A stretch of 33,429 nucleotides of DNA, from IMG/VR virus record IMGVR_UViG_3300028591_000058. One strand, given 5' to 3'. Shown here one piece after another: positions 1-33,429 of this stretch. This stretch comes from a virus. A model generated the notes under the pieces. It was not told the DNA's origin, did not search any database, and saw nothing but the letters and a program-made list of their open reading frames with translations. The number at the start of each line of letters is the position of its first letter. Within the stretch, counting starts at the first letter, position 1. A program made the translations under genes and the position numbers.

Positions 1-127
1 TAAAGGTGAAATAATGGAAACGTGGATTATTAAAGAACACGTTGTTGAATACATAGACGAAACACATACTTATTTATGCGACGGGGTAGTATTACCAAGT
101 ATTACACAGATTTTAAAAATCAAGTTT
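1..127. repeat. Terminal duplication: nt 1-127 are identical to nt 33303-33429, consistent with a circular or circularly assembled genome of 33,302 bp
   Basis: Direct comparison of the first 127 nt with the last 127 nt; the duplicated part carries the RBS and 5' end of the exonuclease gene. Confidence 0.95.
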
Positions 128-607
128 GGCAAGAAATACGATACAGTTAGTCAAGAAGTATTACAACGTGCTTCTGAATTAGGAACGGCAACGCATAAAG
201 CAATAGAAGATTATTGTAAATTAGGAATAGAAAGTGATTTAAAAGAATTACGAAATTTTAAATTTTTACAAAAGCAATTTAAGTTTAAAGTCATTGATAA
301 TGAATTACCTATTATTTTATTTTACAATAATAAGCCTGTTGCGTGTGGTCGTTTAGATTTAGTATTAGATGATGAAAAATTAGGCTTAATGTTAGGTGAC
401 ATCAAGCGAACAAGTGTATTAGATAAGGAATATTTAGCTTACCAATTAAACCTTTATAAAATAGGCTACGAACAATGTTATCAAAAAGAAATAAAAGCAT
501 TAAAAGGCTTGCATTTAAGGGAAGATGTAAGAAAGTATGTTGATATACCTATTAATGAAAATATGGCTTTAGAGTTATTACAGAGGTATTTACAAAATGG
601 AAAATAA
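14..607 (+). CDS. PD-(D/E)XK-family exonuclease (RecB/Cas4-like phage recombination nuclease)
   Basis: 197 aa. Nuclease-core-like motifs GRLDLVLDD ... GDIKRT ... YQLNLY. Lies directly downstream of Erf across the circular junction; TAATG start/stop overlap with the upstream ORF. Confidence 0.7.
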   Translation: METWIIKEHVVEYIDETHTYLCDGVVLPSITQILKIKFGKKYDTVSQEVLQRASELGTATHKAIEDYCKLGIESDLKELRNFKFLQKQFKFKVIDNELPIILFYNNKPVACGRLDLVLDDEKLGLMLGDIKRTSVLDKEYLAYQLNLYKIGYEQCYQKEIKALKGLHLREDVRKYVDIPINENMALELLQRYLQNGK

Positions 608-1331
608 ATATTATTGGCTTAAATTAAAAAAAGATTTCTTTAAAAGACACGACATAAAGATAATTGAAGCTATGCCTAACGGCAAAGACTACATTCTATT
701 CTATCTCAAATTATTATGCGAAAGCGTAGACCACGAGGGCAATTTAAGATTTAGTGATGAAATACCATATAACGAAGAAATGTTATCAATAATTACTAAC
801 ACAAACATTGATGTTGTAAGAAGTGCCATAAAGGTATTTAGTGAATTAAATATGTTAGAAATATTAGATAATGGAACTTATTATATGAGTGAAGTTTATA
901 AAATGATTGGTTGTGAAACTGAATGGGCTAAAAAGAAACGTGAATATAGGGACAAGAAAAAGGAATTAGGACAATGTCCTCAAAATGTCCTTACAATGTC
1001 CGATAAGAGTATAGAGATAGATAAAGAGATAGATAAAGATATAGATAAAGAATTAAAAAAAGAAGATAAAGAAAAAAAGACACGCCATAAGTTTGGAACT
1101 TACGGACGTGTCAAGCTCACAGATGATGAATATAAAAGATTATGCGATGAATACAATAAAGGTTATATAGATAGGGTTATTCAAGCATTAGATGAATATG
1201 TCGAAAGTAATAACAACAAAAATAAATATACAAACTTTAATTTAGTTATTAGAAAAGCAATTAAAGACCATTGGTTTAATGTGCCTGAAAAAACACTAGA
1301 AGAAGAGGGAATATTTATTGAAAGATTATAA
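597..1331 (+). CDS. Phage replisome organizer (N-terminal Phage_rep_org_N-like domain, charged linker, C-terminal DnaD-like region)
   Basis: N-terminus YYWLKLKKDFFKRHDIKIIEAMPNGKDYILFYLKLL matches the replisome-organizer N-domain as I recall it. Position is between the recombination genes and SSB. Confidence 0.7.
   Translation: MENKYYWLKLKKDFFKRHDIKIIEAMPNGKDYILFYLKLLCESVDHEGNLRFSDEIPYNEEMLSIITNTNIDVVRSAIKVFSELNMLEILDNGTYYMSEVYKMIGCETEWAKKKREYRDKKKELGQCPQNVLTMSDKSIEIDKEIDKDIDKELKKEDKEKKTRHKFGTYGRVKLTDDEYKRLCDEYNKGYIDRVIQALDEYVESNNNKNKYTNFNLVIRKAIKDHWFNVPEKTLEEEGIFIERL
972..1056. repeat. Iteron-like direct repeats inside the replisome organizer gene: 3x (C/A)AATGTCC at 11-bp phasing, then 3x 12-bp GA(G/T)ATAGATAAA units
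   Basis: Read directly: caatgtcc at 972, aaatgtcc at 983 and caatgtcc at 994, followed by gagatagataaa gagatagataaa gatatagataaa. Confidence 0.6.
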
Positions 1332-1348
1332 AAAGGGGAAAAGAAAAA

Positions 1349-1723
1349 ATGGAAAAGAAATTCACAAAAAAAGAATTGGAAATTTTAATTGATTTAGTAG
1401 ATGAAGAATTAGGGGAAGCTAAAAAACTTTTTGATGAAACAAAAGAAGAAAACATTAAAAAAAGATTGCTTCTATTAGATGATGTAAAGCAAGAATTAAT
1501 TTCAACACCTGAAACTAAAGAAATTCAATTAGGGGTAGAAATAGGAAAATTAAGCACTAATTACAGTTTTAAATATATATATGATTTCTTAACGCATAAA
1601 GCAAATAATTGTTTATATTTTGATGTTTTAAGAAATTTATATGACAAATTCGATTATAGTATGGTAAATGGATTAATTATTCAATTAGGCAATAAGATGT
1701 ATGAGGTAAAAGAAAATGAATAA
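1349..1723 (+). CDS. Hypothetical protein
   Basis: 124 aa ORF with an AAGGGGAAAAG-type RBS, in the co-oriented early operon; no recognisable motif. Confidence 0.6.
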   Translation: MEKKFTKKELEILIDLVDEELGEAKKLFDETKEENIKKRLLLLDDVKQELISTPETKEIQLGVEIGKLSTNYSFKYIYDFLTHKANNCLYFDVLRNLYDKFDYSMVNGLIIQLGNKMYEVKENE

Positions 1724-2156
1724 GAAAGTATTAGTAAATGAAATTTTAGATTTATACGATACCATTGAGGGATTAAAAAATAAATTATCAAAATACGAAA
1801 ACACTACACAACAAATTGATTGCAAAAATGAAGAAACCGAAAAAGACAAGACAATTAAAGAATTAAATAATAAGGCAAAACAACTTTTATTTAGTAATGT
1901 ATTTATGGATTGGAGATTAAATTATACAAGCGTTGAAGTAAAAGAAGATGACGGCGAATTTAATTTTTTAACATTCGAACAATGGCTTAAAGCATTAAAA
2001 AATAATGATGTAATTAGAAGTGATTTTGAATATTTATTAGAAACTTTAACATTTAATGATTTAAAACAATATTTCGAAGTAGAATTTAATAATTATTTTA
2101 ACAAAAGAGTAAATGAAAAGAAAATGGAAATTGTGAGGGCAAAGAAAGATGAATAG
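1716..2156 (+). CDS. Hypothetical protein
   Basis: 146 aa ORF; start overlaps the upstream stop (translational coupling); no recognisable motif. Confidence 0.6.
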   Translation: MNKKVLVNEILDLYDTIEGLKNKLSKYENTTQQIDCKNEETEKDKTIKELNNKAKQLLFSNVFMDWRLNYTSVEVKEDDGEFNFLTFEQWLKALKNNDVIRSDFEYLLETLTFNDLKQYFEVEFNNYFNKRVNEKKMEIVRAKKDE

Positions 2157-2580
2157 TGTAAATTTAACAGGTCGTATTACAAAAGACCCTGAATTAAAAT
2201 ACTCACCTAATAATAACGCTTATGTGATGTTTACACTAGCAGTTGATAGAGGTTATAAAGACAAAGACGGAAACAAGCAATCCGATTTTATATCTTGTGT
2301 TGCGTGGTATAATCAAGCAGATTTTATAAGCAAGTATGTAAAAAAAGGAAATATGCTTGAAGTATCGGGGTCAATTCAAGTAAGAAATTATAAATTAGAT
2401 AACGGCGAAAATAGAACAATGGTTGAAATAGTAGTAGATAGTGTAAGCAATCTAACGCCAAGACCAAAAGAAGAAAAGCCCGCACCACAAGAGCCTAACA
2501 CATTTAATCCACAATATCAAACACCACAAAATCAAAATCAAGATATATCTATGGTTGATGATGAAGATTTACCATTTTAA
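2149..2580 (+). CDS. ssb: Single-stranded DNA-binding protein
   Basis: OB-fold SSB N-terminus (MNSVNLTGRITKDPELKYSPNNNAYVMFTLAV), Q/P-rich linker and the canonical acidic tail DDEDLPF. Confidence 0.9.
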   Translation: MNSVNLTGRITKDPELKYSPNNNAYVMFTLAVDRGYKDKDGNKQSDFISCVAWYNQADFISKYVKKGNMLEVSGSIQVRNYKLDNGENRTMVEIVVDSVSNLTPRPKEEKPAPQEPNTFNPQYQTPQNQNQDISMVDDEDLPF

Positions 2581-2582
2581 TT

Positions 2583-2870
2583 ATGAAAAGATTTAGTATT
2601 TTACAAAAAGAAATGAACGAATGTTATTTTTGTGGGGCTACTAAAAATTTACATATACACGAAGTATTTTTTGGCACGGCTAACAGACAATTAAGTATTA
2701 AGTATGGTTGTTGTGTTAGCTTGTGTGCCATACATCATAATTTAAGTAATGCAAGCGTTCATTTTAATAGAGATATGGATTTAAACCTTAAAAGGGAAAT
2801 GCAAAAGAAATTTATTGAGGTTTACCCTGAATTAGATTTCTTAAAAATATTTAGAAAAAGTTATTTATAG
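2583..2870 (+). CDS. Small Cys/His zinc-binding protein, possibly an HNH/NinG-like nuclease fold
   Basis: 95 aa with CYFCG ... HIHEVFFG ... CCVSLCAIHH, i.e. a CxxC plus His-rich pattern; family assignment uncertain. Confidence 0.4.
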   Translation: MKRFSILQKEMNECYFCGATKNLHIHEVFFGTANRQLSIKYGCCVSLCAIHHNLSNASVHFNRDMDLNLKREMQKKFIEVYPELDFLKIFRKSYL

Positions 2871-2878
2871 GGGGGGTA

Positions 2879-3115
2879 ATGACAATGACACAGTGCGAAA
2901 GAATAGTTGAATATATGAAAATGTTTGGCAGTATATCACCATTAGAAGCATTTAGGGATTTAGGAATTACAAAACTTGCTACACGAATTAGTGAAATGAG
3001 AAAAACGGGAATGACGTTCGAACAAGAATATGTTAAATCAAAAAATCGTTTTGGTGAAGATGTTTATTTTATGAGATATTTTTTACCAAAAGAGGACAAG
3101 AAAGATGAAAATTGA
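2879..3115 (+). CDS. Small helix-turn-helix DNA-binding protein
   Basis: 78 aa. The segment LEAFRDLGITKLATRISEMRKTG resembles the phage HTH family with the RISELR motif. The ATG at 2885 has better spacing from the G7 RBS (2870-2876), so the start may be 2885. Confidence 0.55.
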   Translation: MTMTQCERIVEYMKMFGSISPLEAFRDLGITKLATRISEMRKTGMTFEQEYVKSKNRFGEDVYFMRYFLPKEDKKDEN

Positions 3116-3290
3116 AATAAGAAGTTTTTTTGATTGGCACGAAGCAACAAAAGAAATAGCTTTAATATTCTGTAATGAAATGATTAAATCAGGTATGCCA
3201 AATATTGACCCTAATAAAAGGATTGAAAGAATTAATAAACATCATTTAAGGGGAATTACATACGAAGAATTAAAAAAGCAGGTGAAATAA
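3105..3290 (+). CDS. Hypothetical protein
   Basis: 61 aa ORF overlapping the upstream stop, co-oriented. Confidence 0.45.
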   Translation: MKIEIRSFFDWHEATKEIALIFCNEMIKSGMPNIDPNKRIERINKHHLRGITYEELKKQVK

Positions 3291-3292
3291 AA

Positions 3293-4887
<1,595 letters not shown>

Positions 4888-4888
4888 T

Positions 4889-5110
4889 ATGAAAGATGAA
4901 TTAGTCGAATGTGCTTTCAATCAACAAGCTAAAAGGTCAAATTGTGTTGCATACTGTGAAAATCATAAATGCTATTTAACTATATTACATTTAAAAAATA
5001 TGAAATGTTTACAGAAACAATGCAATTATTTAAGAAAAGAAACTACACATAAATTTTGGCTTGAACGAGAAGAAAAAAAGAAAAAGAAAAGAGCAAATAA
5101 AAATGTATGA
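4889..5110 (+). CDS. Small Cys-rich hypothetical protein with a Lys-rich tail
   Basis: The ATG at 4889 follows the GGGGG RBS (4879-4883). The ORF-track start at 4871 lies inside the upstream gene. Seven Cys residues. Confidence 0.5.
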   Translation: MKDELVECAFNQQAKRSNCVAYCENHKCYLTILHLKNMKCLQKQCNYLRKETTHKFWLEREEKKKKKRANKNV

Positions 5111-5270
5111 TGAAAAAGATTATTTAAAATATCTAATAGACAAAGTAGAAGAAAATCATAATGAAAATAATTTTCTTGAAGAAAAAATTTATCAGGATTG
5201 TTTAGATAAATTTAGATTGATGTTAAAGAATAAAAGACAATTAAATTATTATAAAAGAGGTAGAAGATGA
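5103..5270 (+). CDS. Hypothetical protein
   Basis: ATG at 5103 (ATGTATGA overlap with the upstream stop) is preferred over the TTG-type start at 5061. Confidence 0.4.
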   Translation: MYDEKDYLKYLIDKVEENHNENNFLEEKIYQDCLDKFRLMLKNKRQLNYYKRGRR

Positions 5271-5500
5271 GTAAAGAATTAGAAGAAATTAAAACATTAA
5301 GAGGTTTTAATCAAGTTGAATTAAATAATGATAAAAATATAAATAAATCACTTGATGTTATTGAACAAGCCTTACTAAAAGCAGATAAAAATAAAAAGAT
5401 TATAGATGAATTAAAAACGCTTGTTAAATATGCAGATTTGGGTAAACAAAAAATTATTAGTTTAGCAGTTTTAAAAAACGCATTAAAAGAGGTTTTATAA
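5267..5500 (+). CDS. Hypothetical coiled-coil protein
   Basis: 77 aa ORF with an ATGA overlap. Confidence 0.5.
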   Translation: MSKELEEIKTLRGFNQVELNNDKNINKSLDVIEQALLKADKNKKIIDELKTLVKYADLGKQKIISLAVLKNALKEVL

Positions 5501-5501
5501 A

Positions 5502-5918
5502 ATGAGTAAAATAGAAGCATTAAAAGAATTAAAACATTGGAAAGAAACAAATAATGAAAATGGTGTTGTATGGCTTCCTTTATTTGCAGTTGAAAATATT
5601 GAAGAAGCATTGGAGGAATTAGAACAGATTAAGGAAACAAAACCTAGTGAAGCGATGAAGTGTTTGCATACAATAGCATTTAATCTTTCGTTTATAATAG
5701 GTGTTAATTTTGAAAATGAAATTGAAACTATTAAACAAGCATTATTAAAGGCACAAGAGCAAGAAAAGGTATTAAATGTTATTAAAGGAAAAATAATTTG
5801 GAATGAAAATGATAAATTAATGTGTGGTAGATATGCCGACACTGAAATAGAACTTGAAGAAGAAGATTTTGAAAATAAAGAAGAATTTAATACATTAAGA
5901 GGTATGTTAGATGACTAA
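5502..5918 (+). CDS. Hypothetical protein
   Basis: 138 aa ORF immediately after the upstream stop. Confidence 0.55.
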   Translation: MSKIEALKELKHWKETNNENGVVWLPLFAVENIEEALEELEQIKETKPSEAMKCLHTIAFNLSFIIGVNFENEIETIKQALLKAQEQEKVLNVIKGKIIWNENDKLMCGRYADTEIELEEEDFENKEEFNTLRGMLDD

Positions 5919-6246
5919 ATATAAATTGCCTTTACATATTAAAAATTATGTTAAATGTGAATTGTATAATTTTAATAAAAATAAAGTATTATTAAAAGAC
6001 TTGCAGAAGCAAAAAGAAAATGAAATTAATACAAGAACATTGTTGATTGCTACACAAAAAATAAATATGATTGAAAATGTTGTAAATAGATTATCAAAAG
6101 AAGAAAAAGAATTAATAGAAATTATATTTTTCAATAAAACAAATCAAGTCAAAGCAGAAGCATATTATTACATATCTAAAGACGCTTATTATAATATGAT
6201 GAATAAAATGTTATATTTAACGGCAATCGAATTTAATTTAATCTAA
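5911..6246 (+). CDS. RinA/ArpU-type late-gene transcriptional activator (putative)
   Basis: 111 aa. The ELYNFNKNK motif and the C-terminal ISKDAYYNMMNKMLYLTAIEFNLI resemble the RinA family. Position is just upstream of the HNH/terminase late region. Confidence 0.5.
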   Translation: MTKYKLPLHIKNYVKCELYNFNKNKVLLKDLQKQKENEINTRTLLIATQKINMIENVVNRLSKEEKELIEIIFFNKTNQVKAEAYYYISKDAYYNMMNKMLYLTAIEFNLI

Positions 6247-6305
6247 AAAAAATCCGAAATTTTAACATAGTTAAAGATTTATAATTAAAATAGAGGTGAT
6301 TAATT

Positions 6306-6542
6306 ATGAATAATCGTTTATATGACATTTTAAAATGGATTTCTGTAATAGTTATACCTGCGTTAGTTTGCTTAATTAATACATTAGGTCAAACGTGGGG
6401 TTGGCAATACACAAAAGAAATAACAATAACTATTGGTGCAATCGGTGTTTTCATTGGTGCAGTAATTCAAGTATCAAGTGCGAAATATAATAAGAGCCAA
6501 GAAGTAAAAGAAGATGAAAATAATAATAATAACAATAATTAG
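6306..6542 (+). CDS. Holin, Dp-1 family-like
   Basis: LYDILKWISVIVIPALVCLINTLGQTWGWQYTKEITITIGAIGVFIGAVIQVSS matches the Dp-1 holin pattern as I recall it. Two TM segments; poly-Asn tail. Confidence 0.65.
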   Translation: MNNRLYDILKWISVIVIPALVCLINTLGQTWGWQYTKEITITIGAIGVFIGAVIQVSSAKYNKSQEVKEDENNNNNNN

Positions 6543-6627
6543 TGTATTTGTTTTATTTCTTATATTAGCATTTTATGGTGCATTAAAAATAAGTAGTAAA
6601 ATATCAAGAGAAGAAGAACAGGATTAA
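6514..6627 (+). CDS. Possible 37-aa single-TM peptide overlapping the holin 3' end (not in the ORF track)
   Basis: My translation: MKIIIITIISVFVLFLILAFYGALKISSKISREEEQD. It fills an otherwise empty 141-bp gap. The RBS is weak, and T-rich sequence can mimic TM peptides. Confidence 0.3.
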   Translation: MKIIIITIISVFVLFLILAFYGALKISSKISREEEQD

Positions 6628-6683
6628 ATATATTAAGACATAAATTGAAGCGTCTTAAAATCGAATTTAAGAGGTGGCAATAA

Positions 6684-7052
6684 ATGGCAATAATGAAATC
6701 TTGTAGCCGTTGCGGGAAAATTCACGCATACAATTATAAATGCTATGTCGGTAAAGTATATAAAAAAAATAGTATAGATAATTTAAGGTCAAGCTATGCG
6801 TGGACGCAAAAGGCGGAAGAAATAAAAAGAGCAAGTAATTATTTATGTGCTATATGTTTACAAGAGGGGATTTATAATTATCAAGAATTAGAAACACATC
6901 ACATTGTTAAATTACAGGTAGACCCTGAAAAGCTATTAGATAATTATAATTTAATATGTTTATGCAAATATCATCACAGAAAAGCAGATGACGGGGAAAT
7001 AGACCAAGATTTATTATTGAGGTTAGCAAAAGAAAGGGAAGATAAACAATGA
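6684..7052 (+). CDS. HNH endonuclease (packaging-associated type)
   Basis: CSRCGKIH ... CAICL ... THHIVKL ... CLCKYHHRKAD; GAGGTGG RBS; location upstream of the terminase genes as in HK97-like cos phages. Confidence 0.8.
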   Translation: MAIMKSCSRCGKIHAYNYKCYVGKVYKKNSIDNLRSSYAWTQKAEEIKRASNYLCAICLQEGIYNYQELETHHIVKLQVDPEKLLDNYNLICLCKYHHRKADDGEIDQDLLLRLAKEREDKQ

Positions 7053-7267
7053 GTGATAAAGAAATATTAGCTTTAATAAAAGAGAAACGTTATAACGCTT
7101 ATTGCGATTATGAATATAATATAGGACTTAATATGAGAGATAATAACAGGCAATCATATAATGCAAGAAAAGAAACTATTAAAGGGCTAGTAAATCAAAT
7201 TAATGTTTATGATGATTTAATTATTATTATAGAAAATCAAATTGCAAGAGAGGGGAAAAGTAAATAA
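7049..7267 (+). CDS. Hypothetical protein
   Basis: 72 aa ORF with an ATGA overlap. Confidence 0.5.
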   Translation: MSDKEILALIKEKRYNAYCDYEYNIGLNMRDNNRQSYNARKETIKGLVNQINVYDDLIIIIENQIAREGKSK

Positions 7268-7527
7268 TGGAATTAAAAGACACAATATCATTAATGACAA
7301 GTGCAGACTATAAAGAAAGATTTATAGCGGAATATTTACAGGTAAAGATAAGATACAACAAATTATTAAATATGCTTATGAAATGGGACAAAGGCGAATT
7401 AGATTTTAAACCTAGTGTGCCAAGAATGTATTATAATAAACAAATTGTATCAATGAATGATTATATTAAGGTATTAGAAGATAGAGCCAAGATTGAAAAG
7501 ATAGATTTATCAAAATACACAATCTAA
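7267..7527 (+). CDS. Conserved phage hypothetical protein
   Basis: 86 aa. MTSADYKERFIAEYLQVKIRYNKLLNML resembles a widespread small phage family of unknown function. Confidence 0.55.
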   Translation: MELKDTISLMTSADYKERFIAEYLQVKIRYNKLLNMLMKWDKGELDFKPSVPRMYYNKQIVSMNDYIKVLEDRAKIEKIDLSKYTI

Positions 7528-7758
7528 AAAAACAAAATCTAGTAATCTAACGTCTAACAGTAAAAATCCCCCCCTATGTTTTGGAAGAAAAAAACAAAAA
7601 GCGAACAAGACAAACCGCCCACATTCGAATACAAAAAACATTAATTTTTAAAGTTTTTTTGGAAAAAGTCGATAAAACGTTCAAATTTCAACGAAAAATG
7701 CAGTAAAAAGGCTAAAAAATAGCTTAAAATTAAAAAGGGGACAAATTGAGGTGTTTAT
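7528..7758 (+). promoter_or_regulatory. 231-bp non-coding region: candidate cos and/or promoter-operator region for the accessory operon
   Basis: No ORF. AATCTA occurs 3 times (7521, 7536, 7544). A C7 run lies at 7568-7574, within an A/purine-rich plus strand. AAACGTTCAAA...ACGAAAAA (7675-7698) is shared with the immunity region. Confidence 0.3.
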
Positions 7759-8823
7759 ATGACTAATAGAAAATTAAAAATTGAATATATACCTATTAAT
7801 GATTTAAGACCTTACGAGAATAACGCAAAGATACATACACAGGAACAAATAGAACAAATCAAACAATCAATTCAAGAATTCGGAATGAATGACCCAATAG
7901 CATTATGGAAAGATAACATAATTATTGAGGGTCACGGTCGATTGCTTGCGTGTCAATCTTTAGGAATAAAAGAAGTCCCTATTATTAGATTAGATGATTT
8001 AACAGATGATGAACGCAAAGCCTACACTCTTATTCATAACAAGCTAACAATGAATACAGATTTCGATATTGATATTTTAAATGCCGAATTAGAAGCAATA
8101 GAAATTGATATGTCGGATTTTGGTTTTGATATAGGGACATTAGATGATTTAGAAAATGAAGATTTTGAAGATGACGGTTATTATGGGGACGAAAGGGAAA
8201 GAACGAACAGAGCTTATAATCTTGATTTAATCGAAAATCTTACAAATGACTTTTGGCAAATGCCTATTATTGAAAATGATGATTTCATACCAAGCGATTT
8301 AATAGGCTTTAATTATGCCAAGTCAAGTGATAATAAAAATTGTGGAATTCACTTTTACGTTGACGATTACCAATTCGAACGTATATGGAATTACCCTGAA
8401 AAGTATATTGAAGTATTAAGAGAATATGAATGTATATTAAGCCCTGATTTTAGTTTATATCTTGATATGCCTATGCCTATGAAGATATGGAACATTTACA
8501 GGTCAAGATTAGTCGGACAATATTTTCAATCAAATGGAATTAAAGTTATACCGACAATTTCGTGGGCGGAAAAAGAAACATTTAGTTTTTGCTTTAAGGG
8601 AATACCTAAAGGCTCAATAGTAAGCATTTCAACAATAGGTGTTAAACAAGACCAAAACGCTTTACAAATATGGCGTGACGGGGTAGATGAAATGATTAAA
8701 CAAATAGAGCCGAAAGCAATTTTAATTTATGGTGGCAAGTTAGAATATGACTTTAAAGATATAAAAGTTTATTATTATGACAATAAGGTCACTGAAAATT
8801 GGCAGAAAGGGGGCGAAGAATAA
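7759..8823 (+). CDS. ParB N-terminal (ParB-like nuclease) domain fused to a DUF4417-like C-terminal domain
   Basis: N-terminus: IPINDLRPYENNAKIH ... IIIEGHGRLLA ... (ParB/Srx fold). C-terminus: HFYVDDYQFERIW, SPDFSLY, VIPTISW, ILIYGG, which I recall as DUF4417. GAGGTG RBS. Confidence 0.7.
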   Translation: MTNRKLKIEYIPINDLRPYENNAKIHTQEQIEQIKQSIQEFGMNDPIALWKDNIIIEGHGRLLACQSLGIKEVPIIRLDDLTDDERKAYTLIHNKLTMNTDFDIDILNAELEAIEIDMSDFGFDIGTLDDLENEDFEDDGYYGDERERTNRAYNLDLIENLTNDFWQMPIIENDDFIPSDLIGFNYAKSSDNKNCGIHFYVDDYQFERIWNYPEKYIEVLREYECILSPDFSLYLDMPMPMKIWNIYRSRLVGQYFQSNGIKVIPTISWAEKETFSFCFKGIPKGSIVSISTIGVKQDQNALQIWRDGVDEMIKQIEPKAILIYGGKLEYDFKDIKVYYYDNKVTENWQKGGEE

Positions 8824-9491
8824 TGAAATATTATTGTGGTGGACGTGGTAGTAGTTCGTCAAGCGGTGGCGGTTTTGGTCGTGGTGGCGGATTAAATCCT
8901 AACAATATTGTGTCAACAACATCACTTATTTCGGGAAGAAATGGCGGTTATAGGGACGAAGTCGACCAAGTTTTAACAGTAGCAAGAGATATACAAGAGC
9001 AATACGGCGTAAATTTGGATTATGACATCGCTACATTAAAAGGAAAAGACGCACAGGGAACATTAGGTTATTATGACGGTAGCAATCTTGCTATAAATAA
9101 AAATTATCTTAATGTTGATAAGATGAATAAAACTTATGACGCAAGCGTTGAAAGTGGTTATCACCCTAGCAGAGGTAATAAGTCAGGTTTAGAAGCCGTG
9201 ACATCTCACGAAATGGGTCATAAATTGACAGACGAAATCGGTAAAAAAATGGGTTTAGGAAGTTGGCAATTAGAAAAAGCGTCAGATAGTATATTAAAGC
9301 AAGCAACTACTAAAGCAGGTTATAAGAAAAATGAAACCTTTAAATTAGCAAGTAAAATAAGCGGTTATGCAAAGTCAAGTAAAGCCGAAGCGTTAGCCGA
9401 AGCCTTTGCAGATGTTTATTGCAACGGTAGTAAAGCAAGCAAAGAAAGTAAAGCAGTAGTTGATGTTATGAATTCTTATTTTAAGAAATAA
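8823..9491 (+). CDS. Zincin metallopeptidase-like protein (anthrax lethal factor / M34-like catalytic motifs) with a Gly/Ser/Arg-rich N-terminus
   Basis: HEMGHKL plus the downstream SGYAKSSKAEALAEAFADVY parallels LF HEFGHAV ... SYGRTNEAEFFAEAF. N-terminus is GGRGSSSSSGGGFGRGGG. The ATG at 8823 (TAATG overlap, GGGGG RBS) is preferred over the track start at 8799. Confidence 0.55.
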   Translation: MKYYCGGRGSSSSSGGGFGRGGGLNPNNIVSTTSLISGRNGGYRDEVDQVLTVARDIQEQYGVNLDYDIATLKGKDAQGTLGYYDGSNLAINKNYLNVDKMNKTYDASVESGYHPSRGNKSGLEAVTSHEMGHKLTDEIGKKMGLGSWQLEKASDSILKQATTKAGYKKNETFKLASKISGYAKSSKAEALAEAFADVYCNGSKASKESKAVVDVMNSYFKK

Positions 9492-9509
9492 TGAAAGGGG
9501 AAAATTAAA

Positions 9510-9674
9510 ATGGCAAAGAAAATTAATTATAGCGAGCCAAAAGATTACATACCAAAGGAATTAAGAAAAAAATACGGTTTAGGCGAATTCGCTAACGAAG
9601 AAACACAAGACAAAAATAAAGAACAAAAAAATAAAGAAAACGAAGAATTAAGAAAAGTTTTCAAAGGTAAGTAA
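9510..9674 (+). CDS. Small Lys/Glu-rich hypothetical protein (54 aa, not in the ORF track)
   Basis: My translation: MAKKINYSEPKDYIPKELRKKYGLGEFANEETQDKNKEQKNKENEELRKVFKGK. A GGGG RBS lies 9 nt upstream and a terminator follows. Confidence 0.4.
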   Translation: MAKKINYSEPKDYIPKELRKKYGLGEFANEETQDKNKEQKNKENEELRKVFKGK

Positions 9675-9681
9675 TTTATAT

Positions 9682-9708
9682 AGGCGTGGATTTAAAACAC
9701 GCCTTTTG
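9682..9708 (+). terminator. Rho-independent terminator closing the accessory operon
   Basis: AGGCGTG (9682-9688) pairs with CACGCCT (9698-9704) around a 9-nt loop, followed by TTTTG. Confidence 0.7.
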
Positions 9709-9757
9709 TGTAGTATGCCAAATAAGAAAATGAAATGAAAATAAATGAGGTGATAAA

Positions 9758-10117
9758 ATGGCTAAATTAAGTTTACAAGAGCAGGCAACAGAGATTTTAA
9801 AGATTGCGGAAGAAAGCGGTGTGTCAAATAACTTTTTCTTTGTGACAACATTTAAACGTTATCAAGTTCAATTAAAGATGTTAAGTGAATTAGAAAAGAA
9901 TATGAATGAGGACGGAATGTTAGTCACTAAAGAATATGTGAAAGGAAGAAAGAATTTATATTCATCACCCGCAGTAAAAGATTACAATTCAACAACAGAT
10001 AGTGCTAACAGAACGGTTGCAACATTAATGAAAATTATTAAAGGTTTTGATAATACAGGCTCACAAGATAATGACGACCCTTTAATGATGATGATTAATG
10101 GTGGCGATAATGAATGA
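9758..10117 (+). CDS. terS: Terminase small subunit (P27 family-like)
   Basis: 119 aa. The pattern FFFVTTFKRYQVQLKMLSELEK ... SPAVKDYNSTTDSANRTVATLMKI is typical of P27-type TerS. Immediately precedes TerL with an ATGA overlap. Confidence 0.75.
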   Translation: MAKLSLQEQATEILKIAEESGVSNNFFFVTTFKRYQVQLKMLSELEKNMNEDGMLVTKEYVKGRKNLYSSPAVKDYNSTTDSANRTVATLMKIIKGFDNTGSQDNDDPLMMMINGGDNE

Positions 10118-11790
10118 TTAAAGCATACGAATATTGTTTAAATAGTATTGATAAAGAAACTACCCCTAAATACGTTAAATTGCAAATGCAAGAATTTATA
10201 AATGTATATGAGGGTAAGAACGAAAAATATATAATAAGTAAAGATAAAGTAAAGCAATTAGAAAACATCTTAAAAATTCTTATAATGCCAAAAGGATTAA
10301 AAGCAGGTCAAACACTTTATAATTGCACGACGGGGTATCAATGGTTATTCTATACGGCGATTTTATGCACTGTTTATAAAGACAATCCACAGAAGCGAAG
10401 ATATGAAACAGGTATATTAGAAATATGCAGAAAGAATTTTAAGACTTACACGATTGCTACACTGTTTATTATTTTATTTTTAAGTGAGCCACAATTTAGT
10501 AAGTTTTATAGTGTTGCACCTGACGGTAGTTTATCGAAAGAAATTAAAGGGGCAATAGAAGAAACAATTAAGTCAAGCCCTTTAGTTTATGAATATAAAG
10601 ATACTAAAAGATTTAGGATTACAAGAGATTATATTAGATTTAATCCAAAAGAAAGTTTATATACGCCGTTAGCATTTTCAATAAGTCGTATGGACGGTAA
10701 ATTGCCTGCCGTATTTTGTGCGGACGAAGTAGGGGCGTTAAATACTAATTACCCTATTGAAGCTATGCGAAGCGGTCAATTAAACATCTTAAATAAATTA
10801 GGTTTTATTATTTCGACTAAATACCCGACAATAGATAATCCATTTGAAGATGAAGTAAGTTATAGCAAAAAGGTATTAGACGGAATTCTTGAAGATGATA
10901 CAAGATTTTCATTGTTGTATGAGCCTGACAATCCTAAAAATTGGGAAAGCGACGATTTAGTATTACAACAATCAAACCCTGTGGCACTTGAAATACCTGA
11001 AATATGGGAAGATTTATTAAAGAAAAGAGCTTATGCAATAGCAGTTGAAAGTGCAAGAGAAAATTTCGTCACTAAACACTGTAATATTATTTATCAAGGA
11101 ACAGGAACAGAAAGTTATGTTGATGTCGCAGACGTTCAAAAGTGTAAAGTCACAAATATTGATTGGAACGGTCGAGTTGTTTATTTAGGTTTAGACTTAT
11201 CGGAAAGCAACGACAACACAAGTGTATCAATGGTTAGTGCAGATGATGACAATAATATTTTAGCCGAAAGTGTAGCATTTATACCTGACGGAAGAATAGA
11301 CGAAAAGAACGCTTTTGAAAAAATTGATTATCGAGAATTCATAAGAACAATGAAATGTATCGCTTGCGGTGATAGAGTAATTGATTATGCAGTAGTTGAA
11401 GATTTTATATTAAATATAGAAGCTAAATATGGCGTTCAAGTGCAGGCAATAGGCTATGACCGTTATAACGCATTGTCAACGGCTCAAAAGTTAGAAAGAG
11501 CAGGTTATAATATGGTGGAAGTAAGGCAACATTCAAGCGTCTTACACCCGCCGACAAAGTTATTAAAAGAATATATTTTAAATGGCAAGTTTGCATATAC
11601 AGAAAATAAATTATTAGAAATTAATTTTCAAAATGCACGTTGCACTTATGACACAAATAAAAATTTATATGTGACTAAAAAGAAATCTAAAGGAAAAGTT
11701 GATATGGTTGTATCGCTTATCAATGCAATATATTTATTACAACAAGATGTATTGTTAAATCAAATGGATTTCGTAGTTCAAGTATTATAG
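10114..11790 (+). CDS. terL: Terminase large subunit
   Basis: 558 aa. Has Terminase_1-like layout, including VFCADEVG (Walker B-like) and a C-terminal nuclease region (YLGLDLSESNDNTS ... GYDRYN ... KVDMVVSLINA). Position fits. Confidence 0.85.
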   Translation: MIKAYEYCLNSIDKETTPKYVKLQMQEFINVYEGKNEKYIISKDKVKQLENILKILIMPKGLKAGQTLYNCTTGYQWLFYTAILCTVYKDNPQKRRYETGILEICRKNFKTYTIATLFIILFLSEPQFSKFYSVAPDGSLSKEIKGAIEETIKSSPLVYEYKDTKRFRITRDYIRFNPKESLYTPLAFSISRMDGKLPAVFCADEVGALNTNYPIEAMRSGQLNILNKLGFIISTKYPTIDNPFEDEVSYSKKVLDGILEDDTRFSLLYEPDNPKNWESDDLVLQQSNPVALEIPEIWEDLLKKRAYAIAVESARENFVTKHCNIIYQGTGTESYVDVADVQKCKVTNIDWNGRVVYLGLDLSESNDNTSVSMVSADDDNNILAESVAFIPDGRIDEKNAFEKIDYREFIRTMKCIACGDRVIDYAVVEDFILNIEAKYGVQVQAIGYDRYNALSTAQKLERAGYNMVEVRQHSSVLHPPTKLLKEYILNGKFAYTENKLLEINFQNARCTYDTNKNLYVTKKKSKGKVDMVVSLINAIYLLQQDVLLNQMDFVVQVL

Positions 11791-11814
11791 ACAAGTTTAG
11801 GATTGTCTTTTTAT
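11789..11814 (+). terminator. Weak intrinsic terminator/attenuator after terL
   Basis: AGACAA (11789-11794) pairs with TTGTCT (11803-11808) around an 8-nt loop, followed by TTTTAT. Confidence 0.4.
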
Positions 11815-11884
11815 GAAAAAATATACGAATTTTTAAATATTATTACATTGTATAATGTAAGTGTAGTATGAGGGGGTGCGGGAA

Positions 11885-13126
11885 TTGGGCTTATTCAATA
11901 GAATATTTAAAAAGCGTGATACAAATACAAATGTCACACCGCCTATTGATGATGTCTTATTACAAGCATTAATAAATGGTGAAACTATTACACGTGAAAA
12001 AGCTATGACATTACCCGCCGTTGCGGGTGCAGTTGATTTTATTTCAAATATGATAGCTTGTATGCCTGTAAAATTATACAAATATAAACAGGGTAAAGTT
12101 GAAGAAGTAGAGGACGACACAAGAGTTAAATTATTAAATAATGATACGGGCGATACTTTAGACGCTTTTCAGTTTAAAAAAGCTATGGTAGAGGATTATT
12201 TAATGGGTAAAGGTGGTTATGCTTTTATCAGAAAAAATCGAAATGAAGTCACAGGTTTATTTTATGTTGAAAATATATATATAAGTTTTCTTAAAAATTA
12301 TAAACCGATATTTAAAGATTACACGATTTTAGTTGAGGGTCAACAATATTACCCGTTTGAATTCATTAAGCTATTAAGAAAGACACAAGACGGTGCAGAG
12401 GGTATTGGCTTATGTGATGAATTATCAAAGGCTTTAGAAACGGCGTATCAAACTTTATTATATCAATTAGGATTAGTAAAAAGCGGTGGAAACAAAAAAG
12501 GCTTTTTAAAAGCACAAAGAAAATTAGGTAAAGAAGAAATAGAAGAATTAAAAAAAGCGTGGAAAAATCTTTATGCTAACAATGAAACAAATACCATTGT
12601 ATTAAATAACGGATTAGAATTTCAAGAAGCGTCAAATAGTAGTGTAGAAATGCAGTTGAACGAAAGCAAGCATACATTACAAGAAGAAATAAATAATATA
12701 TTTCATATTCAAGCAGATTTTTACGAAACATTTAAACAAGCAATATACCCTATTGTAAAGGCGTTCGAAACGGCTTTAAATCGTGATTTATTACTTGAAA
12801 AAGAAAAGAAAAATTATTTCTTTACATTTGATGTAAAAGAAATTATCAAAGCAAATATTACAGAACGTTATCAGGCTTATAAATTAGCAAAAGAAGTTGG
12901 ATTGATGACAATTAATGAAATGAGAAAAGAAGAAAATATGAATTTCATTGAGGGATTAGATGTTATCAATGTTGGATTAGGTGCAGTATTATATGATACT
13001 AATAAGCACGAATATTATGTGCCTAATAAAAATGAAACATCAGGCGACCAAGAAGCAATCCAAAAAGTTTTAGTTGATAAAGAATTAGATACAGAATTCG
13101 AGCAATCAGGAAATCAAAGTTTATGA
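11885..13126 (+). CDS. Portal protein, HK97 family
   Basis: A TTG start at 11885 gives MGLFNRIFKKR, typical of these portals, 8 nt after the GAGGGGG RBS. The track GTG at 11876 overlaps that RBS. The protein has HK97-type portal length and lies after TerL. Confidence 0.85.
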   Translation: MGLFNRIFKKRDTNTNVTPPIDDVLLQALINGETITREKAMTLPAVAGAVDFISNMIACMPVKLYKYKQGKVEEVEDDTRVKLLNNDTGDTLDAFQFKKAMVEDYLMGKGGYAFIRKNRNEVTGLFYVENIYISFLKNYKPIFKDYTILVEGQQYYPFEFIKLLRKTQDGAEGIGLCDELSKALETAYQTLLYQLGLVKSGGNKKGFLKAQRKLGKEEIEELKKAWKNLYANNETNTIVLNNGLEFQEASNSSVEMQLNESKHTLQEEINNIFHIQADFYETFKQAIYPIVKAFETALNRDLLLEKEKKNYFFTFDVKEIIKANITERYQAYKLAKEVGLMTINEMRKEENMNFIEGLDVINVGLGAVLYDTNKHEYYVPNKNETSGDQEAIQKVLVDKELDTEFEQSGNQSL

Positions 13127-13138
13127 GGGGGTGAATAT

Positions 13139-13810
13139 ATGAATATTTTAATTAGAAGCGACCACGTCGAAATTTCGGGCTATGTAAACGCCGTAGAACG
13201 TCCTAGTAAAGTATTACACGATAGGTCAGGCGATTTCATAGAAACAATGAAAGAGGGTGCATTTAAAAAGGCACTAGCAAGAAATGACAATGTAAGAGTT
13301 TTATTAAATCACGATAGAAAACGTGATTTAGGCGGAACAAAAGACGGAAACCTAGAATTAGAAGAAGATAATATAGGTTTAAGAGCAAAAGCCAAAATCT
13401 ATGATAAAGATGTTATAGATAAAGCTAGAAAAGGCGATTTAGTCGGTTGGTCTTTTGGATTTACAGATAGAGATGTTGATAAATCTTATGATGAAAAAGG
13501 TTTATTGCATAGAGCAGTAAAGGATTTAGATTTAGAAGAAGTATCAATATTAGATAGAACACGAACACCTGCATATAAAGGCACGTTGATAATGGCACGT
13601 GATGATAAAAATATTTTATTAGGTGAAGAAGTGGAATTTGAAAATGTAGCAATCCAAGAAGAAACACCAAAGGAAGAAACACCAAAGGTTGAAGAAAGAC
13701 AAGAAGAACAAACAGAGCCTAAACAACAAGAAATTGTTGAAAAAAATATAGATTATTCTAAAGCAGAAGAAATTATAAAAGAGATTAGAGAATTGAAAGG
13801 GGAAAATTAA
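13139..13810 (+). CDS. Prohead maturation protease, HK97 family (S78)
   Basis: LLNHDRKRDLG ... GDLVGWSFGF motifs; acidic EETPKEETPK C-terminal tail; lies between portal and capsid. Confidence 0.8.
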   Translation: MNILIRSDHVEISGYVNAVERPSKVLHDRSGDFIETMKEGAFKKALARNDNVRVLLNHDRKRDLGGTKDGNLELEEDNIGLRAKAKIYDKDVIDKARKGDLVGWSFGFTDRDVDKSYDEKGLLHRAVKDLDLEEVSILDRTRTPAYKGTLIMARDDKNILLGEEVEFENVAIQEETPKEETPKVEERQEEQTEPKQQEIVEKNIDYSKAEEIIKEIRELKGEN

Positions 13811-13812
13811 TT

Positions 13813-14961
13813 ATGAATGAAAAAGAATTAATCGAAAAGCAAAATGACCTTATGACAAGAGCAGATGAAATTTTTAATAAGGCAAAAGAAGAAACAAGAG
13901 AATTAACACCTGACGAAATGCAAGAATTAGCAGAAATCAGAGATGATATTAGAAGAATTAAGGAAGCATTAGGTTTAGATAGAGAATTTAAGGATTTAAA
14001 GAAAAATGCTTGTGATACTAAAAAGAGAAGTGTTGAAGATGAAGCACAAGAAGAAAATGACGTTAAGGCATTTGAAAATTATGTTCGTGGTTATGTTGTT
14101 CACGAAAGAGCAGGCGAATTAACAAAGGCAAATAATGGTGCAGTAATCCCTACTACTATTGTAAATAGAATTATCAAGAAAGTATATGATATTTGTCCTA
14201 TTCTTGAAAAGTCAACTCATTACAATATTAAGGGTAATTTAGATTTACCATACTACCCTGCTTATGATGAAACATCAGAAACTACACCAAACATTACTGT
14301 TGCATACCAAACTGAATTTGTGGCTATGGCAAGCACAACAGGTAATTTTGGCTCAATCAATTTAACAGGCTTTTTAGCAGGTGCATTATCAAAGGTTTCA
14401 CGTTCATTAATCAATAACGCACAATTTGATATTGTAGGATTTATCGTTGATGAAATGGCTTATCAAATTTCAAGATTTATTGAGGGTGAATTATTAAACG
14501 GAACAGTTGGAAAAGTCACAGGTTTATCAACTTTAACTAATACAATGACAAGTGCAGAAACAACAGGCTTCAATGGTGACGATTTAATCGACGTTCAAGC
14601 AAAAGTAAAAGATGTTTACCAAAAGGACGCAATTTGGATTATGTCAGTTGCAACTAGAACATCATTAAGAAAGTTAAAGGACGATATGGGACGTTATTTA
14701 TTACAAGATGATATTTCATTACCATTTGGTAAATCTTTATTAGGTAAGCCTGTTTATGTATCAGATAATATGGCAAACGGCAAGATTTATTATGGCGATA
14801 TGTCAGGTCTTGCAACAAAGATTTCAGAAGATATTAATATCGAAGTTTTAAGAGAAAAATTTGCAGACGAACACGCATACGGCGTAATTGGTTGGTTTGA
14901 ATTTGATAGTAAAGTTCAAAACGAACAAAAGATTGCTTCTTTAACACTTAAAACTGAATAA
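13813..14961 (+). CDS. Major capsid protein, HK97 family, with an N-terminal coiled-coil delta domain
   Basis: 382 aa; N-terminal helical scaffold-like region, then an HK97-fold-length body; position after the protease. Confidence 0.85.
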   Translation: MNEKELIEKQNDLMTRADEIFNKAKEETRELTPDEMQELAEIRDDIRRIKEALGLDREFKDLKKNACDTKKRSVEDEAQEENDVKAFENYVRGYVVHERAGELTKANNGAVIPTTIVNRIIKKVYDICPILEKSTHYNIKGNLDLPYYPAYDETSETTPNITVAYQTEFVAMASTTGNFGSINLTGFLAGALSKVSRSLINNAQFDIVGFIVDEMAYQISRFIEGELLNGTVGKVTGLSTLTNTMTSAETTGFNGDDLIDVQAKVKDVYQKDAIWIMSVATRTSLRKLKDDMGRYLLQDDISLPFGKSLLGKPVYVSDNMANGKIYYGDMSGLATKISEDINIEVLREKFADEHAYGVIGWFEFDSKVQNEQKIASLTLKTE

Positions 14962-15007
14962 TATATTATTTGTTGTTTAGGCAAAATTCACCGAAAGGGG
15001 AATAATA

Positions 15008-15310
15008 ATGAATAATATTACTAAAATTAGTGAAATCACTTATCGAGATGTAGCGGAATACATCAGATTAAGCGAAGTCACACAAGACGACCAAAACACT
15101 TTAACTAATCTAATAAATATTTCCATTGATTATATTTCTAAATATACAGGCGTAGCAGTTGAAAACCTAGATAATTATAATGATATGGTTATCGTGGTTT
15201 TCATTCTATGCCAAGATATGTGGGACAATAGAACAATGTATGTTGATAACACTAACTTAAACAAAGTTGTTGAAACTATATTAGGTATGCACCAAATTAA
15301 TTTATTATGA
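15008..15310 (+). CDS. Head-tail connector protein (gp6-like)
   Basis: 100 aa; DVAEYIRLSE ... LINISIDYISKYTG pattern; position. Confidence 0.6.
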   Translation: MNNITKISEITYRDVAEYIRLSEVTQDDQNTLTNLINISIDYISKYTGVAVENLDNYNDMVIVVFILCQDMWDNRTMYVDNTNLNKVVETILGMHQINLL

Positions 15311-15660
15311 TTAATGCAGGTAAATACAAATATAAAATCTCTATCTATCAATTAGTAGAAACAAAAGATAGCGGGGGATTTCCTATTGTTAGTGAAAACT
15401 TAATATTAGAGCCTTACGCAAATGTTAAGACTACAAGAGGTTTTACATTAATTCAAAATGATAGTAATTTTGAAAAAGCCTATACTAACTTTACTATAAG
15501 ATACTCACAAACTGTTGAAAATGCTTATTATAACGCTTTAAATTCAAATCGTGATATGATTATCATTTTTAGAAAAAAACGTTATAAAATTGAGTATTTA
15601 AACAATATAGATGAAGAATGTGTAGAGCTAGAATTACAAGCAAAGGAAATTTTGAAATAA
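15307..15660 (+). CDS. Head closure / head-tail adaptor protein
   Basis: 117 aa; synteny in the HK97/SPP1-like neck module; ATGA overlap. Confidence 0.5.
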   Translation: MINAGKYKYKISIYQLVETKDSGGFPIVSENLILEPYANVKTTRGFTLIQNDSNFEKAYTNFTIRYSQTVENAYYNALNSNRDMIIIFRKKRYKIEYLNNIDEECVELELQAKEILK

Positions 15661-16115
15661 TGGCAAGATTTAAAATGGAATTGCCGACAGAATTAATCAA
15701 TCAATTTAAAGCACTTTCGGACAATTCGGAACAAATGATTGAAGAAATGACGGAAGCAGGGGCAAAAGTAGTTTATGACAATGTTGTAAGCAATATGCAA
15801 AGCTCATTTAAGGACGCTAACAAATTAAGACCATACTTAAAGATTACAAGAACATATAAAACGCCAAGTGATGACGGTATTAATACTAAAGTCGGATTTT
15901 ACGGTTATTATAAAGACAAGACATTTACAGTTCGCAACAAAAAGAATGGTGACATCTATTCTTATGTTGGCGTGCCTGTGCCTTTAATTGTAAGAGCAAG
16001 AGAATTCGGGTCAAGTAGTGGTGAAGCCAAGAAGCCGTTTTTTAGAAAATCATTTAATAAAAGTCAAATTGAAAGTGCTATGTTGCAAATTCAAAAAAAA
16101 TATATTAAGGATTAA
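15660..16115 (+). CDS. HK97 gp10-like neck/tail-attachment protein
   Basis: The ATG at 15660 (TAATG overlap) is preferred over the track start at 15618. MARFKMELPTELINQFKAL and synteny support the call. Confidence 0.5.
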   Translation: MARFKMELPTELINQFKALSDNSEQMIEEMTEAGAKVVYDNVVSNMQSSFKDANKLRPYLKITRTYKTPSDDGINTKVGFYGYYKDKTFTVRNKKNGDIYSYVGVPVPLIVRAREFGSSSGEAKKPFFRKSFNKSQIESAMLQIQKKYIKD

Positions 16116-16117
16116 AT

Positions 16118-16468
16118 ATGAATGAATTAATAGAACAAATTTTTAAAGATTTTCAAGTCAATGGTGTAGCAATCCCTGTATCATTTTTAAGGTATGGTGG
16201 TAAATCAACAACTTACATTACATATATGGAATGGGACAAATCAAATTCATATAGTGGTGATGATGAAATATTAGGTTATGTATCATATTATGATTTTGAT
16301 ATATTTTCAAAAGGGAATTATTTAGCAATAGTTGAAGCGGTCAAAGAATTAATGAAAAATAATGGCTTTACGTGGCAACCGACACGAGATAGCCAAGATA
16401 TGTTCGAAGATGATACAGGTTATTATCATAAGACATTATGTTTTGCAATAGAAAGGGGAAATGAATAA
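16118..16468 (+). CDS. Putative tail completion/terminator protein
   Basis: 116 aa; assigned by position only, immediately before the major tail protein. Confidence 0.4.
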   Translation: MNELIEQIFKDFQVNGVAIPVSFLRYGGKSTTYITYMEWDKSNSYSGDDEILGYVSYYDFDIFSKGNYLAIVEAVKELMKNNGFTWQPTRDSQDMFEDDTGYYHKTLCFAIERGNE

Positions 16469-17022
16469 TGGCAAAGATAGGTTTAAATAACTTTAGATAT
16501 GGTATTTTAACAGAAGCACAAGACGGAACACCAAGTTATGGCGGTGCTTTAACACCTGCAAAAGCTATTTCTTGCAACGTGTCAGTAAATAACAATGACG
16601 CAACATTATATGCAGATGATAGTTTAGCAGAAAGTGATACATCATTCAATAATGGAACAGTGACTATTGGTATTGATAAAACAGACAATACAACAATGGC
16701 GAATTTATTAGGTCATACTGTAAATGAAAGCCAAGAATTAGTAAGAAAGACAACAGATGTAGCACCATACGTTGGTTTAGGTCGTATTATTACTGAAATG
16801 GTAAACAATGTTTTACAATATAGAGTTGAAATATTATTTAAGTGTAAATTTAGTGAGCCAAGCCAAGAAGATAACACTAAAGGTGAAAGTGTTGAATTCA
16901 ATACTTTTGAATTAGAGGGAACAGTAAATGCTCTAGCAAATGGCGAATGGTCTAAATCTAAAACATTTACAACAAAAGCAGACGCAATCGCTTATTTAGA
17001 GGGCGTTTTTGCAGAACAATAA
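16468..17022 (+). CDS. Major tail protein, phi13 family-like
   Basis: MAKIGLNNFRYGILTEAQDGTPSYGGALTPAKAIS is typical of the phi13-type MTP N-terminus; followed by a strong terminator. Confidence 0.75.
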   Translation: MAKIGLNNFRYGILTEAQDGTPSYGGALTPAKAISCNVSVNNNDATLYADDSLAESDTSFNNGTVTIGIDKTDNTTMANLLGHTVNESQELVRKTTDVAPYVGLGRIITEMVNNVLQYRVEILFKCKFSEPSQEDNTKGESVEFNTFELEGTVNALANGEWSKSKTFTTKADAIAYLEGVFAEQ

Positions 17023-17038
17023 TAATAAATACACATTA

Positions 17039-17072
17039 AGGGGTGGGGTTTAATCCCTTACCCCTAATTTTT
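17039..17072 (+). terminator. Strong GC-rich intrinsic terminator after the major tail protein gene
   Basis: AGGGGTGGGG (17039-17048) pairs with CCTTACCCCT (17056-17065, including G-T wobbles) around a 7-nt loop, then AATTTTT. Confidence 0.7.
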
Positions 17073-17095
17073 ATAAAAAGAAAGGAAAATATATT

Positions 17096-17359
17096 ATGAG
17101 AAAATTTACAAAGAAAATTGAAGTTAAAGATATTACTAAAATGACAGATAATCAAATCAACAAATTAGAATGTGGCGATAAAGTAGTAAAGAATACTAAC
17201 GGTCAATATCATTGTTATACTGTATCTTACAAACAAAACGGTGTAGGTATTTGTTTAACTTATACAGACGCTTCTGTTGTTGAAACAGTATCTTATGATT
17301 ACACAGAGGGCGAATGGGTTTACAATTCAACAGATATTACACATATAGGACAAAATTAA
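17096..17359 (+). CDS. Hypothetical protein (first gene of the insert between MTP and the chaperones)
   Basis: 87 aa ORF with an AAAGGAAA RBS. Confidence 0.5.
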   Translation: MRKFTKKIEVKDITKMTDNQINKLECGDKVVKNTNGQYHCYTVSYKQNGVGICLTYTDASVVETVSYDYTEGEWVYNSTDITHIGQN

Positions 17360-17379
17360 AAAATTAGGGTGGTGAGTAT

Positions 17380-17706
17380 ATGAATTATAATTACACAATA
17401 GAAATAATAAGGGGTGATACTTGCCAAAAGAACGTATCAATTACAGGGGTGGAAACATCTTTAATAGATAGTGTATATTTTTCTTGCAGTGATTTAGAAA
17501 TTGATAAAGCACTTACTTATGACAGTGCAATCGGTAAGTGGATTTTTAGATTAGAGCCAAACGAAACATCAATTTTAAAGAAAATAACAAGTGATTTTGA
17601 TATAACAGTTAAATTTACAGATGATGACATTTCAACAGTAATATATCGTGGCACAATTAGGGTTTTACCAAAGAATAATAAAGTAGGTGATTTATCTAAT
17701 GAATAA
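17380..17706 (+). CDS. Small beta-rich protein, paralogue of 23617-23961
   Basis: IEIIRGDTCQKNVSITG..DSVYFSCSD..FRLEPNETS..RGTIRV aligns with LEMTKGDTLAFGIEIQD..ESAYFTCKN..VRIAPEDTK..KGILDI in the other ORF. Confidence 0.6.
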   Translation: MNYNYTIEIIRGDTCQKNVSITGVETSLIDSVYFSCSDLEIDKALTYDSAIGKWIFRLEPNETSILKKITSDFDITVKFTDDDISTVIYRGTIRVLPKNNKVGDLSNE

Positions 17707-19153
17707 TGATATTGAAATTAGAATTGATGATGATAGAAATATTGACGTTGATATGAGTAATGAATTAATTGAAAAGGTAGTCGTTCAAGCAGATTGGAAC
17801 GAAAACAACCCTAACAATGAGGGTTATATTAAAAATAAGCCTAATTTATCAAATGTAGCAACAAGTGGTGATTATGAAGATTTATCTAATAAGCCTACTA
17901 TACCGACAAAAACAAGCGATTTAACAAACGATAGTGATTTTGTCGATAGTAATTACGTAAATGGTAAAATAGACGATTTAAAATGGGAATTAGGGGCAAA
18001 TGATTTATCTTTACAAACAGATACAACAACGGCATATACAAAGACAGTGCCAATAGGTGCTATTGGGTGTAAACTCAATAAACTTGGCTTTATGAGTTAT
18101 AAGAGTAATAATATTTTACCAACTGATAAAATATCAAGTAATGTATCTTTTAGTAATGATATAATGTCAATTACTAATTCAACTAGTGGTATGAATATTT
18201 TAGATAGTATATCTTTGCCTGCAGGCACTTATGTATTTTCATTTATTTTAAAAACAAGTGGTTTAGAGCAAACGCATTCATTTACCGGTTATAAGAATAC
18301 CACTGATACTCCATTTACTGTGTTTAGTAATTTAAATACTTACAATGTAGGAGAAGTACATACTGCAACTTTAGTATTAACTGAAACAACTAATGTGTTT
18401 ATTAAACAATGGCAAACAGGTAGTGAAACCTATTCTTTCCAATTATGGATAAATAAAGACACTGCAAAAGATTACAATACTTATTTTACAGGTATTCGTG
18501 ATAGTGTAATAACAAGCATAAAAAGTTATGATAGCAATAACAACTTAATAGACACCTACACAATACCAAGTGAAATACAAGCATTAAGTGGTTATGGTAG
18601 AGGTATTAATGAGAATTGCTATAATGTATTGAATTTGGAAACAAAAGAATTTACTGATAAGGATAATAGAATTACTTTTAATGGCACTGAAAATTGGCAA
18701 AGAAGTGATACAAACGACACAACTACAAAAGGTTATTATTTCTATATAGAAGTAAGCGATTGTGTGACAGTAAGTGGTGGTAGTGATGTCTCTGATATTA
18801 CTGCAACAAATTTTAATGCAGGAAGCCCTAATTCTATTTATGGTGGTGCTCAAACAGGTGGACCTTATATCTCATATTGGACAGGTAGCAATCATAGAAT
18901 ATGTATATACGATAGAGATAATTTAGCATTTAAGACAGTTGCAGAATTTAAACAATGGTTAGCCGATAAATATACAAATGGAAATCCTATTGTTGTTAAT
19001 TACAAACTAGCAACATACAATACAACAAATGTAAGCCAATATATAACTAATAATGTTATTGAAGTTGAAGCAGGGGGCTATTTAGTATTTGAAAATCAAT
19101 ACGGACAAGCAGTGCCTAGTGATATTACTTATTTAATAGAGGTGGCAAAATGA
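17699..19153 (+). CDS. Tail-fibre-like protein
   Basis: The ATG at 17699 lies 8 nt after AGGTGA and makes an ATGAATAA overlap. The N-terminal fibre motif NKPNLSNVATSGDYEDLSNKPTIPTKTSDLTNDSDF is common in phage fibres. Confidence 0.65.
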   Translation: MNNDIEIRIDDDRNIDVDMSNELIEKVVVQADWNENNPNNEGYIKNKPNLSNVATSGDYEDLSNKPTIPTKTSDLTNDSDFVDSNYVNGKIDDLKWELGANDLSLQTDTTTAYTKTVPIGAIGCKLNKLGFMSYKSNNILPTDKISSNVSFSNDIMSITNSTSGMNILDSISLPAGTYVFSFILKTSGLEQTHSFTGYKNTTDTPFTVFSNLNTYNVGEVHTATLVLTETTNVFIKQWQTGSETYSFQLWINKDTAKDYNTYFTGIRDSVITSIKSYDSNNNLIDTYTIPSEIQALSGYGRGINENCYNVLNLETKEFTDKDNRITFNGTENWQRSDTNDTTTKGYYFYIEVSDCVTVSGGSDVSDITATNFNAGSPNSIYGGAQTGGPYISYWTGSNHRICIYDRDNLAFKTVAEFKQWLADKYTNGNPIVVNYKLATYNTTNVSQYITNNVIEVEAGGYLVFENQYGQAVPSDITYLIEVAK

Positions 19154-19377
19154 TAGATGATAAAATGCAAACATTAATTGATATGGCTATTGCTTTTAAT
19201 AAGCAAAATGAATTATACCCTCAATTAGTGGAATATTTAATTAGACAACGATATACTATTTCGCAAGAATTAGCAATTCATAGACAACGCACTTCTAAAA
19301 AAGCCGAATTCAATACTTACAATACTTATTGTGAAGATTGTAAAGCTAAAGCAAAAGAATTATTAAATTTAGAATGA
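19150..19377 (+). CDS. Hypothetical protein (possible fibre assembly factor)
   Basis: 75 aa; ATGA overlap with the fibre gene. Confidence 0.45.
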   Translation: MIDDKMQTLIDMAIAFNKQNELYPQLVEYLIRQRYTISQELAIHRQRTSKKAEFNTYNTYCEDCKAKAKELLNLE

Positions 19378-19706
19378 TATTAAATATTATTAGGATTATT
19401 TACTCACATAAAATTGTGAATAAGTATAATAACTTAAAATTAGATAGTGCGATTATAGAAAAAATAATTGAAAATCATAACACATCTATTTTAAATGATT
19501 ATGAAATAATGGTATGGATTAAATACCTTAAACAAATTGGTAAATGTAGCAAATGGAACGAATATCAAATGTATAGAGAATGGTTATATCATAAGAATTT
19601 ATACAAACATCATCTATTTACTGCAAATACTAAATACGTTGATTTTGAAGAAACGCAAACTAAAAAAACTTATATTTTAAGATTTATAGGAAATTGCATT
19701 TATTAA
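19374..19706 (+). CDS. Hypothetical protein
   Basis: 110 aa; ATGA overlap. Confidence 0.45.
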   Translation: MILNIIRIIYSHKIVNKYNNLKLDSAIIEKIIENHNTSILNDYEIMVWIKYLKQIGKCSKWNEYQMYREWLYHKNLYKHHLFTANTKYVDFEETQTKKTYILRFIGNCIY

Positions 19707-19734
19707 AAATTCGATATAAAAGGGGACAAATGAA

Positions 19735-20082
19735 ATGAAAGAAATGAGAAACGAAATCGAATACAAAGGAATTACATATAATTTAGTTTTTAACTTAAAT
19801 GTTATGGAAGTTATACAAGATGAATATGGCACACTTGATAAATGGGGTGCTTTAACAGACGGAAGCAAAGGCGAGCCAAACGCAAAAGCCGTTGTTTTCG
19901 GTTTTACTGCTATGTTAAATGAGGGTATCGAAATTGATAATGAAGAAAAAGGAACAGATATTAAACCTTTAACTCATAAACAAGTTGGTAGAATTCTAAC
20001 TGAAATCGGAATTAGACAAGCAACAATGAAAATGAATAATACAGTAATTGAAAGCACAAAATCCGACGAAAAAAACGCATAA
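19735..20082 (+). CDS. Tail assembly chaperone (G-like)
   Basis: 115 aa directly upstream of the TMP, ending just after the slippery heptamer. Confidence 0.7.
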   Translation: MKEMRNEIEYKGITYNLVFNLNVMEVIQDEYGTLDKWGALTDGSKGEPNAKAVVFGFTAMLNEGIEIDNEEKGTDIKPLTHKQVGRILTEIGIRQATMKMNNTVIESTKSDEKNA

Positions 20083-20321
20083 TCCACGAAGAAGATGAAA
20101 TAGAAAATCCCGTGATAGATTTTTCGTGGTTTTACTTTATAGGCAAGTCTAAATTAGGCTTGTCTTTTAAAGAAACGGGAAGATTGACACTTTATATGTT
20201 TAATAAGCTATATCAACATTACAAAGATGATTGGGATTTAGAAATGATTTTATTTAAGAATGGTAAAACATATAAGGAAGTCAAAGAAAATCAAAATAAA
20301 GACGAATATTGGATTAAATAG
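19735..20321 (+). CDS. Tail assembly chaperone frameshift product (GT-like), made by a -1 slip at 20070-20076
   Basis: The -1 frame is open from the slip site through 20321. The downstream part (IDFSWFYFIGKSKLGLSFKETGRLTLYMFNKLYQHY) resembles the Gp15/T-type chaperone extension and has no ATG or RBS of its own. Confidence 0.65.
20070..20076 (+). other. Programmed -1 ribosomal frameshift slippery heptamer A_AAA_AAC
   Basis: In the zero frame the codons are gaA AAA AAC, an X_XXY_YYZ pattern 4 nt before the G stop codon. Confidence 0.65.
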
Positions 20322-20332
20322 GGGGTGAAGAT

Positions 20333-22885
20333 ATGGCATTTGGTGGTGCGGTCAAACTTACAGGTGAAAGTGAATATAGACAAGCATTAGCACAAATTAC
20401 ACAGAATTTAAGAGAAGTATCGTCACAAATGAGTGTAGTTGCTTCTGCATACGATAAAAACGATAATTCTATTGAAGCATTGACTAGCAAAGAAACTGTA
20501 TTGAATTCTAAACTTGAAGAGCAAAACAATAAATTAAAGGTTTTGCAATCTCAATATTCATCTATGAATGAAAAGTTTGAAGAAAATACTCAAAAACATA
20601 ATGATTTAATTCAAGAATACGAAAAAGAAAAAGCCGAATTAGACAAGATGAAATCAACTTTAGGGACAACATCACAGGCTTATAAAATGCAAGAGCAGTA
20701 TGTTAAATCTTTAGAGCAAGAAGTAAAGAAATCAACCGCAAATCAAAATGCTAACGCTCAATCAATGTCTAATTTACGTATTCAAATGAATAACGCAACA
20801 ACAGACATTAATAAAACCGAAAAAGAAATTGAAGATTTATCAAAAGCTATGGAAGAAGCCGAAAAGTCAACAAATGGTTTAGGTGATGAAGTAGAAGAAG
20901 CAGGCGATAAGGCTAAAAAATCAAGTGACGGTTTTACAGTATTTAAAGGAATATTAAGTAATCTTGCAACAGATGTAATTAGAAGTGCAGTAAATGGTTT
21001 AAAATCATTAGGCGGTGCATTAATTAGTGTTGGTAAACAAGCAATAGGAAATTATAAATCATATCAACAATTAGTCGGTGGTGTAGAAACCTTATTCGGT
21101 GAAAGTGCCGACAAAGTGCAAAAGTATGCGGAAGTATCTTATAAAACTGCGGGTATTTCTGCAAATCAATATATGGAACAAATTACATCTTTTAGTGCTA
21201 GTTTAATTTCATCTCTTGGTGGTGATACTGCAAAAGCAAGTGAAGTTGGTAATAGAGCAATAATTGATATGTCAGACAATGCCAATAAAATGGGAACATC
21301 AATGGAAATGATACAAAACGCATATCAGGGCTTCGCAAAACAAAATTATACAATGTTAGACAACTTGAAACTTGGCTATGGCGGAACAAAAGGCGAAATG
21401 CAACGTTTAATTAAAGACGCTTCACAGATGACAGACGTTCAAAAAGAATTAGGAATAACTGTTGACGGAAGTTCAATGTCTTTTTCAAATATTATAAATG
21501 CTATTTCGGTTATGCAAAAGAAAATGGGAATTGCAGGAACAACAACAAAAGAAGCAGGCGATACTATCGAGGGGTCATTTAATAGTATGGCGGGTGCTTG
21601 GCAAAACCTTTTAACAGGTATAGCAAGCGGTCAAGATATTAGCGGATTAATTCAAAATCTAGTAAATAGCATTGTGACAACCGCTAAAAATTTAATACCG
21701 ACAATTCAAAATACTATTGGTGGTATTGCTAAATTAATAAGCGGATTATTAAAGGAAGTAGTGCCTTTAATCATTAAAGAAATACCGCCATTAATTACTG
21801 AAACATTACCAATATTAAATGAAGCTATTGTGTCCGCCGTTCATTCACTTATAGATGTATTACCTATGATTATTCAAGCTATTAATGAAATGCTACCTAT
21901 GATAATTAAAACAATATTATCATTATTACCTGAATTAGTAGACGCAGGAATACAGGGTGTCAATGCTCTAATAGACGGAATAAGTCAAGCAATACCTACA
22001 TTAATCGGAATGTTGCCTGAATTGATACGTGATTTAATCCAAACAATTTTACAACATTTACCCGAAATCATTGAAACAGGAACAAAATTATTGACATCAT
22101 TAATACAGGGTATAGCAGAAGCAATCCCTGAATTAGTAAGCTATTTACCTGAAATTATACAAACTTTCGTTCAAACAATAATTGAAAATTTACCTTTAAT
22201 AATTGATAGTGGTATTCAAGTTATTAATGCTTTAGTTGAGGGAATAGATGAAGCAATAATTAGTATAGTAAATGAAATGCCTAAAATTATAATGGCTATA
22301 ATAAGCGGTATCATTAATGCTTTACCGAAGTTTATGGAAAACGGCGGTAAGATTATAGGAACATTAATTAATGGTATGACAAGTAAGCTAGGTAATTTAG
22401 GTGAAATGGCTAAAACTATTGTTAAGACTATAATTGATGTTATTAAAGATTTACCTAAACAAATGTTTAATTGGGGAAAAGATATGATTAAAGGTTTAAT
22501 TAATGGTATTAAATCAATGTTTGGTGCAATCGGTGACGCAGTAAGTGGTGTTGCAAAGAAAATTAAATCATTCTTGCATTTCTCACGTCCTGATGTAGGA
22601 CCATTAAGAGATTATGAAACTTATATGCCCGATATGATAGAGGGAATGACACAATCTTTAGAAAAAGCTAGTCCACAATTAATCGACCAAGTAAGAAATT
22701 TAGCAGGTGATATTTCAAACGCTATAACGCCAAGCGGTGAATATGCAATTACAAGCAATTCAACAAATTATAATTCTATGGTAGAAGCATTTAAAGAAGC
22801 ATTAAGCGAAATGAAAATTGAATTAGATGACGAAGTAGCAGGAAAATTCGTTCGTGATACTGTCACAAAAGCAATATATACATAG
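20333..22885 (+). CDS. Tape measure protein
   Basis: 850 aa. N-terminal coiled coil, a central GxxG-rich region, long LPxII/helical repeats and a C-terminal FLHFSRPDVGPL motif. Position fits. Confidence 0.85.
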   Translation: MAFGGAVKLTGESEYRQALAQITQNLREVSSQMSVVASAYDKNDNSIEALTSKETVLNSKLEEQNNKLKVLQSQYSSMNEKFEENTQKHNDLIQEYEKEKAELDKMKSTLGTTSQAYKMQEQYVKSLEQEVKKSTANQNANAQSMSNLRIQMNNATTDINKTEKEIEDLSKAMEEAEKSTNGLGDEVEEAGDKAKKSSDGFTVFKGILSNLATDVIRSAVNGLKSLGGALISVGKQAIGNYKSYQQLVGGVETLFGESADKVQKYAEVSYKTAGISANQYMEQITSFSASLISSLGGDTAKASEVGNRAIIDMSDNANKMGTSMEMIQNAYQGFAKQNYTMLDNLKLGYGGTKGEMQRLIKDASQMTDVQKELGITVDGSSMSFSNIINAISVMQKKMGIAGTTTKEAGDTIEGSFNSMAGAWQNLLTGIASGQDISGLIQNLVNSIVTTAKNLIPTIQNTIGGIAKLISGLLKEVVPLIIKEIPPLITETLPILNEAIVSAVHSLIDVLPMIIQAINEMLPMIIKTILSLLPELVDAGIQGVNALIDGISQAIPTLIGMLPELIRDLIQTILQHLPEIIETGTKLLTSLIQGIAEAIPELVSYLPEIIQTFVQTIIENLPLIIDSGIQVINALVEGIDEAIISIVNEMPKIIMAIISGIINALPKFMENGGKIIGTLINGMTSKLGNLGEMAKTIVKTIIDVIKDLPKQMFNWGKDMIKGLINGIKSMFGAIGDAVSGVAKKIKSFLHFSRPDVGPLRDYETYMPDMIEGMTQSLEKASPQLIDQVRNLAGDISNAITPSGEYAITSNSTNYNSMVEAFKEALSEMKIELDDEVAGKFVRDTVTKAIYT

Positions 22886-22897
22886 TGAGGTGGTTAA

Positions 22898-23605
22898 ATG
22901 AGAGATTATGTTATTATAAATGGTAAAAAAAGCACATTGATTAATGGATTAATTATTACATCATTACCACCTATCACTAAACCTAAAATAAGGTATAGAG
23001 CAGAAGAAATCGACGGCGTAGACGGTGATACAATTAATAAATTAGGTTATGGTGCTTATGATAAAACATTTGAAATTGGATTGTCTTATAATTACAACGT
23101 AGATGATGTAATAGAATACTTTAATACACAGGGTCAAATTACATTTTCAAATGAGCCTGACAAATATTACAATTTCACTACACTTAATCAAATTGATTTT
23201 GAAAAATTGTTAAGATTTAAAAAAGCAAAAATAACAATCCACGTTCAACCTTTTAAATATTCGAATGTTGAAAATACTAAAACATTTAATTTTACGGAAG
23301 CAAGCCAAAGCCTAACAGTAAGAAACAATGGTAATATCTATTCAAAGCCCGTTATAACTCTTTACGGCAACGGAACGATTAATTTATCGTTAAACGGAAT
23401 TCAAGTGTTTACAATAGCTTTAAATGGCTCAATGGTATTAGACACACAAAGTCAAAATGCTTATGATTTAGTGACAAAAGATTTCTTAAATAGATATGTC
23501 ACAGGTGATTTTAAAAATTTATATCTAAATGTTGGCGTTAATACGTTAAGTTGGACGGGAAATATTACTAAAGTTGAAATAGATTATTGCAGTAGGTGGA
23601 TTTAA
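22898..23605 (+). CDS. Distal tail protein (Dit, Sipho_tail-like)
   Basis: 235 aa immediately after the TMP; N-terminus resembles phage tail-family proteins (RAEEIDGVDGD). Confidence 0.6.
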   Translation: MRDYVIINGKKSTLINGLIITSLPPITKPKIRYRAEEIDGVDGDTINKLGYGAYDKTFEIGLSYNYNVDDVIEYFNTQGQITFSNEPDKYYNFTTLNQIDFEKLLRFKKAKITIHVQPFKYSNVENTKTFNFTEASQSLTVRNNGNIYSKPVITLYGNGTINLSLNGIQVFTIALNGSMVLDTQSQNAYDLVTKDFLNRYVTGDFKNLYLNVGVNTLSWTGNITKVEIDYCSRWI

Positions 23606-23616
23606 GGGGTGATGAT

Positions 23617-23961
23617 ATGAGAATGTTTAAAAATAACTTAAATTTAGAAATGACAAAAGGCGATACATTAGCTTTTGGAATTGAAATTCAAGATTTAGGG
23701 CAAGCAATAGAAAGTGCATATTTTACTTGTAAAAATAATTATGATGATGAAACACCCGTATTTCAAAAATCACTTAATAATGGTATTATGTTAGACCATA
23801 TAGACGGTAAAGATTATTATTATAAAGTAAGAATTGCACCCGAAGATACAAAAAATTTAGAGCCAAAGAAATATTATTATGATTTAGAAATAACTGTAAA
23901 TTTAGATACATTTACAATTTTAAAAGGCATATTAGATATTGATTTTGATATAAGGGGGTAA
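23617..23961 (+). CDS. Small beta-rich protein, paralogue of 17380-17706
   Basis: The ATG at 23617 lies 7 nt after AAGGGG and is preferred over the GTG at 23596. See the paralogy evidence above. Confidence 0.6.
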   Translation: MRMFKNNLNLEMTKGDTLAFGIEIQDLGQAIESAYFTCKNNYDDETPVFQKSLNNGIMLDHIDGKDYYYKVRIAPEDTKNLEPKKYYYDLEITVNLDTFTILKGILDIDFDIRG

Positions 23962-23964
23962 AAT

Positions 23965-24822
23965 ATGGCAACTTTAGATAAAGAAATTAAAATATTAATG
24001 TTAAAGGGTGAAACAGGCGGTCACGTAGAAAGCGTCGAAAAAACATCAACAAGTGGGTTAGTAGACACTTATTCAATGAATTTTGATGACGGTAATTCAT
24101 ACAACTTTGATGTGACAAATGGGTCAAGTATTCAAAGCATAGTCAAGACTTCAACAAGCGGGTTAGTTGACACTTACACAATAACTTTAACAAACGGAAC
24201 AACTACTACATTTCAAGTGACAAACGGTGCGGACGGCGAAGTGACAACAGAACAATTAAACAACGCAATAACTACTGCAATAAATAATATTGCGAATAAA
24301 ACAAGTGGCTCACTTATTGGACGAATATTTAATAGTGGAAACGAAATAAGATTAGTAGTTAGCGACGAATTAGGAACAAATGGTGTATTAATAATAATTG
24401 ACGGCACTAATAACAAAATTTTAGCTCGTAAAGTTGTCAATAATGTTATTGAAAAGGAATACGATTTATTTACTGAAATAGATAGATTAGATGAAAAAAT
24501 TGATAATAAAATACCTTTAACAACAGGCACTCAAGATGACGCAATTACTTATGCAGGACTTTATGAAATAAAATCAACATTAAGCTATCAAGCACCATTT
24601 TTGATTAGTGTTAGTGAAGCCGTGCCATCAACGGCATTTGAAAACAATCGACAAACATATATTATAGATACATTAAGAAATCAAGTTTATGATTATGTCG
24701 AAATTTATTTAAAACGATTAGAATTAAAATTTGAGTGCAAATTTTACGATTGGGACGAACAAACATCTACATATAGCAGTAGTAATTTAAATTTCACTTG
24801 GAAATTACTTATTAAATACTAA
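23965..24822 (+). CDS. Baseplate/fibre-like structural protein with an internal tandem repeat
   Basis: KTSTSGLVDTY(S/T) ... (D/Q)VTNG(S/A) occurs twice about 32 aa apart; GGGGG RBS; lies between Dit and Tal. Confidence 0.55.
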   Translation: MATLDKEIKILMLKGETGGHVESVEKTSTSGLVDTYSMNFDDGNSYNFDVTNGSSIQSIVKTSTSGLVDTYTITLTNGTTTTFQVTNGADGEVTTEQLNNAITTAINNIANKTSGSLIGRIFNSGNEIRLVVSDELGTNGVLIIIDGTNNKILARKVVNNVIEKEYDLFTEIDRLDEKIDNKIPLTTGTQDDAITYAGLYEIKSTLSYQAPFLISVSEAVPSTAFENNRQTYIIDTLRNQVYDYVEIYLKRLELKFECKFYDWDEQTSTYSSSNLNFTWKLLIKY

Positions 24823-24844
24823 TTTATAAAAAAGGTGAATGTCT

Positions 24845-26758
24845 ATGATAAAAATTTTTAATGCAACCGATAAGATATATACATCTAACGGTGATATTGT
24901 AATTCAATGCACCAAAGCAAAAATTCATAAAAAGTTAAATGGCGATTTTTATATAGATATAGAAGCACCTTTAACTTATGTTGATTTTTTAGTATCAAAT
25001 AATATTGTTGTCGCACCTACACCGCAGGGGGAACAAGCATTTAGAATTGGAAGCATTGATAAGACGCAAAATAAAATTAAATTTAAAGCATATCACGTAT
25101 TCTATGATACTAAAAATTATTTAATCAAAGATAATAGGGTAGAAAATAGAGATTGCAATTATGCTTTAGATTATTTTAATTCAAATACAGACACTACAAG
25201 CCCTTTTAATACGCTTTCAAATATTACGGGGTTAAATACCTTATATTGCATTAGAAAATCGCTTTATGAAGCCATACAAGAGATTTTAAGCCTATGGGGT
25301 GGCTATTTAGTCCGTGATAATTGGGACATTAAAATAATGTCTAGTATAGGTAAAGATAACGGTATTGTTATTCGTTATCAAAAAAATTTAAAAGAAATTC
25401 AAGCAAGCTATAATTGGGACAATGTATGCACTAAATTATTACCTGTTGGAAAAGACGGTATATTGTTAAACGCTTTAGATGAAACGGCAGATGTTTATAT
25501 ATACAGTGATTTTCAATATGAAATACCATATACAAAGACAGTATCATTCGACCAAAATATAAATGAAGAAGATTATAATAGCGAGCAAGAATATAAAGAA
25601 GCATTGTTAAGTGATTTAAGAATTCAAGCCGAAAATTATCTTAATAAAAATTATTTACCGCAAGTAAACTACACTTTAAAGGCAAATATTGAAAAAGTAT
25701 CAGATGTTGGCGATATTATCGAAGTAATAGATGAAAGATTAAATATAGATATTTTAACAAATGTAATATCATACGAATATGATTGCATTTTAGAACAATA
25801 TACACAATTAGAGTTTGGAAATTTTACACAAACTTTAAATAATTTATTGTCAAATATTTCGTATCAAACTAACACATTAATAACTAATAATAATCAAGTA
25901 TTACAAATAACTTTAAGTCGAGAAATACAAGACGCACAAGATAAAATATGGAACGCTTTAGGGTCAAGCTATGTAATTTATGAGGGTGACAAAATATTAA
26001 TAGTTGATACCTTACCAAAAGAGGACGCAACAAATGTTATTATGATTAATAATGGCGGTATTGCTTTTTCGAATTCAGGTATAAACGGAACATTTACGAG
26101 TGCTTGGACTATTGACAATGTGTTAAATATGGAAGCAATCAATGTAATTAATTTAACTGCAAACCTTATAAAAGGTGGAACACTTAAATTAGGCTCTAAC
26201 ATCAATCAGAATGGCGTATTAGAGGTTTACGATACTGCAAATACATTAATTGCAAGTTTAGATAATACAGGCTTAAAAATGTATGGTGCGGACGGCTCTT
26301 ATATTTTAATGAATAATCAAGTTGGCTTTGTTGGTTATGATAAAAATAATAATCCTATTTATTGGGTTTATAAAGATGAATTTCACCAAAAAAAGAGTGT
26401 AGTTGAAGAAGAAATAACTTTATGCTCTAAAATGAGATTTATACCTATTTCAATAACAGGTAATGACGGAATAGGTTTAGTTAGCGTTATGGCAAACAAT
26501 ACAACATCTATATTAGACCCTGTGATTTCAGACGAATATACAGACAGTGACGAAGATTATAGCTATTATGATGTAAAAGCGACAAATCCAAATTCACAAG
26601 ACGCTATATTGTATTATAAAACAAGAAGCTCAAATTCTTATGAAGCAACAACCATAAGTGCAGGTGAAACTATTACAATGGGTAATTATAATAGTGAAGA
26701 AAATTTAGATATTTATATAAAAATTAAAAACAAGAAATCAAACAATGTAAGTTGGTGA
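24845..26758 (+). CDS. Tail-associated (Tal) / prophage tail endopeptidase-family minor structural protein
   Basis: The N-terminus MIKIFNATDKIYTSNGDIVI ... QAFRI resembles the phage minor structural protein N-terminal region. The ATG at 24845 lies 6 nt after AAGGTGA. Confidence 0.65.
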   Translation: MIKIFNATDKIYTSNGDIVIQCTKAKIHKKLNGDFYIDIEAPLTYVDFLVSNNIVVAPTPQGEQAFRIGSIDKTQNKIKFKAYHVFYDTKNYLIKDNRVENRDCNYALDYFNSNTDTTSPFNTLSNITGLNTLYCIRKSLYEAIQEILSLWGGYLVRDNWDIKIMSSIGKDNGIVIRYQKNLKEIQASYNWDNVCTKLLPVGKDGILLNALDETADVYIYSDFQYEIPYTKTVSFDQNINEEDYNSEQEYKEALLSDLRIQAENYLNKNYLPQVNYTLKANIEKVSDVGDIIEVIDERLNIDILTNVISYEYDCILEQYTQLEFGNFTQTLNNLLSNISYQTNTLITNNNQVLQITLSREIQDAQDKIWNALGSSYVIYEGDKILIVDTLPKEDATNVIMINNGGIAFSNSGINGTFTSAWTIDNVLNMEAINVINLTANLIKGGTLKLGSNINQNGVLEVYDTANTLIASLDNTGLKMYGADGSYILMNNQVGFVGYDKNNNPIYWVYKDEFHQKKSVVEEEITLCSKMRFIPISITGNDGIGLVSVMANNTTSILDPVISDEYTDSDEDYSYYDVKATNPNSQDAILYYKTRSSNSYEATTISAGETITMGNYNSEENLDIYIKIKNKKSNNVSW

Positions 26759-26762
26759 TAAT

Positions 26763-28502
26763 ATGGCAACAAGTAATAATTTTTCAACAACCAATCAATA
26801 TATAAAATATAGAATTATAGTCACAGAGAATTCAACAAGTGTTGCAAATAACACATCTAATATTACGGTTAAAGTTCAAGTATGGCGAACAAATACAGGT
26901 TATGAAACATACGGTAGTGGAACGTGTTATGTAAATATTGACGGAATACAATATAATCAAGCAATTACTACATCACAAAAGTTTACATATAATTCTTATA
27001 CAGAAGTATTTTTAAAGACTTTAAATATTACGCATAATCAAAATGGTAGTAAATCATTATATGTATCATCATATATAGACCATAGCCGTTTTGATAGTAA
27101 TACACAGGGTTTTACTGTAAATTTAACTAATATACCAAGAGGGGCAATTATAACAAATGCACCTAATTTTACAGACACAGGAAATCCGACAATAACTTAT
27201 TCTAATAGTGCAGGAAGCCAAGTGACATCATTACAGGCTTGTATATCTCTTACAGGCTCAAATGATGATATACCATATCGTGATATACCTATTAATGGAA
27301 CATCTTATACATTTAATCTTACAAGTTCAGAAAGAAATATATTATTAAATGCAACAAGTGGTAAAAGTAGAACAGTTTATTTTTATATTAAAACAGTTTT
27401 AGCAGGTAATACAATATATACCAATAAAGCGGTGACATTTAGTGTTGTAAATGCAAATCCGACAATAAGCTCTATTACATATCAAGATACAAATTCAACT
27501 ATTACATCTATTACAGGTAATAATCAATGGATTGTAAGGAATAAATCAACATTACAGATTACATTAAATTCATTACAGGCTCTTAAAGGGGCTACACTTT
27601 CAAGTGCAACAGTAAATATTAATGGTAATAATTATAATTTCAGTGGTATTTCAGGGTCAAGTATAGTAAGTGCTAGTTTAAATATTGGAACACTTAATAT
27701 ATCGTCAAATATAAATGCAACTATAACGTTGACAGATAGTAGGGGTTTTGTGTCAACTTATACAAAGGCAATAACTATACTAGATTATCAAGACCCTTAT
27801 TCAACAATCACTTTAGCCCGTTTAAATAACTTTTATACACAGTGTAATTTAGAAGTTGATTGCACTTATTCAAGCCTAAATAATACGAATTCTATAACTA
27901 TACAATGGCAAGCTAAAAAGATTAGTGATAGTGCATACGGTAGCTTAACAACTATTCAAAATAACACGGCAACAACAATTAATTTAGATAATGCTTATCA
28001 ATGGAATGTAAAGATAATTACAACAGATAGTTTAGGCACATCAGTAAATTATGTATTATTTGTTGATAAAGGAATACCATTATTTTTCGTTGATAAAGAT
28101 AAAAATTCAGTTGGTATAAATTGCTTCCCAAGAGAAGAAGAAAGTTTAGAAATCGGCGGAATGGTCGTCAATGGTGTAGTTCTTGCAGAGAATACAAAAG
28201 AAACTGCAAATGTAAAATTAATAGATGATGTAAGCAATTATAAATTTATAGACATTCAATATAGGGACAATGACAATACAGTAAATTCTGTAAGAGTTTA
28301 TGACCCGAACGGGAAAACGGCGTATTTAATGATTTCTTACCCTTATCAAAATGGTGTGACATATATTAAAGCCTGTTTAGTATCAATATCAGGTAAACAA
28401 ATTACGCCGATTAATTATTCAAGTATGACAATAAGAAGCGGGCAATCACCGACGATTGTAAATTCAAACTATTGTTATATTACAAAGGTCATAGGCTATT
28501 AA
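26763..28502 (+). CDS. Receptor-binding / tail spike-like structural protein (DUF859-like N-terminus)
   Basis: 579 aa, Asn/Ser/Thr-rich. The N-terminus FSTTNQYIKYRIIVTENSTSVANNTSNITVKVQVWRTNTGYETYG resembles the siphovirus DUF859 family. It is the last structural gene. Confidence 0.55.
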   Translation: MATSNNFSTTNQYIKYRIIVTENSTSVANNTSNITVKVQVWRTNTGYETYGSGTCYVNIDGIQYNQAITTSQKFTYNSYTEVFLKTLNITHNQNGSKSLYVSSYIDHSRFDSNTQGFTVNLTNIPRGAIITNAPNFTDTGNPTITYSNSAGSQVTSLQACISLTGSNDDIPYRDIPINGTSYTFNLTSSERNILLNATSGKSRTVYFYIKTVLAGNTIYTNKAVTFSVVNANPTISSITYQDTNSTITSITGNNQWIVRNKSTLQITLNSLQALKGATLSSATVNINGNNYNFSGISGSSIVSASLNIGTLNISSNINATITLTDSRGFVSTYTKAITILDYQDPYSTITLARLNNFYTQCNLEVDCTYSSLNNTNSITIQWQAKKISDSAYGSLTTIQNNTATTINLDNAYQWNVKIITTDSLGTSVNYVLFVDKGIPLFFVDKDKNSVGINCFPREEESLEIGGMVVNGVVLAENTKETANVKLIDDVSNYKFIDIQYRDNDNTVNSVRVYDPNGKTAYLMISYPYQNGVTYIKACLVSISGKQITPINYSSMTIRSGQSPTIVNSNYCYITKVIGY

Positions 28503-28513
28503 GAGGTGACATT

Positions 28514-28849
28514 ATGGAAAATTGGGCGATAGGACAAATTTTTATAGTCATTATGGCAGTTGCAGGATTAATCACTGCGATTGGTGGGGCAACTGCGGTT
28601 TTAAAAAGGTGGTGGACTAATTCAAAAGGTATGAAAAATCAAGAACAAATAAATAAGCTAGATAAAAGAGTTGAGAATGTAGAGCTAAAAACCCAAAGAT
28701 TAGAACGTCATCAAGACGAACAAGAAGAATTTACAAAAATTATGTGTAATTCTATGCTTGCTCTTTTAAATCATTCTATTACAGGAAATAATATCGCAAA
28801 GCTAAAAGAAGCGGAAGAAGAAATAAAGCAGTATTTAATTAATAAATAG
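28514..28849 (+). CDS. Membrane-anchored coiled-coil protein, holin-like (BhlA/UviB-like topology)
   Basis: The ATG at 28514 follows the AAGAGGTGA RBS. N-terminal TM segment IGQIFIVIMAVAGLITAIGGATAV, then a coiled coil. It occupies the usual lysis-gene position after the RBP. Confidence 0.4.
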   Translation: MENWAIGQIFIVIMAVAGLITAIGGATAVLKRWWTNSKGMKNQEQINKLDKRVENVELKTQRLERHQDEQEEFTKIMCNSMLALLNHSITGNNIAKLKEAEEEIKQYLINK

Positions 28850-28893
28850 GGCTAGAATTAATTTTTACATCATCAATGAATATTTTATCAAAT

Positions 28894-28926
28894 AAAAAAA
28901 GAAAAGGGCTTAAATGCCCTTTTTTA
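28894..28926. terminator. Bidirectional intrinsic terminator between the convergent + late operon and the - moron genes
   Basis: AAAGGGC (28903-28909) pairs with GCCCTTT (28916-22) around a 6-nt loop, flanked by an A-run upstream and a T-run downstream. Confidence 0.75.
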
Positions 28927-29193
28927 TATTGCCTTAATGAATTCTAATGCTTCTTCAAAATTCCTAAATGTGCCTTTATCTAATTTTACATATTCTTTAG
29001 TGCCTATCTTATGACCGTCTAAAGACCAATAATTTACATCTTCGCCATAGCAATTTAACCAATGCCTTAAATCAAATTTTACATCACCTTTTGTAAAAGT
29101 ATAACCATAGTTATTTACTAACATATAGCTTTCAACATTTTCACAACCTGCATTTTTTAATTCTTGCTCTTTATTAAATACTAAATTACTCAT
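28924..29193 (-). CDS. Hypothetical protein (moron gene next to attP)
   Basis: 89 aa; GAGGT RBS; no recognisable motif. Confidence 0.6.
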   Translation of the reverse strand: MSNLVFNKEQELKNAGCENVESYMLVNNYGYTFTKGDVKFDLRHWLNCYGEDVNYWSLDGHKIGTKEYVKLDKGTFRNFEEALEFIKAI

Positions 29194-29235
29194 TTTTATT
29201 TACCTCGCTTTTTAATTCTTTAATTGTCATCTTGA

Positions 29236-29379
29236 TTACCCCCTGTATTCAACATACCAATCTTTACCGAAATCATTACTTAATCTTTCTGCAACATAAT
29301 TCATTTTTGCAATAGATACATCTTCGCAATTTTGCCATTCACAATCAATTCCTTTAATTACATATCTAAATTGTTTCAT
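29236..29379 (-). CDS. Small hypothetical protein, 47 aa (not in the ORF track)
   Basis: My translation: MKQFRYVIKGIDCEWQNCEDVSIAKMNYVAERLSNDFGKDWYVEYRG. A GAGG RBS (agaggaatagaatATG) precedes it, and it is the first gene downstream of the near-consensus promoter. Confidence 0.45.
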   Translation of the reverse strand: MKQFRYVIKGIDCEWQNCEDVSIAKMNYVAERLSNDFGKDWYVEYRG

Positions 29380-29426
29380 ATTCTATTCCTCTATCTTTCT
29401 GTAAGCCCCTTTACCTTACTAATTTC

Positions 29427-29454
29427 ATTATACGCCTTTTTTTAAGTAATTCAA
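29427..29454 (-). promoter_or_regulatory. Near-consensus sigma-A-type promoter driving the two minus-strand moron genes
   Basis: Minus strand reads TTGAAT (29454-29449), a 16-nt spacer, then TATAAT (29432-29427), about 45 nt upstream of the ATG at 29379. Confidence 0.6.
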
Positions 29455-29579
29455 TAGTTTTTTAAAGAATATTTTTATTTTTTTAAATATTTTGTTTATT
29501 TTATAAAGTGATTTAATGATTTTGCTTTAATTGTGTAGGCTTATCAAATATTCAAAAACTTTGAATTTTTATCATAATC

Positions 29580-29900
29580 CAAACATAGAAGTTCAGAGCA
29601 GAGCGAAATTGGATTTCTTGTTTTTGCGAAAGAAAAAGCCCTACGAATAGAGCTTAAAAAATAGAAGTTCGTCACGTCGCTTCATCTATCAATCTTTCAC
29701 CTATGTTATGTAAGCATTGAATAACGCTAGTCCATATTCCCTTACATAGCCCATTACCTAGCCAAGCCTAAACCCATACCCGTTATTTTGAATTGGTCGT
29801 TCTGTTCCCCAATTTGACGGTGTAAGCGTAATAGGTGAAATACATTTAGCACCGTGTTGACTTTGTGCGTCGGCTCAACAAGACCTTATGTTTATTAATG
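29580..29900. ncRNA. ORF-free, GC-enriched block; candidate structured non-coding RNA (strand undetermined)
   Basis: No ORF over 17 codons in any frame. My hand-counted G+C is about 37-47% per 60 nt, against about 8% in 29461-29520. The plus strand is C-rich. There are six short hairpins and a 10-bp direct repeat (29585, 29661). Confidence 0.25.
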
Positions 29901-29938
29901 GTAAACTGTATGCTTTAAAAACCAATTATTAATATTAT

Positions 29939-29986
29939 AGTGCTATCATAAACTACCTTATGTAAAAGGCAGTAAATGATGACACT
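29939..29986. other. Candidate attP core: 48-bp imperfect inverted repeat
   Basis: AGTGCTATCATAAACTACC, a 10-bp spacer, then GGCAGTAAATGATGACACT. The arms match at 14/19 positions. It lies about 45 bp beyond the serine recombinase stop codon. Confidence 0.4.
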
Positions 29987-30007
29987 ACTTATACTAATAT
30001 ATATTAA

Positions 30008-30030
30008 GGAAAAAGTAAATACATTTTACT
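30008..30030 (-). terminator. Weak AU-rich intrinsic terminator at the end of the recombinase gene
   Basis: Minus strand AGTAAA-ATGTA-TTTACT hairpin (30014-30030) overlaps the TAG stop and is followed by TTTTCC. Confidence 0.35.
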
Positions 30031-31495
30031 AAATCCTTAAATATATTTTTAATTCAATCGGTTTGTCGTTTGCTATTTGACCTCTTGTTGATGTAGTCTT
30101 TGTATATTCTATTTTATCAATAAATGATTTCAAGATTTCGTTTTTCTGTTTGCCTGTTAAGTTCCAATATTCATCTAATACCTTTTCTAATATAGGTATA
30201 GTTCTTAATGCTTTTTCTTCATCATCAAATGAAATATTGTTTAAACCCTCTAAATTCGATTTTAAGGCGTTTAATTCACTCTCTAGGGTATTTACACGTT
30301 TAAGGTATTTTTCTTTTGTATAAATGCCCTCTTCTAACATTTCACAACATCTATCAATCATAGTTTCTTTTTTTGAAATTTCTTTTAATAGGATTGATTT
30401 TTCATTTTCGATTTGTTGCTTTTTCTTATTAAGTTCTTGACCTGTATTTTCTAAAAAATAATTAAAGTTCTGTAATTCTTCTTTTAATTCATCAATTAAT
30501 TTATGCTCTACCAATTCACAATTAGATGATATATTACCACAATATAACGGACATCTATATACTGTTGTCCTTTTATCATCACTTTTAGTAAAGCGTGACA
30601 TAGTTCTTCCACAATTACCACATTTCAGGATTGTTGCAAGTGGATTTACTAATTCTTTATTATTTGTTGTTTTACATTCACGTTGTTTTAACATTTCTTG
30701 CACTACATAAAAAGTTTTTTCATCAATAAGTGGTTTATGCTTACCCTTAATACTGTTAGCTTCCGCCTTTTTAGTATTACAATTTACATAGCCTATATAA
30801 ACTTTATTAGACAAAATTCTTTTAATGGCTCTATTCTCCCAACGTTGTTGATTAATTAGACCTTTTATATTGTTTTCTGTTAAATAACGTCTTAAATCAC
30901 CTAGTCCCCAATTATCATAAGCAAATTTATTAAATATTAATCTTACAACATCGGCGTTTTCATCTTCAACTAAAACAAACCCTTTATCTATTCTTTCTTT
31001 AGAATAGCCAAAAGGCGGGGTAGTTCCTATAAAATACCCCTCTTTCTGTGCTTGCTTTCTTCCCCTTAAAAGCCGTCTATTAATGATTTTATATTCACGC
31101 CTAGACATAAATAATCCAAACTCGAAAAAATCTTCGTCAAAATCATTATCACTTGATAAATCATATATTTTATTTAATGTTAAGATTTTAGTTTTAGATT
31201 TCTTAAAAATTTCTAATATTTCGGCTTGGTCGATTTGATTACCTCTTGATAAACGTTCAATTTCAATAACAACAATACCCTCGTATTTTTGTTTTGCGAC
31301 ATCTTCAAGTAGTCTTTGCATTTCAGGTCTATTAGCTATATTTTCACCCGATACAACTTCTTTATAAATTTCTTTAATAATTAAATTGTTTCGCTTGCAA
31401 TAATCTAAAAGCATACGTTCGTGTCTTGCTAAAGTTTCTTCTCTTGTTTCTTCTTGGTCGTCACGTGATTTTCTTAAATAAATTGCTACATTCAT
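30029..31495 (-). CDS. Large serine recombinase (phage integrase)
   Basis: 488 aa. Resolvase-type N-terminus (VAIYLRKSRDDQ, with the catalytic Ser context), a recombinase domain, a zinc ribbon (CGNCGRTM ... YRCPLYCGN) and a long C-terminal coiled coil. Confidence 0.9.
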   Translation of the reverse strand: MNVAIYLRKSRDDQEETREETLARHERMLLDYCKRNNLIIKEIYKEVVSGENIANRPEMQRLLEDVAKQKYEGIVVIEIERLSRGNQIDQAEILEIFKKSKTKILTLNKIYDLSSDNDFDEDFFEFGLFMSRREYKIINRRLLRGRKQAQKEGYFIGTTPPFGYSKERIDKGFVLVEDENADVVRLIFNKFAYDNWGLGDLRRYLTENNIKGLINQQRWENRAIKRILSNKVYIGYVNCNTKKAEANSIKGKHKPLIDEKTFYVVQEMLKQRECKTTNNKELVNPLATILKCGNCGRTMSRFTKSDDKRTTVYRCPLYCGNISSNCELVEHKLIDELKEELQNFNYFLENTGQELNKKKQQIENEKSILLKEISKKETMIDRCCEMLEEGIYTKEKYLKRVNTLESELNALKSNLEGLNNISFDDEEKALRTIPILEKVLDEYWNLTGKQKNEILKSFIDKIEYTKTTSTRGQIANDKPIELKIYLRI

Positions 31496-31804
31496 TTATG
31501 CTTCCTTTCTTGATGACTGTATAAATTGGGTCACAGTTCTTATTACTTGTAATTCTTCCGTTGAGTAATTATCAACGTAAAAACTTATTTTTTTAGTTTC
31601 ACCATAAATCAATTCGTCTAACGTAATATGAAATAAATTACATATTTTTCTTAATATGCTTAAAGATACATTATCGCACCCTTTAGAATACCACGCCGTT
31701 ATTGTTGGTTGTGTAATACCTATACTTTTCGCCAATTCACTTTTCTTCATATCGTGTGTGTCTAATAGTTGTTCTAAATTCTCTAAAAATCTCATATCTT
31801 CCAT
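31496..31804 (-). CDS. XRE-family HTH repressor (CI-like), lacking a peptidase domain
   Basis: 102 aa. HTH segment KKSELAKSIGITQPTITAWYSKG. Divergent from the Cro-like gene and abuts the integrase start. Confidence 0.75.
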   Translation of the reverse strand: MEDMRFLENLEQLLDTHDMKKSELAKSIGITQPTITAWYSKGCDNVSLSILRKICNLFHITLDELIYGETKKISFYVDNYSTEELQVIRTVTQFIQSSRKEA

Positions 31805-32047
31805 AATTTATTGTTCACCTTTACTTGCTCTATACATATTATATATAGAATTATACTTTTTTTCTTTAATTAATAATATAAACGTTCAAACGAAAAAAAT
31901 CAAATGTTCGTTCAAAAAATAAACGATAAAATTAATTTTTTAAAAAATATGTTGAAAATGGCAAATAATGGTATTATAATGAAAGAGAATTAAATATATT
32001 TAAGAAATTAATTAAATTTATTTAAGTTCGGAAAAGGGGGCGACAGT
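31805..32047. promoter_or_regulatory. Divergent immunity-region promoters and operators
   Basis: 243-bp AT-rich gap between the divergent HTH genes. CGTTCAAA is repeated at 31883 and 31909. Minus-strand TATAAT boxes lie at 31850-31855 and 31838-31843. Confidence 0.6.
31952..31980 (+). promoter_or_regulatory. Early rightward promoter (PR-like)
   Basis: TTGAAA (31952-57), a 17-nt spacer, then TATAAT (31975-80), about 68 nt upstream of the Cro-like ATG. Confidence 0.65.
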
Positions 32048-32272
32048 ATGAGGGATTTCGTAAATGTCAAAATCGAAATGACAAGAGCAGGTATTAATGT
32101 AAGTGATGTTGCAGGTGAAATGAATATATCACCACAAGCACTTTACCAAAAATTAAATGGCAATACTGAATTTTCACTTAAAGATATGAAATTAATTAAA
32201 AACATTTTAGTTAAGCATACAGGCGAAAATTTAACTCTTGATTATCTTTTCGGTGGCGACAATGATTGTTAG
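32048..32272 (+). CDS. Cro-like / XRE-family HTH regulator
   Basis: 74 aa. HTH segment SDVAGEMNISPQALYQKLNG; GGGGG RBS; first gene of the rightward operon. Confidence 0.7.
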   Translation: MRDFVNVKIEMTRAGINVSDVAGEMNISPQALYQKLNGNTEFSLKDMKLIKNILVKHTGENLTLDYLFGGDNDC

Positions 32273-32417
32273 AAAAACACCTACACAAGAAGTATTGGAA
32301 CAAATCTATAAAGCAATTCAAAAGAATATTAAAAATCAAGAGTGTTATTACACAGATGAAGAAATTAAAGAATTAAAACAAAACAACAACAACAATTTTA
32401 TCAAAGGGGAATATTAA
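32262..32417 (+). CDS. Possible small protein, 51 aa (not in the ORF track)
   Basis: The ATG overlaps the Cro-like stop (ATGATTGTTAG). My translation: MIVRKTPTQEVLEQIYKAIQKNIKNQECYYTDEEIKELKQNNNNNFIKGEY. It fills the gap before erf. Confidence 0.35.
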   Translation: MIVRKTPTQEVLEQIYKAIQKNIKNQECYYTDEEIKELKQNNNNNFIKGEY

Positions 32418-32420
32418 TCA

Positions 32421-33005
32421 ATGGAAGAAAATTTAAGTTTAATTCAAAAGGTTGTAAAAATTCAAAATGAATTAAAAGCACCAAAAGGACAATTCAATAA
32501 GTTTGGTGGTTATAAATACCGCAGTTGTGAGGACATAGTGGAAAGCGTTAAACCTATTTTGTTAGCTTATGGCGTTATGCTTAATATAAGCGACGAATTA
32601 GTCGTAATAGGTGATAGATATTATGTTAAAGCAGTTGCAGGTTTAACAGACGGCACAGATGTAATACAATCAATAGGTTATGCTAGAGAACCACAAGAAT
32701 TAAAAGGAATGTCGGAAAGTCAAATAACAGGCACGGCTTCATCATACGCACGTAAATATGCTTTAAACGGTTTACTTGCAATAGATGATACAAAAGACCC
32801 TGACACAGACGAATTCGCTAAAACAACAGGTCAAGAGCCAAAGCAGGAACAAAAAGCTACACCTAATCAAATAAAAGTATTATCAGAAAAATATCAGGGC
32901 GATAACTTGAAAAAATTATTAGAAGTAAATAAAATTTCTAAAATTGAAGATTTATCAATGACAAAAGCAAGTGAATTAATTTCTAAATTAAAGGGGACTA
33001 AATAA
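32421..33005 (+). CDS. erf: ERF-family single-strand annealing recombinase
   Basis: APKGQFNKFGGYKYRSCEDIVESVKPIL ... IGDRYYVKA ... TGTASSYARKYALNGLLAIDDTKD closely parallels P22 Erf (NSFGKYKYRSCEDILEGVKPLL ... GDRYYVKA ... SSYARKYCLNGLFGIDD), recalled from memory. Confidence 0.9.
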   Translation: MEENLSLIQKVVKIQNELKAPKGQFNKFGGYKYRSCEDIVESVKPILLAYGVMLNISDELVVIGDRYYVKAVAGLTDGTDVIQSIGYAREPQELKGMSESQITGTASSYARKYALNGLLAIDDTKDPDTDEFAKTTGQEPKQEQKATPNQIKVLSEKYQGDNLKKLLEVNKISKIEDLSMTKASELISKLKGTK

Positions 33006-33316
33006 TGGATTTAATTAAGTTTGAAAATAATGTGCTTGTATTAGACCAAGAAACAAGCCAAAAAATAGCCGAATTCGAAAAGGCTATAAAAGATATGCAG
33101 GAAAAAGAAAAAGCCTTAAAAGAAGCAATTTTAAATGAAATGCAAGCAAAAAATATTGTCAAGATTGATACACCCGAATTATCAATTACTTTAGTTGCAG
33201 AAACATATAAAGAAACATTTGACACTAAATTATTTAAAGAGCAAAATCCCGACTTATACGACGGTTATGTAAAGATGTCAACAGTTAAGCCAAGTTTAAG
33301 ATTAAAGGTGAAATAA
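33005..33316 (+). CDS. Hypothetical coiled-coil protein between Erf and the exonuclease
   Basis: 103 aa, with TAATG overlaps at both ends. Confidence 0.55.
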   Translation: MDLIKFENNVLVLDQETSQKIAEFEKAIKDMQEKEKALKEAILNEMQAKNIVKIDTPELSITLVAETYKETFDTKLFKEQNPDLYDGYVKMSTVKPSLRLKVK

Positions 33317-33429
33317 TGGAAACGTGGATTATTAAAGAACACGTTGTTGAATACATAGACGAAACACATACTTATTTATGCGACGGGGTAGTATTACCAA
33401 GTATTACACAGATTTTAAAAATCAAGTTT
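33316..33429 (+). CDS. 5' part of the exonuclease gene, a duplicate of 14-127 cut by the window end
   Basis: Sequence identical to 14-127. Confidence 0.9.
   Translation, partial: METWIIKEHVVEYIDETHTYLCDGVVLPSITQILKIKF

What the first reader, a model, noticed from the sequence alone, without database searches (positions are those of the whole stretch)
7528..9708. Accessory operon inserted between the HNH endonuclease and TerS
In HK97-like cos phages the HNH gene normally sits immediately upstream of cos/terS. Here about 2.2 kb intervenes. It consists of a 231-bp non-coding leader, a ParB_N-DUF4417 fusion (7759-8823), an LF-like zincin (8823-9491, TAATG-coupled), a 54-aa Lys/Glu-rich ORF (9510-9674) and a clean terminator (9682-9708). 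The block is bounded like an independent transcription unit and has no role in the canonical packaging module. ParB_N domains in phages are usually fused to DNA methyltransferases. Replacement by DUF4417, coupled to a protease-like gene, is not a combination I know to be characterised.
Basis: partly seen in the sequence, partly recalled or inferred. Interest (0 to 1): 0.68.

Follow-up and report, generated by a model that had tools for sequence, protein, structure and literature searches.

The report
Leader-tagged phage effector cassette module
The three genes are real, and they are one copy of a widespread, undescribed phage module sitting just before the DNA-packaging genes, in which a conserved enzyme (DUF4417) is paired with swappable toxin-like proteins that all carry the same short glycine-rich N-terminal tag.

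Summary
ParB_N-DUF4417 (7759-8823), an HExxH zincin (8823-9491, TAATG-coupled), a 54-aa ORF (9510-9674) and a hairpin (9683-9704) are all present.

The interpretation needs revising. This is not a one-off insertion. In 74 of 76 related loci, ParB_N-DUF4417 lies 0.6-2.4 kb upstream of TerL, across 16 TerL types.

Its conserved partner is not the zincin. It is any of about 34 unrelated "cassette" proteins that share only an N-terminal leader, GGRG[A/S]SSG:
- 107 of about 345 downstream ORFs carry it, against 4 of 846 elsewhere.
- 41 of 45 dereplicated lineages have such a protein.
- Conservation is at the amino-acid level, not the nucleotide level.

Payloads include this zincin, ADP-ribosyltransferases, a papain-fold glutamine deamidase and JAB-like domains. 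The 54-aa ORF tracks the zincin specifically (7/10 and 14/14 loci), like an immunity or inhibitor partner.

Where DUF4417 is replaced by a radical-SAM enzyme, the same payload families carry Cys-type leaders instead (8 loci, no GGRG). So enzyme and leader co-vary.

Best reading: a polymorphic effector system whose leader is recognised or modified by DUF4417. Delivery through the virion is inferred, not shown. I found no prior description.

The parts
7528..7758 (+). Conserved non-coding leader upstream of the module. It has a C7 tract at 7568-7574, and its RBS (GAGGTG) and ATG are re-used by a homing-endonuclease gene in relative L192.
   Evidence: No substantial ORF. 88% column identity with L192 and L194. 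No sigma-70-like promoter and no Rfam family. Function unknown; it could hold a late promoter or the cos site.
7759..8823 (+). ParB_N-DUF4417 fusion protein, 354 aa. ParB_N spans aa 8-94 with a GxxR P-motif (G58-H-G-R61). An acidic disordered linker spans aa ~100-165. DUF4417 spans aa 164-341.
   Evidence: Pfam and PHROG. AF2 model with the DUF4417 part at pLDDT 85-93. PDB fold hits come only through ParB_N, to Noc/ParB/SerK/sulfiredoxin. Invariant residues.
8823..8837 (+). Pre-sequence MKYYC ahead of the leader. In orthologs this slot holds just M, or a Prp-type motif M.[KR].[DN][LI]Q[FYLM]F.
   Evidence: Alignment of 40 orthologs. The Prp/L27 cleavage motif MLxx(D/N)LQ(F/L)F'A is taken from PMC9405229.
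8838..8897 (+). Leader GGRGSSSS followed by a Gly-rich disordered linker (GGGFGRGGGLNP); aa 6-25.
   Evidence: This is the only G[GS]RG[AS] site in the window. The leader consensus G-G-R-G-A-S-S-G comes from 94 distinct leaders with varied synonymous codons. pLDDT is 51-63 for residues 1-20.
8898..9491 (+). Payload: an M34/LF-like gluzincin domain. HEMGH is at 9207-9221. Y182 (9366-9368) and E189 (9387-9389) have the Y-x6-E spacing.
   Evidence: 394 homologs, none with a Pfam call.
9510..9674 (+). 54-aa partner of the zincin (putative inhibitor or immunity protein). Conserved core YSEPKDYIPKELRKKYGLGEFA (9528-9593), followed by a Lys/Glu-rich tail.
   Evidence: The motif is in 7/10 zincin loci and 0/74 others, Fisher p=2.6e-8. 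It is adjacent to the zincin in 14/14 genome loci. Its position before or after the zincin varies.
9683..9709 (+). Hairpin AGGCGUG-N9-CACGCCU followed by UUUUG; terminator-like.
   Evidence: It is conserved in L192, where it is followed by a further MGGRG cassette.
9758..11790 (+). Context: TerS-like gene (9758-10117, phrog_13845) and TerL (10114-11790).
6684..7527 (+). Context: HNH endonuclease (6684-7052), a 72-aa ORF (7049-7267), and a crAss001_48/'Sequestin' family protein (7267-7527).

Best explanation
Window 7759-9674 is one instance of a modular phage system encoded at the head of the packaging/late region.

Components:
1. DUF4417, here fused to an NTP-binding ParB_N domain.
2. One to five interchangeable cassette proteins. 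Each consists of an 8-residue leader GGRG[A/S]SSG at the N-terminus, a disordered Gly-rich linker, and a variable effector or toxin payload. Here there is a single cassette with an LF/M34-like zincin.
3. For some payloads, a cognate small partner. Here it is the 54-aa protein, which I infer keeps the zincin inactive in the producing cell.

Shown by computation: the linkage, the leader, its amino-acid-level conservation, the payload diversity, the payload-partner pairing, and the co-variation of leader type with the neighbouring enzyme.

Inferred, step 1: the leader is exposed as the mature N-terminus, either by Met removal (Gly at position 2) or by host Prp cleavage after ...LQFF.

Inferred, step 2: DUF4417 binds or chemically modifies this leader, with ParB_N contributing NTP and possibly DNA binding.

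Inferred, step 3: this marks the effectors for co-packaging with the DNA or capsid and for delivery into the next host, as in MuF-fused toxins and T4 Alt/IP proteins. There they would act in host takeover, counter-defence or competitor killing.
For: Linkage:
- G[GS]RG[ASGV] lies within the first 40 aa of 117/345 ORFs downstream of ParB_N-DUF4417 (10 are TerL P-loop false positives). Elsewhere it is 4/846, and all four lie just upstream of the gene.
- 69/78 loci have an N-terminal cassette, and 5-6 of the remaining 9 carry the motif internally.
- After dereplication: 41/45 lineages at 90% identity and 31/35 at 70%.
- Reciprocally, 65/66 loci found from the commonest cassette have DUF4417 upstream, and 12/14 loci found from the zincin have ParB_N next to it.

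Leader:
- Gly and Arg codons vary freely, so selection acts on the peptide.
- Within the single zincin family, the prefix alternates between M, a Prp-type motif and KYYC, while GGRG stays fixed.
- The Prp motif and its use on phage 80alpha capsid and scaffold proteins are documented in PMC9405229 and PMC5744158.

Payloads:
- About 34 BLAST-unrelated clusters.
- Gln_amidase E=1.8e-15 and ADPrib_exo_Tox E=2e-16 to 2e-18, both above the Pfam cutoffs.
- The zincin fold and the ART domain also occur as C-terminal parts of MuF-like minor capsid proteins.
- MuF toxins show the same payload spectrum and small downstream ORFs (PMC5576092).

Enzyme-leader co-variation:
- In 8 distinct loci, ParB_N is followed by a radical-SAM protein (NCBIfam E=2e-17) instead of DUF4417.
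- There, about 14 cassettes carry Cys-type leaders (MGSC.SG, MC[SG]N[MS]GSG, MGNC..) and none carries GGRG.
- The payloads are the same families: zincin 73%, deamidase 57% and C5 44% identical across leader types.

Position: TerL follows within 0.57-2.4 kb in 74/76 loci.
Against: - No direct evidence that DUF4417 touches the leader or that the cassettes enter virions.
- LC-MS/MS of CsCl-purified Str01 virions listed 12 proteins, and neither the DUF4417 protein nor the C0 cassette was among them (PMC6195288). The list also lacked several genuine tail proteins, so this is only weak negative evidence.
- The domains that take DUF4417's place next to ParB_N, namely DNA methyltransferases and an SplB-like radical-SAM enzyme, are DNA-directed. 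This favours DNA rather than protein as the substrate.
- MM1-type proteins carry GGRG about 70 aa from the N-terminus.
- Seven rSAM loci have no cassettes at all.
- The co-variation rests on 8 loci, and the surveyed phages are related (Firmicutes gut and oral phages), so the counts are not phylogenetically independent.
- The window's own prefix, KYYC, matches no known processing site.
- DUF4417 has no significant structural relative in the PDB, so no chemistry can be assigned.
Confidence: 0.42

Rival explanations
1. There are two unrelated functions that merely share a locus. ParB_N-DUF4417 is a DNA-modifying or anti-restriction enzyme that acts on phage DNA just before packaging, like ParB_N-methyltransferases. 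The cassettes are independent morons (toxins or fitness factors) that accumulate in a recombination-permissive slot upstream of terS.
For: - The ParB_N part is most similar to the N-termini of ParB-methyltransferases (phrog_498 E=9e-42; PADLOC MTase_II E=1.8e-27).
- DUF4417 can be replaced by an SplB-like radical-SAM enzyme, and in L105-L111 that enzyme occurs with a PLP-enzyme-like ORF and no cassettes. This looks like a DNA hypermodification set.
- Homing endonucleases are inserted in the region.
Against: - This does not explain an 8-residue leader conserved at the amino-acid level across about 34 unrelated payloads.
- It does not explain why the leader switches to a Cys type exactly where the enzyme switches, while the payload stays the same.
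- It does not explain the near-obligate two-way linkage.
Confidence: 0.25
2. The cassettes are polymorphic antibacterial toxins released at lysis (bacteriocin-like), not virion cargo. The small partners are immunity proteins that protect lysogens. The leader serves processing, stability or uptake.
For: - The payloads (Gln_amidase, ART, zincin) are classic polymorphic-toxin domains with small cognate downstream ORFs (PMC5576092).
- No cassette protein was seen in the Str01 virion proteome.
Against: - The commonest cassette, C0 (130 aa), has no adjacent partner and no toxin-domain match.
- There is no export or uptake domain.
- It does not explain the strict position at the head of the packaging operon, or the coupling to DUF4417.
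- The partner genes lie in the lytic late region, so their expression in lysogens is doubtful.
Confidence: 0.12
3. One reading: a self-contained accessory (anti-defence) operon specific to this phage. In it, a ParB-type nuclease/CTPase and a protease work together, and the 54-aa protein is a third subunit.
For: - The genes are translationally coupled or closely spaced.
- The GxxR NTP-binding motif is retained.
- The bioRxiv ParB survey speculates on anti-defence roles for such fusions.
Against: - ParB_N-DUF4417 pairs with about 34 different payloads, so the zincin is not required.
- DUF4417 occurs without ParB_N in Str01/A25 while keeping the cassette.
- The block is not unique to this phage, and it is not clearly a separate transcription unit.
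Confidence: 0.1
4. The module is a packaging accessory. ParB_N-DUF4417 helps the terminase recognise or cut pac/cos, and the leader-tagged proteins are minor head or scaffold-like components.
For: - Constant position next to terS/terL.
- The Prp-type prefix is otherwise known on capsid and scaffold proteins.
- ParB domains can nick DNA (PMC5512222).
Against: - Enzymatic toxin payloads with immunity-like partners are not structural proteins.
- The module occurs with 16 unrelated TerL types, both cos and pac.
- Cassette number and identity vary freely between near-identical phages.
Confidence: 0.05

Closest known systems
MuF polymorphic toxins of temperate phages (Jamet et al. 2017, PMC5576092) and MuF-fused effectors (Iyer et al. 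2017, PMC5512222)
   Same: - Encoded next to head/packaging genes of temperate phages.
- A constant N-terminal part and swappable C-terminal payloads.
- The same payload spectrum: metallopeptidases, ADP-ribosyltransferases, deamidases.
- Small payload-specific ORFs alongside.
- The window's zincin fold and the ART domain recur as C-terminal parts of MuF-like minor capsid proteins.
   Different: - The constant part is an 8-residue leader plus a disordered linker, not a roughly 300-aa MuF head-protein domain.
- The cassettes are separate small proteins, often several in tandem.
- They are tied to a dedicated enzyme gene (DUF4417 or a radical-SAM enzyme).
- The window phage has no MuF homolog.
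T4 Alt / internal proteins with a capsid targeting sequence
   Same: A short N-terminal peptide on otherwise unrelated proteins, processed by a protease. The cargo includes an ADP-ribosyltransferase that is injected with the DNA (background as summarised in PMC5512222).
   Different: - The T4 signal is recognised by the scaffolding core and cut by the prohead protease. No separate enzyme gene co-varies with it.
- There is no sequence similarity to GGRG.
- Packaging is not shown here.
RiPP-type leader peptide / modifying-enzyme pairs
   Same: A short N-terminal leader co-varies with the adjacent enzyme class. This includes a radical-SAM enzyme paired with Cys-containing leaders.
   Different: - The 'core' here is a folded 10-25 kDa enzyme, not a peptide.
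- The radical-SAM enzyme belongs to the SplB/PA0069 branch, with no SPASM domain seen.
- No modification has been demonstrated.
ParB_N-DNA methyltransferase fusions of phages, and polyvalent-protein ParB domains (PMC5512222)
   Same: A related ParB_N domain with a GxxR motif, in late-region or virion-gene context, without ParA.
   Different: The C-terminal domain is DUF4417, which has no methyltransferase motifs and no significant PDB relative. The obligatory leader-tagged neighbours are not a feature described for the methyltransferase fusions.
Anthrax lethal factor / PPEP-1 (MEROPS M34) zincins
   Same: HExxH, followed by a conserved Tyr and, seven residues later, a Glu (Y182, E189). The best PDB fold matches are LF and PPEP-1.
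   Different: - No significant sequence or fold score (E>=0.12, TM<=0.41; LF E=0.2 in the profile search).
- A single 200-aa domain.
- Intracellular phage context, with a dedicated 54-aa partner.

Membership tests
ParB/Srx superfamily, ParB_N domain (PF02195) | Profile match above the curated cutoff | tested here: met
   29.0 bits against a cutoff of 26.3, E=1.1e-6. Strong PHROG ParB matches, e.g. phrog_620 E=1.8e-50.
ParB/Srx superfamily, ParB_N domain (PF02195) | Fold match to solved ParB/Noc N-domains | tested here: met
   Foldseek: 7nfu Noc E=1.1e-5; ParB-CTP structures around 1e-4. Profile against PDB: E=7e-4.
ParB/Srx superfamily, ParB_N domain (PF02195) | GxxR P-motif (Box II arginine) needed for NTP binding | tested here: met
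   E57-G58-H59-G60-R61 is invariant in 25 homologs. The motif definition is from bioRxiv 10.1101/2025.10.10.680097. NTP binding itself was not tested.
Canonical ParB partition protein | HTH/parS-binding domain, C-terminal dimerisation domain, and a ParA partner | tested here: not met
   Only ParB_N and DUF4417 were detected. TIGR00180 scored 33 bits against a cutoff of 58. No ParA-like gene lies among the neighbours.
DUF4417 (PF14386) | Profile match above the curated cutoff over the whole domain | tested here: met
   264.3 bits against 28.9; profile positions 5-183 of 183.
MEROPS M34 / anthrax-LF-like gluzincin | HExxH zinc-binding and catalytic motif | tested here: met
   H129, E130 and H133 are invariant in 40 sequences.
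MEROPS M34 / anthrax-LF-like gluzincin | Downstream Tyr and a third-ligand Glu with Y-x6-E spacing (LF Y728/E735 and PPEP-1 Y178/E185; numbering from my own knowledge) | tested here: met
   Y182 and E189 are invariant. Their equivalence to the LF residues is inferred from spacing, not from a significant alignment.
MEROPS M34 / anthrax-LF-like gluzincin | Significant sequence or structure similarity to LF/PPEP-1 | tested here: inconclusive
   No Pfam M34/ATLF hit at E<=0.01. The top-15 PDB fold hits are all LF, but with E=0.12-1.1 and TMq<=0.41. The profile search against PDB gave LF E=0.2. The BFVD homolog is merely labelled 'Lethal factor'.
Polymorphic toxin systems (Zhang et al. 2012 concept; MuF family, PMC5576092) | A constant N-terminal part joined to many alternative C-terminal toxin domains | tested here: met
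   The GGRG[AS] leader sits on about 34 unrelated payload clusters.
Polymorphic toxin systems (Zhang et al. 2012 concept; MuF family, PMC5576092) | Payload domains shared with other polymorphic-toxin families | tested here: met
   Gln_amidase PF15644 (58-64 bits against 24.1) and ADPrib_exo_Tox PF03496 (60-67 bits against 23.4).
Polymorphic toxin systems (Zhang et al. 2012 concept; MuF family, PMC5576092) | A cognate small immunity gene adjacent to each toxin | tested here: inconclusive
   Met for the zincin (7/10 and 14/14 loci) and, by reading the ORF lists, for the deamidase cassettes (a 75-89 aa ORF follows in L009, L012, L016, L076, L078, L100 and L102). No partner is evident for the commonest cassette, C0. 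Immunity function was not tested.
Polymorphic toxin systems (Zhang et al. 2012 concept; MuF family, PMC5576092) | Demonstrated toxicity and delivery route | not testable with these tools
   This needs expression and toxicity assays and virion proteomics. The one published virion proteome with this module did not list the cassette.
MuF toxins specifically | An N-terminal MuF (SPP1 gp7 / Mu gp30) head-protein domain | tested here: not met
   The cassettes are 40-260 aa with no MuF domain. The window's head module is portal-protease-capsid without MuF.

The most novel reading that the evidence does not exclude
DUF4417, with ParB_N supplying NTP-dependent activation and DNA binding, covalently couples the free N-terminal glycine of the GGRG leader to the phage DNA. 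In the sister system, the SplB-like radical-SAM enzyme would do the same through the leader's cysteine. Arbitrary effector enzymes would then be dragged into the capsid by the terminase and injected as protein-DNA conjugates.

A milder form of the same idea is an enzyme-written post-translational mark on a leader peptide that serves as a general ticket into phage virions.
Probability: 0.07. Interest if true: 0.95.

Novelty: new variant of a known kind. Interest (0 to 1): 0.8.

Why it matters
**DUF4417 gets a testable partner.** ParB_N-DUF4417 is one of the commonest ParB fusions in phages: more than 7,000 proteins at 90% clustering, at least 576 IMG/VR loci, and pneumococcal, GAS, GBS and gut Clostridia/Bacilli phages. 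It has no known function. Tying it to a defined 8-residue leader on interchangeable effector proteins gives it a concrete substrate or partner to test.

**A second class of phage polymorphic effectors.** The leader defines a class of phage-borne polymorphic effectors alongside the MuF toxins. It flags hundreds of small "hypothetical" late-region genes as probable effectors, including ARTs, deamidases, zincins, JAB peptidases and many unknown folds, along with candidate inhibitor or immunity proteins.

**Possible engineering use.** If the leader does route proteins into virions, it would be a compact, portable tag for loading cargo into Firmicutes phages.

**An annotation error.** The leader's start codon overlaps the end of the DUF4417 gene, so cassette genes are mis-started in GenBank records. 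Str01 STR01_54 is one example.

Tried and rejected
- **DNA-level search of the phage collection.** Only the DUF4417 segment matched, at 66-68%, which gave no direct relatives. I switched to protein-level and pattern scans.
- **BLASTP of the window zincin against MM1 ORF29.** They are unrelated (E=9.5). This showed that the gene after ParB_N-DUF4417 is variable.
- **Nucleotide-level explanation for the leader** (recombination site or shared RBS). Rejected because Gly and Arg codons vary freely and the upstream 15-mers differ.
- **Literature string searches** for GGRGAS/MGGRG, for DUF4417 (only 4 papers and none functional), and for ParB-like nuclease in prophages. No prior description was found. 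The library holds open-access papers only.
- **PDB fold and profile searches for DUF4417.** Every significant hit comes through ParB_N. The weak TIM-barrel hits (PdxJ E=7.5e-3) are not interpretable.
- **Pfam and NCBIfam on the zincin, the small ORF, and the C0 and C1 cassettes.** No family reached its cutoff.
- **PADLOC.** No defence-system model matched other than the ParB_N portion of an MTase model.
- **Rfam on 7400-9900.** Nothing.
- **Prp-type motifs on the window's own capsid proteins.** None found, so the MKYYC prefix remains unexplained.
- **An Ubl-GG/JAB reading of the MM1-type N-domain + GGRG + JAB proteins.** Considered and dropped, because the residues before GGRG are not conserved and most leaders start at Met.


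Full report
**1. What is in the window**

The window is a temperate siphophage. It has a serine integrase on the minus strand at 30029-31495, a replisome organiser, an HK97-type portal/protease/major-capsid set, a tape measure and tail genes, and no MuF-like head protein.

Gene order around the finding:
- HNH endonuclease, 6684-7052.
- A 72-aa ORF.
- A crAss001_48/"Sequestin" family protein, 7267-7527.
- A 231-bp gap.
- ParB_N-DUF4417, 7759-8823.
- An HExxH protein, 8823-9491, whose ATG overlaps the preceding TAA.
- A 54-aa ORF, 9510-9674.
- A hairpin.
- A TerS-like gene, 9758-10117.
- TerL, 10114-11790.

DUF4417 is unambiguous (E=5.5e-79). ParB_N is only just above Pfam's cutoff but is backed by PHROG profiles and by fold matches to Noc and ParB.

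The zincin reaches no curated cutoff. It is supported by several lines:
- It has 394 homologs, with invariant H129-E130-x-x-H133, Y182 and E189/E193.
- Its model has pLDDT 91.8.
- Its best PDB matches are all anthrax lethal factor and then PPEP-1, but they are not significant.
- A clear gut-phage homolog in BFVD is labelled "Lethal factor", E=3.7e-16.

**2. The module is not an insertion peculiar to this phage**

ParB_N-DUF4417 is abundant. There are more than 7,000 proteins at E<=1e-10 and at least 576 IMG/VR loci. It is full-length PHROG 940, and it occurs in pneumococcal MM1-type, GAS, GBS and many gut phages. A 2025 preprint lists DUF4417 among the most frequent phage fusion partners of the ParB-CTPase fold, without assigning a function.

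I analysed 84 loci: 80 from IMG/VR, plus MM1, Javan377, a gut phage and the window. A TerL gene follows on the same strand within 566-2381 nt (median 1364) in 74 of 76 loci that have enough sequence, across a panel of 16 different TerL types. In MM1 the two-gene block directly upstream of terS is also annotated with flanking terminators. The constant feature is therefore "immediately upstream of terS/terL", with or without an HNH gene.

**3. The conserved partner is a leader, not the zincin**

The gene after ParB_N-DUF4417 differs from phage to phage. The window zincin and MM1 ORF29 are unrelated (E=9.5). Yet almost every such gene begins MGGRG[A/S].

Counts:
- The motif G[GS]RG[ASGV] lies in the first 40 residues of 117 of 345 ORFs in the 2.6 kb downstream. 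Ten of these are TerL P-loop false positives.
- Elsewhere it occurs in 4 of 846 ORFs, and all four lie just upstream of the ParB gene.
- 69 of 78 loci have one to five such ORFs.
- Of the nine without, five or six carry the motif internally. These are MM1-type proteins: a 70-aa N-domain, then GGRG, a Gly linker and an HNHPSGG JAB-like domain.
- After dereplication, 41 of 45 lineages at 90% identity and 31 of 35 at 70% have a GGRG protein.

Across 94 distinct leaders the consensus is G(100%) G/S R(100%) G(100%) A/S S S G. Glycine codons are spread over GGC, GGT and GGA, and arginine over AGA, CGT and CGA. The peptide is therefore what is conserved, not a DNA site.

Beyond the leader, the roughly 107 cassettes fall into about 34 clusters that BLASTP cannot connect. 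Identified payloads are:
- the window's zincin family (8 of 8 with HExxH);
- papain-fold glutamine deamidase (PF15644, E=1.8e-15 to 2.5e-17);
- ADP-ribosyltransferase (PF03496, E=2e-16 to 2e-18);
- a weak PARP-like match;
- JAB-like HNHP proteins;
- a very common 130-aa His-rich family, phrog_9479.

The reciprocal tests also hold. Starting from phrog_9479, 65 of 66 loci have DUF4417 upstream. Starting from the zincin in bacterial genomes, 12 of 14 loci have ParB_N next to it, and the other two are decayed.

In Str01, DUF4417 stands alone without ParB_N and is still followed by a cassette. That cassette's true start (MGGRGASSGMSDK...) was missed in the GenBank annotation. DUF4417 plus a leader-tagged cassette is therefore the core pair.

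**4. The leader looks like a mature N-terminus**

In 78 cassettes, GGRG directly follows the initiator Met. By the usual methionine aminopeptidase rule (established knowledge, not tested here), that Met would be removed before Gly.

Within the single orthologous zincin family the prefix comes in three forms, while GGRG and everything after it align:
- M;
- M.[KR].[DN][LI]Q[FYLM]F;
- MKYYC, MRCYC or KIYC.

The second form matches the P-side of the bL27/Prp cleavage motif MLxx(D/N)LQ(F/L)F'A (PMC9405229). Prp cuts after the Phe, and the motif is also used on phage 80alpha capsid and scaffold proteins (PMC5744158). Processing by Prp is inferred here. The window's own MKYYC prefix is unexplained.

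The first 20-25 residues of the zincin are disordered in the model.

**5. The 54-aa ORF belongs to the zincin**

Its motif, EP..Y[FIL]PK..RK, is found in 7 of 10 zincin-bearing viral loci and in none of 74 others (Fisher p=2.6e-8). A homolog lies beside the zincin in 14 of 14 genome loci. It can sit before or after the zincin.

From the ORF lists, the deamidase cassettes likewise appear to be followed by their own 75-89-aa ORF. I did not count this formally.

[quoted passage not shown] I infer that the 54-aa protein inhibits the zincin in the producing cell. That it does so as a pseudo-substrate, through its basic-then-hydrophobic RKKYGLGEF stretch, is speculation.

**6. Leader type tracks the neighbouring enzyme**

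In L086 and L091/L098, and then in L099-L104 found by a dedicated scan, ParB_N is a separate 180-aa protein. DUF4417 is replaced by a 340-aa radical-SAM protein of the PA0069/Rv2578c/SplB-like branch (NCBIfam E=2e-17; Pfam Radical_SAM E=3.7e-5, below the cutoff).

In these eight loci, the roughly 14 cassettes begin with MGSC.SG.K.GG, MC[SG]N[MS]G[SG]G, MGNC[SN] or MGCRSG. None has GGRG.

The payloads are the same families as in the DUF4417 loci:
- zincin, 73% identical between L104 (Cys leader) and L008 (LQFF-GGRG leader);
- deamidase, 57%;
- cluster C5, 44%.

L086 and L090 have near-identical zincins and terminases but differ in both enzyme and leader. L091 shows the same pairing with a different terminase.

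This coupled swap is the strongest argument that the enzyme recognises or modifies the leader. It rests on few loci, and seven further rSAM loci (L105-L111) have no cassettes at all.

**7. How it most likely works**

Shown: there is a module consisting of DUF4417 (with or without ParB_N), leader-tagged polymorphic cassettes, and payload-specific partners. It sits at the head of the packaging operon, and enzyme and leader co-vary.

Inferred: the leader is a handle that DUF4417 reads or modifies, and this routes the effectors. The most likely route is into the virion, for delivery to the next host. Three reasons:
- The same payload folds are fused to MuF-like minor capsid proteins in other phages.
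- Prp-type prefixes are otherwise found on capsid proteins.
- The genes are expressed alongside the packaging genes.

Against the virion step: the published LC-MS/MS of Str01 virions lists 12 proteins and does not include its DUF4417 protein or its cassette. That list also omits several tail proteins, so the negative is weak.

The main rival is that ParB_N-DUF4417 is a DNA-modifying enzyme, as its methyltransferase and SplB-like counterparts suggest, and that the cassettes merely share the locus. That reading does not explain the leader or its co-variation with the enzyme.

**8. Transcription-unit claims**

The 231-bp gap is as conserved as the coding sequence. In L192 a NUMOD3 homing-endonuclease gene has taken over its RBS and ATG. 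No sigma-70-like promoter stands out there, and Rfam finds nothing.

The hairpin after the 54-aa ORF is real. In L192 it is followed by another MGGRG cassette before terS, so it belongs to the zincin sub-module and does not close an operon.

**9. Novelty and verdict**

The individual domains are catalogued. The fusion is known but uncharacterised. I found no description of the leader, of the cassette family, or of the enzyme-leader coupling. The search covered open-access papers only.

I file this as a new variant of a known kind, namely phage-encoded polymorphic effector systems. The delivery logic may turn out to be new. Interest is 0.8.

Noticed in passing
window 7267-7527: An 86-aa protein of Pfam PF21825 (crAss001_48 related; named 'Sequestin' in the newer Pfam labels shown) lies between the HNH gene and the module. 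It also matches phrog_774. Its function here is unknown.
   Followed up: no
L192 1658-2299; L193 123-764; L093 3267-3920: Homing endonucleases are inserted in the module. A NUMOD3 gene sits exactly at the ParB_N-DUF4417 start codon, re-using its RBS and ATG. A GIY-YIG/NUMOD gene sits between ParB_N-DUF4417 and the zincin in L093.
   Followed up: partly
L105-L111, about 2800-5900 in each: Two tandem ParB_N-only proteins, an SplB-like radical-SAM protein, and a 284-298-aa ORF with a 'GEVNGGKLRQ' motif (possibly a PLP enzyme) lie upstream of the terminase genes, with no leader-tagged cassettes. This may be a DNA-hypermodification set.
   Followed up: no
L001 5067-5813 (MM1 ORF29); L010, L015, L026, L059; stand-alone in L014 1405-1659 and L017 5078-5359: A domain of about 70 aa ('..DLELYN..') is either fused in front of GGRG plus a JAB-like (HNHPSGG) payload, or encoded as a separate ORF just upstream of a cassette. 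It has no Pfam match and its role is unknown.
   Followed up: partly
L196 (Streptococcus phage Str01, KY349816) 36429-36838: The GenBank start of STR01_54 (36455) cuts off the MGGRGASSG leader. The ORF really starts at 36429 and overlaps the end of the DUF4417 gene. The same mis-annotation is probably common.
   Followed up: yes
window 6306-6542: A 78-aa protein with two predicted membrane helices and a poly-Asn tail is labelled Phage_holin_Dp1 (PF16938) in the precomputed hits for the identical gene. It sits upstream of the HNH/packaging region rather than with the lysis genes.
   Followed up: no
window 3293-4357: A 354-aa PAPS-reductase-like protein (phrog_424, E=7e-29) lies in the early region. 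It may be part of a DNA-modification pathway.
   Followed up: no
window 17687-19153: A 488-aa ORF (GTG start) within the tail-gene block has no PHROG match at E<=1e-5.
   Followed up: no
window 7567-7622, minus strand: Two terminator-like hairpins with T-runs on the minus strand lie inside the conserved 231-bp gap, next to a C7 tract (7568-7574). This could relate to cos or to regulation.
   Followed up: no
L084 1907-2539; L192 4255-4890: Close relatives of the window phage (88-97% identical genes) carry a second cassette between the 54-aa ORF and terS. It is an ADP-ribosyltransferase in L084 and an unknown 211-aa protein in L192. The window lacks it, so cassette content varies between near-identical phages.
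   Followed up: partly

Follow-up and report, generated by a model that had tools for sequence, protein, structure and literature searches.

Large serine integrases, which are heavily used in genome engineering, need no other factor to carry out integration. To our knowledge, their directionality factors are all proteins, and we know of no RNA partner or RNA-level regulation for these enzymes. In phage lambda, the sib element consists of one long hairpin, overlapping a terminator, that RNase III cleaves. Typical prophage small RNAs (sRNAs) are short, act by base pairing, and show little conservation of tertiary structure. ROOL and GOLLD are large, ornate, prophage-associated bacterial RNAs with a function that is not evident from their context (PMC5737381). 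The bridge RNA of IS110, an element with a DEDD recombinase, has loops complementary to both its target and donor DNA (PMC11208160).

Here, we describe a locus in the virus record IMGVR_UViG_3300028591_000058, of which the whole analyzed stretch of 33,429 nucleotides is referred to as the window. Comparison with related sequences indicates that the block at 29580-29900 is the gene for a folded non-coding RNA of ~270-340 nt on the minus strand, in the same direction as the neighboring integrase gene (int), with a predicted span of 29573/29628-29917. The RNA is a member of a conserved family that is absent from Rfam 15. The initial annotation had pointed to phage- and integrase-associated RNAs such as ROOL, GOLLD, and Lacto-int as possible matches. 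Neither these nor any other family in Rfam 15 matched the window or 17 related loci at gathering score, and scans extended to E 10 with the window copy, the copy from related locus L021, and the cassette of L005 returned only chance-level matches (E ≥ 0.2) that were driven by terminator hairpins. Literature searches likewise revealed no described integrase-linked RNA, and nothing relevant was returned for the conserved sequence words.

Like ROOL and GOLLD, the RNA is phage-borne, free of ORFs, and built of several helices with pseudoknotting; it would likewise be a stand-alone gene, and it was found by comparative analysis, in part in rumen metagenomes. It differs in having no sequence or structure match to either family, in the size of its core (~175-215 nt versus ~580 and 800 nt), and in its association with a serine integrase and with a dyad resembling attP, whereas ROOL and GOLLD are tied to tRNA genes. 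As with lambda sib/tI, an RNA structure is found downstream of int and beyond a putative attP, such that integration would uncouple it from int. However, the fold here comprises five helices and a pseudoknot, the recombinase is a serine rather than a tyrosine enzyme, and in at least four lineages an apparent terminator (identified by eye) separates the RNA from int. The locus also resembles the ‘moron’ sRNA or lysogenic-conversion cassettes at prophage ends in lying with the late genes on one side and the putative attachment site on the other, in having a terminator of its own along with, in some members, a promoter-like site, and in that close phages carry different cassettes. Unlike typical prophage sRNAs, the RNA has at least 40 covarying pairs and long invariant unpaired stretches, and its slot was never seen empty at the loci inspected in this lineage. 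Finally, as in IS110, a structured non-coding RNA lies beside a recombinase gene and a recombination site, although the enzyme is a serine integrase instead of a DEDD recombinase and complementarity to the dyad region was not found: among 12 members, the longest words shared or complementary between the dyad region and the RNA were 6-10 nt and fell at inconsistent positions.

Composition, coding capacity, and strand of the block

The block lies between the int stop (30029) and a 47-aa ORF (29379), and this gap (29380-30028) had been described as free of ORFs in the initial annotation. This description was borne out, as no credible ORF was identified in the gap. Three ORFs of at least 30 aa (39, 43, and 32 aa) are found inside it, all of which start with TTG or GTG, and a 37-aa TTG ORF overlaps the 29380 edge. 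None of the four matched Pfam and none of the three inner ORFs matched PHROGs. Stops are abundant in all six frames under translation tables 11 and 4 alike, and an alternative genetic code with TGA read as Trp was rejected as it yields no ORF in the block. With regard to a tRNA or tmRNA fragment at the putative attachment site, ARAGORN detected no such gene in the window, and Rfam scans detected no fragments of SRP RNA or RNase P RNA in the window.

The G+C content of the block is 39.3% compared to a window mean of 29.3%, and only 0.23% of 321-nt segments reach this value. Earlier hand counts of G+C proved exact, both across 29581-29880 (37, 37, 37, 47, and 43% per 60 nt) and in neighboring lines (8% at 29461-29520 and 28% at 29941-30000). 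The strand asymmetry that had been noted alongside them was also confirmed, with C outnumbering G by 21 to 5 along the plus strand at 29730-29785. An earlier suggestion that C-rich loops might act against Shine-Dalgarno sequences would require transcription of the plus strand, whereas the RNA corresponds to the G-rich strand. Assignment to the minus strand is based on the direction of the terminator, on an excess of G-U pairs over A-C mismatches in the minus-strand helices (51 versus 11), and on the single orientation of all homologs relative to int.

Single-sequence folding did not yield significant stability for either strand (minus strand, z = -0.43; plus strand, z = -1.91) and slightly favors the wrong strand. 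Evidence beyond chance therefore comes from relatives rather than from a list of short hairpins.

Conserved fold and flanking elements

That the block is a candidate structured RNA, as initially proposed, is supported by the identification of homologs and by covariation among them, which is the test that the initial annotation had suggested. In a structure-blind MAFFT alignment of 15 sequences, 94.0% of the cells at predicted pairs are paired, compared to 33-43% when partners are slid, and changes on both sides are observed at 31 of 46 pairs; none of 500 shuffles reached the observed values. When 21 sequences were aligned to a covariance model, 95.6% of cells are paired and 40 of the 46 pairs show compensatory changes, although this alignment, unlike that of the 15 sequences, was fitted to the model. 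Together, the two alignments show 94-96% pairing versus 31-43% with partners slid.

The RNA core (29707-29880, minus strand) comprises five covarying helices (P1-P5) and one pseudoknot. Four of the six short helices listed in the initial annotation are conserved and covary (TGTTGA/TCAACA is P1, ACGGTG/CACCGT is part of P2, AATTGG/CCAATT is P3, and GCTAG/CTAGC is the pseudoknot), while two did not hold. The bases of the proposed GTTAT/ATAAC helix belong to P4 and P5 and this is not the conserved pairing, and the imperfect palindrome at 29611-29640 is the U-tract of a terminator facing a downstream A-tract.

Proceeding 5’ to 3’ along the minus strand, the core is preceded by a conserved leader (29884-29919; UUUAAAGCAUACAG...AAUAAACAUAAGG) that is common to cassettes of classes A, B, and D (see below) and in which either a promoter or the RNA 5’ end lies. 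The covariance-model match begins inside it, at 29917. A further hairpin, P0, is found in G+C-richer relatives and is absent from the window copy. P1 (29855-29880; UGUUGA/UCAACA) has a conserved loop, GCCGACGCACAAAG, and compensatory changes at all six of its pairs, and the hairpin is kept in class B and D cassettes. The long hairpin P2 (29818-29854) consists of an outer stem, CGGUG/CACCG, and an inner stem that is weaker in the window copy; its 12 pairs are 94.8% paired, with changes on both sides at 10 of them. P3 (29791-29814; AAUUGG/CCAAUU) encloses a near-invariant 12-nt loop, GGAACAGAACGA, with all cells paired, five of six pairs compensatory, and loop columns that are invariant or almost so.

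A highly conserved, purine-rich joining region with many invariant columns (29749-29790; AAAAUAACGGGUAUGGGUUUAGGCUUGGCUAGGUAAUGGGC) follows and supplies the 5’ strand of the pseudoknot (29762-29758). The 3’ strand (29730-29726) is in the loop of P5. This GCUAG/CUAGC pairing covaries at three of five positions, being replaced by GCUCG/CGAGC, GCAAG/CUUGC, or GUCAG/CUGAC. P5 (5 bp) is enclosed by P4 (8 bp), the two occupying 29707-29748; all eight pairs of P4 are compensatory with 99.4% of cells paired, and four of five pairs of P5 are compensatory. A CsrB/RsmZ-type protein sponge, which would be expected to have many GGA motifs in hairpin loops, is not supported, as only about four GGA motifs were counted by eye (two in the loop of P3 and one each at the P4/P5 junction and in the loop of P5) and the window copy has no Rfam match.

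Several further pairings and likenesses were evaluated and rejected. Pairing of a GCC in the P1 loop with an invariant GGCUU was dropped since its covariation was inconsistent by eye. A likeness of P3 in L021 to SRP RNA was rejected since the stem covaries away from it in other members and Rfam scans were empty. Several minimum-energy folds include a long-range helix that spans the terminator and closes the 3’ domain, yet this helix is not significant: in a shuffle control, only 3 of 13 members were at or under the 5% level. RNAalifold returned nothing for the poorly alignable 3’ region.

Downstream of the core, a variable segment (29656-29706) contains a conserved (A)AGCGA motif and the first copy of a repeat, GAACUUCUAU (29670-29661). 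It is followed by an intrinsic terminator (29655-29636, within 29628-29655) that consists of a stem-loop, AAGCUCUAUUCGUAGGGCUU, and then UUUCUUUC; it was detected by the terminator scan, which yielded two sites in the region versus 0.3 expected. All complete homologs of class A that were aligned have the 3’ arm of this terminator, AGGGCUUUU, and a terminator is present in every complete homolog aligned. Conservation runs past the terminator to about 29573, in a segment (29573-29627) with an A-tract, a UCGCU motif, the second repeat copy (29594-29585), and GUUUGGAUUAU, and a longer, read-through form of the RNA may have this segment as its 3’ portion. Homology between the window and L004 breaks right after it, at 29543-29572.

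The direct repeat ATAGAAGTTC that had been noticed at 29585 and 29661 does occur at both positions, and the window contains no other copy. In a first test, 12 of 13 relatives have an equivalent repeat on either side of the terminator, with position and spacing unchanged, as do 16 of 16 testable relatives in a second. Its sequence varies by lineage while the spacing of 75-80 nt is conserved. Pairing of the repeat copies with a common upstream partner was considered and is unsupported, as no complementary partner was found.

Association with a serine integrase clade and different cores in related phages

Immediately upstream of the RNA, and its invariable neighbor, is a gene for a large serine integrase of 488 aa (30029-31495, minus strand) with Resolvase, Recombinase, and Zn_ribbon_recom domains (Pfam) and a match to the PHROG 95 integrase (E = 2e-100). 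Between the two is an imperfect dyad of 46 bp (29940-29985; GTGTCATCATTTACTG-N14-TAGTTTATGATAGCAC). Based on its size, symmetry, and place beside int, we infer that this dyad is the attP of the serine integrase. An attP-like dyad of 46 bp was found between int and the RNA wherever the intergenic region was inspected, and equivalent dyads with ATCAT...ATGAT arms are at the same place in diverged relatives across the integrase clade. Neither an integrated prophage nor an attB was identified, with int, dyad, and RNA being contiguous at every locus examined; contigs with integrase homologs among the 120 matches listed were all ≤40 kb.

The 21 distinct homologs of the RNA were all found in contigs of uncultured gut and rumen phages. 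RNA-pattern scans covered metagenome and viral contigs, and within this scope all 10 true metagenome matches are in phage-like contigs, with no free-standing chromosomal copy. A looser DNA pattern, AAAAACGNNNACGGGTYGG, was discarded since 29 of its 30 matches in viral contigs were due to chance. An int homolog (~45-97% identical) is encoded on the same strand upstream of every RNA locus with enough upstream DNA. Conversely, integrase homologs that were fetched independently of the RNA and that are 56-87% identical carry the RNA, whereas those ≤37% identical do not. No DNA match to the window region or to the L021 copy was found among GenBank phages, and the closest integrases of cultured phages are ≤37% identical; the RNA is absent from all three of those fetched.

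Closely related phages have unrelated, ORF-free cores in the RNA slot. L005 and L079, with integrases that are 97% and 78% identical, respectively, keep both flanks, P1, and the 3’ tail around a different core that shows compensatory changes of its own, and further different cores are found in L081-83 and L006-8. A pattern search for class B returned only the already known contig. At every inspected locus of the integrase clade, the slot is filled by an ORF-free cassette that shares either the leader-P1 region or the repeat-terminator-repeat 3’ tail. Since an optional accessory gene would be more likely to vary in its presence, a slot that was never seen empty counts against such a gene and is better fit by an integrase-linked or essential role.

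Signals for transcription differ among these loci. The sigma-70 consensus has no match on the minus strand upstream of the window copy, and no promoter was identified in the G+C-richer subgroup, where the RNA could therefore come from read-through of int. In L035 and L042, a terminator-like hairpin with a U-tract lies between the dyad and the RNA (by eye; the scan made no call), and in L030 and L081 a terminator-like hairpin is present just upstream of the leader (by eye). L042 has a promoter-like TTGAAA/TGTATAAA ~10 nt upstream of the RNA, for which the scan lists TTGAAA-18-TAAATT, and a promoter-like site was seen by eye in L035. The gene that comes next downstream of the RNA differs among relatives: it is convergent in the G+C-richer subgroup, and elsewhere there is a variable set of small ORFs, among them those for a pentapeptide-repeat protein and a protein with a DnaJ domain.

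Possible roles of the RNA

The best explanation of these observations, and one that we consider reasonably probable, is a structured RNA gene that stands alone in an attP-proximal accessory slot and acts as a folded RNA. We have moderate confidence in this explanation, which has three parts: that the RNA would be its own transcription unit, neither a leader nor part of the int mRNA; that it would occupy an accessory ‘lysogenic conversion’ slot next to attP and so form one end of the prophage; and that it would act via a protein or small-ligand partner that recognizes the invariant single-stranded, purine-rich segments. More tentatively, the leader and P1 together with the repeat-terminator-repeat tail would represent a shared expression frame, inside which phages of this lineage appear to carry unrelated RNA cores (classes A to D). 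A trans-acting role is the default suggested by genomic context. The co-varying repeat around the terminator falls outside of a stand-alone RNA model and is not explained by it. RNAs of such size and complexity (~46 bp of which 40 covary, a pseudoknot, and invariant unpaired stretches) usually have a specific biochemical job, for example in protein or ligand binding or in catalysis, and families of this complexity that are missing from Rfam are now uncommon. This one is linked to the putative attP and to one clade of large serine integrases.

The unrelated structured RNAs that sister phages hold in the same frame suggest an RNA-cassette logic at the prophage end. It is possible, although we are inclined to doubt it, that the attP-proximal slot is a dedicated RNA-cassette locus in which at least four unrelated, independently folded cores are exchanged between phages within a shared frame, serving either as an RNA arsenal or as integrase regulators or cofactors that depend on the integration state. 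An arsenal would here mean defense, counter-defense, or superinfection exclusion. If true, such a locus would be a kind of system that is undescribed for serine-integrase phages.

The main rival to a stand-alone RNA gene is that the RNA regulates int according to integration state, by the logic of lambda sib, which we judge to be unlikely. In the circular genome, the RNA would be on or near the int transcript and would tune the stability or expression of int mRNA; integration at the dyad would move it ~33 kb to the other prophage end and thereby change Int levels. The order int-dyad-RNA on one strand at every checked locus with enough upstream DNA is consistent with this, as are the failure, in the window and in the G+C-richer subgroup, to find a clear terminator or a clear promoter in the interval from int to the RNA, and the presence at every inspected locus of the clade of a structured cassette with the leader-P1 region or the 3’ tail. 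However, given the apparent terminators between int/dyad and the RNA in L035, L042, L030, and L081, the RNA in those lineages cannot be part of the int mRNA. Moreover, a pseudoknotted core of ~175 nt with dozens of invariant unpaired bases far exceeds what a processing hairpin needs, L005 uses an unrelated core with a nearly identical integrase and dyad, and the assignment of the dyad as attP is itself putative.

We consider it improbable that the RNA is a cofactor of recombination, that is, a directionality factor, or else a guide or scaffold bound to the serine integrase or to its att sites. The RNA does co-occur strictly with one integrase clade and its dyad, and an unsystematic look at the window revealed no recombination directionality factor. 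Such a role is nevertheless at odds with the absence among 12 members of any RNA segment consistently identical or complementary to the dyad region, with the autonomy of large serine integrases and the protein nature of their known directionality factors as outlined above, and with the exchange of cores between phages with near-identical integrases, which argues against a specific fit of integrase and RNA.

Equally improbable is that the RNA is a cis-acting leader, such as a riboswitch or antitermination element, that controls read-through of the terminator at 29655-29636 into the minus-strand ORFs at 29379-29236 and 29193-28924. An aptamer-like core followed by a terminator, with same-strand genes further downstream in the A+T-rich subgroup, would be compatible with such a leader, and conservation past the terminator along with a second repeat copy would be in keeping with a short form and a long form as alternatives. 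By eye, an invariant GGGCU in the core also has the same sequence as the terminator 3’ arm. However, the downstream genes are unrelated between members and do not represent a conserved regulated class, and the gene that follows is convergent in the G+C-richer subgroup, which argues that the RNA is not a leader. In the window, the 47-aa ORF is ~250 nt away and has a good promoter of its own (TTGAAT-16-TATAAT at 29454-29427). No complementary partner was found for the repeat and the long-range closing helix is not significant, both of which weigh against a leader.

The least probable reading, already largely refuted, is that the block is not an RNA gene but a DNA element (accessory sites or an origin), captured host DNA, a decayed gene, or chance, for which one could cite a G+C content above the rest of the phage that could suggest foreign DNA, direct repeats with conserved spacing that could be protein-binding DNA sites, and host copies that the scans of metagenome and viral contigs may have missed, but which would not produce compensatory changes that keep helices or a strand-specific G-U bias, and which is countered by the lack of an ORF or protein-family match, by metagenome matches that are all in phage-like contigs with an integrase present wherever upstream DNA is available, and by the failure to detect tRNA, tmRNA, SRP RNA, or RNase P fragments. 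More generally, where a phage genome is A+T-rich, islands of higher G+C that lack ORFs can be worth searching for new RNAs despite an unremarkable folding energy of the single sequence.

An ORF-free gap downstream of the integrase gene

The window is the genome of a temperate siphovirus-like phage. Its plus-strand tail genes end at 28502, and a CI-like repressor gene (31496-31804) lies upstream of a large serine integrase gene (int; minus strand, 30029-31495) that encodes Resolvase, Recombinase, and zinc-ribbon domains and matches PHROG 95. Between the int stop codon and a minus-strand 47-aa ORF (29379-29236) are 649 bases that, as the initial annotation had proposed, contain no credible ORF. 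Just three ORFs of at least 30 aa fall inside this gap (39, 43, and 32 aa, with TTG or GTG starts), a 37-aa TTG ORF straddles the gap edge at 29380, and stops interrupt all six frames, including when TGA is read as Trp. None of these ORFs, the edge-overlapping one included, matched Pfam, and the three inner ORFs had no match among PHROGs. The hand counts of base composition in the same annotation were exact on recount: G+C content averages 29.3% over the window and rises to 39.3% in 29580-29900, a level that 0.23% of stretches of equal length attain, and the plus strand is indeed C-rich at 29730-29785 (21 C, 5 G). Folding energy by itself says nothing about the block (z-scores: minus strand, -0.43; plus strand, -1.91).

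A conserved structured RNA on the minus strand

Near-identical phages (L001-L004) were found through exact-protein look-ups and pattern-based searches using the integrase, and their gaps are 96-100% identical to that of the window over 649 bp. Where integrases are only ~50% identical, a G+C-enriched block, 300-400 nt long and free of ORFs, is still present ~100-150 nt beyond the integrase stop. When genomes and viral contigs were searched with a profile, additional loci emerged with a block plainly homologous to the minus strand of the window, in which compensatory changes were visible by eye. Three viral and 10 true metagenome copies were recovered by searching viral and metagenome sequences with a degenerate DNA pattern derived from the most conserved stretch; four further matches were discarded as G+C-rich, coding-like sequence.

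Fifteen distinct sequences were aligned with MAFFT, blind to structure, and folded with RNAalifold, after which the helices were written down and a pseudoknot was added. On the minus strand, the 5' and 3' arms are as follows: P1, 29880-29875 and 29860-29855; outer P2, 29854-29850 and 29822-29818; inner P2, 29847-29841 and 29830-29823; P3, 29814-29809 and 29796-29791; the pseudoknot, 29762-29758 and 29730-29726; P4, 29748-29741 and 29714-29707; and P5, 29739-29735 and 29723-29719. An additional 5' hairpin, P0, occurs in G+C-richer members and is missing from the window copy. Standard pairs occupied 94.0% of pair cells, compared to 33-43% when 3' partners were shifted by 1-3 columns; both sides had changed in 31 of 46 pairs, and none of 500 column shuffles matched the observed pairing values. 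A covariance model built from this alignment scored the window copy at 194.7 bits, and 21 sequences aligned to the model were paired in 95.6% of cells, with compensatory changes in 40 of 46 pairs; this second alignment, unlike the first, is fitted to the model. The pseudoknot alone occurs in four versions among the 21 sequences (GCUAG/CUAGC, GCUCG/CGAGC, GCAAG/CUUGC, and GUCAG/CUGAC). Much of the unpaired sequence is invariant, including the 12-nt P3 loop GGAAC(N)GAACG(R) and a purine-rich joiner, ACGGGUA..GG..CUUGGCU.GGU.AUGGGCU.

The block thus encodes a conserved structured RNA of an uncatalogued family, in agreement with the initial annotation, which had suggested a structured RNA. Four of the six helices listed there (P1, P2, P3, and the pseudoknot) match the comparative structure, and the other two are not among its helices. 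Covariation, a G-U bias, and the absence of free-standing copies among the true metagenome matches largely exclude a pseudogene, a host fragment, a DNA-only element, or chance, and we regard it as very probable that the block is an RNA gene. A 10-nt word, AAATGTATTT, occurs on the minus strand just past the integrase stop (~30015-30024) and in the apical region of P2 (~29838-29847); relatives do not keep the word, and its two copies are therefore probably a chance occurrence.

The minus strand was assigned from the direction of a terminator, an excess of G-U pairs over A-C mismatches in the helices (51 vs 11), and the int orientation shared by all copies. The terminator-like site is the only one near the block (minus strand, 29655-29636; AAGCUCUAUUCGUAGGGCUU followed by UUUCUUUC), in a scan that called two sites in the region with 0.3 expected, and all complete homologs in the alignment contain its 3' arm, AGGGCUUUU. 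Ahead of P1 is a conserved leader, UUUAAAGCAUAYAG ... AAUAAACAUAAGG (29919-29884), and the 5' end of the RNA is approximate. No sigma-70 consensus match was identified on the minus strand of the window copy. In L035 and L042, a promoter-like site (TTGAAA / TGTATAAA or TTGGAG / TGTATAAC) ends ~10 nt upstream of the RNA, and beyond the dyad discussed below lie a terminator-like hairpin and U-tract, as judged by eye and not called by the scan tool. Similar hairpins, also recognized by eye, immediately precede the leader in L030 and L081. These hairpins suggest that in all four loci the RNA needs its own promoter.

The terminator is flanked by a direct repeat. The 10-nt sequence noticed earlier, ATAGAAGTTC, is found at 29585 and 29661 and nowhere else in the window, reading GAACUUCUAU on the minus strand (29670-29661 and 29594-29585). 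Equivalent repeats lie 34-41 nt after P4 at a spacing of 75-80 nt (89 in one case); a first test identified them in 12 of 13 relatives and a second in all 16 testable relatives, and they were seen by eye in the other classes of core as well. The word itself varies by lineage (CUGAAUUAUUC, AGAAUAAUCGUU, CGUUGUAAUCA, AACUAAUAUA) while position and the ~78-nt spacing are kept, suggesting that the two copies evolve in concert. Searches identified no complementary partner for the repeat and no significant long-range helix spanning the terminator. Beyond the terminator, another ~55 nt are conserved, including an A-tract, a UCGCU motif, the second copy of the repeat, and GUUUGG, which makes a longer, read-through form of the RNA possible; this conservation breaks sharply at 29573 when the window is compared with L004. 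There, a 31-nt segment (29543-29572) is replaced by unrelated sequence in a phage that is otherwise 96% identical, a break that delimits the conserved unit on its 3' side. The window version of the segment comprises a weak A/T-rich hairpin and then a U-rich run.

Linkage to integrases and exchange of cores

The RNA is linked to one clade of serine integrases. At all loci with enough upstream DNA, an integrase homolog ends 100-300 nt upstream of the RNA on the same strand. The covariance model detected the RNA downstream of independently fetched integrase homologs of 87, 67, 64, 60, and 56% identity, as well as a divergent variant in L009; no match was obtained downstream of the integrases of three GenBank phages (35-38% identity), L017 (35%), or L025 (26%). 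Members of the family do not share the genes that follow the RNA: some have small same-strand ORFs, among them one for a pentapeptide-repeat protein and one for a DnaJ-domain protein, and those of the G+C-richer subgroup have a convergent gene next.

The same slot can hold other cores, which we denote classes B to D, class A being that of the window (29707-29880). The integrase of L005 is 97% identical to that of the window and both gap flanks are kept (window 30028-29860 and 29542-29380), yet between them is a different 456-nt sequence (5636-6091) that is ORF-free and G+C-enriched, carries a similarly oriented terminator of its own, and folds with a z-score of -6.3. This unrelated class B RNA also replaces the class A core in L079 (~4640-5120), where the integrase is 78% identical. 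The two copies are 76-81% identical, with five compensatory pairs and a 66-nt insertion located in a hairpin loop. Class B retains the P1 hairpin and the repeat-terminator-repeat-GUUUGG tail, and L005 also retains the leader of the window, which is common to other classes. Class D (L081-83, ~3300-3700) diverges after the leader and P1 and shares the repeat-terminator-repeat tail, while class C (L006-8, ~5600-5990) has another core again; both are ORF-free, G+C-enriched, and downstream of related integrases. The classes are interleaved over a range of integrase identities, suggesting that cores were exchanged between phages. No class matched Rfam at gathering score.

Putative attachment site and possible roles of the RNA

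An imperfect 46-bp dyad (29940-29985) lies between int and the RNA, and diverged relatives, including those with integrases only ~50% identical, have equivalent dyads with ATCAT...ATGAT arms. Its size, symmetry, and position indicate that it is likely attP. Among 1328 integrase homologs (E <=1e-80), the 120 best (P0001-P0120) included none on a contig above ~40 kb; the lineage is thus seen as phage-sized contigs and not in long chromosomal contigs. Int, dyad, and RNA were also contiguous at every locus examined, and these loci therefore identified neither an integrated copy, with its attL, attR, and attB, nor a host. Some contigs were binned with Christensenellaceae, Bacilli, or Clostridia genomes, a weak hint as to the host.

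The RNA would lie between the late genes and the attachment site, a slot in which temperate Firmicutes phages usually place accessory genes. With no conserved downstream gene, it would be a stand-alone RNA and not a leader, and terminator-like hairpins intervening in four lineages suggest that it is separate from the int mRNA. We tentatively propose that its invariant unpaired segments act on a protein or ligand. The main alternative links the RNA to the integrase, in a role dependent on integration state and sharing the geometry of lambda sib. The linkage of int and RNA at all loci checked and a slot never seen empty are consistent with such a role, but terminator-like hairpins intervene between the two in four lineages, and phages whose integrases are nearly identical have swapped cores. 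A role as guide or cofactor finds no support from complementarity.

We file the RNA as a new family within phage-borne structured non-coding RNA; among open-access texts, no description of it was found. ROOL and GOLLD, ornate prophage-associated RNAs, are the same kind of object without homology, and sRNA accessory genes at prophage ends share its position, although those RNAs are much simpler. Lambda sib shares the geometry but differs in structure and enzyme family, and IS110 bridge RNAs also lie beside a recombinase, but their guide features are missing here. The cassette arrangement and integrase linkage are the unusual aspects of this RNA.

Several other features surround the gap. A 16-nt inverted repeat (30004-30040; 81% complementary, arms 5 nt apart) straddles the int stop codon and, in minus-strand RNA, would give an A/U-rich hairpin at the extreme end of the coding sequence. 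After the tail genes, the interval 28472-29379 encodes no recognizable endolysin or holin and comprises a 125-aa plus-strand protein of unknown function followed by the 89-aa and 47-aa minus-strand ORFs, which have no family match. On the minus strand, a good match to a promoter (TTGAAT-16-TATAAT, 29454-29427) lies upstream of the 47-aa ORF and is preceded by an extremely A+T-rich stretch (29461-29520, 8% G+C) that is kept in L004, L005, and L024.
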